A stretch of DNA of 58,885 nt, filler included. It is 6 parts of 6 records of this genome, joined end to end, with 100 filler letters (N's around TTAATTAATTAA, not from the genome) between each part and the next. Parts side by side here need not be neighbours in the genome. Positions count along the whole stretch, not along the records: positions 14,915 to 26,324 come from SRR31147125_19957; 5 more parts are not named here. One strand, written 5' to 3'. The position numbers and the translations under genes were made by a program. This document shows, piece after piece, positions 1 through 58,885 of the stretch. The stretch's first letter is position 1. Each line of letters begins with the position of its first letter. The notes under the pieces were generated by a model. The model was not told the DNA's origin. It did not search any database and saw only the letters and a program-made list of their open reading frames with translations.

Positions 1-843
1 AAAATTATTGAATCCAATATTGATGCCCTGGAAGAGCGTCAAGGAAACAAAGCTCTCATTACCGGCATTCCCACCGGATTCACCCGGTTGGACCACATGA
101 CATCGGGCTTGCAGGGTTCGGATCTGATCATCCTGGCAGCCCGCCCGGCCATGGGTAAAACCGCACTTGCCCTTAATATGGCCAGAAATGCCGCATTCGA
201 GAGCAATATTCCGGTCGCCATTTTCTCGCTGGAGATGTCCAAAGAGCAGCTGTCCATGCGCATGCTCTGCTCCGAGGCTCGGGTCGACTCCTCACGTGTC
301 CGCAGTGGCTTTCTCAATCCCGAAGATTGGAATCGCATCACCGATGCTGCGGGGACACTCTCCGAAGCGCCCCTCTTTATCGATGACTCCCCGGACATCT
401 CCACGACCTCCATCCGTACAAAATGCCGGCGGCTTAAGATGAACAAAGACCTGGGGTTGGTCATTATCGATTATCTGCAACTCATGCGTGGCCGCCAAAG
501 TACTGAACGACGTGATCTTGAAATTTCGGAAATATCCAGATCCCTCAAGCTATTGGCCAAAGAGTTGAATGTCCCGGTGGTTGCCTTATCCCAGCTCAAT
601 CGAAAACTGGAAGAAAGAAGTGATAAGCGCCCCCAACTATCGGACCTTAGAGAATCGGGAGCACTGGAACAGGATGCGGATGTGGTCGCCTTCATCTATA
701 GGGATGAAGTGTACAACAAAGATGAGAACAACCCCAATCGTGGAACCGCAGAAGTTATTCTCTCCAAACAGCGTAACGGCCCGACGGGTGTCGTACCGCT
801 CACCTTCCTGGGCGCCTACACCCGATTCGAGAATCCGGCATGA
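1..843 (+). CDS. dnaB: Replicative DNA helicase DnaB (5'-truncated by window edge)
   Basis: Open from base 1 (KIIESNID...TGIPTGF); Walker A ARPAMGKT, IIDYLQL, LSQLNR, DLRESGALEQDAD, KQRNGPTG. Confidence 0.98.
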   Translation, partial: KIIESNIDALEERQGNKALITGIPTGFTRLDHMTSGLQGSDLIILAARPAMGKTALALNMARNAAFESNIPVAIFSLEMSKEQLSMRMLCSEARVDSSRVRSGFLNPEDWNRITDAAGTLSEAPLFIDDSPDISTTSIRTKCRRLKMNKDLGLVIIDYLQLMRGRQSTERRDLEISEISRSLKLLAKELNVPVVALSQLNRKLEERSDKRPQLSDLRESGALEQDADVVAFIYRDEVYNKDENNPNRGTAEVILSKQRNGPTGVVPLTFLGAYTRFENPA

Positions 844-2471
844 AAAAGGTGTGGGGCAACACACGCGGTCTTAAAAGCAGACAGCTTCGACGCCTGGAAA
901 ATCTCTACCGCAGACGCATCTCTCCCGATTTCCTGATCAGTGCCGAGCTGGCACGCGACATCGGTTTGCTTTCCCAGGAAATTCAGCGCCAGATTGGCAT
1001 ACTGGTCAATCGCGCCGGCAAGATTGCCTATGTCCTGGTTGGAGATGCGCAGGGCATCTTCATTCCCGAACTTTCAGAGTATAGACTGAATCCCGGTCGG
1101 TTGAGAGGGGTGCGCTGCATTCACACCCACCTCAGAGCTGAACCGCTCGATCAAGATGATCTCACCGACTTGGCAATGCTGCGCCTGGATGCCATGGCGG
1201 CCATCACCCTGGACAGTAAAGGTCACCCCCGAAAAATACATTGGGCCCATATCCTACCGGGTCGCGATCTGAAACGCCTCCCTTACCAAATCAGGGAAGA
1301 ACTACTTCCTCACCAACTCTCCGTGGGCTGTACCGAAATCATCCTGGCGCTGGAGCGCGAGATGGCACAGATCGGCGCTCGTACCAAAGCATCTGCCGGC
1401 GCAGAGCGTGCTCTGTTGTTCAGCGTTACGACGTCGCCACGCAAAGTAGCCCTCGACTCCATGGCCGAGTTGAAGGAGCTGTGCCGTTCGGGTTCCATCG
1501 AGGTAGTAAACACTATCTTGCAAGTGCGCAAACAGATCGATCCCAGGACACTGATGGGCCGTGGTAAACTCATGGAACTTGCGATGCAGGCAATGCAATT
1601 GGACGTGACCATGGTCATTTTCGATCAGGAGCTGAACGCATCTCAAATCAAATCCATTACCGATCAGATTGAGCTGAAAGTGATCGATCGCACCCAACTG
1701 ATTCTCGATATCTTCGCCCAGCGGGCCCGCAGTCGGGAGGGCAAGCTGCAGGTTGAACTGGCCCAGTTGAGATATCTGCTGCCGAGGCTGGTCACCAAAA
1801 ATACGGCCATGTCGCGCCTGACCGGCGGCATCGGCGGCAGAGGACCAGGGGAGACAAAGCTCGAGATCAACCGCCGAAGAGTTCGCGACAGGATCAATCA
1901 CCTTGAAAAAGCCCTGGTCCAAGTACAGAAACATCGCAAGCAGCAACGCCACAAAAGAGAGCAGAGAGGTGTTCCGATTATATCGATCATCGGTTACACC
2001 AATGCAGGCAAATCGACCCTTCTCAATACACTTACCCACAGTGAGGTCCTGGCTGAAAGCCGCCTCTTTGCAACACTCGATCCTTCGAGCCGCAGATTGC
2101 GTTTTCCAAGGGACATCGAAGTGCTGATTACCGACACAGTGGGATTCATTAAAAATCTCCCCAAAGATCTGATGATCGCCTTTCGCGCTACACTTGAGGA
2201 GTTGGAAAACGCCGATCTTCTGCTGCACGTCATTGACATCAGCAATCCGCGTTGCACTGAACAGATCAGGGCTGTGGAGACGATCCTCGATGAGCTCTCT
2301 TTGGTCACAATTCCTCAGGTGCGTGCCCTCAACAAAATGGACCTGGTGCCGGATGCCGATCTGGATCTGCTTGCAGAGCGTTTGGCCGGTGTGCCGATCT
2401 GTGCGCGTAAGAGAGAGACCCTTCTACCCTTGATCGATAAAATGGCGGCTCTTATCGAAACCCCTGCGTAG
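840..2471 (+). CDS. hflX: Ribosome-splitting GTPase HflX, long form with N-terminal extension
   Basis: GYTNAGKS, LFATLDP, DTVGF, NKMD motifs; GRGPGETKLE; ATGA overlap with the dnaB stop. Confidence 0.96.
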   Translation: MKKVWGNTRGLKSRQLRRLENLYRRRISPDFLISAELARDIGLLSQEIQRQIGILVNRAGKIAYVLVGDAQGIFIPELSEYRLNPGRLRGVRCIHTHLRAEPLDQDDLTDLAMLRLDAMAAITLDSKGHPRKIHWAHILPGRDLKRLPYQIREELLPHQLSVGCTEIILALEREMAQIGARTKASAGAERALLFSVTTSPRKVALDSMAELKELCRSGSIEVVNTILQVRKQIDPRTLMGRGKLMELAMQAMQLDVTMVIFDQELNASQIKSITDQIELKVIDRTQLILDIFAQRARSREGKLQVELAQLRYLLPRLVTKNTAMSRLTGGIGGRGPGETKLEINRRRVRDRINHLEKALVQVQKHRKQQRHKREQRGVPIISIIGYTNAGKSTLLNTLTHSEVLAESRLFATLDPSSRRLRFPRDIEVLITDTVGFIKNLPKDLMIAFRATLEELENADLLLHVIDISNPRCTEQIRAVETILDELSLVTIPQVRALNKMDLVPDADLDLLAERLAGVPICARKRETLLPLIDKMAALIETPA

Positions 2472-2556
2472 AGTTTCAAAATACAACACCTGGTCTTACT
2501 AAAATGATGCCTAATTCTCAATCGGGCAGGCCCTCCGACAACCCCTTCGAAGCAGC

Positions 2557-2586
2557 TTGACAATTAAAGGGATAAGCAGATAAAGT
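2557..2586 (+). promoter_or_regulatory. Putative sigma70 promoter of suhB
   Basis: TTGACA (2557-2562), 18 nt, TAAAGT (2581-2586). Confidence 0.45.
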
Positions 2587-2595
2587 GGGCCTCTT

Positions 2596-3384
2596 ATGGA
2601 TTTGGAAAAAATAAACCGCACCGCCATACGGGCTGCCTACCGCGCGGGCCGGATACTGAGCGACCAATTTGGTAACGTCAAGCAGCTGCCCAAGAAGGGT
2701 GCCATCGATCTGGTTACCGAAGCGGATTTAAAATCGGAGCAAACCATTGTTGCGACGATCCGCGAAGTCTACCCAGACCATGCCATACTGGCCGAAGAGG
2801 GCGGTATGTCAGGGGATAGCAGAACAGAACGATGGATCATCGATCCCTTGGACGGCACCACCAATTATGCCCATGCCCTCCCAATCTATGCTGTCTCGAT
2901 CGCATTCGCCCTGCAAGATGAAGTGGTAATGGGGCTTGTCTTCAACCCGTCCAGCGGAGAGCTCTTTTCGGCATCGCACGGTCAAGGCGCCCAATTGAAC
3001 GGCGAAGCCATCCAGGTCTCTTCAACCGACAAGCTCAATGAGAGTCTCCTTGTAACCGGATTTCCATACACCGTAGCGACCCACACCCCCCGTACGGCCA
3101 TAGCGCGCTTCCAACGCTGTCTGACCTCCGCTCAGGGTGTTAGACGGCTCGGTTCAGCCGCTTTGGATTTGTGTTATGTGGCTTGTGGCCGTTTCGAAGG
3201 TTTTTGGGAAGAAAATTTGAAGCCTTGGGATACAGCAGCCGGCAAATGCATCTTAGAAGAGGCCGGAGGGTTGGTCTCCTGTTTCTCAGGGGAACCCTAT
3301 CGATTGGAGGACCAGCAGATACTGGCCACCAACAACCATATTCACAAGGATATGGTGACGCTTTTAACAGCAGAGGATGATTGA
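2596..3384 (+). CDS. suhB: Inositol monophosphatase family protein SuhB
   Basis: DLVTEAD, WIIDPLDGTTNY, RRLGSAALDLCYVACG, WDTAAG motifs. Confidence 0.93.
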   Translation: MDLEKINRTAIRAAYRAGRILSDQFGNVKQLPKKGAIDLVTEADLKSEQTIVATIREVYPDHAILAEEGGMSGDSRTERWIIDPLDGTTNYAHALPIYAVSIAFALQDEVVMGLVFNPSSGELFSASHGQGAQLNGEAIQVSSTDKLNESLLVTGFPYTVATHTPRTAIARFQRCLTSAQGVRRLGSAALDLCYVACGRFEGFWEENLKPWDTAAGKCILEEAGGLVSCFSGEPYRLEDQQILATNNHIHKDMVTLLTAEDD

Positions 3385-3581
3385 TGAACAAAAACCAACC
3401 TGAAATAGCGGCACTGTTTGATTATCTGGATTGCTATGGCGACTACGACAGGGGAAACCCCCTCTGCGCCAAGCACTGTGCTATAAGAATACGGTGTGTC
3501 ATTGAGCAAGAGCTGAACATCAAAATGGAACTTCTCTCCGATCTTGCCGTCGCCGACGACATGCTCGGCCCCGTTCAGTAA
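3384..3581 (+). CDS. Small Cys-rich hypothetical protein (~65 aa)
   Basis: ATG overlaps the suhB stop (TGATG); Cx10Cx3Cx5C cluster; acidic C-terminus. Confidence 0.65.
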   Translation: MNKNQPEIAALFDYLDCYGDYDRGNPLCAKHCAIRIRCVIEQELNIKMELLSDLAVADDMLGPVQ

Positions 3582-3634
3582 CCCTCTCCGGTGCGCCCCT
3601 GCCCCGGATCATGGCGCGGCTGCTGTGCCCCCTC

Positions 3635-4975
3635 TTAATACTCGCCTCTATCCAATCGCTTACAAAAGTACTCGACATGGCGCTGGATAATTCCGCCCTG
3701 CCGAATCTGCTTCTCCACTGCGCCGATAGCGTGCAGGGCGGTGGCGTGATATCGATTGAAGCTCTTCCCGATAGCCTGCAACGGTTGATCCGTGTATCGT
3801 CGGGCCAGATAGATGGCCACCTGCCGAGGACGCACATAGGCCTGCTTGCGTGAACGGGAGACCAGATCTTTTTGCGAAATTTTATAGTACTTGCAGACCA
3901 GCCCTTTAATGGTGCTGATGGTGATCGATTGGGATTGGCGGACGATATTCTTGACAACCTCCCCGGCCAATTCGAGATCGATGTCGCAACCCAGCAACGA
4001 TGCCTTTGCCGAAACCCCTACCAAACCGCTTTTCAATTGGCGCACATCCTGGTTCAGTTCCGTGGCCAAATACGCCAACACCTCCGCCGGTACATCCCAA
4101 TGATTGTCGCGTGCATATTTTTTAAGGATTTTTGTGCGCATGCGATAGTCGGGTGGCTCGATGTTTGAGATCAATCCGCTGGTCAGCCGAGAGCGAAGGT
4201 TTTCACTCAGTTTGGGAATATCTGACGGCGAGCAGCAGCTTGAAAAAATAATCTTCTTGTTTTCGTTGTAGAGAGAATCGAGCGTGTGAGCCAACTCGAT
4301 CTGAGTTCGCTCCTTGCCGCTTAGGTAATGCACATCCTCCAGCAGCAGAACGTCACACCCGTTGTGGTATTTGTCTTTGAACTTGCCAACCGAGTTGTTT
4401 TTGAAAGAGGAAACCATCTCGTTGGTGAAATCTTCCGCCGTCATGTAGTAGACACGCTCTGCATTAGATTCCGCAAGAATCTGATGCCCGACGGCTTGTG
4501 ACAAATGGCTCTTGCCCATGCCGGTCTTTGACAACAGAAAAAGGGAGTGCTGCTGTGTGCTTTTGCGCATGGCCAGTGAGAGCGCGGCGGAATAGGCAAA
4601 TTCATTGTTCTTACCAACCACAAACTGGTCGAAAGTATAGTCCCGGCGCAACAGCCTGCCAAAATTGGGCTGGTGATCGATATTGGGCAACGGCAACTGT
4701 TCGGGCGGACTCGGCAGATCCGGTCTCCCCTCCCTATCGTTGGCGACCACCAATTTCAACGCAACGGAATTACCGGCCAGTTTTTCCAGTTCACCTTGCA
4801 GCAACACGCCGAAATGGTCTATCACCCTCCGGCGGAAAAAAAGATTGGGGCAATTGAGTTGAAGTACATTGGGATCTGTATCACCCAGTCTCAGCGGTTC
4901 GATCCACATGCGGTAAGCGTGGGGTGGAATAAGTCCATTCAGCGCCGCTTTTACCCTCTGCCAGATATGCTCCAT
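3635..4975 (-). CDS. dnaA: Chromosomal replication initiator DnaA family protein (divergent second copy)
   Basis: Domain I W..V...YRMWIEPL; YTFDQFVVG..N..A; Walker A SKTGMGKSH; LLLEDVH; LRSRL; domain IV RQVAIYLAR...IGKSFNRYHATALHA; likely start MEHIW at 4975. Confidence 0.92.
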   Translation of the reverse strand: MEHIWQRVKAALNGLIPPHAYRMWIEPLRLGDTDPNVLQLNCPNLFFRRRVIDHFGVLLQGELEKLAGNSVALKLVVANDREGRPDLPSPPEQLPLPNIDHQPNFGRLLRRDYTFDQFVVGKNNEFAYSAALSLAMRKSTQQHSLFLLSKTGMGKSHLSQAVGHQILAESNAERVYYMTAEDFTNEMVSSFKNNSVGKFKDKYHNGCDVLLLEDVHYLSGKERTQIELAHTLDSLYNENKKIIFSSCCSPSDIPKLSENLRSRLTSGLISNIEPPDYRMRTKILKKYARDNHWDVPAEVLAYLATELNQDVRQLKSGLVGVSAKASLLGCDIDLELAGEVVKNIVRQSQSITISTIKGLVCKYYKISQKDLVSRSRKQAYVRPRQVAIYLARRYTDQPLQAIGKSFNRYHATALHAIGAVEKQIRQGGIIQRHVEYFCKRLDRGEY

Positions 4976-5344
4976 ATTACCGTTCCCCAATTGCTCTTTG
5001 CGCAAACCAGATACGACCCACTGTTCTTTGTTTTGCTGAACACGCCTTCGTTCCCAATGCAATAAAGTCAGGCAAACGCCAAGTAAATCAGACAGTTTTG
5101 TTAAATATACCGGATTATTCGAAAAGGTTGTTTCGCATGAAAAGTATGGATGTGTAATATGGCAGGGACCTCAAACTGTCAATCCGAAAGACAACTGTTC
5201 TCCTCACACGATCCTAACACAATCCCAACACTTTTCTATCGTTTTGTTTTAACTATTAATATTTATATTTGACACGCCAAGACGTGATAAATAGGCACCC
5301 TTTTATCGGCACTATATCCATAAGCATTTTAAGCAGATCCGTAG

Positions 5345-5365
5345 TTATCGACAATATGTCGACAA
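5345..5365. promoter_or_regulatory. Inverted pair of variant DnaA-box-like 9-mers
   Basis: TTATCGACA-ata-TGTCGACAA in the AT-rich region upstream of the dnaA paralogue. Confidence 0.5.
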
Positions 5366-5845
5366 ATCCATATCTCTCTTTTACTGCAATTATCTCGTTT
5401 TTCCTACATTTTTTGAATTTCTAAATCTGGTACGGGCGGACAGATCCATCCATCTCGATGCCCTGTTTTCGATAAAAAAACATTCAAATGGATTTCCAGC
5501 ACTTGTCCCTTTCGTAGCAGTCAGATCGTTTCCTGCGCACACTTCCTGCATAGACATCTGCTTCCGCAATGACCAGAAAAATAGTTTACATCCAGCCCAC
5601 CCGGCGTTATTACAAACGTGTTCAGCAGAGTTAAGGTCCGTTATGAAACGATTTCGCATCAACTCCCGTTGAATCATAGCTGGCGGACATCTACTCTCCT
5701 GTAGGAGATACGGTATCTTTCGGTATTCCCGAACGCCACGCCCTCTTCAACAAAGAGAAACGGTTCACACATATATCGAAGTTCAGGCTCTCGGATAGTA
5801 CAATGGATTCAAGGATTATCAACACCATAAAAATCCGCGGCGCGC

Positions 5846-5945
5846 NNNNNNNNNNNNNNNNNNNNNNNNNNNNNNNNNNNNNNNNNNNNTTAATTAATTA
5901 ANNNNNNNNNNNNNNNNNNNNNNNNNNNNNNNNNNNNNNNNNNNN
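5846..5945. other. Artificial contig spacer
   Basis: 44 N + TTAATTAATTAA (stops in all six frames) + 44 N; abrupt composition change. Confidence 0.99.
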
Positions 5946-6031
5946 AAAAAAACAAAACACATGCATAATGAGGAAAAAGCAAGTGTTAACCTAATAATCC
6001 TATGTTTAGTTTTAATACCTTTTAAAATCAT
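5946..6031 (-). CDS. N-terminus of a probable secreted/membrane protein, truncated at contig end
   Basis: MILKGIKTKHRIIRLTLAFSSLCMCFVF with upstream AAGGGA; runs into the spacer. Confidence 0.35.
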
Positions 6032-6213
6032 ATCTATGACCATTCCCTTTCGCTTCATATTGTTACATAATATCAATTAAAACGCTTATTAAAGCTTATT
6101 ATGTATAATATACAAAGCCTAAAGTTTATGCACTAAATTATGTTATACATATATTATATGTTAAATAATATTTTAAGTATAGTCAATAGTAGTGCTAGTT
6201 TCTTTATAATTAG

Positions 6214-8687
6214 TTAATATTCGGTATGGATATATTTTTTTCCAATCATTTCTTTAGCCTCATCCGCACACACCGGTTTAGAGAAAAAGTAACCCTGCAT
6301 ATATTCGACGCCTAAATCCATTAGAAAATCAAACTGCAATTTTGTTTCCACTCCTTCGACCACCACGCTCTTATCTAGGCTATGAATAAAGTATACAAGA
6401 TTAGAAAATAACTCGTACTTATCACGTTCTTCTACTGATCTTGGTAGCAATGACATGTCGATTTTTATAAATTCAAATTTCAAATTATTTAAGTTATTAA
6501 GATTACTCTCTCCATTGCCATAATCATCAATTGCCATATTATATCCTTTTTCAGATATACCTAACAATGCACTTTTGATGTTTTCTGTTAACCTTGTTTT
6601 CTCCGAAACTTCTATAATAACTTGGCTTCTTTTAACATTAGTTTTATACAAAGCATTTCTCCAATTGCTCTCGCGTTGTATATCGCTTAATAACGACTGA
6701 GTTGAAACATTAATACAATAGAAAAGTGATTCCATACTCAATTTTTCGGAGTTTTCAAAATTAAATTTCTCTAGCTCTTTAATGATCAATATGTCAATAT
6801 CCATTAGAAGACTATATTCTTTAGAAATGTCAATAAACTGATAAGCTGGAACAATCCTATCACCATGCTTCCATCGCGCTAATAGCTCAAAACCAGCAAC
6901 TCGCCCAGATTTTGTACATATAATTGGTTGGAAATGAGCAAAAATCTCTGCATTGTTCACAGAAGCTATAAGCGCATTTTCAAATATCAAATTATCTTCA
7001 AAACGCAGCTTCAAAGTTTCATCAACTAAAACAAAAGTTGCATTGTTCTTTCTAGCCTGATACATTGCCTTATCTGCATAGTGTAAAAGCTCTGTAGTGT
7101 CTTTAATTGATAAATCGGAACTTATAATACCACAAGAAGCTTCTACAGTATAATAAACATTTAATTCGCTATTTAAAATGGTACATTTCAGACTGCTAAA
7201 TGTACTCAAAAGCCTATCTGAATCATAAGAATTATCGGTTATTATAGCAAATTCATCGCCCGCAATTCTATATGCCTTACAATTGGGTATGTCGCTAATC
7301 ATTGTAGCGAATTTTTTAAGAACTTTATCACCAAAATTATGACCATATACATCATTTATTATTTTGAAGTTGTTTATATCAATGAATACAAATGAATGCT
7401 CATTTTTGTTGTATGAATTTAAATCAACAAAAAACTTTCGTCTGTTGCTTATTTGAGTAAGTTCGTCCGTGTTGTTTTCGGAAGCAAGTTTTTTGTGGAA
7501 AGTATCTTTATATTTTAAATTGAGAATAAATACAAAAATCAGAATAATTAGCAAAGCTAAAAGAGAAAGGATTAGTAAAGTAAGTTGCTTATATTCTTCA
7601 TAAATTTTGACAGGCCTATTCAAAATAATAGAATCATCAGGCAAATAATCTATGCTCATGTTATATTTTTTCATCACGTTATAATCAAAATAAGCTTTGC
7701 TTTCGGGTTGAGACTCACTGGTATGTCCGCTATATCCTTACCATCAAAAACATTGATAATCATTTCGCCAATAGCTGACCCCATATCATAATGTGATACA
7801 ATTTCTCCGCCAACAAAGCCTTTGCTTAAAATATAATCGCTAGAGGAAAAAACAGGTCTAGTACTTTTGGATTCGATCATCTTAGATATTTGGGAATAGG
7901 ATTTGTTTTGTCCATCTTTATCTGTAAGAGCTGATAATAGTATGATGATTTCATTGCTTTGCGCATTACTAAGTTTTTCTTCTAATTCTTCAAAACTATG
8001 TTCAGCAAGATTATATTTAGTAACGTCCATGTCAGCATAATCTTGATTTGTCCTATCAAAATATTCAATTGAAATATCACTTGAAGTAGTTCCATCATAA
8101 ATCACAGTTAATTTATTTGCACTAGGAAAAAATTTTCTAGCTAGATTGATTGTTTCTGAAATAGGCATAGTCTCAACTATTCCAGTGATTTTAGAATCAC
8201 GACCAACATTTTTAGCAAGTTCAATATCGTTTATGCCCGTGAAAAAAATAGGAATATCGGAAAATAATTCGTCTTTATACTCCATAACAAAATGCAAAGC
8301 ATTATCATCACTTGCAATAATAGCATCATACGGATCTAGTTTTGACAATTTGTATTTAATACTCTCAGCAAATATTTCGATATTTTCAGAATAACCAAAC
8401 CGTTTTGTGTCCATAAATTCAGTATCCAAAAGGATGTTCATATTATCAAACTTACTTCTTAATCCATCTTGAAGAGGAAAGAATGAACCATAACTTGTAG
8501 AATATGAGTGTATCAATAAAATATTTTTACTTTCGTCAAAAGGAAGATGATTATCTTTTAAGTTTTCATTCGATTCGATTTGTACGCCTGAAAATAGAAC
8601 CCATAAAGATAACGAAGTTAATACCGTTATAATAACTATTAGTATAATATTAATATACATTAATATGCTTTTCTTGTTTAAAAACAT
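6214..8687 (-). CDS. Membrane sensor (ABC substrate-binding-like domain) GGDEF-EAL c-di-GMP enzyme; split by a frameshift near 7697
   Basis: ORFs 7674-8699 and 6214-7677 join by adding one T (KLIFDYNVMKK); TM-extracellular domain-TM, DELTQISNRR, NDVYGH..GD, AGDEF, ELLARW, IDDYG, EGVET, QGYFFSKP. Confidence 0.88.
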
Positions 8688-9289
8688 AGTCAACCCCAAA
8701 ATAGACTAATTTACTGTAGAATAAAATTCAGCAAAGCCTTTGCAGAATTTTTGTAACACTAAAAAGTCATACTCTTTATAATTTATTATATTTTTATTTA
8801 TATATTTTTAAATTTAATTTTATCTAAAAAATGTTTTTAAATATAATACATATTACTATATTAAATAGTAATTATTATTATATGAATATATTTATTTTTA
8901 TATTATACACCCAAATTGCTGATTTGTCAGTAATTGATTGATATTGAAAAAGATATATATGCACTATCTAAAATAGACACATGAAAAAATTTTGTAATTT
9001 AAACTTTAAGATTTTTAAATTAATAAAACTTTTAATAATGATTAAATATTCTTTTATACTTAATAATTAGTTTTAGTTAGAATATAATTTAAAAAATATC
9101 AAATCAATGTAGATGGTAATCATGATTCATGCTATGTGTTAGTTTATTATTTTTAATATACAAAATTTAGAAATTTATTTAAATGAGGTATATGTAAAAG
9201 GTAACAAAAATTGTTGCAGCAGATTAGTATTGAAGGCAGTTTGTTTTTACTATATACTACATATATATGTTGTTTTGAATTACTAAATT

Positions 9290-10435
9290 ATGAATGGCGT
9301 GCAATCAATGAAAATAAAAAATAAAATTTTACATATAAATTCATATTTTAACGGTGGAAGTTTTTATAAAAACTTATACGATGCTCAAGTTGAATCTGGT
9401 TTAGAGATTGATGTATTTGTTTCTGTGTACGAAGTTTATAAAAATAACAATTGCGACTTTGGTGAGTATACGATTATAAGCCATAATCATAAAAAGTGGC
9501 ACAGATTTTTGTTTTACTATAAACAAAAACTAATGATTCGTGATGCCTTGAAACAATATAATATTACCGATTACTCTTTAATTCATGCTCATTCACTATT
9601 CACTAATGGTAATGTTGCATATCATATGAAGAAGAAATATAATATTCCGTATATTGTAGCGGTCAGAAACACTGATATCAATACTTTTTTCAAGAGAATG
9701 CCTTTTTTAAGAAAAAGGGGGATTGAAATTTTGAAAAACGCTACCTATGTAGTGTTTTTATCGTCGTCATATAGAGATTTATTAATAAAAAAATATATTC
9801 CGCAGAGACTTAGAAAAAGCATAATTGAAAAATCAGTAGTTATTCCAAATGGGATTGATTCTTATTGGCATTTACACAACAACCAACCGAAGCAGTTAAA
9901 AAATATAAATAAAATAAATATTTTGGGTGTTGGAGTAATTAATAAAAATAAAAATCAAGTAACTACTATAAAAGCTATTGAAGCTCTTAATAAGCAAGGT
10001 TACGAGATTTTTGGAACCTTCGTTGGCAGAGTTGTTAATCAACATGTTCATAATATAATTATAAACAGTGACCTATGTACGCATATTGCGCCAACTGCTA
10101 AGGAAAAATTGATTGGTATATATAGATCCAATGATATTTTAGTTGTTCCATCTATTACTGAAACTTTTGGGCTGGTATATCCAGAAGCTATGAGTCAAGG
10201 TCTACCTGTTGTTTATTCAAGGAATCAGGGATTTGATGATGTTTTTGAGGATGGACAAGTAGGATACTCTGTAGATTCTTTAAATATGGAAGATATAGTT
10301 AAAGCTATACTATTGATAATTGAAAACTATAATCAAATTTCGAAAAATGCTGTGTATGGTAGCAAAAAATTCAAATGGCGCGAAATTGCAAATGAATATA
10401 ATGAATTGTATAAAAATGTTATTAAGGATGATTAA
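9290..10435 (+). CDS. Glycosyltransferase family 4 (GT-B)
   Basis: IHAHS, VIPNGID, VVPSITETFGLVYPEAMSQGLPV motif. Confidence 0.92.
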   Translation: MNGVQSMKIKNKILHINSYFNGGSFYKNLYDAQVESGLEIDVFVSVYEVYKNNNCDFGEYTIISHNHKKWHRFLFYYKQKLMIRDALKQYNITDYSLIHAHSLFTNGNVAYHMKKKYNIPYIVAVRNTDINTFFKRMPFLRKRGIEILKNATYVVFLSSSYRDLLIKKYIPQRLRKSIIEKSVVIPNGIDSYWHLHNNQPKQLKNINKINILGVGVINKNKNQVTTIKAIEALNKQGYEIFGTFVGRVVNQHVHNIIINSDLCTHIAPTAKEKLIGIYRSNDILVVPSITETFGLVYPEAMSQGLPVVYSRNQGFDDVFEDGQVGYSVDSLNMEDIVKAILLIIENYNQISKNAVYGSKKFKWREIANEYNELYKNVIKDD

Positions 10436-10536
10436 ATCAACTTACTCGCTACATAGAAATTAAGAACTAGTTTTAAGCACAGTGTTTAAATCCTATTCTT
10501 TTTTTATTGAGAAGTTTTTAAGACAAGATAATATAA

Positions 10537-10564
10537 TCATACAAGCCTCATAAAAATCATATCT
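10537..10564 (+). promoter_or_regulatory. Sigma-E-like promoter upstream of spoIIID
   Basis: TCATACA-14 nt-CATATCT, resembling the mother-cell sigmaE consensus; spoIIID is a known sigmaE gene. Confidence 0.5.
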
Positions 10565-10597
10565 ATTAAAAAGAGTGATTTTAGGAGGCTTATTTTT

Positions 10598-10849
10598 GTG
10601 AAAGAATATATTGAAGAGAGAGTTTTAACAATAGCTGAGTATATAATTGAAACCAAAAATACCGTTAGAGCTGCAGCTAAGGAGTTTAATGTATCCAAAA
10701 GTACTGTTCATAAAGATATGGCAGAAAGATTACCACAGTTATGTAGAGCATCAGCTGAGGATGTAAGAAAAATTATGGAAATCAATAAAGCAGAAAGACA
10801 TATTAGAGGTGGAAACGCAACAAAAAATAAATACTTGAAAAACAAATAA
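10598..10849 (+). CDS. spoIIID: Stage III sporulation transcriptional regulator SpoIIID
   Basis: YIEER...TVRAAAKEFNVSKSTVHKD..ERL...NKAERHIRGG.AT..KY; AGGAGG RBS, GTG start. Confidence 0.97.
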   Translation: MKEYIEERVLTIAEYIIETKNTVRAAAKEFNVSKSTVHKDMAERLPQLCRASAEDVRKIMEINKAERHIRGGNATKNKYLKNK

Positions 10850-10934
10850 TACAGTGTATAATATCAATAATATTTTATTTTAGTGCAGGTTAGCTTGCGT
10901 GAAAATATATATAGAATATTAAAGGAAAGATATT

Positions 10935-11804
10935 ATGAATGATCTAGTATATTATAATGGCGAATTTACAACATACGACAAAGCAAAAACCATTGTTGAA
11001 GACCGAGGAAATACTTTCGGAGACGGTGTATATGATGCACTTTGCTGTTTAAATAAAAAACCACTGAACCTTAATATGCATATAGATAGATTTTTTGACA
11101 GCATGAAAAAGCTAGATATAAATTGTGAATATAATAAAGATCAAGTTATTGATATTATCTATAAATCTATAGAATTGAGCGATATTATGGATAGCCTTAT
11201 ATACTTTCAAATAACAAGAGGAAGTGTAAGAAGAAGCCATGTTTATAAAGAGGATATGCAAGGTAATTTTTATCTTTCAGTACTGCCAAAACCTAGCTAT
11301 AAAAAGTATCGTATAGCAGGTGGTGCACCAATAATATCGACGGTAGATGAAAGGTGGACTAGATGTGATATCAAGTCTTTGAACTTGCTTGCTAATTGTA
11401 TGGCTGCAAAAAAAGCCAGTGATGCTGGATGCATTGAAGCGCTTTTGATTAGAAACGGCATCGCTGCCGAATGTACTGCAAGCAGTATCTTTTATATAAA
11501 AAATAATATTTTATATACAGAGCCGCTAAGCAATCTTATTTTAGATGGCATAAATAGAAGATGCGTCATAATGATTGCAGATCAGTTAGGATATGAAGTA
11601 TATGAAAAACAATCTACAATTGAAGAATTTTATAATGCTGATGAAGTGTTTATCACATCAGCTACTAAGTTGGTTTTAAGTGTCTGCTGTATTGATAAAA
11701 AACAAATTGGTGATGGGAATTATAAAATGACCGATAAATTATATGACGAATATATTTTATATGCACAAAAGCAGTGCGGAGAAATTGACAAGCTTGAAAT
11801 CTAA
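10935..11804 (+). CDS. dat: Class IV PLP aminotransferase, D-amino acid aminotransferase-like
   Basis: EDRG..FGDGVYD, YFQITRG, RW.RCDIKSLNLL, ILDGINR, ADEVFITS. Confidence 0.85.
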   Translation: MNDLVYYNGEFTTYDKAKTIVEDRGNTFGDGVYDALCCLNKKPLNLNMHIDRFFDSMKKLDINCEYNKDQVIDIIYKSIELSDIMDSLIYFQITRGSVRRSHVYKEDMQGNFYLSVLPKPSYKKYRIAGGAPIISTVDERWTRCDIKSLNLLANCMAAKKASDAGCIEALLIRNGIAAECTASSIFYIKNNILYTEPLSNLILDGINRRCVIMIADQLGYEVYEKQSTIEEFYNADEVFITSATKLVLSVCCIDKKQIGDGNYKMTDKLYDEYILYAQKQCGEIDKLEI

Positions 11805-11825
11805 AGAACAATTTTTTCAAGTATA

Positions 11826-11868
11826 AGTCCGTTAGTTTGTAAGCTTTAATAACTATCGGACTTTTTTA
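11826..11868. terminator. Intrinsic terminator between convergent genes
   Basis: AAGTCCGTTAGTT...AACTATCGGACTT followed by a T-run. Confidence 0.75.
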
Positions 11869-11871
11869 TAT

Positions 11872-12378
11872 CTAAAAAAATTTAGGGATTAGACCTACTG
11901 CTACTAGTGTTGTTATTAGACCTGCTATAATATTACCAATAAATATAGGCGGTAAAGCGTTTCTTAACCTCAATTTTAACATTCCTGCAGCCATAGATCC
12001 TGTCCATACGCCTGTACCAGGTAATGGTATTGCTACAAAAAGCATAAGAGCAATAAAACTCCAAAAAGTAAGCTTTGTATCGTTGGGGTTAATTTCGTTT
12101 CTATTATTTATTTTCGTTTTTGCTTTATCAATTTTATTATTGAGCCAAATTCCAAACTTTGAAATTGCAGGTATTTTACTATTTTTACACAATATCAAAA
12201 TTTTCTCTATTGTTAAAATAATAAATGGGCTGGGTAAAAAACCAAATAGCGTAGCAATTACATAAGTAGCTACAATTGGCGTTTGGTGTATCGGTTGTAA
12301 CATCAATATTGCATATCTTCCTTCAAAAGCTGGTATCATAGAAAAAAATGCAATAATTACGTAAGGCGATATCGACAA
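11872..12378 (-). CDS. COG2426 small multidrug-export-like membrane protein
   Basis: SMIPAFEGRYAI and FVAIPLPGTGVWTG signature, several TM helices. Confidence 0.85.
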   Translation of the reverse strand: MSISPYVIIAFFSMIPAFEGRYAILMLQPIHQTPIVATYVIATLFGFLPSPFIILTIEKILILCKNSKIPAISKFGIWLNNKIDKAKTKINNRNEINPNDTKLTFWSFIALMLFVAIPLPGTGVWTGSMAAGMLKLRLRNALPPIFIGNIIAGLITTLVAVGLIPKFF

Positions 12379-12510
12379 ATTAATATTCCTTCTCTTTCAA
12401 GTTTTTATTATAGTATATTATACTATTGTATCATTTTACTGAATATTTACTATTAATGCAATATAAAGTTTGTTATAATATTATTAATACAAAAATATGG
12501 AGTAATTATT

Positions 12511-13217
12511 TTGCGAAAATGTTTAGGTGCTATAAGAAAGGCATCTGATAAGTTTGATTTGATACAAGATGGAGATAGGATTGCGGTAGGGGTTTCTGGC
12601 GGAAAAGATAGTGTTGCACTTTTATATGCTTTTAATGAATATATAAATTTTTCTGATAAAAAATTTGAGTTTTTTGGCATGTGTATAGACCTTGGCAATC
12701 AAGGTTTTGATATTTCTCCTGTACAACAAATGTGCGAAAAAAACAATATTGAATTTCATACTATAAAAACAGATATAGCCGAAATAGTTTTTGACCGACG
12801 TAAAGAAAAAGCCCTTGTTCGCTTTGTTCGAAGCTTAGAAAAGGTGCGTTGATAAAACAGGCGAAAAGGCTTGGAGCAAATAAAGTAGCGCTTGGTCACC
12901 ATAGAGATGATTTGCTTGAGACTTTTGTCCTTAGTATGATGTACGAAGGCAAGCTTAATGCGTTGGCAGCAAAAACATACTTAGATAGACAAGGCATAAC
13001 TCAGATTAGACCTTTTATTTTTTTGGAAGAAAAGCATATATTGAATTTTGTTAACAAATTTAATTTGCCAATATGCAAAAGTTTTTGTAGGATAGAAGGG
13101 GTTACTAAAAGAAGCGAGGCAAAAGAAATTATAGGCTTTATGGAAAGTAAAAATTCTAACACGCGAAAGATAATGACAACTGCTATAACTAATAATCAGA
13201 CATATAAATTATGGTGA
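12511..13217 (+). CDS. ttcA: tRNA 2-thiocytidine biosynthesis TtcA-family PP-loop ATPase; split by a frameshift near 12806-12810
   Basis: SGGKDS PP-loop; adding one A restores KEKSPCSLCSKLRKGAL; GHHRDD and IRP motifs. Confidence 0.85.
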
Positions 13218-13248
13218 TCATAGATAAATAACTAGGAGGGTACAACTT

Positions 13249-13803
13249 TTGAAACTTAAATATAAATACGATAAAAAAACAGGTGAAATTGTCCTTAACT
13301 ATATGAGGGTTAAAAACAGCAGTAAGTTTAGGTATGATGTTTTAAATGAAATTTTGAATATGGATTTTGAGGATACTACAGTTATTATTGATTCAAATAG
13401 ATGTTCTGAGATCATTGACTTTGAGCAGATAGAAAGCTATATGGATGAACTCGATTTGGATTATAAAACGGTTAAAATCGATGCACTAGATAGATCAATA
13501 ATGGGAATTAATATTTCAAGACTTGGCGGTAAAAGCGAAAAGAATACGCAAAGAGCATATGTAATTAATATGAAAAAAGGTGAGTTCGAAAGTGCTATAT
13601 TTAATGACTTGTTAAAAAATTTTGATATGGCGATTGGTTTTAATAGAAAAATGAGCATAGATGATATTAGTACCGAAGTAAGAGTAGATGGTTTGGATGC
13701 GGTGCTTTTTAATGATGAATGTTTTGAGCAATGCGTATACGATGGTGGGGTGTTCCAGCTTTTAAGAACGTATATTGACATTAGAGAGATTTTAGACAAA
13801 TAA
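13249..13803 (+). CDS. Hypothetical protein
   Basis: 184-aa ORF, AGGAGG RBS, operon context; no recognisable motif. Confidence 0.7.
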   Translation: MKLKYKYDKKTGEIVLNYMRVKNSSKFRYDVLNEILNMDFEDTTVIIDSNRCSEIIDFEQIESYMDELDLDYKTVKIDALDRSIMGINISRLGGKSEKNTQRAYVINMKKGEFESAIFNDLLKNFDMAIGFNRKMSIDDISTEVRVDGLDAVLFNDECFEQCVYDGGVFQLLRTYIDIREILDK

Positions 13804-13820
13804 AGGGAGCTATAGAATAT

Positions 13821-14723
13821 ATGAAAAACATAATGATGCTTGGTCTTGGTGCAATTGGAACATGTGTTGCATCTAGATTTATTGATAATGGGGAAAGTAT
13901 AACAGCACTTTGTGACGAACAGCGTAAACAAAGGTATGAAAAAGATGGATTTATTATTAATGGGAAAAGATATGACTTTGACTACGCAACACCTGAGAGT
14001 TACGGTAAAGTTGCTGATTTGATTATTGTTGCTACAAAGTATCATCACTTACGAGAGGCAATAAAGGATATTGATAAGGTGATAGACGATAATACTGTGA
14101 TACTTTCGATATTAAATGGTGTTGATAGTGAAGAAATTATTGGTGAAAAAACAGGTATAGAAAAAGTGCTTTGTGGATACATCTATAGAATTGATGCTCA
14201 AAAGACAGGCAATGTATGTAATTTTTCTGCAAAAGAGATTATTGCATATGGTGAAGCTGGTGGCGGAATATCTGATAGAGTATTAGAGGTAGAAAAGGCA
14301 TTTAATAGGGCTGGAGTGATTTGTGAGCCTGAGGAGGATATTTTGACCTCAATGTGGTGGAAATATATGGTGAATATTGGTGCGAATCAGGTTAGTTGTA
14401 CATCAAAAGCTAATTATGAAACGTTAACTCAGTTTAAACCAACATGGGAATTAGCAGAAATGGCAATGAGGGAATGCGTTATGGTTGCTAAAGCTAAGGG
14501 TGTTAAGCTTGATGAATCAAGTATTAAGAGAGCCTATGATATTATATGCGAATTGCATCCGGATGGCAAAACATCTATGTATCAGGACGTTATGGCAAAA
14601 AGAAAAACTGAGGTAGAGATGCTTGGGATGAACCTTTCGAAAATGGGCAAAGAACTTGGGATTGAAACACCAGTCAATGATGTTTTGGTTAGGCAAATTC
14701 AAACTATTGAACATCTATATTAA
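13821..14723 (+). CDS. panE: Ketopantoate reductase family protein (ApbA/PanE)
   Basis: GLGAIG, ATK, LNGV, WWKYMVN, TSMYQD....KTEVE. Confidence 0.88.
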   Translation: MKNIMMLGLGAIGTCVASRFIDNGESITALCDEQRKQRYEKDGFIINGKRYDFDYATPESYGKVADLIIVATKYHHLREAIKDIDKVIDDNTVILSILNGVDSEEIIGEKTGIEKVLCGYIYRIDAQKTGNVCNFSAKEIIAYGEAGGGISDRVLEVEKAFNRAGVICEPEEDILTSMWWKYMVNIGANQVSCTSKANYETLTQFKPTWELAEMAMRECVMVAKAKGVKLDESSIKRAYDIICELHPDGKTSMYQDVMAKRKTEVEMLGMNLSKMGKELGIETPVNDVLVRQIQTIEHLY

Positions 14724-14764
14724 ACTATATTATAAAAACTTATTTGATTAAGTGAGGGGATGTT

Positions 14765-14814
14765 ATGAAATATATATCTTGGAATGTTAATGGAATAAGA
14801 GCATGTTTGAAAAA
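14765..14814 (+). CDS. xth: Exodeoxyribonuclease III N-terminus (truncated; missed by the ORF track)
   Basis: MKYISWNVNGIRACLK, the diagnostic ExoIII/AP endonuclease N-terminal motif; GAGGGG RBS. Confidence 0.85.
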
Positions 14815-14914
14815 NNNNNNNNNNNNNNNNNNNNNNNNNNNNNNNNNNNNNNNNNNNNTTAATTAATTAANNNNNNNNNNNNNNNNNNNNNNNNNNNNNN
14901 NNNNNNNNNNNNNN
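14815..14914. other. Artificial contig spacer
   Basis: N44-TTAATTAATTAA-N44. Confidence 0.99.
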
Positions 14915-15190
14915 AGCGACGCTCCAGACGTCACCGCCAAAAGTTGTGGACCATAATTCCTGAGCAATTGTTCCACTTCCGTCAAGACAATAAAGGCGAT
15001 TATCTGATGCTCCAGCGAAAACATCGTCAATCCCGTCAGCGTTGACGTCCTGAACAAGGACCACCTCATTTACATACCAATCCGCAGAATAAGACCACAA
15101 AATTGTTGTGCTTGACTGTGCAAAAATAGTTCCTGTAAAGATACCACCCAATAATAGCAACGGCGCAATAAACCATCCTCTCCACTTCAC
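14915..15190 (-). CDS. Secreted FG-GAP/PQQ-like beta-propeller repeat protein (3'-truncated)
   Basis: Signal peptide ending IFA-Q; DVNADGIDDVFAG Ca-binding repeat; LYCLDG..G..LW. Confidence 0.75.
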
Positions 15191-15274
15191 CTCGGATTCT
15201 CCTTTCGATACTAGAAGTCTTCTAAATATTTGAATTAATGGAAATTTTATACGGATAACTTTTTTCCCAGATAC

Positions 15275-16134
15275 TTAAAAACCTATACCATGCCAGAAAA
15301 GTACGCCAAACCGTACATCATCATAGCTTTCATCATATGGATTGATATACCGGCCATCACGATCCATATAAGCACCTTTTATTGATTCAACAAACAGACT
15401 TATTTCCAATTCTGTCCACGGTTTAACTCGCAGACCAACACCAAATTCAAACTTGTTGTTCCAAAAGTCTCCGTGCTTGTCTATGGAAAAATAATTCACG
15501 GCATAAATATCGAATACCGTCTTGTGAAGCCTGATGAGCCTGGCCCCGGCTTTGATATTCAAATAGGAAATAAAATTATTACTGTCTTTTTTGTAAAAAA
15601 TGGCATCCGCATAGATTTCGTCCCAAAAGGTCAACGGTAACCTGGGGGTCCAGCGATCCGTGTACTCAGCATCAAATCCCTGCCAAAATATCAGGCCGTA
15701 GCGCATATCCTCATAATTGGATCCATAGGGATTGGGATTGTCACTGTTTTCAACATCAAAGTATTTACCCTGAATGTATTCATAAAACAAAGCGAAATAT
15801 ATCTTTTTAAAAAACGCATACGTGCGCCCAGCATGAGTTCACCACGATTGTTCCAATAATCTCTGTTGGCATCGCTACCATAACGTTGTTTTAGATACAG
15901 ATCAATTGTGCTTATTTTAGGTATATGTACCCGCATTCCCTCCAAAACCTGAGCCATCGTGATCATATTATTCCCTTCACGATGGAAATTAATGGTTTCA
16001 TCATAAGCTTCAGCAAAAAATTTTGTAGATATCCCAATTTGGGCCCATACAGGACATGAACACAAACCAATAAGCAAAATAACAAAAGAAATTATTCTGT
16101 TCGATTTTAAATTGATATAACAACGTAACGACAT
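15275..16134 (-). CDS. Predicted outer-membrane beta-barrel with an internal tandem duplication; split by a frameshift near 15804-15814
   Basis: Signal peptide (VWA-Q); two halves D(Y/F)WNN..E..G.R...LF.E.I.G.Y....NPY...Y.D.R(Y/F)G..FW.G; alternating aromatic strands; C-terminal Phe; one added base restores RFFKKIYFALFYE. Confidence 0.7.
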
Positions 16135-16149
16135 CTATTTATAATCCTT

Positions 16150-17430
16150 TTAAAATGTCTCTTGTTCGACAAGTTCCTCAACATCAAAGCGTTCTGTTTT
16201 ATCCCAAACACCCACACGATGACGTCGTAAATCCAGAGATAACGATTTAAAGACAACGTACAGCCATAATTGACAATAAGTAAAATACATGAGCAATACA
16301 TAAATTACATTTGTTAAGGAATCTTCGGATTCATAAGAAAGCACAACGATGATTTCAAGCACAAAAAGGGCATAAGCCGAGATCCAGACACCAAAGTAAG
16401 GTCCCGGTATATCCAGTGCGACGACTCCGAAAGCACTCAAAATAAACAACAAATGTGATAAAACAATGGCTGCTAAAAAAAGATAATAAAGCGCAAAAAG
16501 ATAGATAAACTCCATGACTAAAAATTTACTTTTTAATTTAAATGTATCCGGAGCAAATTTTTTGAGCACATAGTTGTTCCCACGAACCCATCGTGTACGT
16601 TGACGAATCCATACTGACAATTTTTCAGGTTCCTGTTCCCATGTCACACTGAGAGGCACAAATTTAATTTTATAGCCTTTTTGATATATACGAACACTGA
16701 TTTCCGAATCTTCCGTAATGGCTTGCTCGTCCCATCCGCCGCATTCTTCCAGCACCGATTTCCGGATCACATAATTTGTTCCGGGTAAAATAGCTACCTT
16801 TGACATGTGATATCGCCCGGCTTGTAATATCCATTGAAAAGCCATTGTTTCGATATTAATGAATCGGGTTAACCAGTTTCTTGTACGGTTAATGGTGCGA
16901 AATTTGCCGATAACAGCAGCTAAAGAGTTATTTTTTAGAAGATGAGGAACCAGAATATTGAGCGAATCTGGCTGCGGATTATTATCCGCATCATAGATAG
17001 CGACAAGGTCATGGGTGCATTGCTTCAAACCTATATTCAAGGCATAGGCTTTTCCATGCCCGGTGTCTCCTTCAAGGGTTACAAGTTTTATTCGATTATC
17101 TTTCTCAGCCATTTTTTGTACGATAGCTGCGGTATTATCTGTCGAAGCATCATTGATAACAAGGATTTCCAGCAAATCCCCGGGATAGTCCAGTTTTGTA
17201 ATTCGCTGAATGGTACGTTGAATGACGACTTGTTCATTTCGTGCCGGTATCATGATGGACACAGACTGTAACTTCTGCTCATGTGCCTCCAGTTCCTGTT
17301 GTTCAGCATGAATCTTTCGTCGATATCGGTATCCGGCAATGGTTAAAAACAGCTGATAAGCAATCATAAGCCAGGTAATGGATACACTTGTTAGAAATAA
17401 AAAGTCTAATATTGGATGTGAAAAAGGCAA
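16150..17430 (-). CDS. Processive GT2 polysaccharide synthase, YdaM/PssC/IcaA-like
   Basis: IPARNE, INDAS.D, GKAYALN, YDAD, TED, RQRTRW (QxxRW), 1 N-terminal + 3 C-terminal TM segments, W.KTER tail; GKFR.IN...LT.FINIET..FQW strongly recalls B. subtilis YdaM. Confidence 0.9.
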   Translation of the reverse strand: MPFSHPILDFLFLTSVSITWLMIAYQLFLTIAGYRYRRKIHAEQQELEAHEQKLQSVSIMIPARNEQVVIQRTIQRITKLDYPGDLLEILVINDASTDNTAAIVQKMAEKDNRIKLVTLEGDTGHGKAYALNIGLKQCTHDLVAIYDADNNPQPDSLNILVPHLLKNNSLAAVIGKFRTINRTRNWLTRFINIETMAFQWILQAGRYHMSKVAILPGTNYVIRKSVLEECGGWDEQAITEDSEISVRIYQKGYKIKFVPLSVTWEQEPEKLSVWIRQRTRWVRGNNYVLKKFAPDTFKLKSKFLVMEFIYLFALYYLFLAAIVLSHLLFILSAFGVVALDIPGPYFGVWISAYALFVLEIIVVLSYESEDSLTNVIYVLLMYFTYCQLWLYVVFKSLSLDLRRHRVGVWDKTERFDVEELVEQETF

Positions 17431-17449
17431 ATATACCTCCTCATAAAAA

Positions 17450-20400
17450 TCAATTACTAACGGTTCGCTTTCTTCGAACAGAACTCCTAATATACAATAC
17501 AGATAATAAAAATCCGGCAGTAACTCCCAGAAAGATAATAAATCCTGAAATTAACATACTGGCATGTTTCATAAATTGCGTACCACTCGATTGCGTATAG
17601 ATGGTGACGTGATGATGCCCGGCAGGTAGAGGCAGGGAATAACCGAGTTCCCCTCTCACCGCATCGGTTTCCAGTTTTTTATTATCAACGAATATTTCTT
17701 TAGGTTTATCAGTCAAAATGGTCCAGTTTACTGTTCCCGCATTATATTCAAATTTTATTCCTCTGGAAATTGTCTGTGCAGATAAGAGCTCACCGGACAG
17801 ATTAACCAGCCGGGTTGTGGAATTAAACCGATTGGTGACATCTTTTACTCGTGATACGGGTTGAATGGTGTGTTTTCCGGCTGGTAATAAAATTCGACCA
17901 CGGTGGTAAACCGGCCAGATCTTGCCATCTACAAGGACATCCTGATGGTCATCACCATTCAGCAGGGCACTTACAGCATAGGGCGTTTCAACAATCCAAT
18001 CATTCTTTCTCATTTTTTCCCTGGCCTCTGCAGCCATAACGTGGGGAATGATGGGAAAATCAACTTCATAAAGACTTGCTTCAGAGTAAAGAGCGACACG
18101 GGAACCATCTTTTCCAGCTGCACGTGCAAGGCCATAAAGCTCCAGTCCGCTGGGTTGAGCTGTCGACGCATCTGTTTTGTTCATATCTCTGTATGGCACG
18201 ACATTTATATCAAGGATTAATGGGATTTCCGCCTTTATTTTCGAATAGCTAGCAAGGAGCTTTGTATAACGATCGGGGCCCAAAGGCCAGAGAGCCTGGG
18301 GATCTTCAATCTGCAAAGTAAAATGGTAATTTTTGGCTATATCTGCTATCCGTGATGTATTAACAGCAATGGCTTCTCCGATATCCGGAGAGTATATATC
18401 ATCAATGGTTGTTACCATTATTTCCCAGCTTTTATCCAACTCTTTTTCCAGATTGTATAAAAATTCCAGGAATTGATGATGCAACACTACGATTTGATCC
18501 TCCCGAAACTGATTAAATTTTTCTACGGCAGCAGAATTCTTTTTCCAGAAATAGGCCGAACCGGGTTCAAATATTCTTTTGGGGTCAAAACCATATTGCT
18601 GTAAAAAAAGCTGTCGAATCTCGTCATTCATTGGCGTAAACAGATCCGGAGTAGAGTAACCACGTGGGGATTCGTAATATAATTCAGCGAAATTAATTCC
18701 ATCCCATTCAAAATTATCTAATAGGGTACGCATTTCTTGGAAAACAGCTTGTTTACAGGCCAGGATATTTAAAGCCATATTCTTACGCCAGTCAACAATG
18801 GCATCATCCCCTGTAGCCGTTTTTTCACGCCACTGCGGATGGTCCAGCCAAAATTTATCGCTGATATGCGGCAATTCAAACCAGGCATAAACGGACATGG
18901 CATTTTGATGCGCCAGTTCGATCAGTCTGGCATAATCATAAGTATAATCCCGATAAGTGTGCCAGGCAGACACGTATATCTTACGTACACCGTTGCCACG
19001 CCACATTTTGATCAGATCTTCAACACTGATGTCCTCTCTATCTCCAGGTTCAAAATAGACCTCCAATTGGTTCCGACGTAAAGAGGGAACAAGATTAAAT
19101 TGACGCTTTATTAAATCGATAAAATAAGGAAACCGACCATATCCACCATGTGTGACCGGATCAAACAAGGTACCGAAATAGAGGTATTTGCCCTCTCCAT
19201 ACTCGCCACCTATAACAATAGGTAACTCTGATTTTTTATCCGTATAGTATGACACATAATCAATATCCACATCGAATTCCCGCAGGGAATCTGGCTCTTT
19301 CCACGTTATGCCAACCTGGGGAAAATATTCATCAATGACATTCCTGACCTCTACAACATTGTCCTTTTGCACAATGCCAATATTTTGACTAAATACAGAA
19401 TTTTTTCCAATATCATAAAAAGACCGTTTTGCAGAGCATGTAGCAGGAATAAATTCTGTTGTTCATTTATCAATTGAGAGGCCGCATAGCTCAAAATCAG
19501 CAGGTTAATATTATCCGGCACTTCCAGAAAGGTTGAAATATCGATAGTTCGTGCATCCACACCAACACTTGCCAGGGCTTTAATAAAATTATCCTGATCG
19601 ACAGCAAGTTGGCCTTCGGCATTATTATCCACCAATACAGCCGCATTGATAGGTAAAGAATTTTCATCAATTAGTGAATGTTCTTCTTCTTTTAATAACG
19701 TATTCGTCACATTGGGAATTGATGGAATAACACGCTTTATCAATCGTGCCATCAATCCTTTTGGTTTTTCCGATAATTTTTCAGCGACATAAATCCATCC
19801 CTCGGGGACAGTAACCTGTTTATTCATTATAGTTGTCATCGTAGAGTCTGAATAAAACTCGCGCTTGATATGCCCCTCATCATCTAAAAAGAATTCGTGA
19901 AAAAATTCGTTTTCCAGTGTAATTTCCATTGTGCCAGTTCCGGTCAGCACAGTAAAATAAGGTGTGTTAACCCAATTTTCAGTCAGCCTGGGTGAGGTAA
20001 ACTGGTACCCAAGTTTTTTCAATCCTGGCACCAGGTCCTTCAGAACAGAATGATCTACAAAAGGATGAAAAAAGAAACTGGCGACACCATCGCGTATGGC
20101 TAAATTTTTCTCTGCTGCTTTTAATATAGGACCGGCATCGGGAAAATCCAGAGGGATATATCCCATGTTCTCCGGAATCACTTTACCTCCAGCTGTATGA
20201 TTGTAAATCATGTAAGGTAGTAATTGGTCGGAGCCATGCAGATCAACGGTTTGTCTCCGTTCATAGGCCGTACCAAAATAGTTATTGATCACCGCATAAT
20301 CCAGTTGAGAGGCAGCATAATGAGGAGTTTCCCATGCCAATGGATAGATCTTGTTCTTCCAAAATTCTGCAAATCCGGCTAATAGTTTTTGCCGTACAGA

Positions 20401-22449
20401 TTCTTTTGAATCGGAAAAAAGTGCTTCGCCTGACATGCCATCCCAAAATTCATAATCAGCTGTTGTCTCGCCGCGAAACTGATGTGTTGAACCGTGCATG
20501 ATTATGGATCCACCTGATTTCTGCAGATAGTGAATTGTTTCCACGAAATCCGGTACATCCGACAGAGTTGCTGCCTCATTCAATTCCGGATTTAAATAAA
20601 AAGGCACGAGTGCGACTGAAAACGGTACTTTTTTAGATTCCAGATAATCTGCGATTTTCTTTATAGAGGTAATATCTGTTAGCGGACTGATATCTTCAAT
20701 TCTCACCAGAGCCAGTTTTCTCGGTTTATGATCCTCACGCACGATATCGTGGAGCAGATCACTCAGAACAATATGTCTGCCGCCCTCAATGACAAATGCC
20801 GTAGGCAAATCAGCAAAATACCAAAACGATCCGCTGCGGATAACATAAGGCAAGTCTTTCGTTCCATTTGTCATGGCAACCAGTTGATGACAAATGGATG
20901 AATCCAGAATGGCTACTTCATGGTAGGCAGGATCCAGTCTCTGCAGCGAATAGCCCTTATAACGTACCGAATTATACGTGGAGTCAAAATGGGCTTTTTT
21001 GTACTCGAAACCGAGAGGCTTTCCGTCGTTCATTTGCAAGAATTGCCCGACACCATAGTGTATCCAACATATGGTACCATCAAAATCAGATAGAGCTTTG
21101 AGAAAAACATGTGGGAATTGATAATGAGGATCAACACCGACGACAAAAACAGCATCTGTATCTAGCAAGTCCGGTGTTATAGCATTTTCAGCATTTATTT
21201 CTATTGTATGAATATTCGCTTTAAAATGACTTAACAGACTGGCCACTTGTTTAGCATCATTTTCACCCCTTGGATCATGGAAAACGAGAATATTTTTAGT
21301 GGGCACATACAACATAGCCTCTTTTATCGCGGCCCAGGCGTCTTGCTGATCCAGCAAATGACTGTCATAAATGTCAATATGTTCCATGCCTGCTTGTTTG
21401 GCCGAATAGATGCCCCTGGACAGCTTTTCAGCATCTACTTTGGTTTGGCCAAAGGATGTCAATTCCAGGTGTGCAATGACTTTTGCACGCCCATCAATCT
21501 GTTGCTGGACACTCTTTGCCGCTCCCAGTGTCCAGTCCGGAGTAAAAATATCTTTTTTCAGAGTTAAATCTGCCCACTGTTGCCACATGAGTTCAACATT
21601 TAACCAGTCAGGTTTTTCGTCAGCGTTCAGGATTCCGTTCAGATCAAATCCTGTTCGATCTCGCTGATCCTGAATGGAAAGGATTCGCCCATCTTCGTGA
21701 ATGCTGGCCACTGTTGTTACAGAAGCCTTTTTATCATATTCATGAATCAAACGGACAGAGGCGATGAGCGTCTCGGTTAATCCTTTTGAGGTAAAAAGAT
21801 CCTTACCCTTTATCTTTGTACAGGCATCACAATAACACTGATGTCCATTCCAGTTAATAATCGGCTCGGCGATATCTATTCCATCAATATCCTCATATCG
21901 TTCCAATAGCTCCCGGATGAGTCCCAGCCACCAATCGCGTACATGCGGATTGGCAGGACATAAAAAATAACTATCATTTGTAGGTCTGTAATCACTGCCG
22001 TCATTTATTTTTATCCGCCAGTTCGGATTTTTTTCCCAGGCAGCTTTATGCTGAAATGCCGGAAACCAGGCCAACACTTTCACATCATTCTTTTCAGCGG
22101 CCTGCACTATATGTTTGAGGAGATCCAGTCGGCCATAATCGGCTTCAACATTTAAATCATAGGAGGTTCTGTACTTGGCCCCATATATCGGATCATATGC
22201 TTTATAATAAACCGTATTAATCCCGGATTCTTTCCATTTCTTTACCAGCGATTCAGACATTTTATCAACCTTTTGATTCGAGTCGTAATAATAAGAGGGA
22301 TCAAAGCGAATCGCATTTATTTGATTGGGAATGGGATCGAGACTCAAATCCGCCTGGCCCGCTATACCGGATGAAATTTTAAAACAGATAAGGACAACCA
22401 ATAGTCCCTTAATAAATGGCAGAATTCGTGTTATTTTATGTCTTTTCAT
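17450..22449 (-). CDS. ~1666-aa secreted multidomain protein: GH-like TIM barrel + DUF2334/YdaL-like deacetylase + second GH-like barrel + C-terminal TM anchor; split by a frameshift near 19400
   Basis: ORFs 19351-22449 and 17450-19372 join by one extra A (LEKNSVFSQNIGIVQKDN); VLAWF...LCPANP.VR...YEDIDGIDIAE; RIEDISP, HGSTH, WETPHY, FFFHPF; VYAWFELP...WDGINFAE; hydrophobic helix + RRKR tail. Confidence 0.8.
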
Positions 22450-22952
22450 ATTTTATAATACCAGAGTTATTATAGCAATTATCAAGAACATTAAACTACA
22501 AGTTATTTCATAAAAAAGGATTGTATTGGCATCCACATCGTGTAAAATGTGATAATAATTCAATTCAATGTGACTTCCGGGATAGTATGACAAATACTGT
22601 GCCAACATCCCATTTGCTATAACAATCCCAGCAACACCTCTCATATTATTAATTATATTTACCTTAGATCCTTTTCCATCTTAACTTATTATTGTTAAAT
22701 GAGTTGCCATTACATTAATGTGTTTCAACAAGAAACATATTTCTTACTTTAATTACAGTATTGTAATATAACATACCTATACTGTATTTTTATCTTTTCC
22801 TGAAATGTATGGAATGCAAGGTGGGCAGGTCATTTAACGATATGACCTGAAATAATATCCCCTTTATTTAGAATGAATCAACACAGCCTTTGGAGTGTAA
22901 TAACTGTGTCATTACATTGAGTATGTCCTGATAGACAAATCCTCCTCTCAAA

Positions 22953-22973
22953 TCAAACAACACAGTTGTTTGA
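22953..22973 (-). terminator. Hairpin downstream of the Nudix gene
   Basis: TCAAACAAC-aca-GTTGTTTGA, about 30 nt after the stop. Confidence 0.45.
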
Positions 22974-23001
22974 CTCCAAAAAGCCCCCAAAACTCCAACC
23001 C

Positions 23002-23643
23002 CTACAACTCCAACAAAACCTCATGCGGAACAGCTCTCATTCTTCCCCAATCCGCCCATTTTTTATCCAGTTTTTGTAATTGTGCTATAACATGATTTAA
23101 TTCATCCATCTTAACCCAGCGAAAATCACTGATATCCTCGCTATCATCGGTGGGAACAGGAGTCAGGTCCATTGTATTAATTTTTACCAGAAAGGAAAGA
23201 AATCCCTGGCGTTTCCCCTGACATTTAAATTCGTAAAAAATAGTAGCCAAAAGTTTTTTGGTATAATTTGTAAAGCCTGTTTCTTCATAGACTTCACGAT
23301 CAATACAATCAGACACTTTTTCCCCATAGTGTAGACCACCTGTGGGTATTCTATAAATACCACCAGGATAAAATGACTTTGTATGCAGCAAAATATCGCC
23401 GTCCGGATTTTCAATCGCAAGGGCAACCTCACCACGTCGATTCCGTTTCTGCTGAATTAATTCCTGCCATTCTTCAAAGTAGGCGGGATTCATTTCAATC
23501 ACACTATGTTCACTTTTAAATGGTCCGAATGTTTTTTCCAGGTCAATTCGTTCGTTTTCTTGTAATAAATCAGTGTATAATGGTGACTGCCACATATCAT
23601 TTCGCTTCATTCGCTTTCTTTTCCACTCCAATTCCGGTTTCAT
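23002..23643 (-). CDS. Nudix hydrolase
   Basis: Nudix box GGLHYGEKVSDCIDREVYEETG. Confidence 0.9.
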   Translation of the reverse strand: MKPELEWKRKRMKRNDMWQSPLYTDLLQENERIDLEKTFGPFKSEHSVIEMNPAYFEEWQELIQQKRNRRGEVALAIENPDGDILLHTKSFYPGGIYRIPTGGLHYGEKVSDCIDREVYEETGFTNYTKKLLATIFYEFKCQGKRQGFLSFLVKINTMDLTPVPTDDSEDISDFRWVKMDELNHVIAQLQKLDKKWADWGRMRAVPHEVLLEL

Positions 23644-23694
23644 TTCTTACATATAACATATTTCTCGATTATAAGAATAACAACAATAATTCAG

Positions 23695-23782
23695 ACAAAG
23701 CCACCTGGAGCAAAAGTTACGAATAATCCAGATTAAAATTGAAATCGAAAAATTCGCAAATTTTAGTTCCAAATGGCTTTGC
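23695..23782 (-). other. Long imperfect RNA-type hairpin (candidate structured RNA or repeat element)
   Basis: Minus strand GCAAAGCCAUUUGGA pairs with UCCAGGUGGCUUUGU (15 bp, 3 G-U); inner AAAAUUUGCGAAU/AUUCGUAACUUUU. Confidence 0.55.
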
Positions 23783-23883
23783 GTTATGTCAAATTCATAA
23801 ATATTAAATATGATAGCTTACTATTCTAAAACAGATGGTCATTTTTCATTAGATAATATTTAACCGTCGTAAAAAAATCAAAT

Positions 23884-24753
23884 TCAGGCCAGGACACTCT
23901 TTGTAACCTGACCAATTTCTGCCGGACTCTTACACACGGCAACCCCGGCATCCTGCAATGCTTTCATTTTCTCAGCAGCTGTACCCTTACCGCCGGCTAT
24001 AATAGCACCGGCATGACCCATGCGGCGTCCCGGAGGTGCAGTTTGACCGGAAATAAAGCTGACCACAGGTTTTGTCATATTCTGTTTTATAAACTCAGCC
24101 GCTTCTTCCTCTGCACTGCCTCCAATTTCTCCTATCATAACAACCGCATCGGTTTCGTCATCTTCATTAAACAATTTTAGCGCGTCGGTAAAGTTGGTAC
24201 CGATAATCGGATCTCCGCCAATTCCGATACACGTACTCTGACCAAGCCCAACTTGACTCAGTTGATGCACAGCCTCATATGTCAATGTACCGCTACGGGA
24301 GATAACACCAATCCGGCCCTGGTTATGTATAAAACCCGGCATAATACCGATCTTGCATTTACCTGGGGAAATAATACCCGGGCAATTGGGGCCAATCACT
24401 CTTGTTTTTCGGCCGGATAGATATTCAAAGGCATTCATCATGTCCATTGTGGGAATACCTTCGGTAATACAAACAGCCAGATCCATGCCTGCATCCGCTG
24501 CTTCCATGATGGCATCTGCGGCAAATTGGGCCGGGACAAATATGACAGAAACATCAGCGTCTTGTTCCCGGACTGCTTCCATGACGGTATTATAAATGGG
24601 CACGCTTTCAAAGTGTTGCCCTCCCTTGCCTGGAGTCACCCCTGCAACGACATTGGTTCCATATTCGATCATTTGGCGGGTATGAAAGGATCCTTCACCA
24701 CCGGTTATGCCCTGAACAACGACACGTGATTTTTCATTGACCAGTACACTCAT
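23884..24753 (-). CDS. sucD: Succinyl-CoA ligase alpha subunit
   Basis: [36 protein letters not shown] (phospho-His). Confidence 0.98.
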
Positions 24754-24799
24754 TTTATTCTCCAAAAATAATTATTCTCTTTTCAATGATTAATATCGC

Positions 24800-25960
24800 C
24801 TAATTCAATGCCTGAACAACCTTTCCTGCAGCATCACTGAGATCATGTGCCACAATAAATTCCATTTTGGAACTTTGCAGCAATTCCGCCGCTTCCTCGG
24901 CATTTGTACCTGCCAAACGAACGACAATCGGTAATTTTACACCGACCTTTTTACTTGCTTCGATGACCCCTTTTGCAACGCGATCACAACGGACAATACC
25001 GCCAAAGATATTAATCAATATAGCCCGGACATTTTTATCAGACAAAATAATACGAAAACCGTTTTCAACCGTCTCAGGTGAAGCACCACCGCCCACATCC
25101 AGAAAATTAGCTGGTTCGGATCCGGCCAGTTTTATAATATCCATGGTGGCCATAGCCAGTCCGGCTCCATTGACCATACAGCCAACCTGGCCATCTAATT
25201 TAATATAATTGAGATTATACTTTGACGCTTCAACTTCCAAGGGTTCTTCTTCATCCAGGTCCCGCATGTCCAGAATATCCGGATGCCGGAAAAGCGAATT
25301 ATCATCGATATTTATTTTCAGATCCAGTGCCACTAATTCATCGTCAGAAGTAATAATCAATGGATTTATTTCTGCCAGGGAACAGTCATTTGCCATATAG
25401 GCCTTGTAAAGAGTCATAAAAAACTTTACGCCAGCTTTGAACAAATTCCCTTGCAGGCCCAATGCAAAAGCAAGATATCGCGCCTGAAAAGCCTGAAGAC
25501 CCACCGCACGGTCGATATAAACTTTGACAATTTTTTCCGGCATCTCCGCCGCTACCTTTTCTATTTCCACGCCACCTTCTGTACTCACCATAAAAACTAA
25601 CTGACTGGTAGCACGATCAAGGACAATTCCAGCGTATAACTCTTTTTTAATATCTGCAGTCTCGGTTATTAATATTCGACGAACGATCTTACCTTCTGCC
25701 CCGGTTTGCGGGGTTACCAATTTCATACCAAACATAGACCTGGAAACTTTTTCCGCTTCCTCAGGACTTTTTACTATTTTTATCCCACCGGCTTTGCCGC
25801 GCCCTCCAGCGTGAACCTGGGCTTTTAAAACCAATGAATCAACTCCAAGTTCCTCAGCGATCGTTCTGACCTCTCCGGGATTAAACGCAACAGCACCCTT
25901 TTGAACGGGCACGCCATGTTTGGCCAAAAGCTCTTTTGCCTGGTATTCGTGGATTTTCAT
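24800..25960 (-). CDS. sucC: Succinyl-CoA ligase beta subunit
   Basis: MKIHEYQAK, KAQVHAGGRGKAGG, EINPL, NGAGLAMATMD, NFLDVGGGA, NIFGGIVRCD. Confidence 0.98.
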   Translation of the reverse strand: MKIHEYQAKELLAKHGVPVQKGAVAFNPGEVRTIAEELGVDSLVLKAQVHAGGRGKAGGIKIVKSPEEAEKVSRSMFGMKLVTPQTGAEGKIVRRILITETADIKKELYAGIVLDRATSQLVFMVSTEGGVEIEKVAAEMPEKIVKVYIDRAVGLQAFQARYLAFALGLQGNLFKAGVKFFMTLYKAYMANDCSLAEINPLIITSDDELVALDLKINIDDNSLFRHPDILDMRDLDEEEPLEVEASKYNLNYIKLDGQVGCMVNGAGLAMATMDIIKLAGSEPANFLDVGGGASPETVENGFRIILSDKNVRAILINIFGGIVRCDRVAKGVIEASKKVGVKLPIVVRLAGTNAEEAAELLQSSKMEFIVAHDLSDAAGKVVQALN

Positions 25961-26324
25961 TTATCCTCCCAATAGGATTCAAATTATGAGTTTATCTTGA
26001 AATCGATCTAACTTTAGTGATTTGAACAGGAAAAATCAAGTTAAAAGGACTATCTAAACAAAAAAATACATTTTTTCACATAAAACAGGGGAAAAGATGA
26101 CACCACCAACTATTTTTAAAAACGCCTTGACGCTTAGCACATAAAATCAAGAATCAACCTATTATATTATTAATTATTTAGTTCAATGTTTTTAAACAAA
26201 AGCAAAGTCAATTTATTCATTTTACTTCATTGCTAATAGACCTCGGATGAAATGAATAATACGAATAAAGACGAAAAAAACAGAATACCCTGGTTCCCAA
26301 TCCAGAGCGGACAATGATTGCAAA

Positions 26325-26424
26325 NNNNNNNNNNNNNNNNNNNNNNNNNNNNNNNNNNNNNNNNNNNNTTAATTAATTAANNNNNNNNNNNNNNNNNNNN
26401 NNNNNNNNNNNNNNNNNNNNNNNN
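26325..26424. other. Artificial contig spacer
   Basis: N44-TTAATTAATTAA-N44. Confidence 0.99.
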
Positions 26425-26518
26425 AAAAAATAAGTAAAAAAATAGATTGTCCTATTTTTTTTACGATATTAAACCCTGATTAAATGTCTCTGCACAAAAA
26501 CATTCGGAAGGAGCTGTT

Positions 26519-28752
26519 TTGAAATCCAATAAACTTGTCCTCATCTCGCTTTTGTCCATCACGCTGATCTCCCTGGAAATAGTATGGACAAGGATCTTTT
26601 CAGCGGAATTTTATTACACATTTGCATTTCTCATTTTATCCCTGGCTATTCTGGGTATGGGATTGGGAGCCCTGACATTGCGCCTTGTATCCTTTTTAAA
26701 CCAGGAAAAACGTTTGAGTCTTTTGTTGTCTCTTACCGCTTTTTTCGCCCTCATTGGACCACCCGTTGTACTGCATATCGGGTTGGATTTCTCCAAACTG
26801 CTAACAAGTTGGATGATGGTGATTAAATTTGTCTTTACGATCCTTCTATTAAGCTCTTCCTTCTTTACTGGTGGAATCGCGTTGGCACTGCTTTTCAAAA
26901 TCTATCATAAGGATATGCCGAAATTATATATGGCTGATCTTTTAGGTGCGGGTGGTGGTGTTGCGCTGGCGGTTTTCCTCATGAATGGTGTTGGTACTCC
27001 GGTCGCCACGACATTGATTTGTTTACCCATCATTGTGGCGGCTTTTTTATGCTCAAGAAACTGGCAAAAAATAGTGCCAGTCGCTCTTACTATCGGAGTT
27101 GTGTGTTTTTCCTTTTTTGCGAATACTGTTCTGGATAAACCCAGAGAAGAAAGAGCGCCGGTTATTTATAAACACTGGGATGCTATGGCCAAGATAAAAA
27201 TATTCAATTTCGATGAGCAATACCACGGCATCAATATTGACAATTTGGCAAACAGCCCTGTTTTTAAATTTGATGGTAATTGGGATAGACCGGATTCGAT
27301 GCGGTACGAGTTTGGTATTAATGTGAAATATTTGATTGAACGGGCAGATTCCTGTACTTTTTTGTCATTAGGTGCTGGTGGAGGAGGGGATGTGTTACAA
27401 GCTTTGCAGGAAGGTGCTACTGAAGTCCATGCTGTGGAAGTAAATTCTTTAATAAATAATCTGATGTTAGAAGGTGATCTGGCGGAATTTTCCGGGCATA
27501 TTTACAATGATCCGCGGGTAAAGGTTGTCACAGAGGATGCACGTGCCTACGTAAGGAGATTTCATAATAAATTTGATCTCATTTATTCTTTAAGTTCAAA
27601 TACATTTGCTGCGCTGGCTTCCGGTTCCTTTGCCCTGGCTGAAAACTACCTGTTTACAACTGAGGCATACAAGGATTATTATCAGTCCCTGTCCCCCAAT
27701 GGTTTTATGATGATGGAACACCAGTTTTATATGCCACGTATTGCCAGTGAGGTATTGGATGCGCTTACAGATCTGGGTATTAAAGATCCACAGTCTCATA
27801 TTGCTATATATGATTTACCTCGCATGCGTAGAAATATGCTTTTGCTGAGCAAAGCACCCTTGACAGAGGAAATCCGCCAGAACGCGTTTGGGGAATTGAC
27901 TCCTGAAAAATATGAGGATATTCATTTACTTTATCCTGCAGCGGATTCCATATCCGGAAACCTGATCAATCGTATTGTTTTAAACGGATGGAAAACAGAA
28001 GCGGACAGCTCACTTATCGACATATCCCCTTGCACGGACAACCGCCCTTTTACCGCCCAATTAGGATTATGGCGGAATTTGAAATGGATCAGCTTAAAGA
28101 ACTGAAACCTTTTGAATTTAAAGGGTTTCCTTTGTCCAAATTACTTGTGACAATTATTTTGCTTATTATCTTTTTCTTAATATTGCCACTGAATTTACTA
28201 CCCTACTTTATAAAGGGAGAAAAGTTACGAGCCATTCCCTGGTTGTACTTTTTTGTTATTGGTATGGCTTTTATGATTGTTGAGGTCGTTCTCATTCAAA
28301 AATATACTCTGTTTATTGGCCCATCCTCCTATACCTTTATGACCATTTTGTTGACTTTACTGGTAGGATCTGGTATAGGTAGCCGGTTTTCGCCCAAAGT
28401 AAAGGATTATGTGCCGTTTGTAGGAATTATTGTCTGGATACTCCTCGAAATAGTTGTTTTAAACCAGGTAAAGTATGCTCTGGGTGGAATAACCATGATA
28501 CCAAGAATCTTTGTTTCCATGCTTTTTATTCTACCGCTGGCATTTTTTATGGGTATGCCTTTTCCCAAAGCAACCAAAAGAGTGGGAGAACTGGTGGACT
28601 GGGGTTTTGCTGTAAACGGTGCTGCATCTGTTCTCGGATCCACTGCTATTATTATTGTATCCTTTAGCTTTGGTTTTAATGTTGCCCTGGCATGTGGCGC
28701 TGGATTGTATTTCCTGGCTCTGGTTTTTATACAAGCTGAGAAAAGGTGGTAA
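26519..28752 (+). CDS. Polytopic membrane protein with a central spermidine-synthase-like SAM-binding domain; split by a frameshift near 28086
   Basis: 7 N-terminal TM segments, LY.ADLLGA, GAGGGGDV, VEVN, EDAR, ENYLFT.EA, TDNRPF, then 6-7 TM with GMPFP and NGAASVLGS; one added G restores LKWDQLKE. Confidence 0.82.
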
Positions 28753-28800
28753 ATGAGTTTAGATATGTAACAAGATTCTGCGTTTTATCTAATATTTTTA

Positions 28801-28856
28801 ATTTCACTATTTATGCCACTTTCACCGCTCGGTGAAAATGGTATAAATAGTGAAAT
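28801..28856. repeat. Near-perfect 27-bp-arm palindrome
   Basis: ATTTCACTATTTATGCCACTTTCACCG-ct-CGGTGAAAATGGTATAAATAGTGAAAT, 2 non-Watson-Crick positions. Confidence 0.85.
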
Positions 28857-28866
28857 AAGTAGTTGA

Positions 28867-28911
28867 GCGCTGCAGAGATATTTGTAATCTTCTCTGTAGC
28901 GTTTTCTTTTT
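28867..28911 (+). terminator. Intrinsic terminator
   Basis: GCGCTGCAGAGA...TCTCTGTAGCGT followed by TTTCTTTTT. Confidence 0.75.
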
Positions 28912-29234
28912 ACCCCATAGAAAATTTTTTTACGATAATTCCCAAACAATCACAATAAAATGAATCACGGAGAAAAATCTAATAAAAGGATTACGTGTTG
29001 CTACGCCGGGATAATTTATAAATCGATATTGATTCCATTTGTTTAAAAACTTATATTAATTTATAATAATTTGTATCAATATTTTATTGCATTACACAAT
29101 CGTAAAATTTAGAAAAATACCGCCCAGGCAGCATTAATTTGGTGTATTTTCAAATTGTATCGGGTGAAAAAGCAAAATATTAAAACAAGTCAAAAGATAT
29201 TTAATGCTTTACAAATAATGGGATCAAATACAAA

Positions 29235-31154
29235 ATGACAGAAAACAGAAGAGACTTTTTCAAAATAGTTTTAGGTGGATCAGCCTCGCTGCTGACTATG
29301 CCTGAATTCTTGCCACAGCAAACATACGCGCAAGATAGAGCGAAAAGCGACGTGAAATATCATACCGAGAAATTCTCCTTTGAACAAAAATCCCTGAAAG
29401 CAGATGTCCTTGTCGCTGGTGGCGGCTTGTCAGGGGTATGCGCTGCTATTGCAGCCGCACGAAACGGCGCTTCTGTTGTACTGGTCCAAAACCGGTCCCG
29501 GTTGGGCGGAAATGCCAGCAGTGAAATTCGCATGCATGTCTTGGGCGCCAATAATCATGAACCAACCAAAATCTGGCGCGAAACCGGAATCATTGAGGAA
29601 CTAAAGCTCACAGAAGCAGCCACCAACCCACAACGATCATTTGAAATCTGGGATTTTATTCTTTACGATAAAGTGATATCAGAGAAAAATATCACTCTAT
29701 TGCTGGACACCTCTGTCATTGATGCTTCGGTGAAGGGTGACACAATAAATAGCATCAGGGCGATCAGTCCGCTTTTGGAAGAATATTATGATATAGAAGC
29801 AGACTTTTTTATTGATTGTACCGGAGACGCAACATTGGCGGCCGTGGCTGGTGCTCAATATATGCGGGGTCGGGAAGGTCAGGATGTTTTTGGCGAATCT
29901 CTGGCTCCGCTAAAAAGCGACAACAAGACCATGGGCAATTCGCTGATGTTTTTTTCCAAACAGCACGATCAGCCAATGCCCTTTAAAAAACCGGATTGGG
30001 CCAGGACTTTTACAAAAAAAGATTTCCAGCACCGGGGTATTCGATCCTGGGAATATGGTTATTGGTGGATCGAGCTGGGTGGGGAAATGGACACCATAAA
30101 AGATAACCGCACGCTCAGACATGAACTGTTAAAAGTTGTTTTTGGTGTATGGGATTACATCAAAAACAGCGGTGAATATCCGGCATCTGCAAATTGGGCT
30201 CTTGACTGGGTTGGCATGATCCCCGGAAAACGTGAAAGTCGGCGGATAATGGGAGATCATATCATGATCCAGCAAGAGATGGAGAACGCTGACCTCTATA
30301 TGGATAGAGTCGCTTATGGCGGCTGGCCAATTGATGATCATGCACCTGAGGGTATGAATAAGACAGATCAAAAACCGAACATATCCATAAAATTTCTAAA
30401 ACCGTATCAAATACCGCTGCGTTCACTCTATAGTAAAAACAGACCAAATTTACTCATGGCCGGTCGCAATATTAGCGCCTCTCACGTTGCATTTTCCTCC
30501 ACACGTGTTATGGCTACCTGTGCAACCATGGGACAGGCAGCCGGTACAGCATCCGCCTGGTGTAAACACAATAAATGTTTTCCAAAAGATATCGTGGCAA
30601 GTCAAAACGACTTGTTTGCATTTCAACAAATGCTTTTAAAAAATGATCAGTCGTTAATTAATATTAAAAATGAAGATCCCAATGATTTAGCCAGAAAGGC
30701 TAATATTAAGGCTTCTTCAGAGACCAAAGATGGTAAAGCTCAATATGTCACCGACGGTTGGAATCGTAATATAGAAGATGGGAAAATTCATCAGTGGCAA
30801 GCCCCGATGACTGCTGGAGAATCCTGGATAGAACTGGAGTGGGATACACCGCAAAACATCAGCGAGATTCAAATAACTTTTGATACGGGGTTGAACCGGA
30901 AACTTTATTTATCCGGTCAGGATAGTGAATATAACAAACAAATCAGAAAAGCTCAGCCTGAAACGATTTCAGATTATACGATTGAGGCCGTAATTTCAGG
31001 GCAAGTTATTTCCCTTGTTACAACCAAAGATAATTTTTTACGTCTGAATTGTCATAAAATCAAACCTGTCAGCACCGGGAAACTACGAATCAGGATTCAG
31101 AAAACGAATGGTGATAAATTAGCTCGAATTTTCGAAATAAGATGTTATGCCTAA
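29235..31154 (+). CDS. Tat-exported FAD-dependent oxidoreductase (FAD_oxidored family) with a C-terminal discoidin/CBM32-like domain
   Basis: NRRDFFK Tat motif; VAGGGLSGVCAA; LGGNASSE; DCTGDA; GKRESRR; AGRNISASHVA; STRVMATC; C-terminal WIELEW...IFEIRCY. Confidence 0.9.
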   Translation: MTENRRDFFKIVLGGSASLLTMPEFLPQQTYAQDRAKSDVKYHTEKFSFEQKSLKADVLVAGGGLSGVCAAIAAARNGASVVLVQNRSRLGGNASSEIRMHVLGANNHEPTKIWRETGIIEELKLTEAATNPQRSFEIWDFILYDKVISEKNITLLLDTSVIDASVKGDTINSIRAISPLLEEYYDIEADFFIDCTGDATLAAVAGAQYMRGREGQDVFGESLAPLKSDNKTMGNSLMFFSKQHDQPMPFKKPDWARTFTKKDFQHRGIRSWEYGYWWIELGGEMDTIKDNRTLRHELLKVVFGVWDYIKNSGEYPASANWALDWVGMIPGKRESRRIMGDHIMIQQEMENADLYMDRVAYGGWPIDDHAPEGMNKTDQKPNISIKFLKPYQIPLRSLYSKNRPNLLMAGRNISASHVAFSSTRVMATCATMGQAAGTASAWCKHNKCFPKDIVASQNDLFAFQQMLLKNDQSLINIKNEDPNDLARKANIKASSETKDGKAQYVTDGWNRNIEDGKIHQWQAPMTAGESWIELEWDTPQNISEIQITFDTGLNRKLYLSGQDSEYNKQIRKAQPETISDYTIEAVISGQVISLVTTKDNFLRLNCHKIKPVSTGKLRIRIQKTNGDKLARIFEIRCYA

Positions 31155-31277
31155 ATTCATATGTGTATATAGTGAATAGTGGTGTGTCGTAATAAATATT
31201 ATCAGTTTGGTGATAAATATCTGAATTAATTGACACAACAGTTTAAAAAGGGTTTAGAGAATGGAGTAGATGAAGAT

Positions 31278-31849
31278 ATGATGACCAGTGCGAATTGTAA
31301 GACGAGAAAAGACTTTTTTCTATTCTTTACTCTAATAATTGTTTTACTGGGAAGCTGTCAAACAGGCCCGAAATACGCGAAAGGTACTTTGGAAATAACA
31401 TTTAATCTCAATGAAATAGAAGGTATAGAGCCATCCTATCAAACCGTTATCTGGCTGGAAGATGAAAAAAACCATTCTTTAAGATCGTTCCTTGTCAGTG
31501 AGTATTTATCTTATGGAGGTTACAACGATTCAACGATTTGTCCGAACTGGAGTAAACAAGCTGATTGGGATAATGTTGAGGATGCCATTTTTGATGCTGT
31601 TACAGCTGCCACTCCGCCTATTGGAGCAGATACATTAAGAATAGATTGTAAACAAGAACAACTTTTACAGGGGATTTATAACTATAATATTCAAGTGCAT
31701 ATTATGGAAAAGTATAATATCTTATACAAAGGCACAATTGATTTAAGCAAAAAAAGGCTGAGGATGTCGCACATGTAACACATCTGCCTGCCAAACATCC
31801 CAAAGCCAGCCACATAATTACTAATGTTAAGGCTCGTTATTATCACTAG
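31278..31849 (+). CDS. DUF2271-like lipoprotein; frameshift in the A-run near 31749-31755
   Basis: Lipobox LLGSC; PSYQTVIWLEDE....RS; P.W; DAVTAAT motif; one added A extends it to ...HPKASHIITNVKARYYH*. Confidence 0.72.
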
Positions 31850-31880
31850 AGTAAATATCTAATTGAAAGGAAACAGAAAA

Positions 31881-32870
31881 ATGAATTTGAACCAAAATAA
31901 TATTTCCAGGAGACAGTTTTTACAACGATCTGCTGCAGGTGTTGCTGTTGTTTCGTCTGCGGGCGTCATTTCGTCCTGCTCTAAGAAAAATGAAAATGGT
32001 TCAAATAATCTGACTATGCCAATGAGACCATTAGGCAATACCGGATTGAACGTTTCCATTTTATCCTTTGGAGGCGGTTCTCAATTTCTGAAAAATAAAA
32101 ATGGAGATTGGGAACCTATTCTGGAACGGGCTATTCAAGCTGGAATAAATTATTTTGATACGGCTTCTTCCTATAAATGGAAAGCTGACATGAGCAGTGA
32201 AGAGCGATTTGGTGTATTTTTCCCACAATACAGAGATAAAGTCATAATATCGACAAAATTTGACGCGCGCAAACCTGATGATGCCATGAAGGAATTTGAA
32301 GCCAGCCTCAAAGCTATGAAAACCGATTATGTTGATATTCTCATGATACACAGTATCGAACCCTCTGAAGATCTGGTGGCATTTGAAAAAGGTATCTACA
32401 AACAAATGCTCAAGGTTAAAGAACAAGGTATGGCCAAATTTATCGGTTTTTCCAGTATGAATAGTTCGCAAAAATCAAAAGAGTTGCTGGAAAAGGTTGA
32501 TGTGGATGCCTGCATTTTGGCTATGAATCCCACACAATATGGTGATTTCACAAAGATTGCTTTGCCAGCCGCGCAACAAAAAAATGTAGGTGTGATTGCT
32601 ATGAAAGCTATGCGCAATATCGTTGGAAAGGATGCAACGCCAAAAGAGCTATTAGAGTATGTATGGAATCAACAAGGTGTTGCTTCAGCTGTTGTCGGCC
32701 ATTATAAAATAGAGACTCTGGAGGAGAATATACGTCTTGCGTTGGAATTTGGCCAGGGAGAAAATACAGTTGTCGATAAAGAGGAATTGGAGACAAGGCT
32801 GGCACATCTTGCCGGACCACATGCCTTATGCTGGGCACGGTCGGACTATTATGATGGTATGATGTGCTAA
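31881..32870 (+). CDS. Aldo/keto reductase with Tat (lipo)signal
   Basis: SRRQFLQ...ISSC; RPLGNTG.NVS, GINYFDTASSY, ISTK, DYVDILMIH, IGFS, VIAMK. Confidence 0.9.
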   Translation: MNLNQNNISRRQFLQRSAAGVAVVSSAGVISSCSKKNENGSNNLTMPMRPLGNTGLNVSILSFGGGSQFLKNKNGDWEPILERAIQAGINYFDTASSYKWKADMSSEERFGVFFPQYRDKVIISTKFDARKPDDAMKEFEASLKAMKTDYVDILMIHSIEPSEDLVAFEKGIYKQMLKVKEQGMAKFIGFSSMNSSQKSKELLEKVDVDACILAMNPTQYGDFTKIALPAAQQKNVGVIAMKAMRNIVGKDATPKELLEYVWNQQGVASAVVGHYKIETLEENIRLALEFGQGENTVVDKEELETRLAHLAGPHALCWARSDYYDGMMC

Positions 32871-33105
32871 TGTCCCAAATGAGTGCTTTGTTTTCATGCT
32901 GCATATGTGGTGGTTTTAGTGTTCCGAAAAGGGATGTAAAATCGATTATTTTTATCAATTGTAAATTTGTATCTGTCCTAAGAATTCTCTAAATCTTTGC
33001 AAATTCAATTGTTGCTGCTCCAATCTACCCACGTTGTCAGTTAGAGTCTACTGCGATTTAACCTTGTTTTGACCTGTTTTCAAAGTTGAGTTTACATGAA
33101 TTATA

Positions 33106-33145
33106 GCAATGACTGTTCTTAAGTGAATCCAGGAACAGTCATTGT
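33106..33145. terminator. Intergenic hairpin, terminator-like
   Basis: GCAATGACTGTTCTT-10 nt-AGGAACAGTCATTGT. Confidence 0.55.
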
Positions 33146-33193
33146 ATATATATTCAAAACTTTAAAGTTAAGAATAAAGTGTCACTGCCTTAC

Positions 33194-33222
33194 TTGACAA
33201 CCTTGAGAAATATGCGTATATA
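33194..33222 (+). promoter_or_regulatory. sigma70 promoter of the TonB-dependent receptor gene
   Basis: TTGACA-17 nt-TATATA. Confidence 0.6.
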
Positions 33223-33272
33223 CAGGGTTGGAAATAATAAAATGAGTTACATTTTAAAACGTGGAGAATTAA

Positions 33273-35158
33273 ATGCTGTTTGGTGTGGCTGCTTTTGAAA
33301 AGGTATATTCTTTTCAGTTGTCCTACAGGATTTATTTATATGTTTTTATTGCTTTTTTATCAATTGTGAATATTGTTGCTGCTGGGGCGAAAGAAACAAC
33401 TAAAAATATCGGCTGCATCCGTGGACAAATATTAGATGAAGCGACCCAGAGCCCATTACCTGCTGTAAATATCGTGATTGAAGGCACACAATTGGGAACC
33501 GCAGCAGATGCAGATGGAAAATATCTTTTAGATAAAATTCCTTCCGGAATATACAAAATAAAATTTATGATGATGGGCTATGAAACTCGTATTATCAATA
33601 ATGTTGTGGTAAATCCCGGACTAACAACTTGGCAAAAAGTTGAAATGAATTCCACAATCCTTGAAGCAGATAGTATTATTGTTACCGCTGGTTACTTTCA
33701 TGAGGCCAGAGACGCCATCGTTAGTAACAGGAGCGTTGATTTTGAAGAAATTCGCAGTGATCCCGGAAGTTTGATGGATATACAACGGGTGGTTCAGGCA
33801 TTACCTGCTGTTGTCTCTGGAGCTGATCAGGATAACGAAATCATTGTCAGAGGTGGCATGCCGGGTGAGAACCTATTTTTGATGGATGATATAGAAATCC
33901 CAAATCCAAATCATTTTGGTTACCAGGGAAGCGGGGGTGGCCCGATTAATATGATCAATACCAATTTTGTTCGTCGGGTTGATTTTTATGCAGGCGCCTT
34001 TCCGGCACGATATGGTGATAAAGCATCGTCAGTTATGGATATTTCGCTGCGGGAAGGTAATCGTGACAGAAGAACGGGTAAAGCATACCTGGGAATGTCT
34101 GGTGCAGGACTGTCCTATGAAGGGCCATTTGCAGATCGTCGAGGATCTTTTATGTTCAGCGCGCAAAAAGTTTTCTCGATCTCATTATTTCGTCCACAGG
34201 TCTCACCGCTGTTCCTCACTACTATAGCTTACAAGGTAAGGGTGTTTACGATTTGAATGAAAATAATCAGTTATTAGTGAACGCCATATTTGGGGATGAT
34301 GAAATAACCATAGAAGATGAGGAGTCAGGATATAGCCGGGGTGCTGAAAATGTTCGTTCTCAGAGCCATCAATATGCCTTTGGGGCTACATTAAAATCAC
34401 TCTATGGTCAGAAAGGATTTTCGAAATTGACCGTGTCGCAAACCTTAAATCATTGGGATCAATACGTTTATGATGAGTTTGACAATCCCTATTATACCAA
34501 TCTATCAACCGAAATAGAACGTACTGTAAAATATGATGCGACTTATATCCCCGCCCGAAAAATTGAAATCAATTTGGGAGGTTTTTTTAAAAATATTGAT
34601 TATGACATAAAAGAATGGGCTGAACCGGATACAATTTATAGATATGATATTGCGGAAGAACCACCAAAAATAACAAGTGTTTACAAAATATTTGATATTT
34701 ATCAAAATGAAAATGATGATGATTCATGGAAAGCGAATCTGTTCAGTCAGTTAAAGTTGCAACCCCACTCAAAGCTGACGATAACAGCAGGTGTGAGATA
34801 TGATTATTTAAGGTATACAAAAAACAGCGCTGTGGATCCACGAATTGGATTTTCATATGATCTTTTTAATGGTACAAAGATTAATCTTGCGTTTGGCCAG
34901 CATTCACAATCTCCTAATTATATCAATTTAACCTCGCATCCTGAAAATAAAAATCTGCAATATAAAAGAACAAAACAGGTTGTTTTCGGCCTGGAAAAAC
35001 TATTTACGGAAAACATTCGGGGGACAATGGAAGTATTTTACAAAGATTACTCCAAAGTGCCCACATCTGTGTCAAGCCTTACACCAGATCCTTTTGATGC
35101 TTCTTATGGTCACCTGCTCAGCCTGGGCAAAGGATACGCAAAAGGTTTTGAACTTTTT
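33273..35158 (+). CDS. TonB-dependent receptor with a carboxypeptidase-regulatory-like N-domain (3'-truncated; frameshift near 34165-34169)
   Basis: IRGQILD..T..PLP.VNI; plug IIVRGG...ENL...DDIEIPNPNH; AGAFPARYG; barrel strands AGVRYD, DPRIG; one added A restores AQKSFLDLI. Confidence 0.9.
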
Positions 35159-35258
35159 NNNNNNNNNNNNNNNNNNNNNNNNNNNNNNNNNNNNNNNNNN
35201 NNTTAATTAATTAANNNNNNNNNNNNNNNNNNNNNNNNNNNNNNNNNNNNNNNNNNNN
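35159..35258. other. Artificial contig spacer
   Basis: N44-TTAATTAATTAA-N44. Confidence 0.99.
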
Positions 35259-35324
35259 AAAAATATTGAATCAGGCTTTGGTTGATAATGGAATAGTTTA
35301 TCAACCATGTTTTAGGAGGAAATT

Positions 35325-36185
35325 ATGTATTCGAATAGTTTAAAATTAAGAACATTTAACTGTGGCTGTGCCCATGAAATAGTTCTTCCAAATGGGAAAG
35401 TAGTTATTATTGATCCATTCTTTGAAGGACCTCATATGGAGGGACACTCAATTGATGAGATTACAGGAGCGGATTATATATTAATAACCCATGCACATTT
35501 CGATCATGATTTAAATTTAGGTGATTTAGTTAGAAAATTTAATTCGAAAGTATTTGTTGGCGCAATGTCAGCAGTACCTTTGATCAAGTATCATAAAATA
35601 CCATATGACAACGTTTTTCCTATGTATCCGAATCAGAGAATAGAAACAGATGATTTCTCCCTATTAGCGATACAGGGGAAGCATAATCCAACAGGTGGAA
35701 GACTTTACTCAGATGACCTAGATATCTGCATGGATGCTGTTGGAGTTAGTGGACATAAAATATGTGATGATATTGGAAATATTGAATCAACAGATTACAT
35801 GTTAACGACAAATAATAGTTTCAAATTATTGACTGTTTCAGGACAAACGATATCAAACGATTATTTTGACTGGTGTAAAAAACAAGCACCAAACCTTGTT
35901 CTTCGTCAAGCGGGAGTGAGAACAGGTGGAGGAGATCTTTTTGCCGGAGGACAGGTTTCAGCAGAAGAGTTAGCGAAGGTGATGGTTAAATATCACGGTC
36001 AGATTATTATGCCATTTCACATGGATGTTATATTTAGGCGTTGGGGAGCAGAAAAAACTGAGGAATATTTTGCAGAGGTTGCGAAATATGTTAGAGAATT
36101 CAATCCTGGGGCAATGTTCATTTTCCCAAAAGCTTGGAAATGGTATGAAATAGGAATGACAGTAGAAATTAAGATGGAGAGATAA
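35325..36185 (+). CDS. Metallo-beta-lactamase-fold hydrolase (UlaG-like)
   Basis: IIDPF, THAHFDH (HxHxDH), MPFH. Confidence 0.85.
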   Translation: MYSNSLKLRTFNCGCAHEIVLPNGKVVIIDPFFEGPHMEGHSIDEITGADYILITHAHFDHDLNLGDLVRKFNSKVFVGAMSAVPLIKYHKIPYDNVFPMYPNQRIETDDFSLLAIQGKHNPTGGRLYSDDLDICMDAVGVSGHKICDDIGNIESTDYMLTTNNSFKLLTVSGQTISNDYFDWCKKQAPNLVLRQAGVRTGGGDLFAGGQVSAEELAKVMVKYHGQIIMPFHMDVIFRRWGAEKTEEYFAEVAKYVREFNPGAMFIFPKAWKWYEIGMTVEIKMER

Positions 36186-36202
36186 CTATATATTATCAAA
36201 GT

Positions 36203-36248
36203 GAGCTTTGCATAATCTATAGCTGAAAAGATGAACATGCAAAGTGCT
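36203..36248. repeat. Short intergenic inverted-repeat element (TTTGCATAA family), copy 1
   Basis: GAGCTTTGCATAA...ATGCAAAGT; related copies at 41701 and 53321. Confidence 0.55.
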
Positions 36249-36273
36249 TTATTATTCAAATTAGGGGGCTTTT

Positions 36274-37542
36274 ATGGATCCATTAATGATTACGCTAATA
36301 GTATTATTATTAACAATAATTGCATTTTTATCAGGTAAAGTACCATTTTCATTAATTTCAACATCTATTATTTTTATATTTATTATAACAGGTGTTCTTA
36401 CACCAAAAGATGCATTGTCAGGGTTTACAAATAAAAATGTGGTTATGTTTACAGCGATGTTTGTAATAGGTGCCGGACTAACTAAAACCAGCGTTTTACA
36501 TAGAGTTCAAAATCTGGTTATCAGCTATAAAGATAAACCAAAGATGCTAATATTAATAGCAAGTTTTGCAGCAGGACTTTTAGCAATACTAACAAGTTCA
36601 ACAGCAGCAGCAGCTATCATGCTTCCGCTACTTGTAGGGATTGCCAATGAGATCGATATAAGTAGAAGCAAACTTTTATTCCCAGCAATGGTTGTAGCAA
36701 ATATTGCTACAGGAATGACTTTCTTAGGCCAAGGAGCTAGTAATATGGCATTTAGTGAGATTATGATGAAAGCTGGTGGAACAACACCATTTACAATATG
36801 GTCATTTACTTTAGCAAGATTACCATTTTTTATACTTTCGTTATTATATGTATCATTTATTTGCTGGAGATTATTACCAGATATACCAAATCATGAATTT
36901 CACGATAACTTTAACCAAAAAGAGCATAAAACTCTAAGTGGAAATAAAGAAATTGTTGCAATTGTAATAATAGTTGTAACAATACTAGCTATTTTCTTTT
37001 CAAAGAGAATTGGTCAACCAATGTTTGTAATCTCAACATTAGGAGCATGTGCTTTAGTTGCAGCAGGAACCCTTACAGAGAAAGAAGCACTGGGTGCGAT
37101 TCATATGCCGACTATTTTTCTATTTGCAGGAGTGTTAACTTTATCAAATGCAGTTAAAGTTACTGGAGCTGGTGGAGTAGTTGCAGATATTATGATAAAA
37201 ATGTTAGGAAATACAACTAATCCGTATTTAATAATGGCTGTATTTTTCATAGTTCCATTTATATTGACACAAATTATGTCAAATATTGCAACTATCATGA
37301 TATTTATTCCTCTGGTATCAGCAGCAGGAGCGAAGATAGGAATAGACCCAAGAGCGTTAGTTATGGGAGTTTTAATAGCAGGATGTACATCTATTTTGAC
37401 ACCAATGGCTTCACCAGCTCAAACAATTATCATGGGACCTGGTGGATATAAGTTAAAAGATTATTTGAAAGCAGGGCTACCTTTATCTATACTAGTAACC
37501 GTAATGGCTATATTTCTATTACCGATGATGTTTCCATTTTAA
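36274..37542 (+). CDS. SLC13/DASS-CitM family permease
   Basis: About 11-12 TM segments; MFVIGAGL.KT, TQIMSN.AT, TPMASP...IMGPGGYK..DYLKAG. Confidence 0.88.
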   Translation: MDPLMITLIVLLLTIIAFLSGKVPFSLISTSIIFIFIITGVLTPKDALSGFTNKNVVMFTAMFVIGAGLTKTSVLHRVQNLVISYKDKPKMLILIASFAAGLLAILTSSTAAAAIMLPLLVGIANEIDISRSKLLFPAMVVANIATGMTFLGQGASNMAFSEIMMKAGGTTPFTIWSFTLARLPFFILSLLYVSFICWRLLPDIPNHEFHDNFNQKEHKTLSGNKEIVAIVIIVVTILAIFFSKRIGQPMFVISTLGACALVAAGTLTEKEALGAIHMPTIFLFAGVLTLSNAVKVTGAGGVVADIMIKMLGNTTNPYLIMAVFFIVPFILTQIMSNIATIMIFIPLVSAAGAKIGIDPRALVMGVLIAGCTSILTPMASPAQTIIMGPGGYKLKDYLKAGLPLSILVTVMAIFLLPMMFPF

Positions 37543-37545
37543 AGC

Positions 37546-37582
37546 AAAACCCCTTCTGGCATAAGAGGTCAGAAGGGGTTTT
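37546..37582. terminator. Bidirectional intrinsic terminator
   Basis: AAAACCCCTTCTGGC-ataagag-GTCAGAAGGGGTTTT between convergent genes. Confidence 0.85.
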
Positions 37583-37598
37583 ATTAATTTTTATGCTA

Positions 37599-38855
37599 TT
37601 ATTTTTTATGCTTTTTTCCTTTAAATTTAGGTTTCTTTTTATCTTGCATAACCTTATCTTTTTTATGAAACTTAACAGGTTTTGTACTAATTTTTTTATT
37701 ATACTTGGCTTTTGGAAGGTGAGTTTCCGCTTGCACATCATCTATGTGATTTATCTCAAGTCTAGGGATCTTTACCTCAATAGCTCTCTCTATATCTCTT
37801 AATAGAGGCATATCTTTTGGAGCAACAAATAAGAAAGTTTTACCCTTTTCACCAGCTCTACCAGTTCTTCCTATTCTATGAATATATGATTCTGCACTTT
37901 CTGGGATGTCATAATTGAACACGTGCGTTACTCCACTAATATCAAGCCCTCTTGAAGCAACATCAGTTGCAATTAGGAATTGAATTTCTGCATTTTTAAA
38001 TGATTTCATTATCTTCTCACGCTTAGACTGCGGGATATCACTATGAAGTTTTTGACAGTTGAAACCTTTGATGTGTAGAGCTTCTTCTAAAGTGTCAACA
38101 CGCCTTTTGGTTCTACAAAAGATAATTGCCATAAATGGATTCTCTTGGTTCAACATTTGACACAGTGCGTCCTGCTTTTTTCTATCTGTAGTTTCTATTA
38201 GTGATTGATCTATATTTTCTAGGATTATCTCTTCTTTTTCAATAGAAATATTTTGTGGATCCTTAGTTATTCTATATGCTAATTTTTTGACTTGAGTACT
38301 TATTGTTGCCGAGAAGCATAAAGTTTGCCTTTTGTTGTTTGCGGTTGCAACTATCTTGTCAATTTCATTTCGAAATCCCATTAATAACATTTGATCAGCT
38401 TCATCAATTACTAGTGTTTTTAGGTTATTTAGCTTGATAGTCTTTCTTGTGATATGGTCAATTAATCGCCCAGGTGTAGCTATGATTAGATCAATTTTTT
38501 TATTCAGCTTATTTAATTGTTTCTGAATATCAGTTCCACCATATGCTGATAGAATATTAAATTTTCCCTCACTGTTTAATTTTTCAGCTTCTTCGGTGAT
38601 TTGGATAGCTAACTCACGCGTTGGAGTTAGGATAAGTGTTTGAACATCACTGCTGCCAGCTTTCATAGTATCAAATATTGGTATAAGGAAAGCAAGTGTT
38701 TTACCAGTTCCTGTATCAGCCTCTGCTATGATATCAATTCCCTCGTTTATTAGCAAAATTGCTTCATTTTGAATAGGAGTAGGTGTCTTGATTCCTCTAG
38801 AGTTTAGATTTTTTACTAGAGATTCACTAACCCCTAAGTCTTTAAAATTAGTCAT
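37599..38855 (-). CDS. DEAD-box RNA helicase
   Basis: Q motif PTPIQ, TGTGKT, PTRELA, TPGRL, DEAD, SAT, SRGLD, HRIGRTGR; Lys-rich tail. Confidence 0.96.
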   Translation of the reverse strand: MTNFKDLGVSESLVKNLNSRGIKTPTPIQNEAILLINEGIDIIAEADTGTGKTLAFLIPIFDTMKAGSSDVQTLILTPTRELAIQITEEAEKLNSEGKFNILSAYGGTDIQKQLNKLNKKIDLIIATPGRLIDHITRKTIKLNNLKTLVIDEADQMLLMGFRNEIDKIVATANNKRQTLCFSATISTQVKKLAYRITKDPQNISIEKEEIILENIDQSLIETTDRKKQDALCQMLNQENPFMAIIFCRTKRRVDTLEEALHIKGFNCQKLHSDIPQSKREKIMKSFKNAEIQFLIATDVASRGLDISGVTHVFNYDIPESAESYIHRIGRTGRAGEKGKTFLFVAPKDMPLLRDIERAIEVKIPRLEINHIDDVQAETHLPKAKYNKKISTKPVKFHKKDKVMQDKKKPKFKGKKHKK

Positions 38856-38976
38856 TTATTTATCAGCTCTTTTCTATTATATTTAAATTATTAATCTGAA
38901 TATTATAACACATAATACATTAATCGCTTAGAAAAGAATTAAATAGAAAATTCCCTAAGCTCTTTACCTACTGCAA

Positions 38977-39005
38977 TTGACAGTTTTTTTTATATTATGT
39001 ATAAT
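38977..39005 (+). promoter_or_regulatory. Consensus sigma70 promoter of the LacI gene
   Basis: TTGACA-17 nt-TATAAT. Confidence 0.8.
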
Positions 39006-39043
39006 TAAATAAGGAAAATGGAGAATTTTTGGAGGCAATAAGT

Positions 39044-40041
39044 ATGATAACAATGAAAAAAGTAGCCGATCATGCTAATGTATCACGGATTACTGTATCA
39101 AGAGTTTTATCTGGACATCCGTCAGTTAGCGATGAAACTAGAGAAAAAGTATTATATTGGGTAAAAAAGCTTGATTATAAGCCTAATGTAGTGGCTCAGA
39201 GTTTAGCTAGAAATAAAACTAATACACTTGGAATTATGATTCCTAGTATTAAAAATTTATTTTATGCGGAACTAATAGAAGCGATAGAAGAACAAGCAAT
39301 AAAAAAAGGCTACAGCATCATCTTAAACTGTAGTAGGAGAGATGAAGATAAGGAAAAAGAGATTGTAAACAGCTTTATCAGTAGAAAAGTTGACGGAATA
39401 ATCTCTATACCAGCAGGAAAAGAGATAGAGGGGTATTTTCCAGAGCTTAACATACCGCTTGTTACGATAGGAAAAAAAGGTTAAACCATAGTTGTATTTT
39501 TTCTTCATTTGAAAAAGTATGTGATGATATCGTAGAACATTTAGTTGATATGGGGCACTCAAAAATTGGATATGTAGGACCAACCCGTGATAAAAAGGAG
39601 ATTAGCTTAGGTAAATATACTTCATTTATAAAAGGACTAGAGCTAAGAGGTTTAGAGTTAAGTGATATGATTGAATCAACAATAGATTATGATACAGGGA
39701 AAGATAACGCTTATGAGCAGATAATCGAGTATGTGTCTAAAACAAGCTTGAAATCAACAGCTCTTTTTGTTCATAACGATGTTGCTGCTTGTGGAACTCT
39801 AAATGCACTACTTGATTTAGGCTATGAAGTTCCTAAGGATATAGCTCTTGTGAGCTTTGATAATACAGTACTGTCGACATTAACTAGACCTAAAATAAGC
39901 TCTGTTGCCCAGCCCATTCGGGAAATAGGAGTTACAGCAATTAATCAACTATTAAAAGAGATCGATCAAGTTGGTAAAGAAAAGATAGATATTGAACTTC
40001 ACAACGACTTAGTTATTAGAGAATCAAGTATGTCAAAATAG
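39044..40041 (+). CDS. LacI-family regulator; split by a frameshift near 39472-39478
   Basis: TMKKVA..ANVS..TVSRVL HTH, YKPN..AQSL; one added A restores GKKRLNHS...HLVDMGH; ND..A, FDN, LVIRES. Confidence 0.9.
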
Positions 40042-40125
40042 ACGGGTTTAGATAGTAGATCATGAGATAGGCTTTGTAAAGTTGATTATTTTGCTTAAGA
40101 AGCAAAAAAAGTAAAAATTAGACCA

Positions 40126-40154
40126 TTGACAAAATCAAGTGTTTTATATATAAT
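40126..40154 (+). promoter_or_regulatory. Consensus sigma70 promoter of the PTS operon
   Basis: TTGACA-17 nt-TATAAT. Confidence 0.85.
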
Positions 40155-40166
40155 CATAGTGTATCA

Positions 40167-40180
40167 TGTACACGCGAACA
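40167..40180. promoter_or_regulatory. LacI-type operator O1
   Basis: TGTACACGCGAACA, CG-centred pseudo-palindrome just downstream of the -10 element. Confidence 0.8.
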
Positions 40181-40231
40181 AAAGCCTAAAAAAGAAAGAA
40201 GATATCACTTTAATATTTTTTTTCTATTAAA

Positions 40232-40245
40232 TGTACACGCGAACA
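40232..40245. promoter_or_regulatory. LacI-type operator O2
   Basis: Identical TGTACACGCGAACA, 65 bp after O1. Confidence 0.8.
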
Positions 40246-40299
40246 TAGGATGTTATAGATTATTATCAAGACTAAAACTAAGGAAAATGGAGGAGAAGA

Positions 40300-41688
40300 A
40301 TGGACGTTAGAAAAACAGCTGAACTGATATTAGAGCATATCGGTGGAAAAGAAAATATTGCAAATGTAACTCATTGTGCAACGAGATTAAGAATTAATCC
40401 GGTTGATTTTGACAAAATTAATGTTGAAGCAATCGAAGGTATGGATGGAATTATCAGCGTTATTAATAAAGGAAATCAATTCCAAGTTGTTATCGGTGGA
40501 AAGGTTTCGAAAGTTTATAAAGAGATAGTTGAAATAGGAAAATTTGATAACAAAACCTCTAAGGCTAAATCAGTTAAAGAAGAGGAAGATGAAAACAAAT
40601 CAGTTTGGGCGAAAATATTAGATACAATTAGTGGATCATTTGCACCAATTATTCCGCCAATTATCGCAGCAGGTATGGGTAAAGCTGTACTTTCAATATT
40701 ATTATTACTAAAATGGGTTTCACCTGAAAGCCAAACATATGCAATATTAAATGTTATTACTGATGGAGTATTCTACTTCTTACCAATCTTCTTAGCTTAT
40801 TCAGCGGCGATTAAGTTTAAATGTAATCCATTTATGGCGATGTCATTTGCGGCAATATTGGTTCATCCAACTATTACAGATATGTTCTGGGCACACGAAC
40901 CTGTTACATTCTTTGGAATTCCAATGGTTTTAGCTAACTATACCAGTTCGGTAATTCCAATCTTATTAACAGTTTGGTTTATGTCACATGTATATAGATT
41001 TACAGAAAAAATATCACCAACTATATTTTCATTTTTCTTACCTCCAATGTTAACTCTAATGATTGTTGCACCAATTTCATTATTAGTAATTGGACCATTA
41101 GGAATAATAGCAGGTAACTACTTAATGGTAGTAATTCAGTTCTTAAGTAAAAACTTAGGATGGTTCCTTCCAGTATTAATAGGTGCTTTCCAACCATTTA
41201 TCGTTATGACAGGAATGCACTATAGTATATTCCCGCTTGTATTTATAGCACTTGGGCAAGTTGGTTATGATACAGCACTTCTTCCAGCATTCTTAGTATC
41301 AAACTTAGCTCAAGGAGCAGCAACACTTGCAGTAGCAATGAGAACAAAAGATAAAAACATGAAACAGATTGCTATCACAGCAGGAACAACGGCACTATGT
41401 GGAATAACTGAACCATCATTATACGGAGTTAATATGAAATTAAAAAGACCTCTATATGCTTCATTAATCGGAGGAGGATTTGGCGGATTATATGCAGGAA
41501 TTACAGGAGTTAAGTGTTTCGCATTTGGTTCAATGGGTCTTACAGGATTACCATTATTCGTAGGAAATGAAGGTACTGGAAATATTACTAACACAATTAT
41601 AGCCAGTGCAATAGGAATGACTGTAAGTTTTGGAATTACATATGTTTGGGGAATAAAAGAAGACAAGAAGAGCTTAAAAACAGCATAG
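40300..41688 (+). CDS. PTS EIIBC component, sucrose/beta-glucoside family
   Basis: THCATRLR (EIIB Cys), QVVIG, FYFLP, TGMH, GITEP; no EIIA domain. Confidence 0.93.
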   Translation: MDVRKTAELILEHIGGKENIANVTHCATRLRINPVDFDKINVEAIEGMDGIISVINKGNQFQVVIGGKVSKVYKEIVEIGKFDNKTSKAKSVKEEEDENKSVWAKILDTISGSFAPIIPPIIAAGMGKAVLSILLLLKWVSPESQTYAILNVITDGVFYFLPIFLAYSAAIKFKCNPFMAMSFAAILVHPTITDMFWAHEPVTFFGIPMVLANYTSSVIPILLTVWFMSHVYRFTEKISPTIFSFFLPPMLTLMIVAPISLLVIGPLGIIAGNYLMVVIQFLSKNLGWFLPVLIGAFQPFIVMTGMHYSIFPLVFIALGQVGYDTALLPAFLVSNLAQGAATLAVAMRTKDKNMKQIAITAGTTALCGITEPSLYGVNMKLKRPLYASLIGGGFGGLYAGITGVKCFAFGSMGLTGLPLFVGNEGTGNITNTIIASAIGMTVSFGITYVWGIKEDKKSLKTA

Positions 41689-41700
41689 ATTATTATATAG

Positions 41701-41750
41701 GAGCTTTGCATAACTGAATTATTAGAAAAATATGACGTTTTGCGAAGCTC
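41701..41750. repeat. Short intergenic inverted-repeat element (TTTGCATAA family), copy 2
   Basis: GAGCTTTGCATAA...TGCGAAGCTC. Confidence 0.55.
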
Positions 41751-41790
41751 TTTATCTTGACATAGTAAAGAAAATTATAGGAGGATAAAA

Positions 41791-43137
41791 ATGCTCAAAA
41801 ACAATTTTTTTCTATTATTTACGTTAATTTTAGTAGCTTTTAGTCAGCTAAGTATGGCAATGGTTGGAGGAACATCATACAAGACAATTATCGAAGTTGA
41901 AGACTGGGGTGCAGTAGTTTCAAAACTGGTTGTTGATTTAGGTAGTGATAATATGGTTGATGAGAGTGTAATTTCAACTGATACGTTCAAAGTATTTGTA
42001 TTAAATTTTCAAGAAGACGGAAAATCTTTAGTTAGTGAGATTGATAATAAAGAGGTTCAGCAATATACTTATACATCTTCGGATAAAGGTGGAGAGAGAG
42101 AAATAACAAAAGTATATGTTTCTGATGCGCAAGGGAACAGAGTATTTAAATCAAACTATGTAACTTTGGAACTAGTAATTGGGCCAAGTGATACTTTAGG
42201 TTTAGCACTTTACAATCCTGGTAGAGGAAGTAAGTGGGGAGTTTCAAAGTACACGATTACTCAAGAAAAATCTATTAAAATTGGAAATAAAAAAGTTTCT
42301 GGATTAAATATTACAAAATCAAATGGAACAATCAAATTACTAGTAGATGATTTTAAGTTAGCTTCATATACAGATAAAAAAGAAGGAAAGACATTAAGTT
42401 ATGCACATTTTTCACCAAAAGTTGATAACAAGAAAAACCCATTAATTATTTGGCTTCATGGAATGGGTGAAGGTGGAGTAGATGCTACTATTCCATTAGC
42501 AGGTAACAAAGCTTCAATATTCGCTTCAGATGAAGTTCAAGAATATTTTGATGGTGCATATGTATTACAGCCTCAAGCTACAACATTCTGGATGCATGGA
42601 ATAACTGGTGGATTTGGAGACGGAACTTCAATGTATGAAGTAACTCTAATGAATCTAATCAAAGACTATGTTTCAAGCAACTCAGACATTGATACTGACA
42701 GAATTTATGTTGGTGGTATATCAAATGGTGGTTACATGACTATGCTTCTTTTAAGAGACTATCCAGATTATTTTGCTGCGGCATTAGTTGCATGTGAAGC
42801 TTTAAAAGACGAGTTAATTACAGATGAGCAATTAGACAAAATGAAAGATATACCTATCTGGTTTGCACATGCGAAAAGTGATCCTTTAGTTAAACCTGAA
42901 GAGCATGTTGTACCTACTTTCAAAAGATATAAAGAGGCGGGAGCAAAAGACGTACACCTATCACTTTATGACAGAATAGAAGATCAAACAGGTCTTTATA
43001 ATAAAGAAGATGGAACTCCTTATGAATATATGGGACACTTCTCATGGATTCCTCTATATAACAATGAATTAGTTACAACAGTTAATAATAAAGAGATAAG
43101 TGCGATGGAATGGTTAGCAAGTCAAAAGAAAAAATAA
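41791..43137 (+). CDS. Secreted esterase/S9-like alpha/beta hydrolase with an N-terminal Ig-like domain
   Basis: Signal peptide (SMA-M); EVEDWG.VVSK; PLIIWLHGMGEGG; GISNGG nucleophile; DPLV; GHFSW. Confidence 0.85.
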   Translation: MLKNNFFLLFTLILVAFSQLSMAMVGGTSYKTIIEVEDWGAVVSKLVVDLGSDNMVDESVISTDTFKVFVLNFQEDGKSLVSEIDNKEVQQYTYTSSDKGGEREITKVYVSDAQGNRVFKSNYVTLELVIGPSDTLGLALYNPGRGSKWGVSKYTITQEKSIKIGNKKVSGLNITKSNGTIKLLVDDFKLASYTDKKEGKTLSYAHFSPKVDNKKNPLIIWLHGMGEGGVDATIPLAGNKASIFASDEVQEYFDGAYVLQPQATTFWMHGITGGFGDGTSMYEVTLMNLIKDYVSSNSDIDTDRIYVGGISNGGYMTMLLLRDYPDYFAAALVACEALKDELITDEQLDKMKDIPIWFAHAKSDPLVKPEEHVVPTFKRYKEAGAKDVHLSLYDRIEDQTGLYNKEDGTPYEYMGHFSWIPLYNNELVTTVNNKEISAMEWLASQKKK

Positions 43138-43146
43138 TAGTTAAAA

Positions 43147-43176
43147 GGCTGACTAAAATTAGTTTTTTAGTCAGCT
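43147..43176. repeat. Intergenic hairpin (GGCTGAC family), copy 1
   Basis: GGCTGACTAAAA-ttagtt-TTTTAGTCAGCT; related copy at 50710. Confidence 0.55.
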
Positions 43177-43207
43177 AGAAATAAAAAGAAAAACAGGAGT
43201 AAACATT

Positions 43208-44662
43208 ATGGCAACTCAGAAAAAATATGATGAAATAGCAGAAAAATTAGAAAATTATTATTCAAATCCAGATCAAAATATTTGGCGGAATAGTTTTCAT
43301 ATTGAGATGCCTTTTGGTTTAGTAAATGATCCAAATGGATTGGCTTATTTTGATAATAAATTCCATATTTTTTATCAATGGAATCCATTTACTTGTGAGC
43401 ATAAATCAAAACACTGGGGATTAGTTACAACAAAAGATTTTCTTAACTATACTACTCCTGAGATAATTCTGAAACCAGAGGATTGGTTTGATAAAACAGG
43501 GTGTTACTCTGGTGGAGCTTATGTAAAAGACGATGTATTAAAACTTTTTTATACTGGCAATGTTAAAGATGAAAATAATAATAGAAACTCATACCAATGT
43601 TTAGTTGATTATCAAAAAAATGGATCATTTGAAAAACGAGGTGTAGTAATAGAAAAACAGCCGGAAGGTTATACAGACCACTTTAGAGATCCTGTGATTT
43701 TAAAAGAAAATGACAAGTATTATATGATAATAGGGATTCAAAATAAGGAGCAAGAAGGAAAAGCACTAATATATGAATCTTTAGACTTGGAACAATGGAA
43801 TTTTAAAGGAGAACTTCAAACAAAACTTAATAACTTTGGTTATATGTGGGAGTGTCCTAATCTATTTAGACTTAGTGATGATAAACACTGTTTTTTATTC
43901 TCACCACAGGGATTGAGGGAAGAGGAGTTTAGATATCAGAATATTTTTCAAACAGGTTATATTATTGGTGATCTTGATTTGGAAAATAATTCTTTGAATA
44001 ATCACACAGAGTTTAAAGAGATAGATATGGGATTTGATTTTTATGCCCCACAGATATTCAATTATAATGAAAAAAATATAATGATAGCTTGGGTTGGTAT
44101 GCCGGATAGAGATTCTGAGTATGTTAGCAGAGATCAGGGCTGGATATTTGGTCTTAGTTTGCCTAGGGAATTAGAGTATAGAGACGGTGCCTTATATCAA
44201 CAACCTTTTGAACAAATTAAAAATTTAAGAGATACAAAAATAATTGATGATGAAAATAAAAATATTGAAAATATTAAGTTTGATTCAAGAAATATTGAGT
44301 GTAACTTAGAATTTGATATAAGCGAAATTACAAATTTAGAGTTGAAGTTAGTATTTGGTGATGAGGATATCAAGATCAAATATAACAAAGAAAAACAAGT
44401 ATGTATATTAGATAGAACAAATATGCAACTTGGAGGAAAAGGGCAAAGGAAGTTTATCTTGAAGGCTGATAAAAAACTAAAGTTACATATGTTTATAGAT
44501 AACTCTGTTGTAGAGATATTCTATCAAGACGGTCAAGAGACAACGACATTTGTTTATTTTCCTAAAAGTAATGACTTTGAAATTAAGTTAAATAATAATA
44601 TAAAAGTAAACAAGCTAGAAGTTTGGAAACTTAAGAAAAATCAATATCTTAGCAAAAATTAA
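43208..44662 (+). CDS. scrB: GH32 sucrose-6-phosphate hydrolase
   Basis: GLVNDPNG, YQWNP, HWG, YSG, FRDP, MWECP, DFYAPQ. Confidence 0.88.
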   Translation: MATQKKYDEIAEKLENYYSNPDQNIWRNSFHIEMPFGLVNDPNGLAYFDNKFHIFYQWNPFTCEHKSKHWGLVTTKDFLNYTTPEIILKPEDWFDKTGCYSGGAYVKDDVLKLFYTGNVKDENNNRNSYQCLVDYQKNGSFEKRGVVIEKQPEGYTDHFRDPVILKENDKYYMIIGIQNKEQEGKALIYESLDLEQWNFKGELQTKLNNFGYMWECPNLFRLSDDKHCFLFSPQGLREEEFRYQNIFQTGYIIGDLDLENNSLNNHTEFKEIDMGFDFYAPQIFNYNEKNIMIAWVGMPDRDSEYVSRDQGWIFGLSLPRELEYRDGALYQQPFEQIKNLRDTKIIDDENKNIENIKFDSRNIECNLEFDISEITNLELKLVFGDEDIKIKYNKEKQVCILDRTNMQLGGKGQRKFILKADKKLKLHMFIDNSVVEIFYQDGQETTTFVYFPKSNDFEIKLNNNIKVNKLEVWKLKKNQYLSKN

Positions 44663-44687
44663 AATTTTTAAAAGGAGAAATACATAG

Positions 44688-45638
44688 ATGATAAAACCAG
44701 AAATGTGTAATTATAATGATTTTCCTGCAGATAAAAGTGCTCCTGAAGGAATGAAAGTCATAGGAGCAGATAAAGAAACTCATTATGTAAAATGGATAAA
44801 AGATGTAGAGTATACGAAAAGAGGCGATAAAGCTCTTTACATGCAGATATTAAGACCAAATAAAATAGAAGATCATATACACTTCTCACCTAAGCCAGCG
44901 AAACCAGCGAAACCTTGGCCAATAGTTGTATATGTACCTGGCTCAGCTTGGCACAAGCAAGATGTCTATTCAGCAGTAACGAAGTTAACGAGATTAGCTG
45001 AAAGAGGTTTTGTAGTTGCATTAGTTGAATACAGACCTTCAGAAGAAGCAATTTTTCCTGCTCAAATAATTGATGCAAAAGCAGCTGTGAGATATATAAA
45101 AGAGAATGCCGAAGAGTATTTTGCTAACCCTGAAAGCGTAGTTATCTTTGGTGACTCATCTGGAGGACACACATCACTAATGACAGCTTTTACAGGTGAA
45201 GCAAACCTTGTTGATGATATGGATAAGCTTGAAAATTTTGACTGTAGCGTAAACGGTGTTATCAGTTACTTCCCACCAGTGGATATATCTAGAATGTGTG
45301 AAGCTCCATCTGTTGCTGATCATACATTAGCAGATAGTCCGGAAGGTTATTTAATTGGGAGAAAAAAAGTACTTGAAAATTTAGATTTAGTAAAACCAAC
45401 GGTAGTAACTAATTACATTGAGAAGTCAAAGGAGATTCCACCAGTACTTGCTTTTCACGGAGATAAAGATAGGATAGTTCCATTTAATCAAAGTTGTATA
45501 TTATATGATGCTTTAATAGAAGCAGAAAAAGAAGTTGATTTCTACAAGATAGAAGGCGGAGATCACGGTGGAGCTTCATTTTGGAGTAATGATGTTTTAG
45601 AGGTAGTAGAGGAATTTATAAATAAAGTTAACAAATAA
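44688..45638 (+). CDS. Cytoplasmic alpha/beta hydrolase (HSL/BD-FAE-like esterase)
   Basis: VVYVPGSAW, EYR, FPAQI.D, GDSSGG, HGDKD..VP, GGDHG. Confidence 0.88.
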   Translation: MIKPEMCNYNDFPADKSAPEGMKVIGADKETHYVKWIKDVEYTKRGDKALYMQILRPNKIEDHIHFSPKPAKPAKPWPIVVYVPGSAWHKQDVYSAVTKLTRLAERGFVVALVEYRPSEEAIFPAQIIDAKAAVRYIKENAEEYFANPESVVIFGDSSGGHTSLMTAFTGEANLVDDMDKLENFDCSVNGVISYFPPVDISRMCEAPSVADHTLADSPEGYLIGRKKVLENLDLVKPTVVTNYIEKSKEIPPVLAFHGDKDRIVPFNQSCILYDALIEAEKEVDFYKIEGGDHGGASFWSNDVLEVVEEFINKVNK

Positions 45639-45758
45639 AAAAATGAGAATGTTAAAAAAATTATTTATGGAAAAAGAAAAAATAGAAGAGATCATTGAAA
45701 TAGTTCACTAATTTATGGCGAAATACTAATGAAAGTTAAAGTAAAATAGATTTTATTT

Positions 45759-45858
45759 CCAAAGTTGAGCGAAAGAATAAATAGAAATTTCGTTTAACTT
45801 TGGGAGAAATAAAGCAAAACGGAAACAAGCCCTATAAGTATGGTCTTGATTCCGTTTT
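45759..45858. terminator. Two adjacent hairpins between convergent operons
   Basis: CCAAAGTTGAGCGAAA/TTTCGTTTAACTTTGG (45759-45803) and AAAACGGAAACAAG/CTTGATTCCGTTTT (45816-45858). Confidence 0.6.
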
Positions 45859-46081
45859 ATTATTTTTTATGGCATTTTTGGCAATCACATATTCTATTTC
45901 CATATCTAGTCATAATTTTTTTACCAAAATAAAATTGCCCAGTTTGAGTATTCTTTCATGCATCTTCCCACTTATACGTTCGCGTGTACGAAAAAGTGGT
46001 TAAAATTTGAGGCAGATCGAAAATCCATTTCCTTATTCTCACAGCTTTTCAATTAGCCCCAGCTATTGTTGTCTCTTTTAG

Positions 46082-47131
46082 TTAGTCTATTTTTTTTACA
46101 CTATCTCTTTCTATCAACTTTACATTTGCAATAAATTTTTCAGTATACTCTTCACCATTTATACATTTTATGAGATTTTTTATTGAAAATTTTGCCATTT
46201 CACCTAGTTCCATATCAATAGAAGAGAAACTAAGGTCAAAGCTATCAGAAAAATTATAATTATCATATCCAATAATGGATATATCTTTTTTTATCTCGAG
46301 TCCTGCTTCACGGATAGCTTTTACTCCACCTACTGTCATGATATCATTTGCAAAAAATATCGCTGTAGGTAGATCATTTTTATGTTTTTTTATGAATTTT
46401 TTCATCGCAAGATAAGTATGATATTCATCATAGTGCCCATTAACTAGATATTCATCTTTTATATCAAGACCATATTTTTTCATTGCTTTTCGATAACCTC
46501 TGATTCTTAATTCTGCTGAGATTATATTTGTATCACCATGAAAGTGAGCTATTTTTTTGTGACCATTCTTTATTAGATACTCCGTGGCCATAAAACCACC
46601 TTTTTCATCATCGGCATTTGCAAGTATCAGATTTTTCTCACCATTATGGTGCTCAAGCTGATCAATTAGGGCTATATTATATCCTTTTTTAATTAAGTCC
46701 CTAATCTGCTTATTATTTTTATAGAATCCCATAAATATTCCACCTGAAACATTTCCACCGCTAAAGTATGACTCCAAATTATTGCATTCTGCCTCAGAAA
46801 CTATAATATCAAGCATTGTTTTATATTCGAATTTTTTCGCTTCACCTATCAAACCTGTTAGAAATCTGAGAAAATATGGACTTTCATGAGACCATAATTT
46901 CACTATATTTTTATCTTGACTTTTTTTGAAATCTGCAATAAAAAATCCTAAGATATTCAATTGTTTTCCTGCAAGTTTTCTTGCAGATGAATTTGGCGTA
47001 TAACCATACTTATCAATTATCTGTTGTATTTTTTTTCGTGTTTTCTCAGACACATCAGGTTTATTGTTTAGCACTCTTGATACTGTTGCTCTCGATACAC
47101 CTGCAATTCTTGCAATATCTTCACTTTTCAT
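46082..47131 (-). CDS. LacI-family regulator
   Basis: DIARIAGVSRATVSRVLN HTH, YTPNSSARKL, GHKKIA, ND..., GYDN, LIERDS. Confidence 0.95.
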   Translation of the reverse strand: MKSEDIARIAGVSRATVSRVLNNKPDVSEKTRKKIQQIIDKYGYTPNSSARKLAGKQLNILGFFIADFKKSQDKNIVKLWSHESPYFLRFLTGLIGEAKKFEYKTMLDIIVSEAECNNLESYFSGGNVSGGIFMGFYKNNKQIRDLIKKGYNIALIDQLEHHNGEKNLILANADDEKGGFMATEYLIKNGHKKIAHFHGDTNIISAELRIRGYRKAMKKYGLDIKDEYLVNGHYDEYHTYLAMKKFIKKHKNDLPTAIFFANDIMTVGGVKAIREAGLEIKKDISIIGYDNYNFSDSFDLSFSSIDMELGEMAKFSIKNLIKCINGEEYTEKFIANVKLIERDSVKKID

Positions 47132-47169
47132 GACACATACCTCACATTTTAAATTTATTTCTATTTTTT

Positions 47170-47199
47170 AAGATAGCATATTACTTATAATAATGTCAA
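47170..47199 (-). promoter_or_regulatory. sigma70 promoter of the second LacI gene
   Basis: Minus strand TTGACA-18 nt-TATCTT with extended -10 TG. Confidence 0.55.
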
Positions 47200-47229
47200 C
47201 TATCTTTGAAAAATAAGACTTCAGTGAGG

Positions 47230-48564
47230 TTAATTATATTTAGGTAACATATCGCCATGAGCCTCAATTAAATCATCGCACAAGTTTCTAATCTCATCAA
47301 TGCTAAGCTCAGTTGAAGTATGTGGGTCAAGCAGAGCTGCCTGATAAATATAACTCTTTTCAAGTGTTTGAGCTGCCTTCAATGTCAGGAGTTGTACATT
47401 TATATTTGTTCTGTTAAGAGCAGCGCACTGTTCTGGAAGTTCACCATGGTAAGTCGGTTGAATACCATTTTTATCAACAAGACAAGCTACCTCTACTATA
47501 CAGTTTGATGGCAAGTTTGGTATTAATCCATTATTTAGAATATTTCCATGGATTCTATGCGGAACTCCAGTCTCCATAGCTTCTAATATATATGATCCGA
47601 ATTCATAAGTTCTTTCGTGAGTTAGTTCTTTATTATCAACTAAATCTTTTTTCTGCTTTTTCCAATCCTCTATCTGCTTTATACATCTTCTTGGATATTC
47701 ATCAATAGGTATATTGAACTCCTCTATTAGCTGAGGATACTTTTCTTTGATAAAATACGGCATATATTCTGCGTTATGCTCCGATGATTCAGTGATATAA
47801 TATCCAAACTGTTTCATAACCTCGTATCGAACCATATCTTCGTGTTTCTCTATTTCGCCAGCTCTTGCTTTTCTATTTTTCTCATATGCTCTCTTTTTTA
47901 TCTCGGGATAGATATCTTTACCCTTGTCAGTTATTTCCAAAAGCCACGCTTGATGATTTATTCCCGCGATTTTCCAGTTTAAATCTGTAATATCCTTTTT
48001 CATATCTAAATCTGTAAGCAGGTCATCTGTACAAACTTGTACCGAGTGGCAAAGTCCGACTGTTTTTATCCCTTTTGCAAGTAAAGCACCTGTTAATATT
48101 GCCATAGGGTTCGTGTAGTTTAAAAACCACGCTTCAGGGCAAACTTCTTTCATATCATCTGCGATATCATTCAACACAGGAATAGTTCTAAGTGCTCTAA
48201 ATATTCCGCCGATACCCAAAGTATCACCTATTGTTTGTTTTAACCCATATTTTTTAGGAATCTCAAAATCAATAACTGTACTTGGTTCATATCCACCTAT
48301 TTGAACAGCATTTATTACATATTTTGCACCTCGAAGAGCTTCTTTTCTCTCATTTACTCCCAGATACGTGATTATTTCTGCTCTGCCTTCATTCATATTT
48401 TGATTAATATTATCAAGCATAAGCTTTGATTCCATTAGTCTTTCTTCATCAATGTCATATAGAGCTATTTGAGAATCTTTTAATACATCAGTCATCAAAC
48501 AGTCTCCCAAAACATTTTTTGTAAATGTTGTACTTCCTGCCCCTAAAAAAGTTATTTTTGCCAT
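47230..48564 (-). CDS. melA: GH4 NAD+/Mn-dependent alpha-galactosidase (melibiase)
   Basis: KITFLGAGS, QTIGDTLGIGG, NYTNPMA, GLCHSVQ, AGINHQAW, TESSEH.AEY, DEYPRRC. Confidence 0.9.
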   Translation of the reverse strand: MAKITFLGAGSTTFTKNVLGDCLMTDVLKDSQIALYDIDEERLMESKLMLDNINQNMNEGRAEIITYLGVNERKEALRGAKYVINAVQIGGYEPSTVIDFEIPKKYGLKQTIGDTLGIGGIFRALRTIPVLNDIADDMKEVCPEAWFLNYTNPMAILTGALLAKGIKTVGLCHSVQVCTDDLLTDLDMKKDITDLNWKIAGINHQAWLLEITDKGKDIYPEIKKRAYEKNRKARAGEIEKHEDMVRYEVMKQFGYYITESSEHNAEYMPYFIKEKYPQLIEEFNIPIDEYPRRCIKQIEDWKKQKKDLVDNKELTHERTYEFGSYILEAMETGVPHRIHGNILNNGLIPNLPSNCIVEVACLVDKNGIQPTYHGELPEQCAALNRTNINVQLLTLKAAQTLEKSYIYQAALLDPHTSTELSIDEIRNLCDDLIEAHGDMLPKYN

Positions 48565-48667
48565 TTGCGCCTCCTAATTTTTTTTATATATTTCATCGGA
48601 TAGAAATAGATTCTGCCCTTAAAAATTATTTTTAAATTTAATTCTTTTCAACTGTTTCTATAAATCT

Positions 48668-49498
48668 CTATTTTCCTCCAGTTAACGCTATACCACTGAT
48701 GAATTGGTTTTGGAATATTACAAATACTATAATCATTGGAATAATTGCGATTACTGAACCTGCCATTAATATCGGGTAGTCAGTTGTAAACTGCCCAACT
48801 AGTGATGCCAATCCCGCTGATAGTGTCATTTTTCCTAAATCCATATTAACAATTAATGGCCACATTAGATCTTTCCATGCAAATAATGCTGTAAATATAC
48901 TTAGTGAAACTAGACCTGATTTTGCTAAGGGAAGCATAATGTACCAGAAAATCTGCCATCTATTTGCACCGTCGAGTGTTGCTGCTTCCTCCAGTTCCTT
49001 TGGAATTCCCATAAAGAACTGTCTCAGGAGGAATGTACCAAATGCACTAACAAGACCTGGGAAAATAAGTGCTGGAACACTATTTAGCCATCCTAATTTT
49101 TGAACCATAATATATTGCGGAATAATAAATATCTGAGCTGGTACCATCATCTGAATTAATACGAACATAAATAGAAAATTTCTTCCTGGAAAAGCAATTC
49201 TTGCAAATGCATATGCTGCCATTGCAGAGAATAAACTGGAAAGTAAAATCCTTACTAAGATCATAACAAATGTGTTCACATAAAATTTAAAGAACGGCAA
49301 TAGATTTACTACATTTTTATAATTTTCTGTAATGAAGACTTTTGGATATATTGTTGGTGGTACCCGTATAGACTCCCCTATTGTTTTAAATGAAGTTAAT
49401 AACATCCATAAAAACGGAATAATCATTATCATTGATCCAATAATTAACAGGAAGTGTATGCTAAATTTTTCTAATGCTTTCTTTTGCGATTGTTTCAT
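48668..49498 (-). CDS. Carbohydrate ABC transporter permease (MalG-like)
   Basis: 6 TM segments; IPKELEEAATLDGA EAA motif. Confidence 0.95.
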   Translation of the reverse strand: MKQSQKKALEKFSIHFLLIIGSMIMIIPFLWMLLTSFKTIGESIRVPPTIYPKVFITENYKNVVNLLPFFKFYVNTFVMILVRILLSSLFSAMAAYAFARIAFPGRNFLFMFVLIQMMVPAQIFIIPQYIMVQKLGWLNSVPALIFPGLVSAFGTFLLRQFFMGIPKELEEAATLDGANRWQIFWYIMLPLAKSGLVSLSIFTALFAWKDLMWPLIVNMDLGKMTLSAGLASLVGQFTTDYPILMAGSVIAIIPMIIVFVIFQNQFISGIALTGGK

Positions 49499-49650
49499 AA
49501 CTACTTCTCTCCTTATATATTTTTTCTAAGTTCATACGCTTTAAATGAACTTTGTTAAGAAAAATATTCTATATATTTTTTACGTCAACAAAAACTACAC
49601 TGACTTTAGACTAAAAATATTAAATTTCTCTATTTATAAAGTTAGATCTA

Positions 49651-50579
49651 TTATTCGTTATAATGAACCCATTTTTTTTGCATCTTAATCTGAATATATG
49701 TAATTAATAAAATTACGAAGAACAGAAGTATTATAATTGCTGATCCATAACCTTTCATATTCAACTCAAAAGCATATCTAAAGAATAGTACTACAACAGA
49801 CTGTACATGTGGAAGTACTGGATTTGTTTTATGAATCATCATATAGATAATATCAAATACCTGTAACGAACCAATAAGTGTTGTAATCATTACGAAAAAT
49901 AGTGTAGGAGTTACCATTGGTAGAGTTATGTTTATGAATTTTTTAACTGGCCCGGCTCCATCAATTTCTGCCGCTTCATATAGAGATTGAGGCACCTCTT
50001 GTAAACCTGCTAATAAAATAATCATGTTATAACCTATTGTTGACCATATTCCTACTAGCGCCACTGCGAAAATAGCAATCTTTGGGTCAGTCAACCATGT
50101 TGGGCCTTTTATAGAAATTGTTGATAAAAAATAGTTAATTAAACCGTACTCTGAGTTGTATATCCACTTCCACACCATTGCTACTGCTGCCGGAGCCGAT
50201 ACAACTGGTAGAAAAAACAGTGTTCTGTAAAGTGTTTTACCCTTTATTTTTGCATTTAATAATACTGCAACTATTAACGAGAGTAGTATCCCTAAAGGAA
50301 CGGTGATTAGTGTATAGATGAAGGTGTTTAAAAACGCTTTCAATATTAATTTATCTGTTAAAATATTTTGGTAATTTGCAAGACCTATAAATGTTGACTT
50401 TCCAAAAGCACCTGATCTGGTTAAACTCAAATACATTGTTTGAAAAATCGGAAAAATGTTTAGGATAAATAGACCTAACATTGTAGGCGCAACCATAAAA
50501 TATCCCCATGACCAGTCATTTAGCTTTTTTGATTGAGCCCTTGATGGCTTTTTCTCTTTTTTTCTAATGCTTTTACCAT
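49651..50579 (-). CDS. Carbohydrate ABC transporter permease (MalF-like); frameshift in the N-terminal A-run near 50557-50563
   Basis: LYEAAEIDGA EAA motif; ATG at 50579 with AAGGAG RBS joins the ORF if one A is added (EKKEKKPSRAQSKKLNDWSWGYF). Confidence 0.92.
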
Positions 50580-50600
50580 AACTCTACACTCCTTATCATT

Positions 50601-50654
50601 TAGAATATTTCAAACTCATTATAAGCAAAAGTATTATGAGTCAAAAATATTCTA
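50601..50654. other. Intercistronic hairpin between the substrate-binding protein and permease genes
   Basis: TAGAATATTT..ACTCAT...ATGAGT..AAATATTCTA. Confidence 0.5.
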
Positions 50655-50709
50655 GATTAATATATATGATATTTTATTCCTTGTACGTTTAGGTATATTA
50701 GTGCCACTA

Positions 50710-50758
50710 GGCTGACCGAAAATTGGAATAATTAATTAAACACAGATTTTTCGGTCAG
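50710..50758. repeat. Intergenic hairpin (GGCTGAC family), copy 2
   Basis: GGCTGACCGAAAA...TTTTCGGTCAG. Confidence 0.55.
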
Positions 50759-50791
50759 ACAGATGACAAAGAAATTTTATTATGAAAAAAA

Positions 50792-52040
50792 TTATTCGCT
50801 AGCTATAATTGCATTCATTTTTTTAGCATAAGCTTTTGTTGCTGATTTTACATCTACAGCTCCAGTCATTACAGGTGCGAACATCTCATTTTCATAAGCT
50901 CTCCATTCTCCACCTTTTTTCGAGTTAGGGAATACAACACCATATGTTAATTGATCAATAAAGATTCTTAAGTTCATAGTTTTGTTATGGTCAATCCATG
51001 CTTGTTGTGTTCCTTCATATGCAGGTATAGCCGAAGCATATTTTGACTGAATTTCATTTGCTTCTTTAGTTGCAGTAAATTTTAAGAACTCCATAGTTTC
51101 CTTAGGATATTTAGTATTTGCTGATGCAGAGTATCCTAAACCATTGTAGATTGACGCTTTTCTTTTTCCTTGTGGAAGGTATGTAACATCTATTTTTGAA
51201 GCCATATCTTTATTTTGCTCAATTCCAGGCACCATCCATGACCCTAATTGAATCATTGCAATTTTACCTGATAAGAACATATCAAAAGCTCCTGTTTCAG
51301 AGAATTGAAGTTGAGTAGGCGAAACTTTTTCTTTTAAACTGAGATCTACCCACCATTGTAAGGCTTCTTGACTGGCTTTTGTGTCATATCCAGATTTTTT
51401 ACCTTTGATTACATAACCACCGTTTTGGTAGATTGAGTTCCAGTATCCTTGTTGTGATTCAAGAGGTGCCGCTAAACCATAAACTCCATCTTTTGTAAGT
51501 TTTTTAGCTGTTTCAACATATTCTGCCCAATTCCATGAACCATCTGGATAAGCAACTCCTGCGTTATCAAATAACTCTTTGTTATAAAATACTCCAATTG
51601 TATCGAAATCTTTTGGTACAGCATAGTTTTTTCCATCTAAACTATATAAATTAACTAAATCTTGAGGAAAATGAGAGTAGGCTTCCTCTCCTAATTTTGA
51701 ACCTACTTCAAGTAAAATATCATTGCTTGCATATTTGTAAAATTGTGATGAATGCATCCAGAAAATATCAGGAAGTGCTCCACCTGTTGCCGCTGCTTCA
51801 AGCTTTGTCCAATATTCATCCCATCCTGTCACTTGTACATTTACTTTTATATTAGGATTTTTTGCAGTAAATGCATCCGCTATTGCTTTCATTCCAGGTT
51901 CTTGATTTTTATCCCAAATCATAAATGTTAGAACTTTTTCGCCATTGTCTGCTTTCTTTTTAAATAATTTCGAGAAAATTCCAGCCTCAGCCACACTAAA
52001 ACATAACACCAATAACAACATTGATAAAACTAACTTTTTT
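50792..52040 (-). CDS. Carbohydrate ABC substrate-binding protein (start codon lost at contig end)
   Basis: KKLVLSMLLLVLCFSVAEA signal; WDEYWTKL, LPDIF, YNKELFD.AG, W.W, F.SGKIAM. Confidence 0.93.
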
Positions 52041-52140
52041 NNNNNNNNNNNNNNNNNNNNNNNNNNNNNNNNNNNNNNNNNNNNTTAATTAATTAANNNN
52101 NNNNNNNNNNNNNNNNNNNNNNNNNNNNNNNNNNNNNNNN
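52041..52140. other. Artificial contig spacer
   Basis: N44-TTAATTAATTAA-N44. Confidence 0.99.
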
Positions 52141-52310
52141 CCTGTTTTTAGACAAGTTTCATAAACCCCTTTTACAAACTCATCGCTAAACTGATAGTTA
52201 TTTACTAAACCTCCATCTCTAATAGTACAGTCAAGTACTTTAACGTCTTCTCTTACTGAGAATAAGCTACCTTTTTTGTGGAAATTTACTGTTTGTTCTC
52301 CTTTACTCAT
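52141..52310 (-). CDS. DRE-TIM/HMGL-like aldolase-domain protein, N-terminal fragment
   Basis: KVLDCTIRDGG.VN motif; truncated by the spacer. Confidence 0.8.
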
Positions 52311-52536
52311 ATCCATTCCTCCCATTCTACTATTGTCCTATCAGACTACTACATTTAATGAATATTGCATATTATATCTGTTTATCCCAATTTAGTAAAG
52401 GAGAAATTCAAAAAATTCTTAAAGCTTTGCTTTATTTTAACTAAATTAAAGGATTTATAAAATGTAGAAGTAAAATAATAGTATGTATTAAGTTATTTTA
52501 CATTTATATTTTAGTATTATCCAGGAGGTAAAAGCA

Positions 52537-53256
52537 ATGAATATTTTGGTTGTCGGTGCTACAGGTGCCACGGGGCGCCTTTTAGTTGAAGATTTATTGA
52601 AGAGAGGCGAGACAGTAAAAGCTATAGTTCGTTCTCCCGAAAAGTTAAAATATCTTAAAGAAAAGTATGAAAATTTAATTCTAATAGAAGCTAGTATCTC
52701 TAAAGTAAACGAAACTGAACTTCATGAATATGTTAAGGGTTGTGACGCTATAGCATCCTGCCTTGGACATAATCTAAGTTTTAAAGGAATGTTTGCTCCG
52801 CCTTACCGATTAGTTACAGATAGTATGAAGAAACTCTGCTCATCTGCAAAATCATATGAACATCCTGAAAAAATAAAAATAATTCTCATGAATACAACTG
52901 GAAATGTTAACAAAGAGGCTCATGAGAAGGTTTCTCTCTTGCAAAGTTTAGTTTTACTTCTATTGAGAGCTCTACTTCCTCCGCACATAGATAATGAACA
53001 AGCAGCAAAATTTCTACAAAAATATATTGGAGACCATGATTCTAAATTAGAATGGGTGGCAGTAAGGCCCGACACACTTATTGATGAAGGTGTTGTTACT
53101 GAATATGAGCTTCATCCATCTCCAACTAGAAGTGCAATATTTAACTCGGGGCAAACTAGTCGAATAAACGTTGCTAACTTTATGGCTGAACTAATCTGTG
53201 ATGACAACAAGTGGAGCAGATGGCAAAATCAAATGCCTGTTATATATAATAAATAG
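52537..53256 (+). CDS. NAD(P)H-binding atypical SDR (BVR-B/NmrA-like)
   Basis: ILVVGATGATG, VRSPEK, WVAVRP, SRINVA. Confidence 0.88.
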   Translation: MNILVVGATGATGRLLVEDLLKRGETVKAIVRSPEKLKYLKEKYENLILIEASISKVNETELHEYVKGCDAIASCLGHNLSFKGMFAPPYRLVTDSMKKLCSSAKSYEHPEKIKIILMNTTGNVNKEAHEKVSLLQSLVLLLLRALLPPHIDNEQAAKFLQKYIGDHDSKLEWVAVRPDTLIDEGVVTEYELHPSPTRSAIFNSGQTSRINVANFMAELICDDNKWSRWQNQMPVIYNK

Positions 53257-53320
53257 TAAATAATATAAAAAAGCGCGTATTTGTTAAAAATACACGCTGT
53301 TTCTATCTATAAATAAGAGA

Positions 53321-53362
53321 TTTGCATAATATCTCAATTAAAGAAAAAACAAATTATGCAAA
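53321..53362. repeat. Short intergenic inverted-repeat element (TTTGCATAA family), copy 3
   Basis: TTTGCATAAT...ATTATGCAAA between convergent genes. Confidence 0.55.
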
Positions 53363-53367
53363 GAACT

Positions 53368-53889
53368 TTAAATACTAAAATCTATCTCATAAGCTGTCTT
53401 TAGACTTGCAAACCTATCTTTCATAAGCTCATTATGATAATGAATCATCGTTGAAGCATTGAGAAATTTTGAATCAAATGTTGTATGTGCGTTTCTTACA
53501 AGGATATTTTTATACCCGTAACTAAAAGCTACTCTACAAGTTGTATCTACACAAATTTCTGTTTGCATTCCGCATATAACTAGTTTTTCTATCCCGAATT
53601 CATTTAGCTTTTTATGTAAATTTGTTTTATGAAAAGCATCAGGATTTGTCTTTTTGAGCACTATATCCCCAAACCTTGGTTGAATTTCAGGATGAATATG
53701 CCAAAGAGCACTTCCTTCTCTTAAATCTTCCCTGCTATTATCTGTGTGCTGTGTATAAAATATAGGTATCTTAGCTCGTCTTGCTTTATTTATAAGTAGT
53801 TTTATGTTCTCTAGAATCTCTTTTCCTTTGTAGACATTATAATGAAACATTACATTTTGGACATCAATTATAAGTAAAGCTGTCTTCAC
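53368..53889 (-). CDS. Isochorismatase-family cysteine hydrolase (paralogue 2)
   Basis: ALLIIDVQ, K...DAF, GMQTEICVDTT.R; GTG start with GGAGG RBS. Confidence 0.92.
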   Translation of the reverse strand: MKTALLIIDVQNVMFHYNVYKGKEILENIKLLINKARRAKIPIFYTQHTDNSREDLREGSALWHIHPEIQPRFGDIVLKKTNPDAFHKTNLHKKLNEFGIEKLVICGMQTEICVDTTCRVAFSYGYKNILVRNAHTTFDSKFLNASTMIHYHNELMKDRFASLKTAYEIDFSI

Positions 53890-53919
53890 AACACACCTCC
53901 CGTATTTTTATCTCCTAAA

Positions 53920-54444
53920 TTACAGTGTCTTAAAATCTATTTCTGCTGCTGTTTTTAACTCAGCAAATCTACCACTGAAAATACTATTATGGTGGATAAT
54001 AATATTAAACGCTTTAAATGATGCTGAATCAAAAGTTGTGTGAGCATTCCTAATAAGGATATTTTTATAATCTTTGCTAAATGCTGATCTACATGTTGTA
54101 TCTACACAAAACTCTGTTTGCATTCCACAAATAACCAACTGCTCTACTCCTAGTCTATCCAACTGCTCTTTTAGAGTAGTTTTGTAGAAAGCATCAGGTT
54201 TAGTTTTCTTAACAACTAAATCTCCCTCTAACGGAGCTATCTTAGGATGAATCTCCCAATTCTCTGTTCCTTCTACCAGATGACTATTGTCACAGTGCTG
54301 AATATATATTACAGGTGTTTCTGCTGCTCTCGCTTTATCTATTACTTGCTTTATATTTTTGAGAACCTCTTCTCCTTCATACACTCCACCTTCATAAGTG
54401 AACATTATATTTTGCACATCGATAACTAATAACGCTGTTTTCAT
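53920..54444 (-). CDS. Isochorismatase-family cysteine hydrolase (paralogue 1)
   Basis: ALLVIDVQ, K...DAF, GMQTEFCVDTT.R; AGGAGG RBS. Confidence 0.92.
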   Translation of the reverse strand: MKTALLVIDVQNIMFTYEGGVYEGEEVLKNIKQVIDKARAAETPVIYIQHCDNSHLVEGTENWEIHPKIAPLEGDLVVKKTKPDAFYKTTLKEQLDRLGVEQLVICGMQTEFCVDTTCRSAFSKDYKNILIRNAHTTFDSASFKAFNIIIHHNSIFSGRFAELKTAAEIDFKTL

Positions 54445-54491
54445 TCTCTTCCTCCTATAAAAATTAAACTCAATCACAATTAAAGATATTC

Positions 54492-54896
54492 TTAATGATC
54501 ATTCCCTCTATAAATCCACATAGCTTCGGTGTGTCCCGCTTTCTCAAATCCTACACTTTTATAAAACTCTATAGCTTCTCCATCTGCAACTAATATCTGC
54601 TGATGAAATTCTCCGTATCTATCCTGCATAAGTTTCATTATAGCTTTTCCTATTCCCTTAGCATGATAATCTGGATGTACGATCAAATGAGGATAATAAA
54701 CTACAAGGTAGCCATCTGAAATGGCATTTCCAAGACCAACTAATTTACCATCTATTCTAGCTGTTACTAAAGAATGGGAATTTTTTAGAGCTGAAAATAG
54801 TTCATTCGGTTTTTCAGCTGATGACCAATTATTTGCTTTATAAAGTTCTAAAATTTCTCCTTGTTTCAATGCTTCATCATTAAATGTTAATTCCAA
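54492..54896 (-). CDS. GNAT-family N-acetyltransferase
   Basis: LIVHPDYHAKGIGK motif A; FYKSVGF. Confidence 0.9.
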   Translation of the reverse strand: MELTFNDEALKQGEILELYKANNWSSAEKPNELFSALKNSHSLVTARIDGKLVGLGNAISDGYLVVYYPHLIVHPDYHAKGIGKAIMKLMQDRYGEFHQQILVADGEAIEFYKSVGFEKAGHTEAMWIYRGNDH

Positions 54897-55150
54897 ATTT
54901 CTCCCACCTCATATCTTCTTTTAAAAAAATTATATCCTATTATATAGCTATTTACAATAGTTTATTCAAGATATTGATAAATTCTATTACTCTTATTATT
55001 AAAATTTATTAATAAAGAGCTTTACATTGTATCTAAAATAGAATAAAAACTAAATTATTTAAGGTCTTTGATGACTTTTCCTTCATTCAGTTATATAATA
55101 GAATATGAAGTGAAAATTATTTTTATATTGTTTACAGAAGGGTGGTTATA

Positions 55151-57716
55151 ATGGAAGTTATTATTAGTCATGTACATTTAGACTTAGACGGATTCGCATC
55201 AATGGTATTAGCAAAAAAACTACACCCTAATGCTAGACTTGTGTTTTCTGGTAATACCTCAAAACGTAAAGGAACTCTCTACTCTTTACCAAGATGTATT
55301 AAACGTAAGTAAAGCCAAAGAGATTGATATAGATAAAATAACAAAACTTATTGTTGTTGATACTTCTAATAAAAACAGAATAGGAAAATTCAAAAATATC
55401 TTAGATAAAGATGAAGTTGAGGTACTTATTTATGATCATCATAGCAAAACAGATTATGATATTAATAAAGGAATTAAATATCATAAATCTTACGGTTCAA
55501 ACTCTGCTCATTTAGTGGAGCTTATACTTAACGAGAAGCCTCATTGTACATTCAAAGATTATGAGGCTATTATTGGTTTGATGGGAATATATGAAGATAC
55601 AGGTAATTTTACATTCTCAAATACAACTGCAAAAGATATGGAGATGGCATCATATCTAATGAAGCAGGGTGTTAACTTAAAGATGGTCCTGGAGTTTGTG
55701 AATAAAAACCTCAACCCTGAAGAGATGAGTATGTTATTAACTTTGCTAGATAATAGTGAAATATTAAATTACTCTGTTCATCGAATTTTTATTGCTAAAT
55801 ATTTAGATACTAGATTTTATAATTCACTGGATATTTTAGTTAATAAAATCATGGATTTAGAGGATTGTGATGCCTGTTTTGTCATTTATGGTTTTGAAGA
55901 AGATGTAACTATAATAGCTAGAAGCTCAAGCAAAGATATCAAACTTGACCAAATACTGAAAATCTTCGGAGGTGGCGGGCATACATACGCTGGCTCTGCT
56001 TTTGTTCGAGGTGGCAGTATAGATCTTATATATAAAAAATTAGTCGAGAGTACAATGCTCTTTATATCTGAAGGGAAAAAGGCAGAAGATATTATGAAGA
56101 GTCCTGTTAAAATAGTAGACAAGGAGACCCGTATTAAAGATGTATATAAAATTATGCTTCGGTTTGGATATACAGGTATACCTATTTTAGATAATGAAAC
56201 ACTCGTTGGTATTATCTCCAGGCGTGATATTGACAAGGCGATGAATCATGGTTTTGCAAATGCACCAGCTAGGGCGTATATGTCTTCGAAAATCATCACA
56301 GCAGAACGAGATACACCAGTAGAACTGCTAAAAAAAATTATCATTGAGAATGAAATTGGAAGAGTACCTATTCTAGAAAATAACAAATTAATTGGAATAG
56401 TTACCAGAACTGATATTCTCAGAAGTCTATATGAACAAAGAGTAAGAAAAAATAGAAAATTTCTTGGTGAACAAGAGAAACTTAAAAATGAAATATTAAA
56501 AGAGATTCCTTCATATCTAATGACTATATTTAAACAGATAGAGAGTGTTTCGAAAAAAAGAAATGAACGGGTTTTTCTAGTGGGCGGAATAGTTCGTGAC
56601 CTAATTCTAAAAATTCCTAATTTTGACGTTGATATCGTTATTGAGGGTGATGGGTTAGCATTTGCTGAAGATTTAGGAAAATTATTAAATGCTGAAAAAA
56701 TAGTAAAACATGAGAAATTCAAAACTGCAGTTGTAGTGGCCTCAGAAAAACTAAAAATTGATGTAGCAACCTCTAGGGTAGAGTATTATGAATATCCTAC
56801 TTCCCTACCAATTGTAGAGTATGGAAGCATAAAACAAGATTTGTACAGGCGTGATTTTACTATCAATGCAATGTCTCTTGAACTTGATTATCATAATTTT
56901 GGGAAGATAATTGACTATTATAATGGCTATAGGGACTTGATTAATGGTGAGGTTAATATTTTGCATAATCTGAGCTTCATTGAAGATCCAACTAGAGTTA
57001 TCCGTGCAATTAGATTTGCCACTAGATACGGTTTTAAATTTGGTGATGATACAAATAGATTTCTAAAACAAGCTGTGAAAGATGGCTTCTTAAATAAAAT
57101 GAGCTGGCAAAGAGTTAAAAATGAACTAATTAAAATTTTGAGCGATAAAAATCCTGAGAATGCCATATTTATGCTTTTTGAAAACCATGTATTTGAAACC
57201 TTTCCTACTAAAATAGAACTAACAGATAAGATGGAGAAAGATATTAAAAGTGTAAAATTAAGCGCTCATTTTACAGAAAAATTAAATGTTGAATGTTGGA
57301 TAATATACTTACTTATTATCCTTGAAAATCTAAACAAAGAGCAACTTGATTTTATGTTTGAACTTTTTAAATTTAAAACAAAATTTATAAAAAAATATGA
57401 TTACGGTATAAATATGAGAGAGGAGCTTAGCTCTAAACTAGAAATAGCTGACAAATTATCAGACTTATACTTTTTACTACACAAAGTCTCTGATGAAGTG
57501 TTGGCATTCCTCCACATTACCAAGCCACATATTCAAGATAAGATAGAAAAATATATAGACAATGTCAGACCTATTAAAGCACTTGTTACAGGTAAAGACT
57601 TAAAGAAACTTGGATATAAACCTGATGAGAATTTCAAAAACATTCTCCAGAAAGCGTTTGCGCTTCAATTAGATAATTGCTATAATGACAAAGATGATAT
57701 TTTGAAATCATTCTAA
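55151..57716 (+). CDS. DHH-DHHA1-CBS-fused class II tRNA nucleotidyltransferase (CCA- or A-adding); frameshift near 55258-55264
   Basis: True start MEVIISHVHLDLDG at 55151; VDT, DHH, EDTG, GGGGH; two CBS domains; GGIVRD, DVD, RRDFTINA, EDPTR..RAIRF. Confidence 0.9.
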
Positions 57717-57748
57717 TTTTATAATTATTATAATAGGAGGCATGGATA

Positions 57749-58112
57749 ATGAAACGAAATTTTCTAATACTTTCTTTATTCTGTTTATTCTTTAGCTTTA
57801 ATCTAGCTAGTGAAAGAGATACAAAAACAACTTATCAAAAAATATCTATTAATTATTCAGGACGGTAATAACGCTCTCGACCATGGAGATCCTCAAATAA
57901 TTGAAATAATAAAAGGGGATATCAAAAGGCTTCATAAAGAGATTGAACTTTTTGAAAAAGCTAATAAAAGCGAAAATCATAAAAATGAAAATGATGAAGA
58001 GTTAGAGAAAGTTAAAAAAAATATCGATTTAATGAAGGAATCCCTAGACGGATTAGCTGCTCCAACAGGCAGAACAAGGGAAAACAAAATAAAATCTAAC
58101 AAAGCTAAATAA
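57749..58112 (+). CDS. Secreted helical hypothetical protein; frameshift in the A-run near 57837-57842
   Basis: AGGAGG RBS, signal peptide MKRNFLILSLFCLFFSFNLA, continuing in the frame of ORF 57810-58112. Confidence 0.6.
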
Positions 58113-58268
58113 ACACCTTAAAAAATAAAAATATGACTACCTTTTAGAGTATAAACATGGACATAAGAAATTAATTTTTTTATACCTTCCTATGATATAA
58201 AAGAAGGAAATTGAATCATTTTGTAATATACCATAATATGCAAATAAAATACTAAAGGGGTTGGTTAT

Positions 58269-58814
58269 ATGAAAAAAATACTATTACTAATGTTTGTATT
58301 ATCTGCAATGGCTTTTGCTGAGGGTCATGATGGTTATGCAGGTGCTTCACTTAACAAGAAAAACACTAGTGCAAAGTACAAAGAGTTAACTAAAATGGCT
58401 AAAAAAGCTATCAAGAATGATGATTGGTTCTTAAGAGAACAAGCTATTGATGAGATTGAAAACTTCATTCTGGTTACAGAATCATATGGAGATATTTCAA
58501 GTAAAGGTGCTGCTAGAAATGTAGCAAAATTTGGAAAAGCTCTAAGAAAACAGTTAGTTAATTTAAAAAAAGTTGACGGAATGGGCGGAGCATCACTTGA
58601 TCCGAAAAAAATGATGCCAAGATATGCTTATATTACGAAAATTATTGATAATGCATTAAAAACTGGAAAAAATGAAGAAAAAGCAATAGAGGAAGCTGAG
58701 GATATGCTTAACTTCATTACTAAATGGAAAGCTCAACAAAGTGGAGCAGCTAAAAACTATCTAAACAGATATGAAAACACTCTAAATGAGAAATTAGCTC
58801 AGTTAAAAGAATAA
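58269..58814 (+). CDS. Secreted protein with two ~80-aa helical repeats, each starting DGxxGAS
   Basis: Signal peptide ending AFA-E; DGYAGASL...AIDE.E...GAARN and DGMGGASL...AIEE.E...GAAKN. Confidence 0.8.
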   Translation: MKKILLLMFVLSAMAFAEGHDGYAGASLNKKNTSAKYKELTKMAKKAIKNDDWFLREQAIDEIENFILVTESYGDISSKGAARNVAKFGKALRKQLVNLKKVDGMGGASLDPKKMMPRYAYITKIIDNALKTGKNEEKAIEEAEDMLNFITKWKAQQSGAAKNYLNRYENTLNEKLAQLKE

Positions 58815-58822
58815 TACACCAT

Positions 58823-58848
58823 GCCCGCCTGAATAAGGCGGGTTATTT
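58823..58848 (+). terminator. Intrinsic terminator
   Basis: GCCCGCCT-gaata-AGGCGGGT followed by TATTT. Confidence 0.7.
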
Positions 58849-58885
58849 AATAAAAATATAAGTTTTAGTTTCTTATTGGTACAGC

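Follow-up and report, generated by a model that had tools for sequence, protein, structure and literature searches.

The 58,885-nucleotide stretch of DNA analyzed here (the window) probably carries an operon for synthase-dependent exopolysaccharide secretion that belongs to the Pss/Yda/PGR lineage and comes from a KSB1-like diderm, a reading that, together with the mechanism proposed below, is given a probability of about 0.66. The analysis directly supports the gene content and how it is conserved, the family relationships, and the fold predictions.

The window consists of six contigs joined by N44-TTAATTAATTAA-N44 spacers, and GC content on the two sides of the spacer at 14815 to 14914 is 29.7% versus 40.4%. 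The operon-bearing contig spans positions 14915 to 26324 (11.4 kb), and its end cuts a fourth gene. As deposited, the region from 15275 to 22449 comprises five minus-strand ORFs (Table 1). The initial annotation described three tightly packed same-strand genes; the common strand and the gaps of 19 nt (17431 to 17449) and 15 nt (16135 to 16149) hold, but the count does not apply to the sequence as deposited. Nor are three genes the full set, since the contig end cuts a fourth same-strand gene, the propeller, of which only amino acids 6 to 83 of the counterpart in related locus L002 are covered (tblastn). The "minimal three-gene" appearance is a product of the contig end and two assembly errors. 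Domains of GH8, BcsB, TPR, or c-di-GMP receptor type were not identified in any of the five ORFs of the operon, the fragment of the propeller gene, or the three genes upstream on this contig, as had been noted initially.

Table 1. Features of the operon-bearing region (positions in the window)
Feature	Coordinates	Strand	Basis or remark
Artificial spacer, N44-TTAATTAATTAA-N44, between two unrelated contigs	14815..14914	.	Ns begin 14914
FG-GAP beta-propeller N-terminus (signal peptide and first FG-GAP blades), cut by contig end	14915..15190	-	Pfam Beta-prop_CGLA, FG-GAP_3
Small outer-membrane 12-strand beta-barrel, internal 6+6 duplication	15275..16134	-	One 286-aa gene once base at 15808 restored
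Barrel ORF, second part	15275-15790	-	171 aa as deposited
Barrel ORF, first part	15691-16134	-	147 aa as deposited
Processive family-2 glycosyltransferase (GT2; putative synthase), PssC/PgrC type	16150..17430	-	426 aa; Pfam GT2 families, motifs, TM-like segments
Giant periplasmic modifier, inner-membrane-anchored (predicted)	17450..22449	-	One 1666-aa gene once base at 19400 restored
ORF B (second part of giant)	17450-19372	-	640 aa as deposited
C-terminal region: beta-sandwich (ORF B aa ~451-592), then one transmembrane helix (aa 596-639), just before GT2 gene	17456..18022	-	AF2 secondary structure
Second GH-like (beta/alpha)8 barrel, ORF B aa ~100-450	18023..19075	-	AF2 model, pLDDT 92.2, pTM 0.89
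ORF A (first part of giant)	19351-22449	-	1032 aa as deposited
DUF2334 domain, aa 580-807, putative polysaccharide deacetylase fold, PssB/YdaL type	20029..20712	-	PF10096, 169.4 bits, E 1e-49
First GH-like TIM-barrel region, aa 52-194 matched, PgaB C-terminal-domain-like	21868..22296	-	Pfam GHL10, GHL6
N-terminal hydrophobic segment of giant, aa 5-33, signal peptide or membrane anchor	22351..22437	-	Kyte-Doolittle scan

As deposited, the gene for the giant modifier is divided into two ORFs that lie in different frames and share positions 19351 to 19372, and the barrel gene into two that share positions 15691 to 15790. Neither these breaks nor the joining of contigs figured in the initial annotation. 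Both breaks sit in runs of six identical bases, that in the giant at ∼19402 to 19405 when placed against the L002 orthologue and that in the barrel at ∼15814 to 15832. A Logan contig (14,372 bases; depth, 35.7) assembled independently from public run X1, which may be the very sample behind the window, carried exactly two insertions relative to the window, an A behind 15808 and a T behind 19400, with no mismatches over positions 14915 to 23000 (8,086 bases). The additional A was also present in a contig from an unrelated study (X2). With both insertions, ORFs of 1,666 (giant), 426 (GT2), and 286 (barrel) amino acids were obtained, in agreement with the relatives, where the giant is a single ORF of 1,619 to 1,782 amino acids. 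It is highly improbable that the locus is decaying and that the two frameshifts are real, as pseudogenes or phase-variable homopolymer switches. Such a reading could draw on the presence of both breaks in the deposited sequence at homopolymer runs and on further split genes in the window, and the corrected frames rest on contigs, in which minority variants are invisible. Against this stand the two external contigs, the match of restored and orthologous ORF lengths, and the 56 to 58% identity to orthologues on either side of each break, which gives no sign of decay. The two frame breaks are assembly errors, and the operon genes are thus most likely intact.

The initial annotation named a giant modifier, fused GH-like barrels, and a deacetylating function; a DUF2334 domain and two GH-like TIM barrels were recovered in the giant. 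Its first TIM barrel matched the Pfam models GHL10 (36.8 bits), GHL6 (35.6 bits), and GHL13 (26.0 bits; cutoff, 27), and aligned with positions 275 to 421 of the NCBIfam PgaB model at 21.8 bits, far below the cutoff of 321.9. BLASTP aligned the L002 giant with residues 301 to 462 of PgaB (E value, 1.8e−5). The DUF2334 domain shared 23.7% identity with Listeria PssB over 291 amino acids (E value, 8e−8); a demonstrated deacetylase activity of DUF2334 was not found in the accessible literature. For the second barrel, for which Foldseek was also used, the best structural match was the C-terminal (GH153) domain of PgaB (4p7l; VIA Z score, 26.0; rmsd, 3.6; 314 of 357 residues), followed by BpsB (Z score, 24.8) and by GH42, Cwp19, and beta-amylases (Z scores, 22 to 24). 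A Kyte-Doolittle scan located the C-terminal hydrophobic segment at residues 603 to 630 of ORF B. As a separate lead, Atlas look-alikes of giant residues 380 to 1000 were stand-alone DUF2334 proteins of 515 to 561 amino acids.

The D,D,D,QxxRW processive signature ascribed to the GT2 was located in full (NDASTD at amino acid 93, YDADN at 146, TED at 239, and QRTRW at 277), flanked by TM-like segments. The proposed resemblance to Listeria PssC was also borne out, with 42.8% identity over 416 amino acids (E value, 9e−120) compared with 26.8% to PgaC, 28.4% to BcsA, and 23.7% to NfrB (E value, 3e−4) of E. coli; identity to Acinetobacter PgrC-like GT2 proteins was 36 to 37%, with 37.0% to that of one PGR-type locus. 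The best NCBIfam model was PgaC_IcaA (167 bits; cutoff, 422), which gives some probability to a GlcNAc polymer, although one containing N-acetylmannosamine (ManNAc) is more likely.

A relative of the GT2 was encoded in 210 of 243 candidate stretches, and counts of related loci refer to the best 80 of these 210. A giant-type ORF adjoined the GT2 gene in 77 of the 80 (the remaining three had no upstream DNA), an arrangement far beyond chance. Co-occurrence of giant, GT2, and barrel in other genomes was confirmed in 19 of the 80 loci, where the operon consists of these three genes, an FG-GAP beta-propeller gene, and usually a UDP-GlcNAc 2-epimerase gene. The claim of a minimal three-component machine could not be upheld: the operon runs off the contig, and its barrel-bearing relatives add the propeller (19/19) and the epimerase (13/19; Epimerase_2, 406 bits, in L002). 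In four of the six barrel loci lacking the epimerase, the contig stops at the propeller or shortly beyond it; the epimerase is absent from two with full flanks (L010 and L032) and from most type III loci. All four KSB1-like propeller copies scored above the cutoff for TIGR04183, a type IX secretion (T9SS) sorting domain that is missing from the Desulfobacteraceae and Fibrobacteria copies, so the location of the propeller is not uniform.

The initial report of a small duplicated barrel is supported: the protein is an outer-membrane barrel with an internal duplication and no TPR. AF2 modeling of the L001 orthologue (pLDDT, 85.9) gave 12 strands, and the fold matches, among those listed, were all outer-membrane barrels, with autotransporter beta-domains the best at a modest TM score of 0.40. 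A C-terminal aromatic residue was present in 14 of 18 aligned orthologues. A profile built from the 19 type I barrels matched residues 119 to 389 of a 390-amino-acid TPR-barrel protein in the porin position of the A. baumannii locus (6.3e−26), and TPR was combined with a C-terminal barrel in 9 of the 10 longer members of the family that were tested. The link to NfrA_C is weak: PF13283 was matched by 2 of 18 members (best E value, 2.4e−4), hhalign returned a probability of 3.4%, and a broad profile gave an E value of 0.61.

Barrel and propeller could also be merely a co-transcribed surface module (porin or adhesin), with export via an unlinked channel, as must be the case for types II and III, which have no such barrel. 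The barrel family was not found in 61 of the 80 loci, types II and III lacking it altogether, or in searches of whole genomes G002 and G005; the core therefore works, or is exported, without it, which counts against the preferred explanation. The porins of Pga, Bcs, Pel, and Alg have 16 to 18 strands, and the narrower 12-strand barrel speaks against an export role. Small porins accompany the autotransporter domains among the best fold matches, and the propeller is T9SS cargo in the closest relatives. A mere surface module is nonetheless quite improbable, since the barrel gene lies directly after the GT2 gene in 19 of 19 loci carrying it and is single copy, at the operon, in 3 of 3 type I genomes searched. 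Its family includes the PGR porin-position protein and TPR-barrel proteins with classic polysaccharide-porin architecture, and type II loci encode a different small secreted protein with an aromatic C terminus in the same position, which suggests a functional slot.

Likewise unlikely is a poly-GlcNAc (PNAG-like) system, a fused and rearranged Pga machine with the GT2 in the role of PgaC, the giant taking the place of PgaB, and the barrel representing a truncated PgaA. The operon follows the logic of E. coli PgaABCD, with a GT2 synthase, a putative periplasmic deacetylase plus GH153-type domain, and an outer-membrane barrel; PgaC_IcaA is the best curated match of the GT2, both TIM barrels resemble the C-terminal domain of PgaB in fold, and the fold matches include the PgaA barrel (4y25; Z score, 9.6; rmsd, 4.9; 191 aligned). 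However, the window proteins fall far below the cutoffs of all curated Pga models, the GT2 is much closer to PssC than to PgaC, the deacetylase domain is DUF2334 rather than CE4, and the TPR-less 12-strand barrel is unrelated to PgaA by profile (hhalign probability, 0.35%). No PgaD was found, and the epimerase encoded in the relatives is not needed for PNAG.

The label "undescribed" goes too far: the accessible part of a 2025 report (PMC12507263) describes genetically the phage glycan receptor (PGR) locus of A. baumannii, PgrA-G, which in a diderm combines a Pss-like synthase, WecB, and a porin of the outer membrane, and proposes ManNAc in its polymer. PGR resembles the window system in being diderm and synthase dependent and in its PssC-like GT2, WecB, PgaB-C-like protein, and porin-position barrel family. 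It differs in having a subunit resembling BcsB and a degenerate GGDEF-like protein (PMC12507263), neither of which was found in the operon-bearing contig, and a barrel with N-terminal TPR, and in lacking DUF2334, a fused giant, and a propeller. The assignment of Pgr names in the VB958 and A. variabilis loci relied on the order and products of the genes rather than on locus tags. PssC of Listeria monocytogenes (PssA-E plus PssZ), whose product has a beta-1,4-ManNAc backbone with alpha-1,6-Gal according to the accessible part of PMC13492145, is the nearest characterized synthase tested, matching over its full length. In Listeria Pss and Bacillus subtilis YdaJKLMN, a DUF2334 protein (PssB/YdaL) is also encoded beside the synthase, but these monoderm systems have no outer-membrane parts, and in the window DUF2334 is fused between two GH-like barrels. 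Sequence comparison identified no counterparts in the window operon of their BcsB-like PssD (140 bits), c-di-GMP receptor PssE/YdaK, or separate hydrolase PssZ/YdaJ. E. coli NfrB-NfrA-YbcH, the N4 glycan receptor, is likewise a diderm synthase system, ManNAc dependent and with a TPR-barrel exporter, in the accessible parts of PMC8669469 and PMC8669472; beyond its low identity to NfrB, the window GT2 lacks the MshEN-type C-terminal extension.

For the mechanism, we infer the identity of the sugar, what the enzymes do, the topology, and every contact among the components. The PssC-type GT2 would polymerize a HexNAc polymer from a UDP-sugar and thread the chain through the inner membrane. The polymer most likely contains ManNAc, which would be supplied by a UDP-GlcNAc 2-epimerase encoded in the operon beyond the contig end. 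In the periplasm, the 1,666-amino-acid protein, with hydrophobic segments at both ends, would act on the chain, its putative deacetylase domain (DUF2334) partially deacetylating it and its two PgaB-C-like TIM barrels binding or cleaving it. The TPR-less 12-strand PgrG-family barrel may then pass the chain across the outer membrane, and the FG-GAP beta-propeller, always encoded with this barrel, could have an accessory role in binding, retaining, or trimming the polymer, probably on the cell surface given the sorting domain in its closest relatives. Rather than a new class, the system is a variant of Pss/Yda/PGR, a Gram-negative relation of Listeria Pss and Acinetobacter PGR that has received little study; its novelty lies in a barrel devoid of TPR and in the propeller that constantly accompanies it.

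The DNA carries five spacers of the form N44-TTAATTAATTAA-N44 (5846-5945, 14815-14914, 26325-26424, 35159-35258 and 52041-52140) and therefore consists of six contigs placed end to end; anything spanning a spacer is an artifact. The GC content of the contigs was, in order, 51.3, 29.7, 40.4, 39.1, 32.4, and 30.8%, a spread that may indicate a mixed bin in which not all contigs derive from one organism. The third contig (14915-26324) carries the polysaccharide locus, with sucC, sucD, and a NUDIX gene upstream of it. Directly after the genes for the giant modifier, the GT2 synthase, and the barrel, a fourth gene was identified on the same strand, which starts at 15190, codes for FG-GAP blades behind a signal peptide, and is interrupted by the contig end at 14915 after 92 amino acids. 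The initial annotation had proposed a minimal three-gene system, but this gene, hereafter the propeller gene, is cut at the contig end, and the three-gene appearance is thus a product of that end. DNA to the left of 14915 is no part of the locus. A GGDEF-EAL protein is encoded at 6214-7677 on the neighboring glued contig; as a spacer lies between, no connection with the polysaccharide locus can be demonstrated. No Rfam family was found anywhere in the window.

The gaps described around the GT2 gene, 19 nt before and 15 nt after, were confirmed. The description of one giant and one barrel gene held in part: as deposited, each is two overlapping ORFs in two frames, and each becomes a single ORF once its one missing base is added. 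The frame switches fall in homopolymers on the coding strand, GGAAAAAATTC near 19400 and TTTTTTAAAAA near 15810, and tblastn with an intact orthologue as query placed the breaks at 19402-19405 and 15814-15832. In the public sequencing run X1, which holds 96% of the sampled words and may be the source sample, a Logan contig of 14372 bases (depth, 35.7) reaches ~2984 bases past 14915 and covered 14915-23000 with 0 mismatches; it differed at just two points, by one additional A behind 15808 and one additional T behind 19400. The extra A was also present in a contig of X2, from an unrelated study; X2 and X3, both marine sediment runs, gave short pieces only, with 85 to 99% likeness. Restoring both bases yields ORFs of 1666, 426, and 286 amino acids, followed by the open start of the propeller gene, and these match the orthologues in five related loci (L001 to L004 and L006), which measure 1656 to 1666 (giant), 425 to 431 (GT2), and 280 to 284 amino acids (barrel). 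The frame breaks at 15808 and 19400 are assembly errors. Phase variation at the same homopolymers retains a slight chance, because contigs cannot reveal minority variants. Two more genes in the window appear to be split, a PP-loop, TilS-like gene (12511-12852 and 12849-13217) and a spermidine-synthase-like gene with the 254-aa ORF that follows it (26519-28105 and 27988-28752), which fits a general indel problem in the assembly. Glued contigs together with homopolymer errors can make an operon appear "minimal" and broken at once.

Coordinates of the ORFs of the locus and of selected proteins in related loci (handles beginning with L denote relatives' loci holding a GT2 homologue)
Feature	Position	Strand	Remark
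ORF A (giant)	19351-22449	minus	1032 aa, deposited sequence
ORF B (giant)	17450-19372	minus	640 aa, deposited sequence
GT2 ORF	16150-17430	minus	426 aa
Barrel ORF, first	15691-16134	minus	147 aa, deposited sequence
Barrel ORF, second	15275-15790	minus	171 aa, deposited sequence
Type II ~233-aa protein	L043:11287-11988		barrel slot, right after GT2
Type II ~233-aa protein	L063:7586-8305		barrel slot, right after GT2
Type II ~233-aa protein	L044:7625-8332		barrel slot, right after GT2
Type II ~233-aa protein	L055:7894-8619		barrel slot, right after GT2
Fibrobacteria barrel	L008:11223-12494		insertion between repeats
Fibrobacteria barrel	L012:11314-12573		insertion between repeats
Fibrobacteria barrel	L009:3377-4573		insertion between repeats

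The GT2 protein carries the motifs D, DxD, TED, and QxxRW, a TM-like stretch at its N terminus (aa 6 to 29), and a C-terminal hydrophobic block (aa 301 to 394). It shared highest identity with a GT2 of Enterococcus faecalis (43.8%; E value, 5.7e-121) and with PssC of Listeria (42.8% over 416 aa; 9e-120), followed by GT2 proteins of Bacillus thuringiensis and Priestia megaterium (37.3 and 37.5%; 5.9e-91 and 1.1e-87) and a PgrC-like GT2 of Acinetobacter variabilis (37.0%; 2.1e-93). Identity to the Escherichia coli synthases was lower, at 28.4% for BcsA (6.9e-23), 26.8% for PgaC (7.1e-27), and 23.7% for NfrB (3.3e-4). The proposed resemblance to YdaM/PssC is therefore borne out by 42.8% identity versus 26.8% to PgaC, a comparison that covers the PssC half of the pair. 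In a quick tree of 37 rows, among them 27 of the 80 related loci described below, the window grouped with L001, L002, and L004 (support, 99) inside a clade of type I and type II loci (98) that was sister to most type III rows (99), and PssC formed the next branch outside the giant-associated clade (81, unstarred). The placement of PgaC, BcsA, and NfrB in this tree is meaningless because their branch lengths reach 10 (saturated).

A scan at one genome per species identified 210 relatives of the GT2, and the best 80 (77 to 48% identity) were used to compare gene sets. Their taxon labels included KSB1, Fibrobacterota, Sumerlaeota, Planctomycetota, Desulfobacteraceae and other "delta" lineages (Desulfobacterota-like), Bacteroidota, Ignavibacteriota, Kryptoniota, Chlorobiota (Chlorobiaceae), and Elusimicrobiota, among others. 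A giant-type ORF adjoined the GT2 gene in 77 of the 80 loci, and the remaining 3 begin with GT2. Three gene sets could be distinguished. Type I (19/80), which includes the nearest relatives of the window, has a giant of ~1620 to 1780 aa whose N-terminal part is a GH-like domain, followed by GT2 and, immediately behind it, the barrel; all 19 carry the beta-propeller and 13 a UDP-GlcNAc 2-epimerase, while 4 of the 6 without an epimerase stop at the propeller or just after. The epimerase of the L002 operon scored 406 bits (Pfam); no epimerase was found elsewhere in the window, and the contig ends before its expected position. Type II (4/80) shares the long giant, epimerase, and GT2, without a barrel of this family. 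In its place is a conserved ~233-aa protein with a signal peptide and the terminal residues NIYY or NLYY; it belongs to no Pfam family and is not matched by the barrel profile. This protein may represent another small outer-membrane protein, unrelated to the barrel, in the barrel slot. Three of the four type II metagenome-assembled genomes are labeled Eubacteriales, and an outer-membrane protein there would put the label in doubt. Type III, the remaining loci, mostly from the FCB group, has no barrel, and its giant of ~1210 to 1334 aa is missing the GH-like domain at the N terminus.

In the phylum of G002, one of the relatives' genomes, the GT2 was detected in 65 of 301 genomes (E value, ≤1e-30), with 10 close matches at 46 to 51% identity, then a gap, and the rest at ≤34%. 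The barrel profile identified one copy, at the operon, in each of three type I genomes searched and none in one type II and one type III genome; across the phylum of another relative, G006, it was present in 1 of 251 genomes, that of G006 itself. The barrel sub-type is therefore patchy.

From its N terminus, the giant comprises a hydrophobic segment, a GH-like region, a DUF2334 domain, and the former ORF B. The GH-like region matched GHL10, GHL6, and GHL13 as well as positions 275 to 421 of the PgaB model. DUF2334 (PF10096; 169.4 bits) is here a domain of a 1666-aa fusion encoded directly upstream of GT2, and it matched PssB with an E value of 8e-8; a literature search on DUF2334 returned nothing relevant. 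ORF B belongs to no Pfam family. Its model (pLDDT, 92.2; pTM, 0.89) combines a (beta/alpha)8 barrel with a small beta domain and a beta-sandwich and has a single TM helix at the C terminus. In structural comparison, the (beta/alpha)8 barrel came closest to the C-terminal domain of PgaB (Z, 26.0; rmsd, 3.6; 314 of 357 residues), a likeness of fold only and by a small margin, with GH42, Cwp19, and beta-amylases next at Z of 22 to 24. A homologue of the BcsB-type YdaN/PssD was also considered for ORF B and rejected: there was no BcsB Pfam match and no BLASTP match, and the predicted fold is a GH-like TIM barrel. Among 8000 candidates scored, 347 homologues of ORF B were found, many of them stand-alone proteins of ~660 aa. 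This part of the giant, the C-terminal third with the TIM barrel, the beta-sandwich, and the TM anchor, is also abundant as a protein of ~620 to 720 aa; its few named sources include Acidobacteria-labeled entries (Bryobacteraceae, Acidobacteriaceae) and one labeled Patescibacteria. PDB sequence searches gave no match for the giant or for the barrel.

Eighteen barrel orthologues aligned as two repeats, and the last residue is F or W in 14 of the 18. For the L001 orthologue, the model (pLDDT, 85.9; pTM, 0.78) has 12 strands after a hydrophobic N-terminal signal helix. Judged from the orthologues and this model, the protein is a predicted outer-membrane beta-barrel, with a signal peptide, antiparallel strands that are even in number and close into a barrel, and an aromatic C terminus. 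All listed fold matches of the model are outer-membrane barrels (Z, 9.6 to 12.9), namely the BrkA beta-domain (Z, 12.9; rmsd, 6.1; 203 residues aligned), OmpG (12.4; 5.9; 200), PcoB (11.6; 3.9; 193), KdgM (10.0; 4.0; 169), NanC (9.7; 4.7; 176), and PgaA (9.6; 4.9; 191), and no one family stands out among them. Homology to PgaA (hhalign probability, 0.35%) or NfrA (3.4%) is not claimed. NfrA_C (PF13283) matched 2 of the 18 orthologues (best E value, 2.4e-4), a broad family profile gave an E value of 0.61 against NfrA, and TorF/Gcw_chp (PF09694) matched none of the 18 at an E value of ≤5. The Fibrobacteria barrels carry an insertion of ~80 to 110 aa between the two six-strand repeats that looks helical by sequence.

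Searched against 1.84 billion representatives, the barrel profile retrieved 633 proteins at an E value of ≤1e-3, 316 at ≤1e-10, and 43 at ≤1e-30. In 119 representatives with a near-complete barrel, the residues ahead of it numbered ≤60 in 31, 61 to 150 in 24, and >150 in 64. Ten longer matches were scanned; nine consist of TPR repeats followed by the barrel, and one is a GT2-barrel read-through. A profile of 19 type I barrels also matched 390-aa TPR-barrel proteins of Acinetobacter (A. baumannii, 6.3e-26; A. variabilis, 2.2e-21), with the whole barrel covered. In the two Acinetobacter loci, the genes encode, in order, two hypothetical proteins, a GT2, a protein resembling BcsB, and a DUF4434/GH-like protein, with wecB and the 390-aa protein on the opposite strand. 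This is the same arrangement as the phage glycan receptor (PGR) locus published in 2025, which comprises a synthase (PgrC), a BcsB homologue (PgrD), a PgaB-C-like protein (PgrE), WecB (PgrF), a putative porin (PgrG), and a degenerate GGDEF-like protein (PgrA) and is proposed to make the ManNAc-containing glycan that serves phage StAb3 as receptor (PMC12507263); Pgr names were assigned here by gene order. The type of synthase and the family of the barrel are common to the window's system and PGR, and the epimerase, encoded in relatives, is a probable third common element.

With the Pss (Listeria) and Yda (B. subtilis) systems, the likeness lies in a PssC-type GT2 and a DUF2334 protein (PssB/YdaL) beside the synthase, here fused into the giant; pssA to pssE of Listeria encode, in order, a membrane protein, a DUF2334 protein, a GT2, a BcsB-like protein, and a GGDEF-like protein. 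Unlike both PGR and Pss/Yda, the window's system shows no BcsB-like subunit and no GGDEF-like receptor in the genes scanned, and it has a single fused modifier, a barrel that lacks the TPR part of PgrG, and a propeller. Pfam (PF03170 for the BcsB-like subunit) identified no counterpart of PgrD or PgrA in the locus ORFs or the L002 operon, BLASTP of the parts found no match to PssD (YdaN) at an E value of ≤0.01 and none to PssE (YdaK), the c-di-GMP receptor whose GGDEF domain is degenerate, and no GGDEF or PilZ domain was present in the scanned genes of the short, 11.4-kb contig; a receptor gene farther away could still exist. As for PgaABCD, the equivalog cut-offs were not reached by PgaC_IcaA (TIGR03937; 167.2 bits on GT2 versus 422.3) or PgaB (TIGR03938; 21.8 versus 321.9); the fold of the PgaB GH153-type (beta/alpha)8 domain was matched. 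Several PLSDB "plasmid" records of Listeria, Acinetobacter, and Bacillus measure 2.9 to 5.5 Mb and are evidently chromosomes, which would mislead plasmid statistics; the Listeria and Acinetobacter loci compared here were taken from such records. The Listeria Pss product is a beta-1,4-ManNAc chain with alpha-1,6-Gal branches (PMC13492145). Because of this product and the epimerase of the operon, our best guess is that the polymer contains ManNAc.

The propellers are built of FG-GAP, BamB-like, and lambda-carrageenase-like blades. All four KSB1-like versions tested (~600 aa; L001, L002, L006, and L010) end in a type A sorting domain of the type IX secretion system (T9SS), with TIGR04183 at 27.2 to 29.4 bits versus an NCBIfam cut-off of 23; the Desulfobacteraceae and Fibrobacteria versions lack it (not found in L033 and L008). 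Periplasmic TPR domains act as a scaffold in Pga, Bcs, Pel, Alg, Nfr, and PGR. A speculative reading, to which we assign a probability of only about 0.2, is that the TPR-less 12-strand PgrG-type barrel and its constant partner, the FG-GAP propeller, would form a new outer-membrane module through which type IX secretion is linked with synthase-dependent polysaccharide production. Brought to the surface by the T9SS, the propeller would be seated on the barrel or next to it, where it would bind, hold, or cleave the ManNAc-type polymer as it emerges and so replace the periplasmic TPR scaffold.

Knowledge of synthase-dependent polysaccharide systems comes from a few models: Bcs, Pga, Pel, and Alg and, more recently, Pss, Nfr, and PGR. 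The system had been put forward as undescribed; the literature searched held no description of a giant-GT2-barrel-propeller operon, yet its logic and three of its parts have published relatives, and the operon is therefore a variant of known systems. What is new is a PgrG-type barrel without TPR, strictly paired with a propeller that bears a T9SS tag in the closest relatives, and the connection with the PGR locus. Many diderm phyla, most of them uncultured, have the Pss/PGR-type synthase, and it is accompanied there by a quite different set of periplasmic and outer-membrane components: a single fused modifier of ~1650 aa replaces the separate deacetylase, hydrolase, and BcsB-like proteins, and no c-di-GMP receptor is recognizable. 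One sub-type, type I, pairs a beta-propeller with what is to date the smallest candidate porin for a polysaccharide. Should the sugar indeed be ManNAc based, such polymers would be a common matrix component in sediments, and hundreds of unannotated outer-membrane proteins would gain a named family, the PgrG-type barrels.
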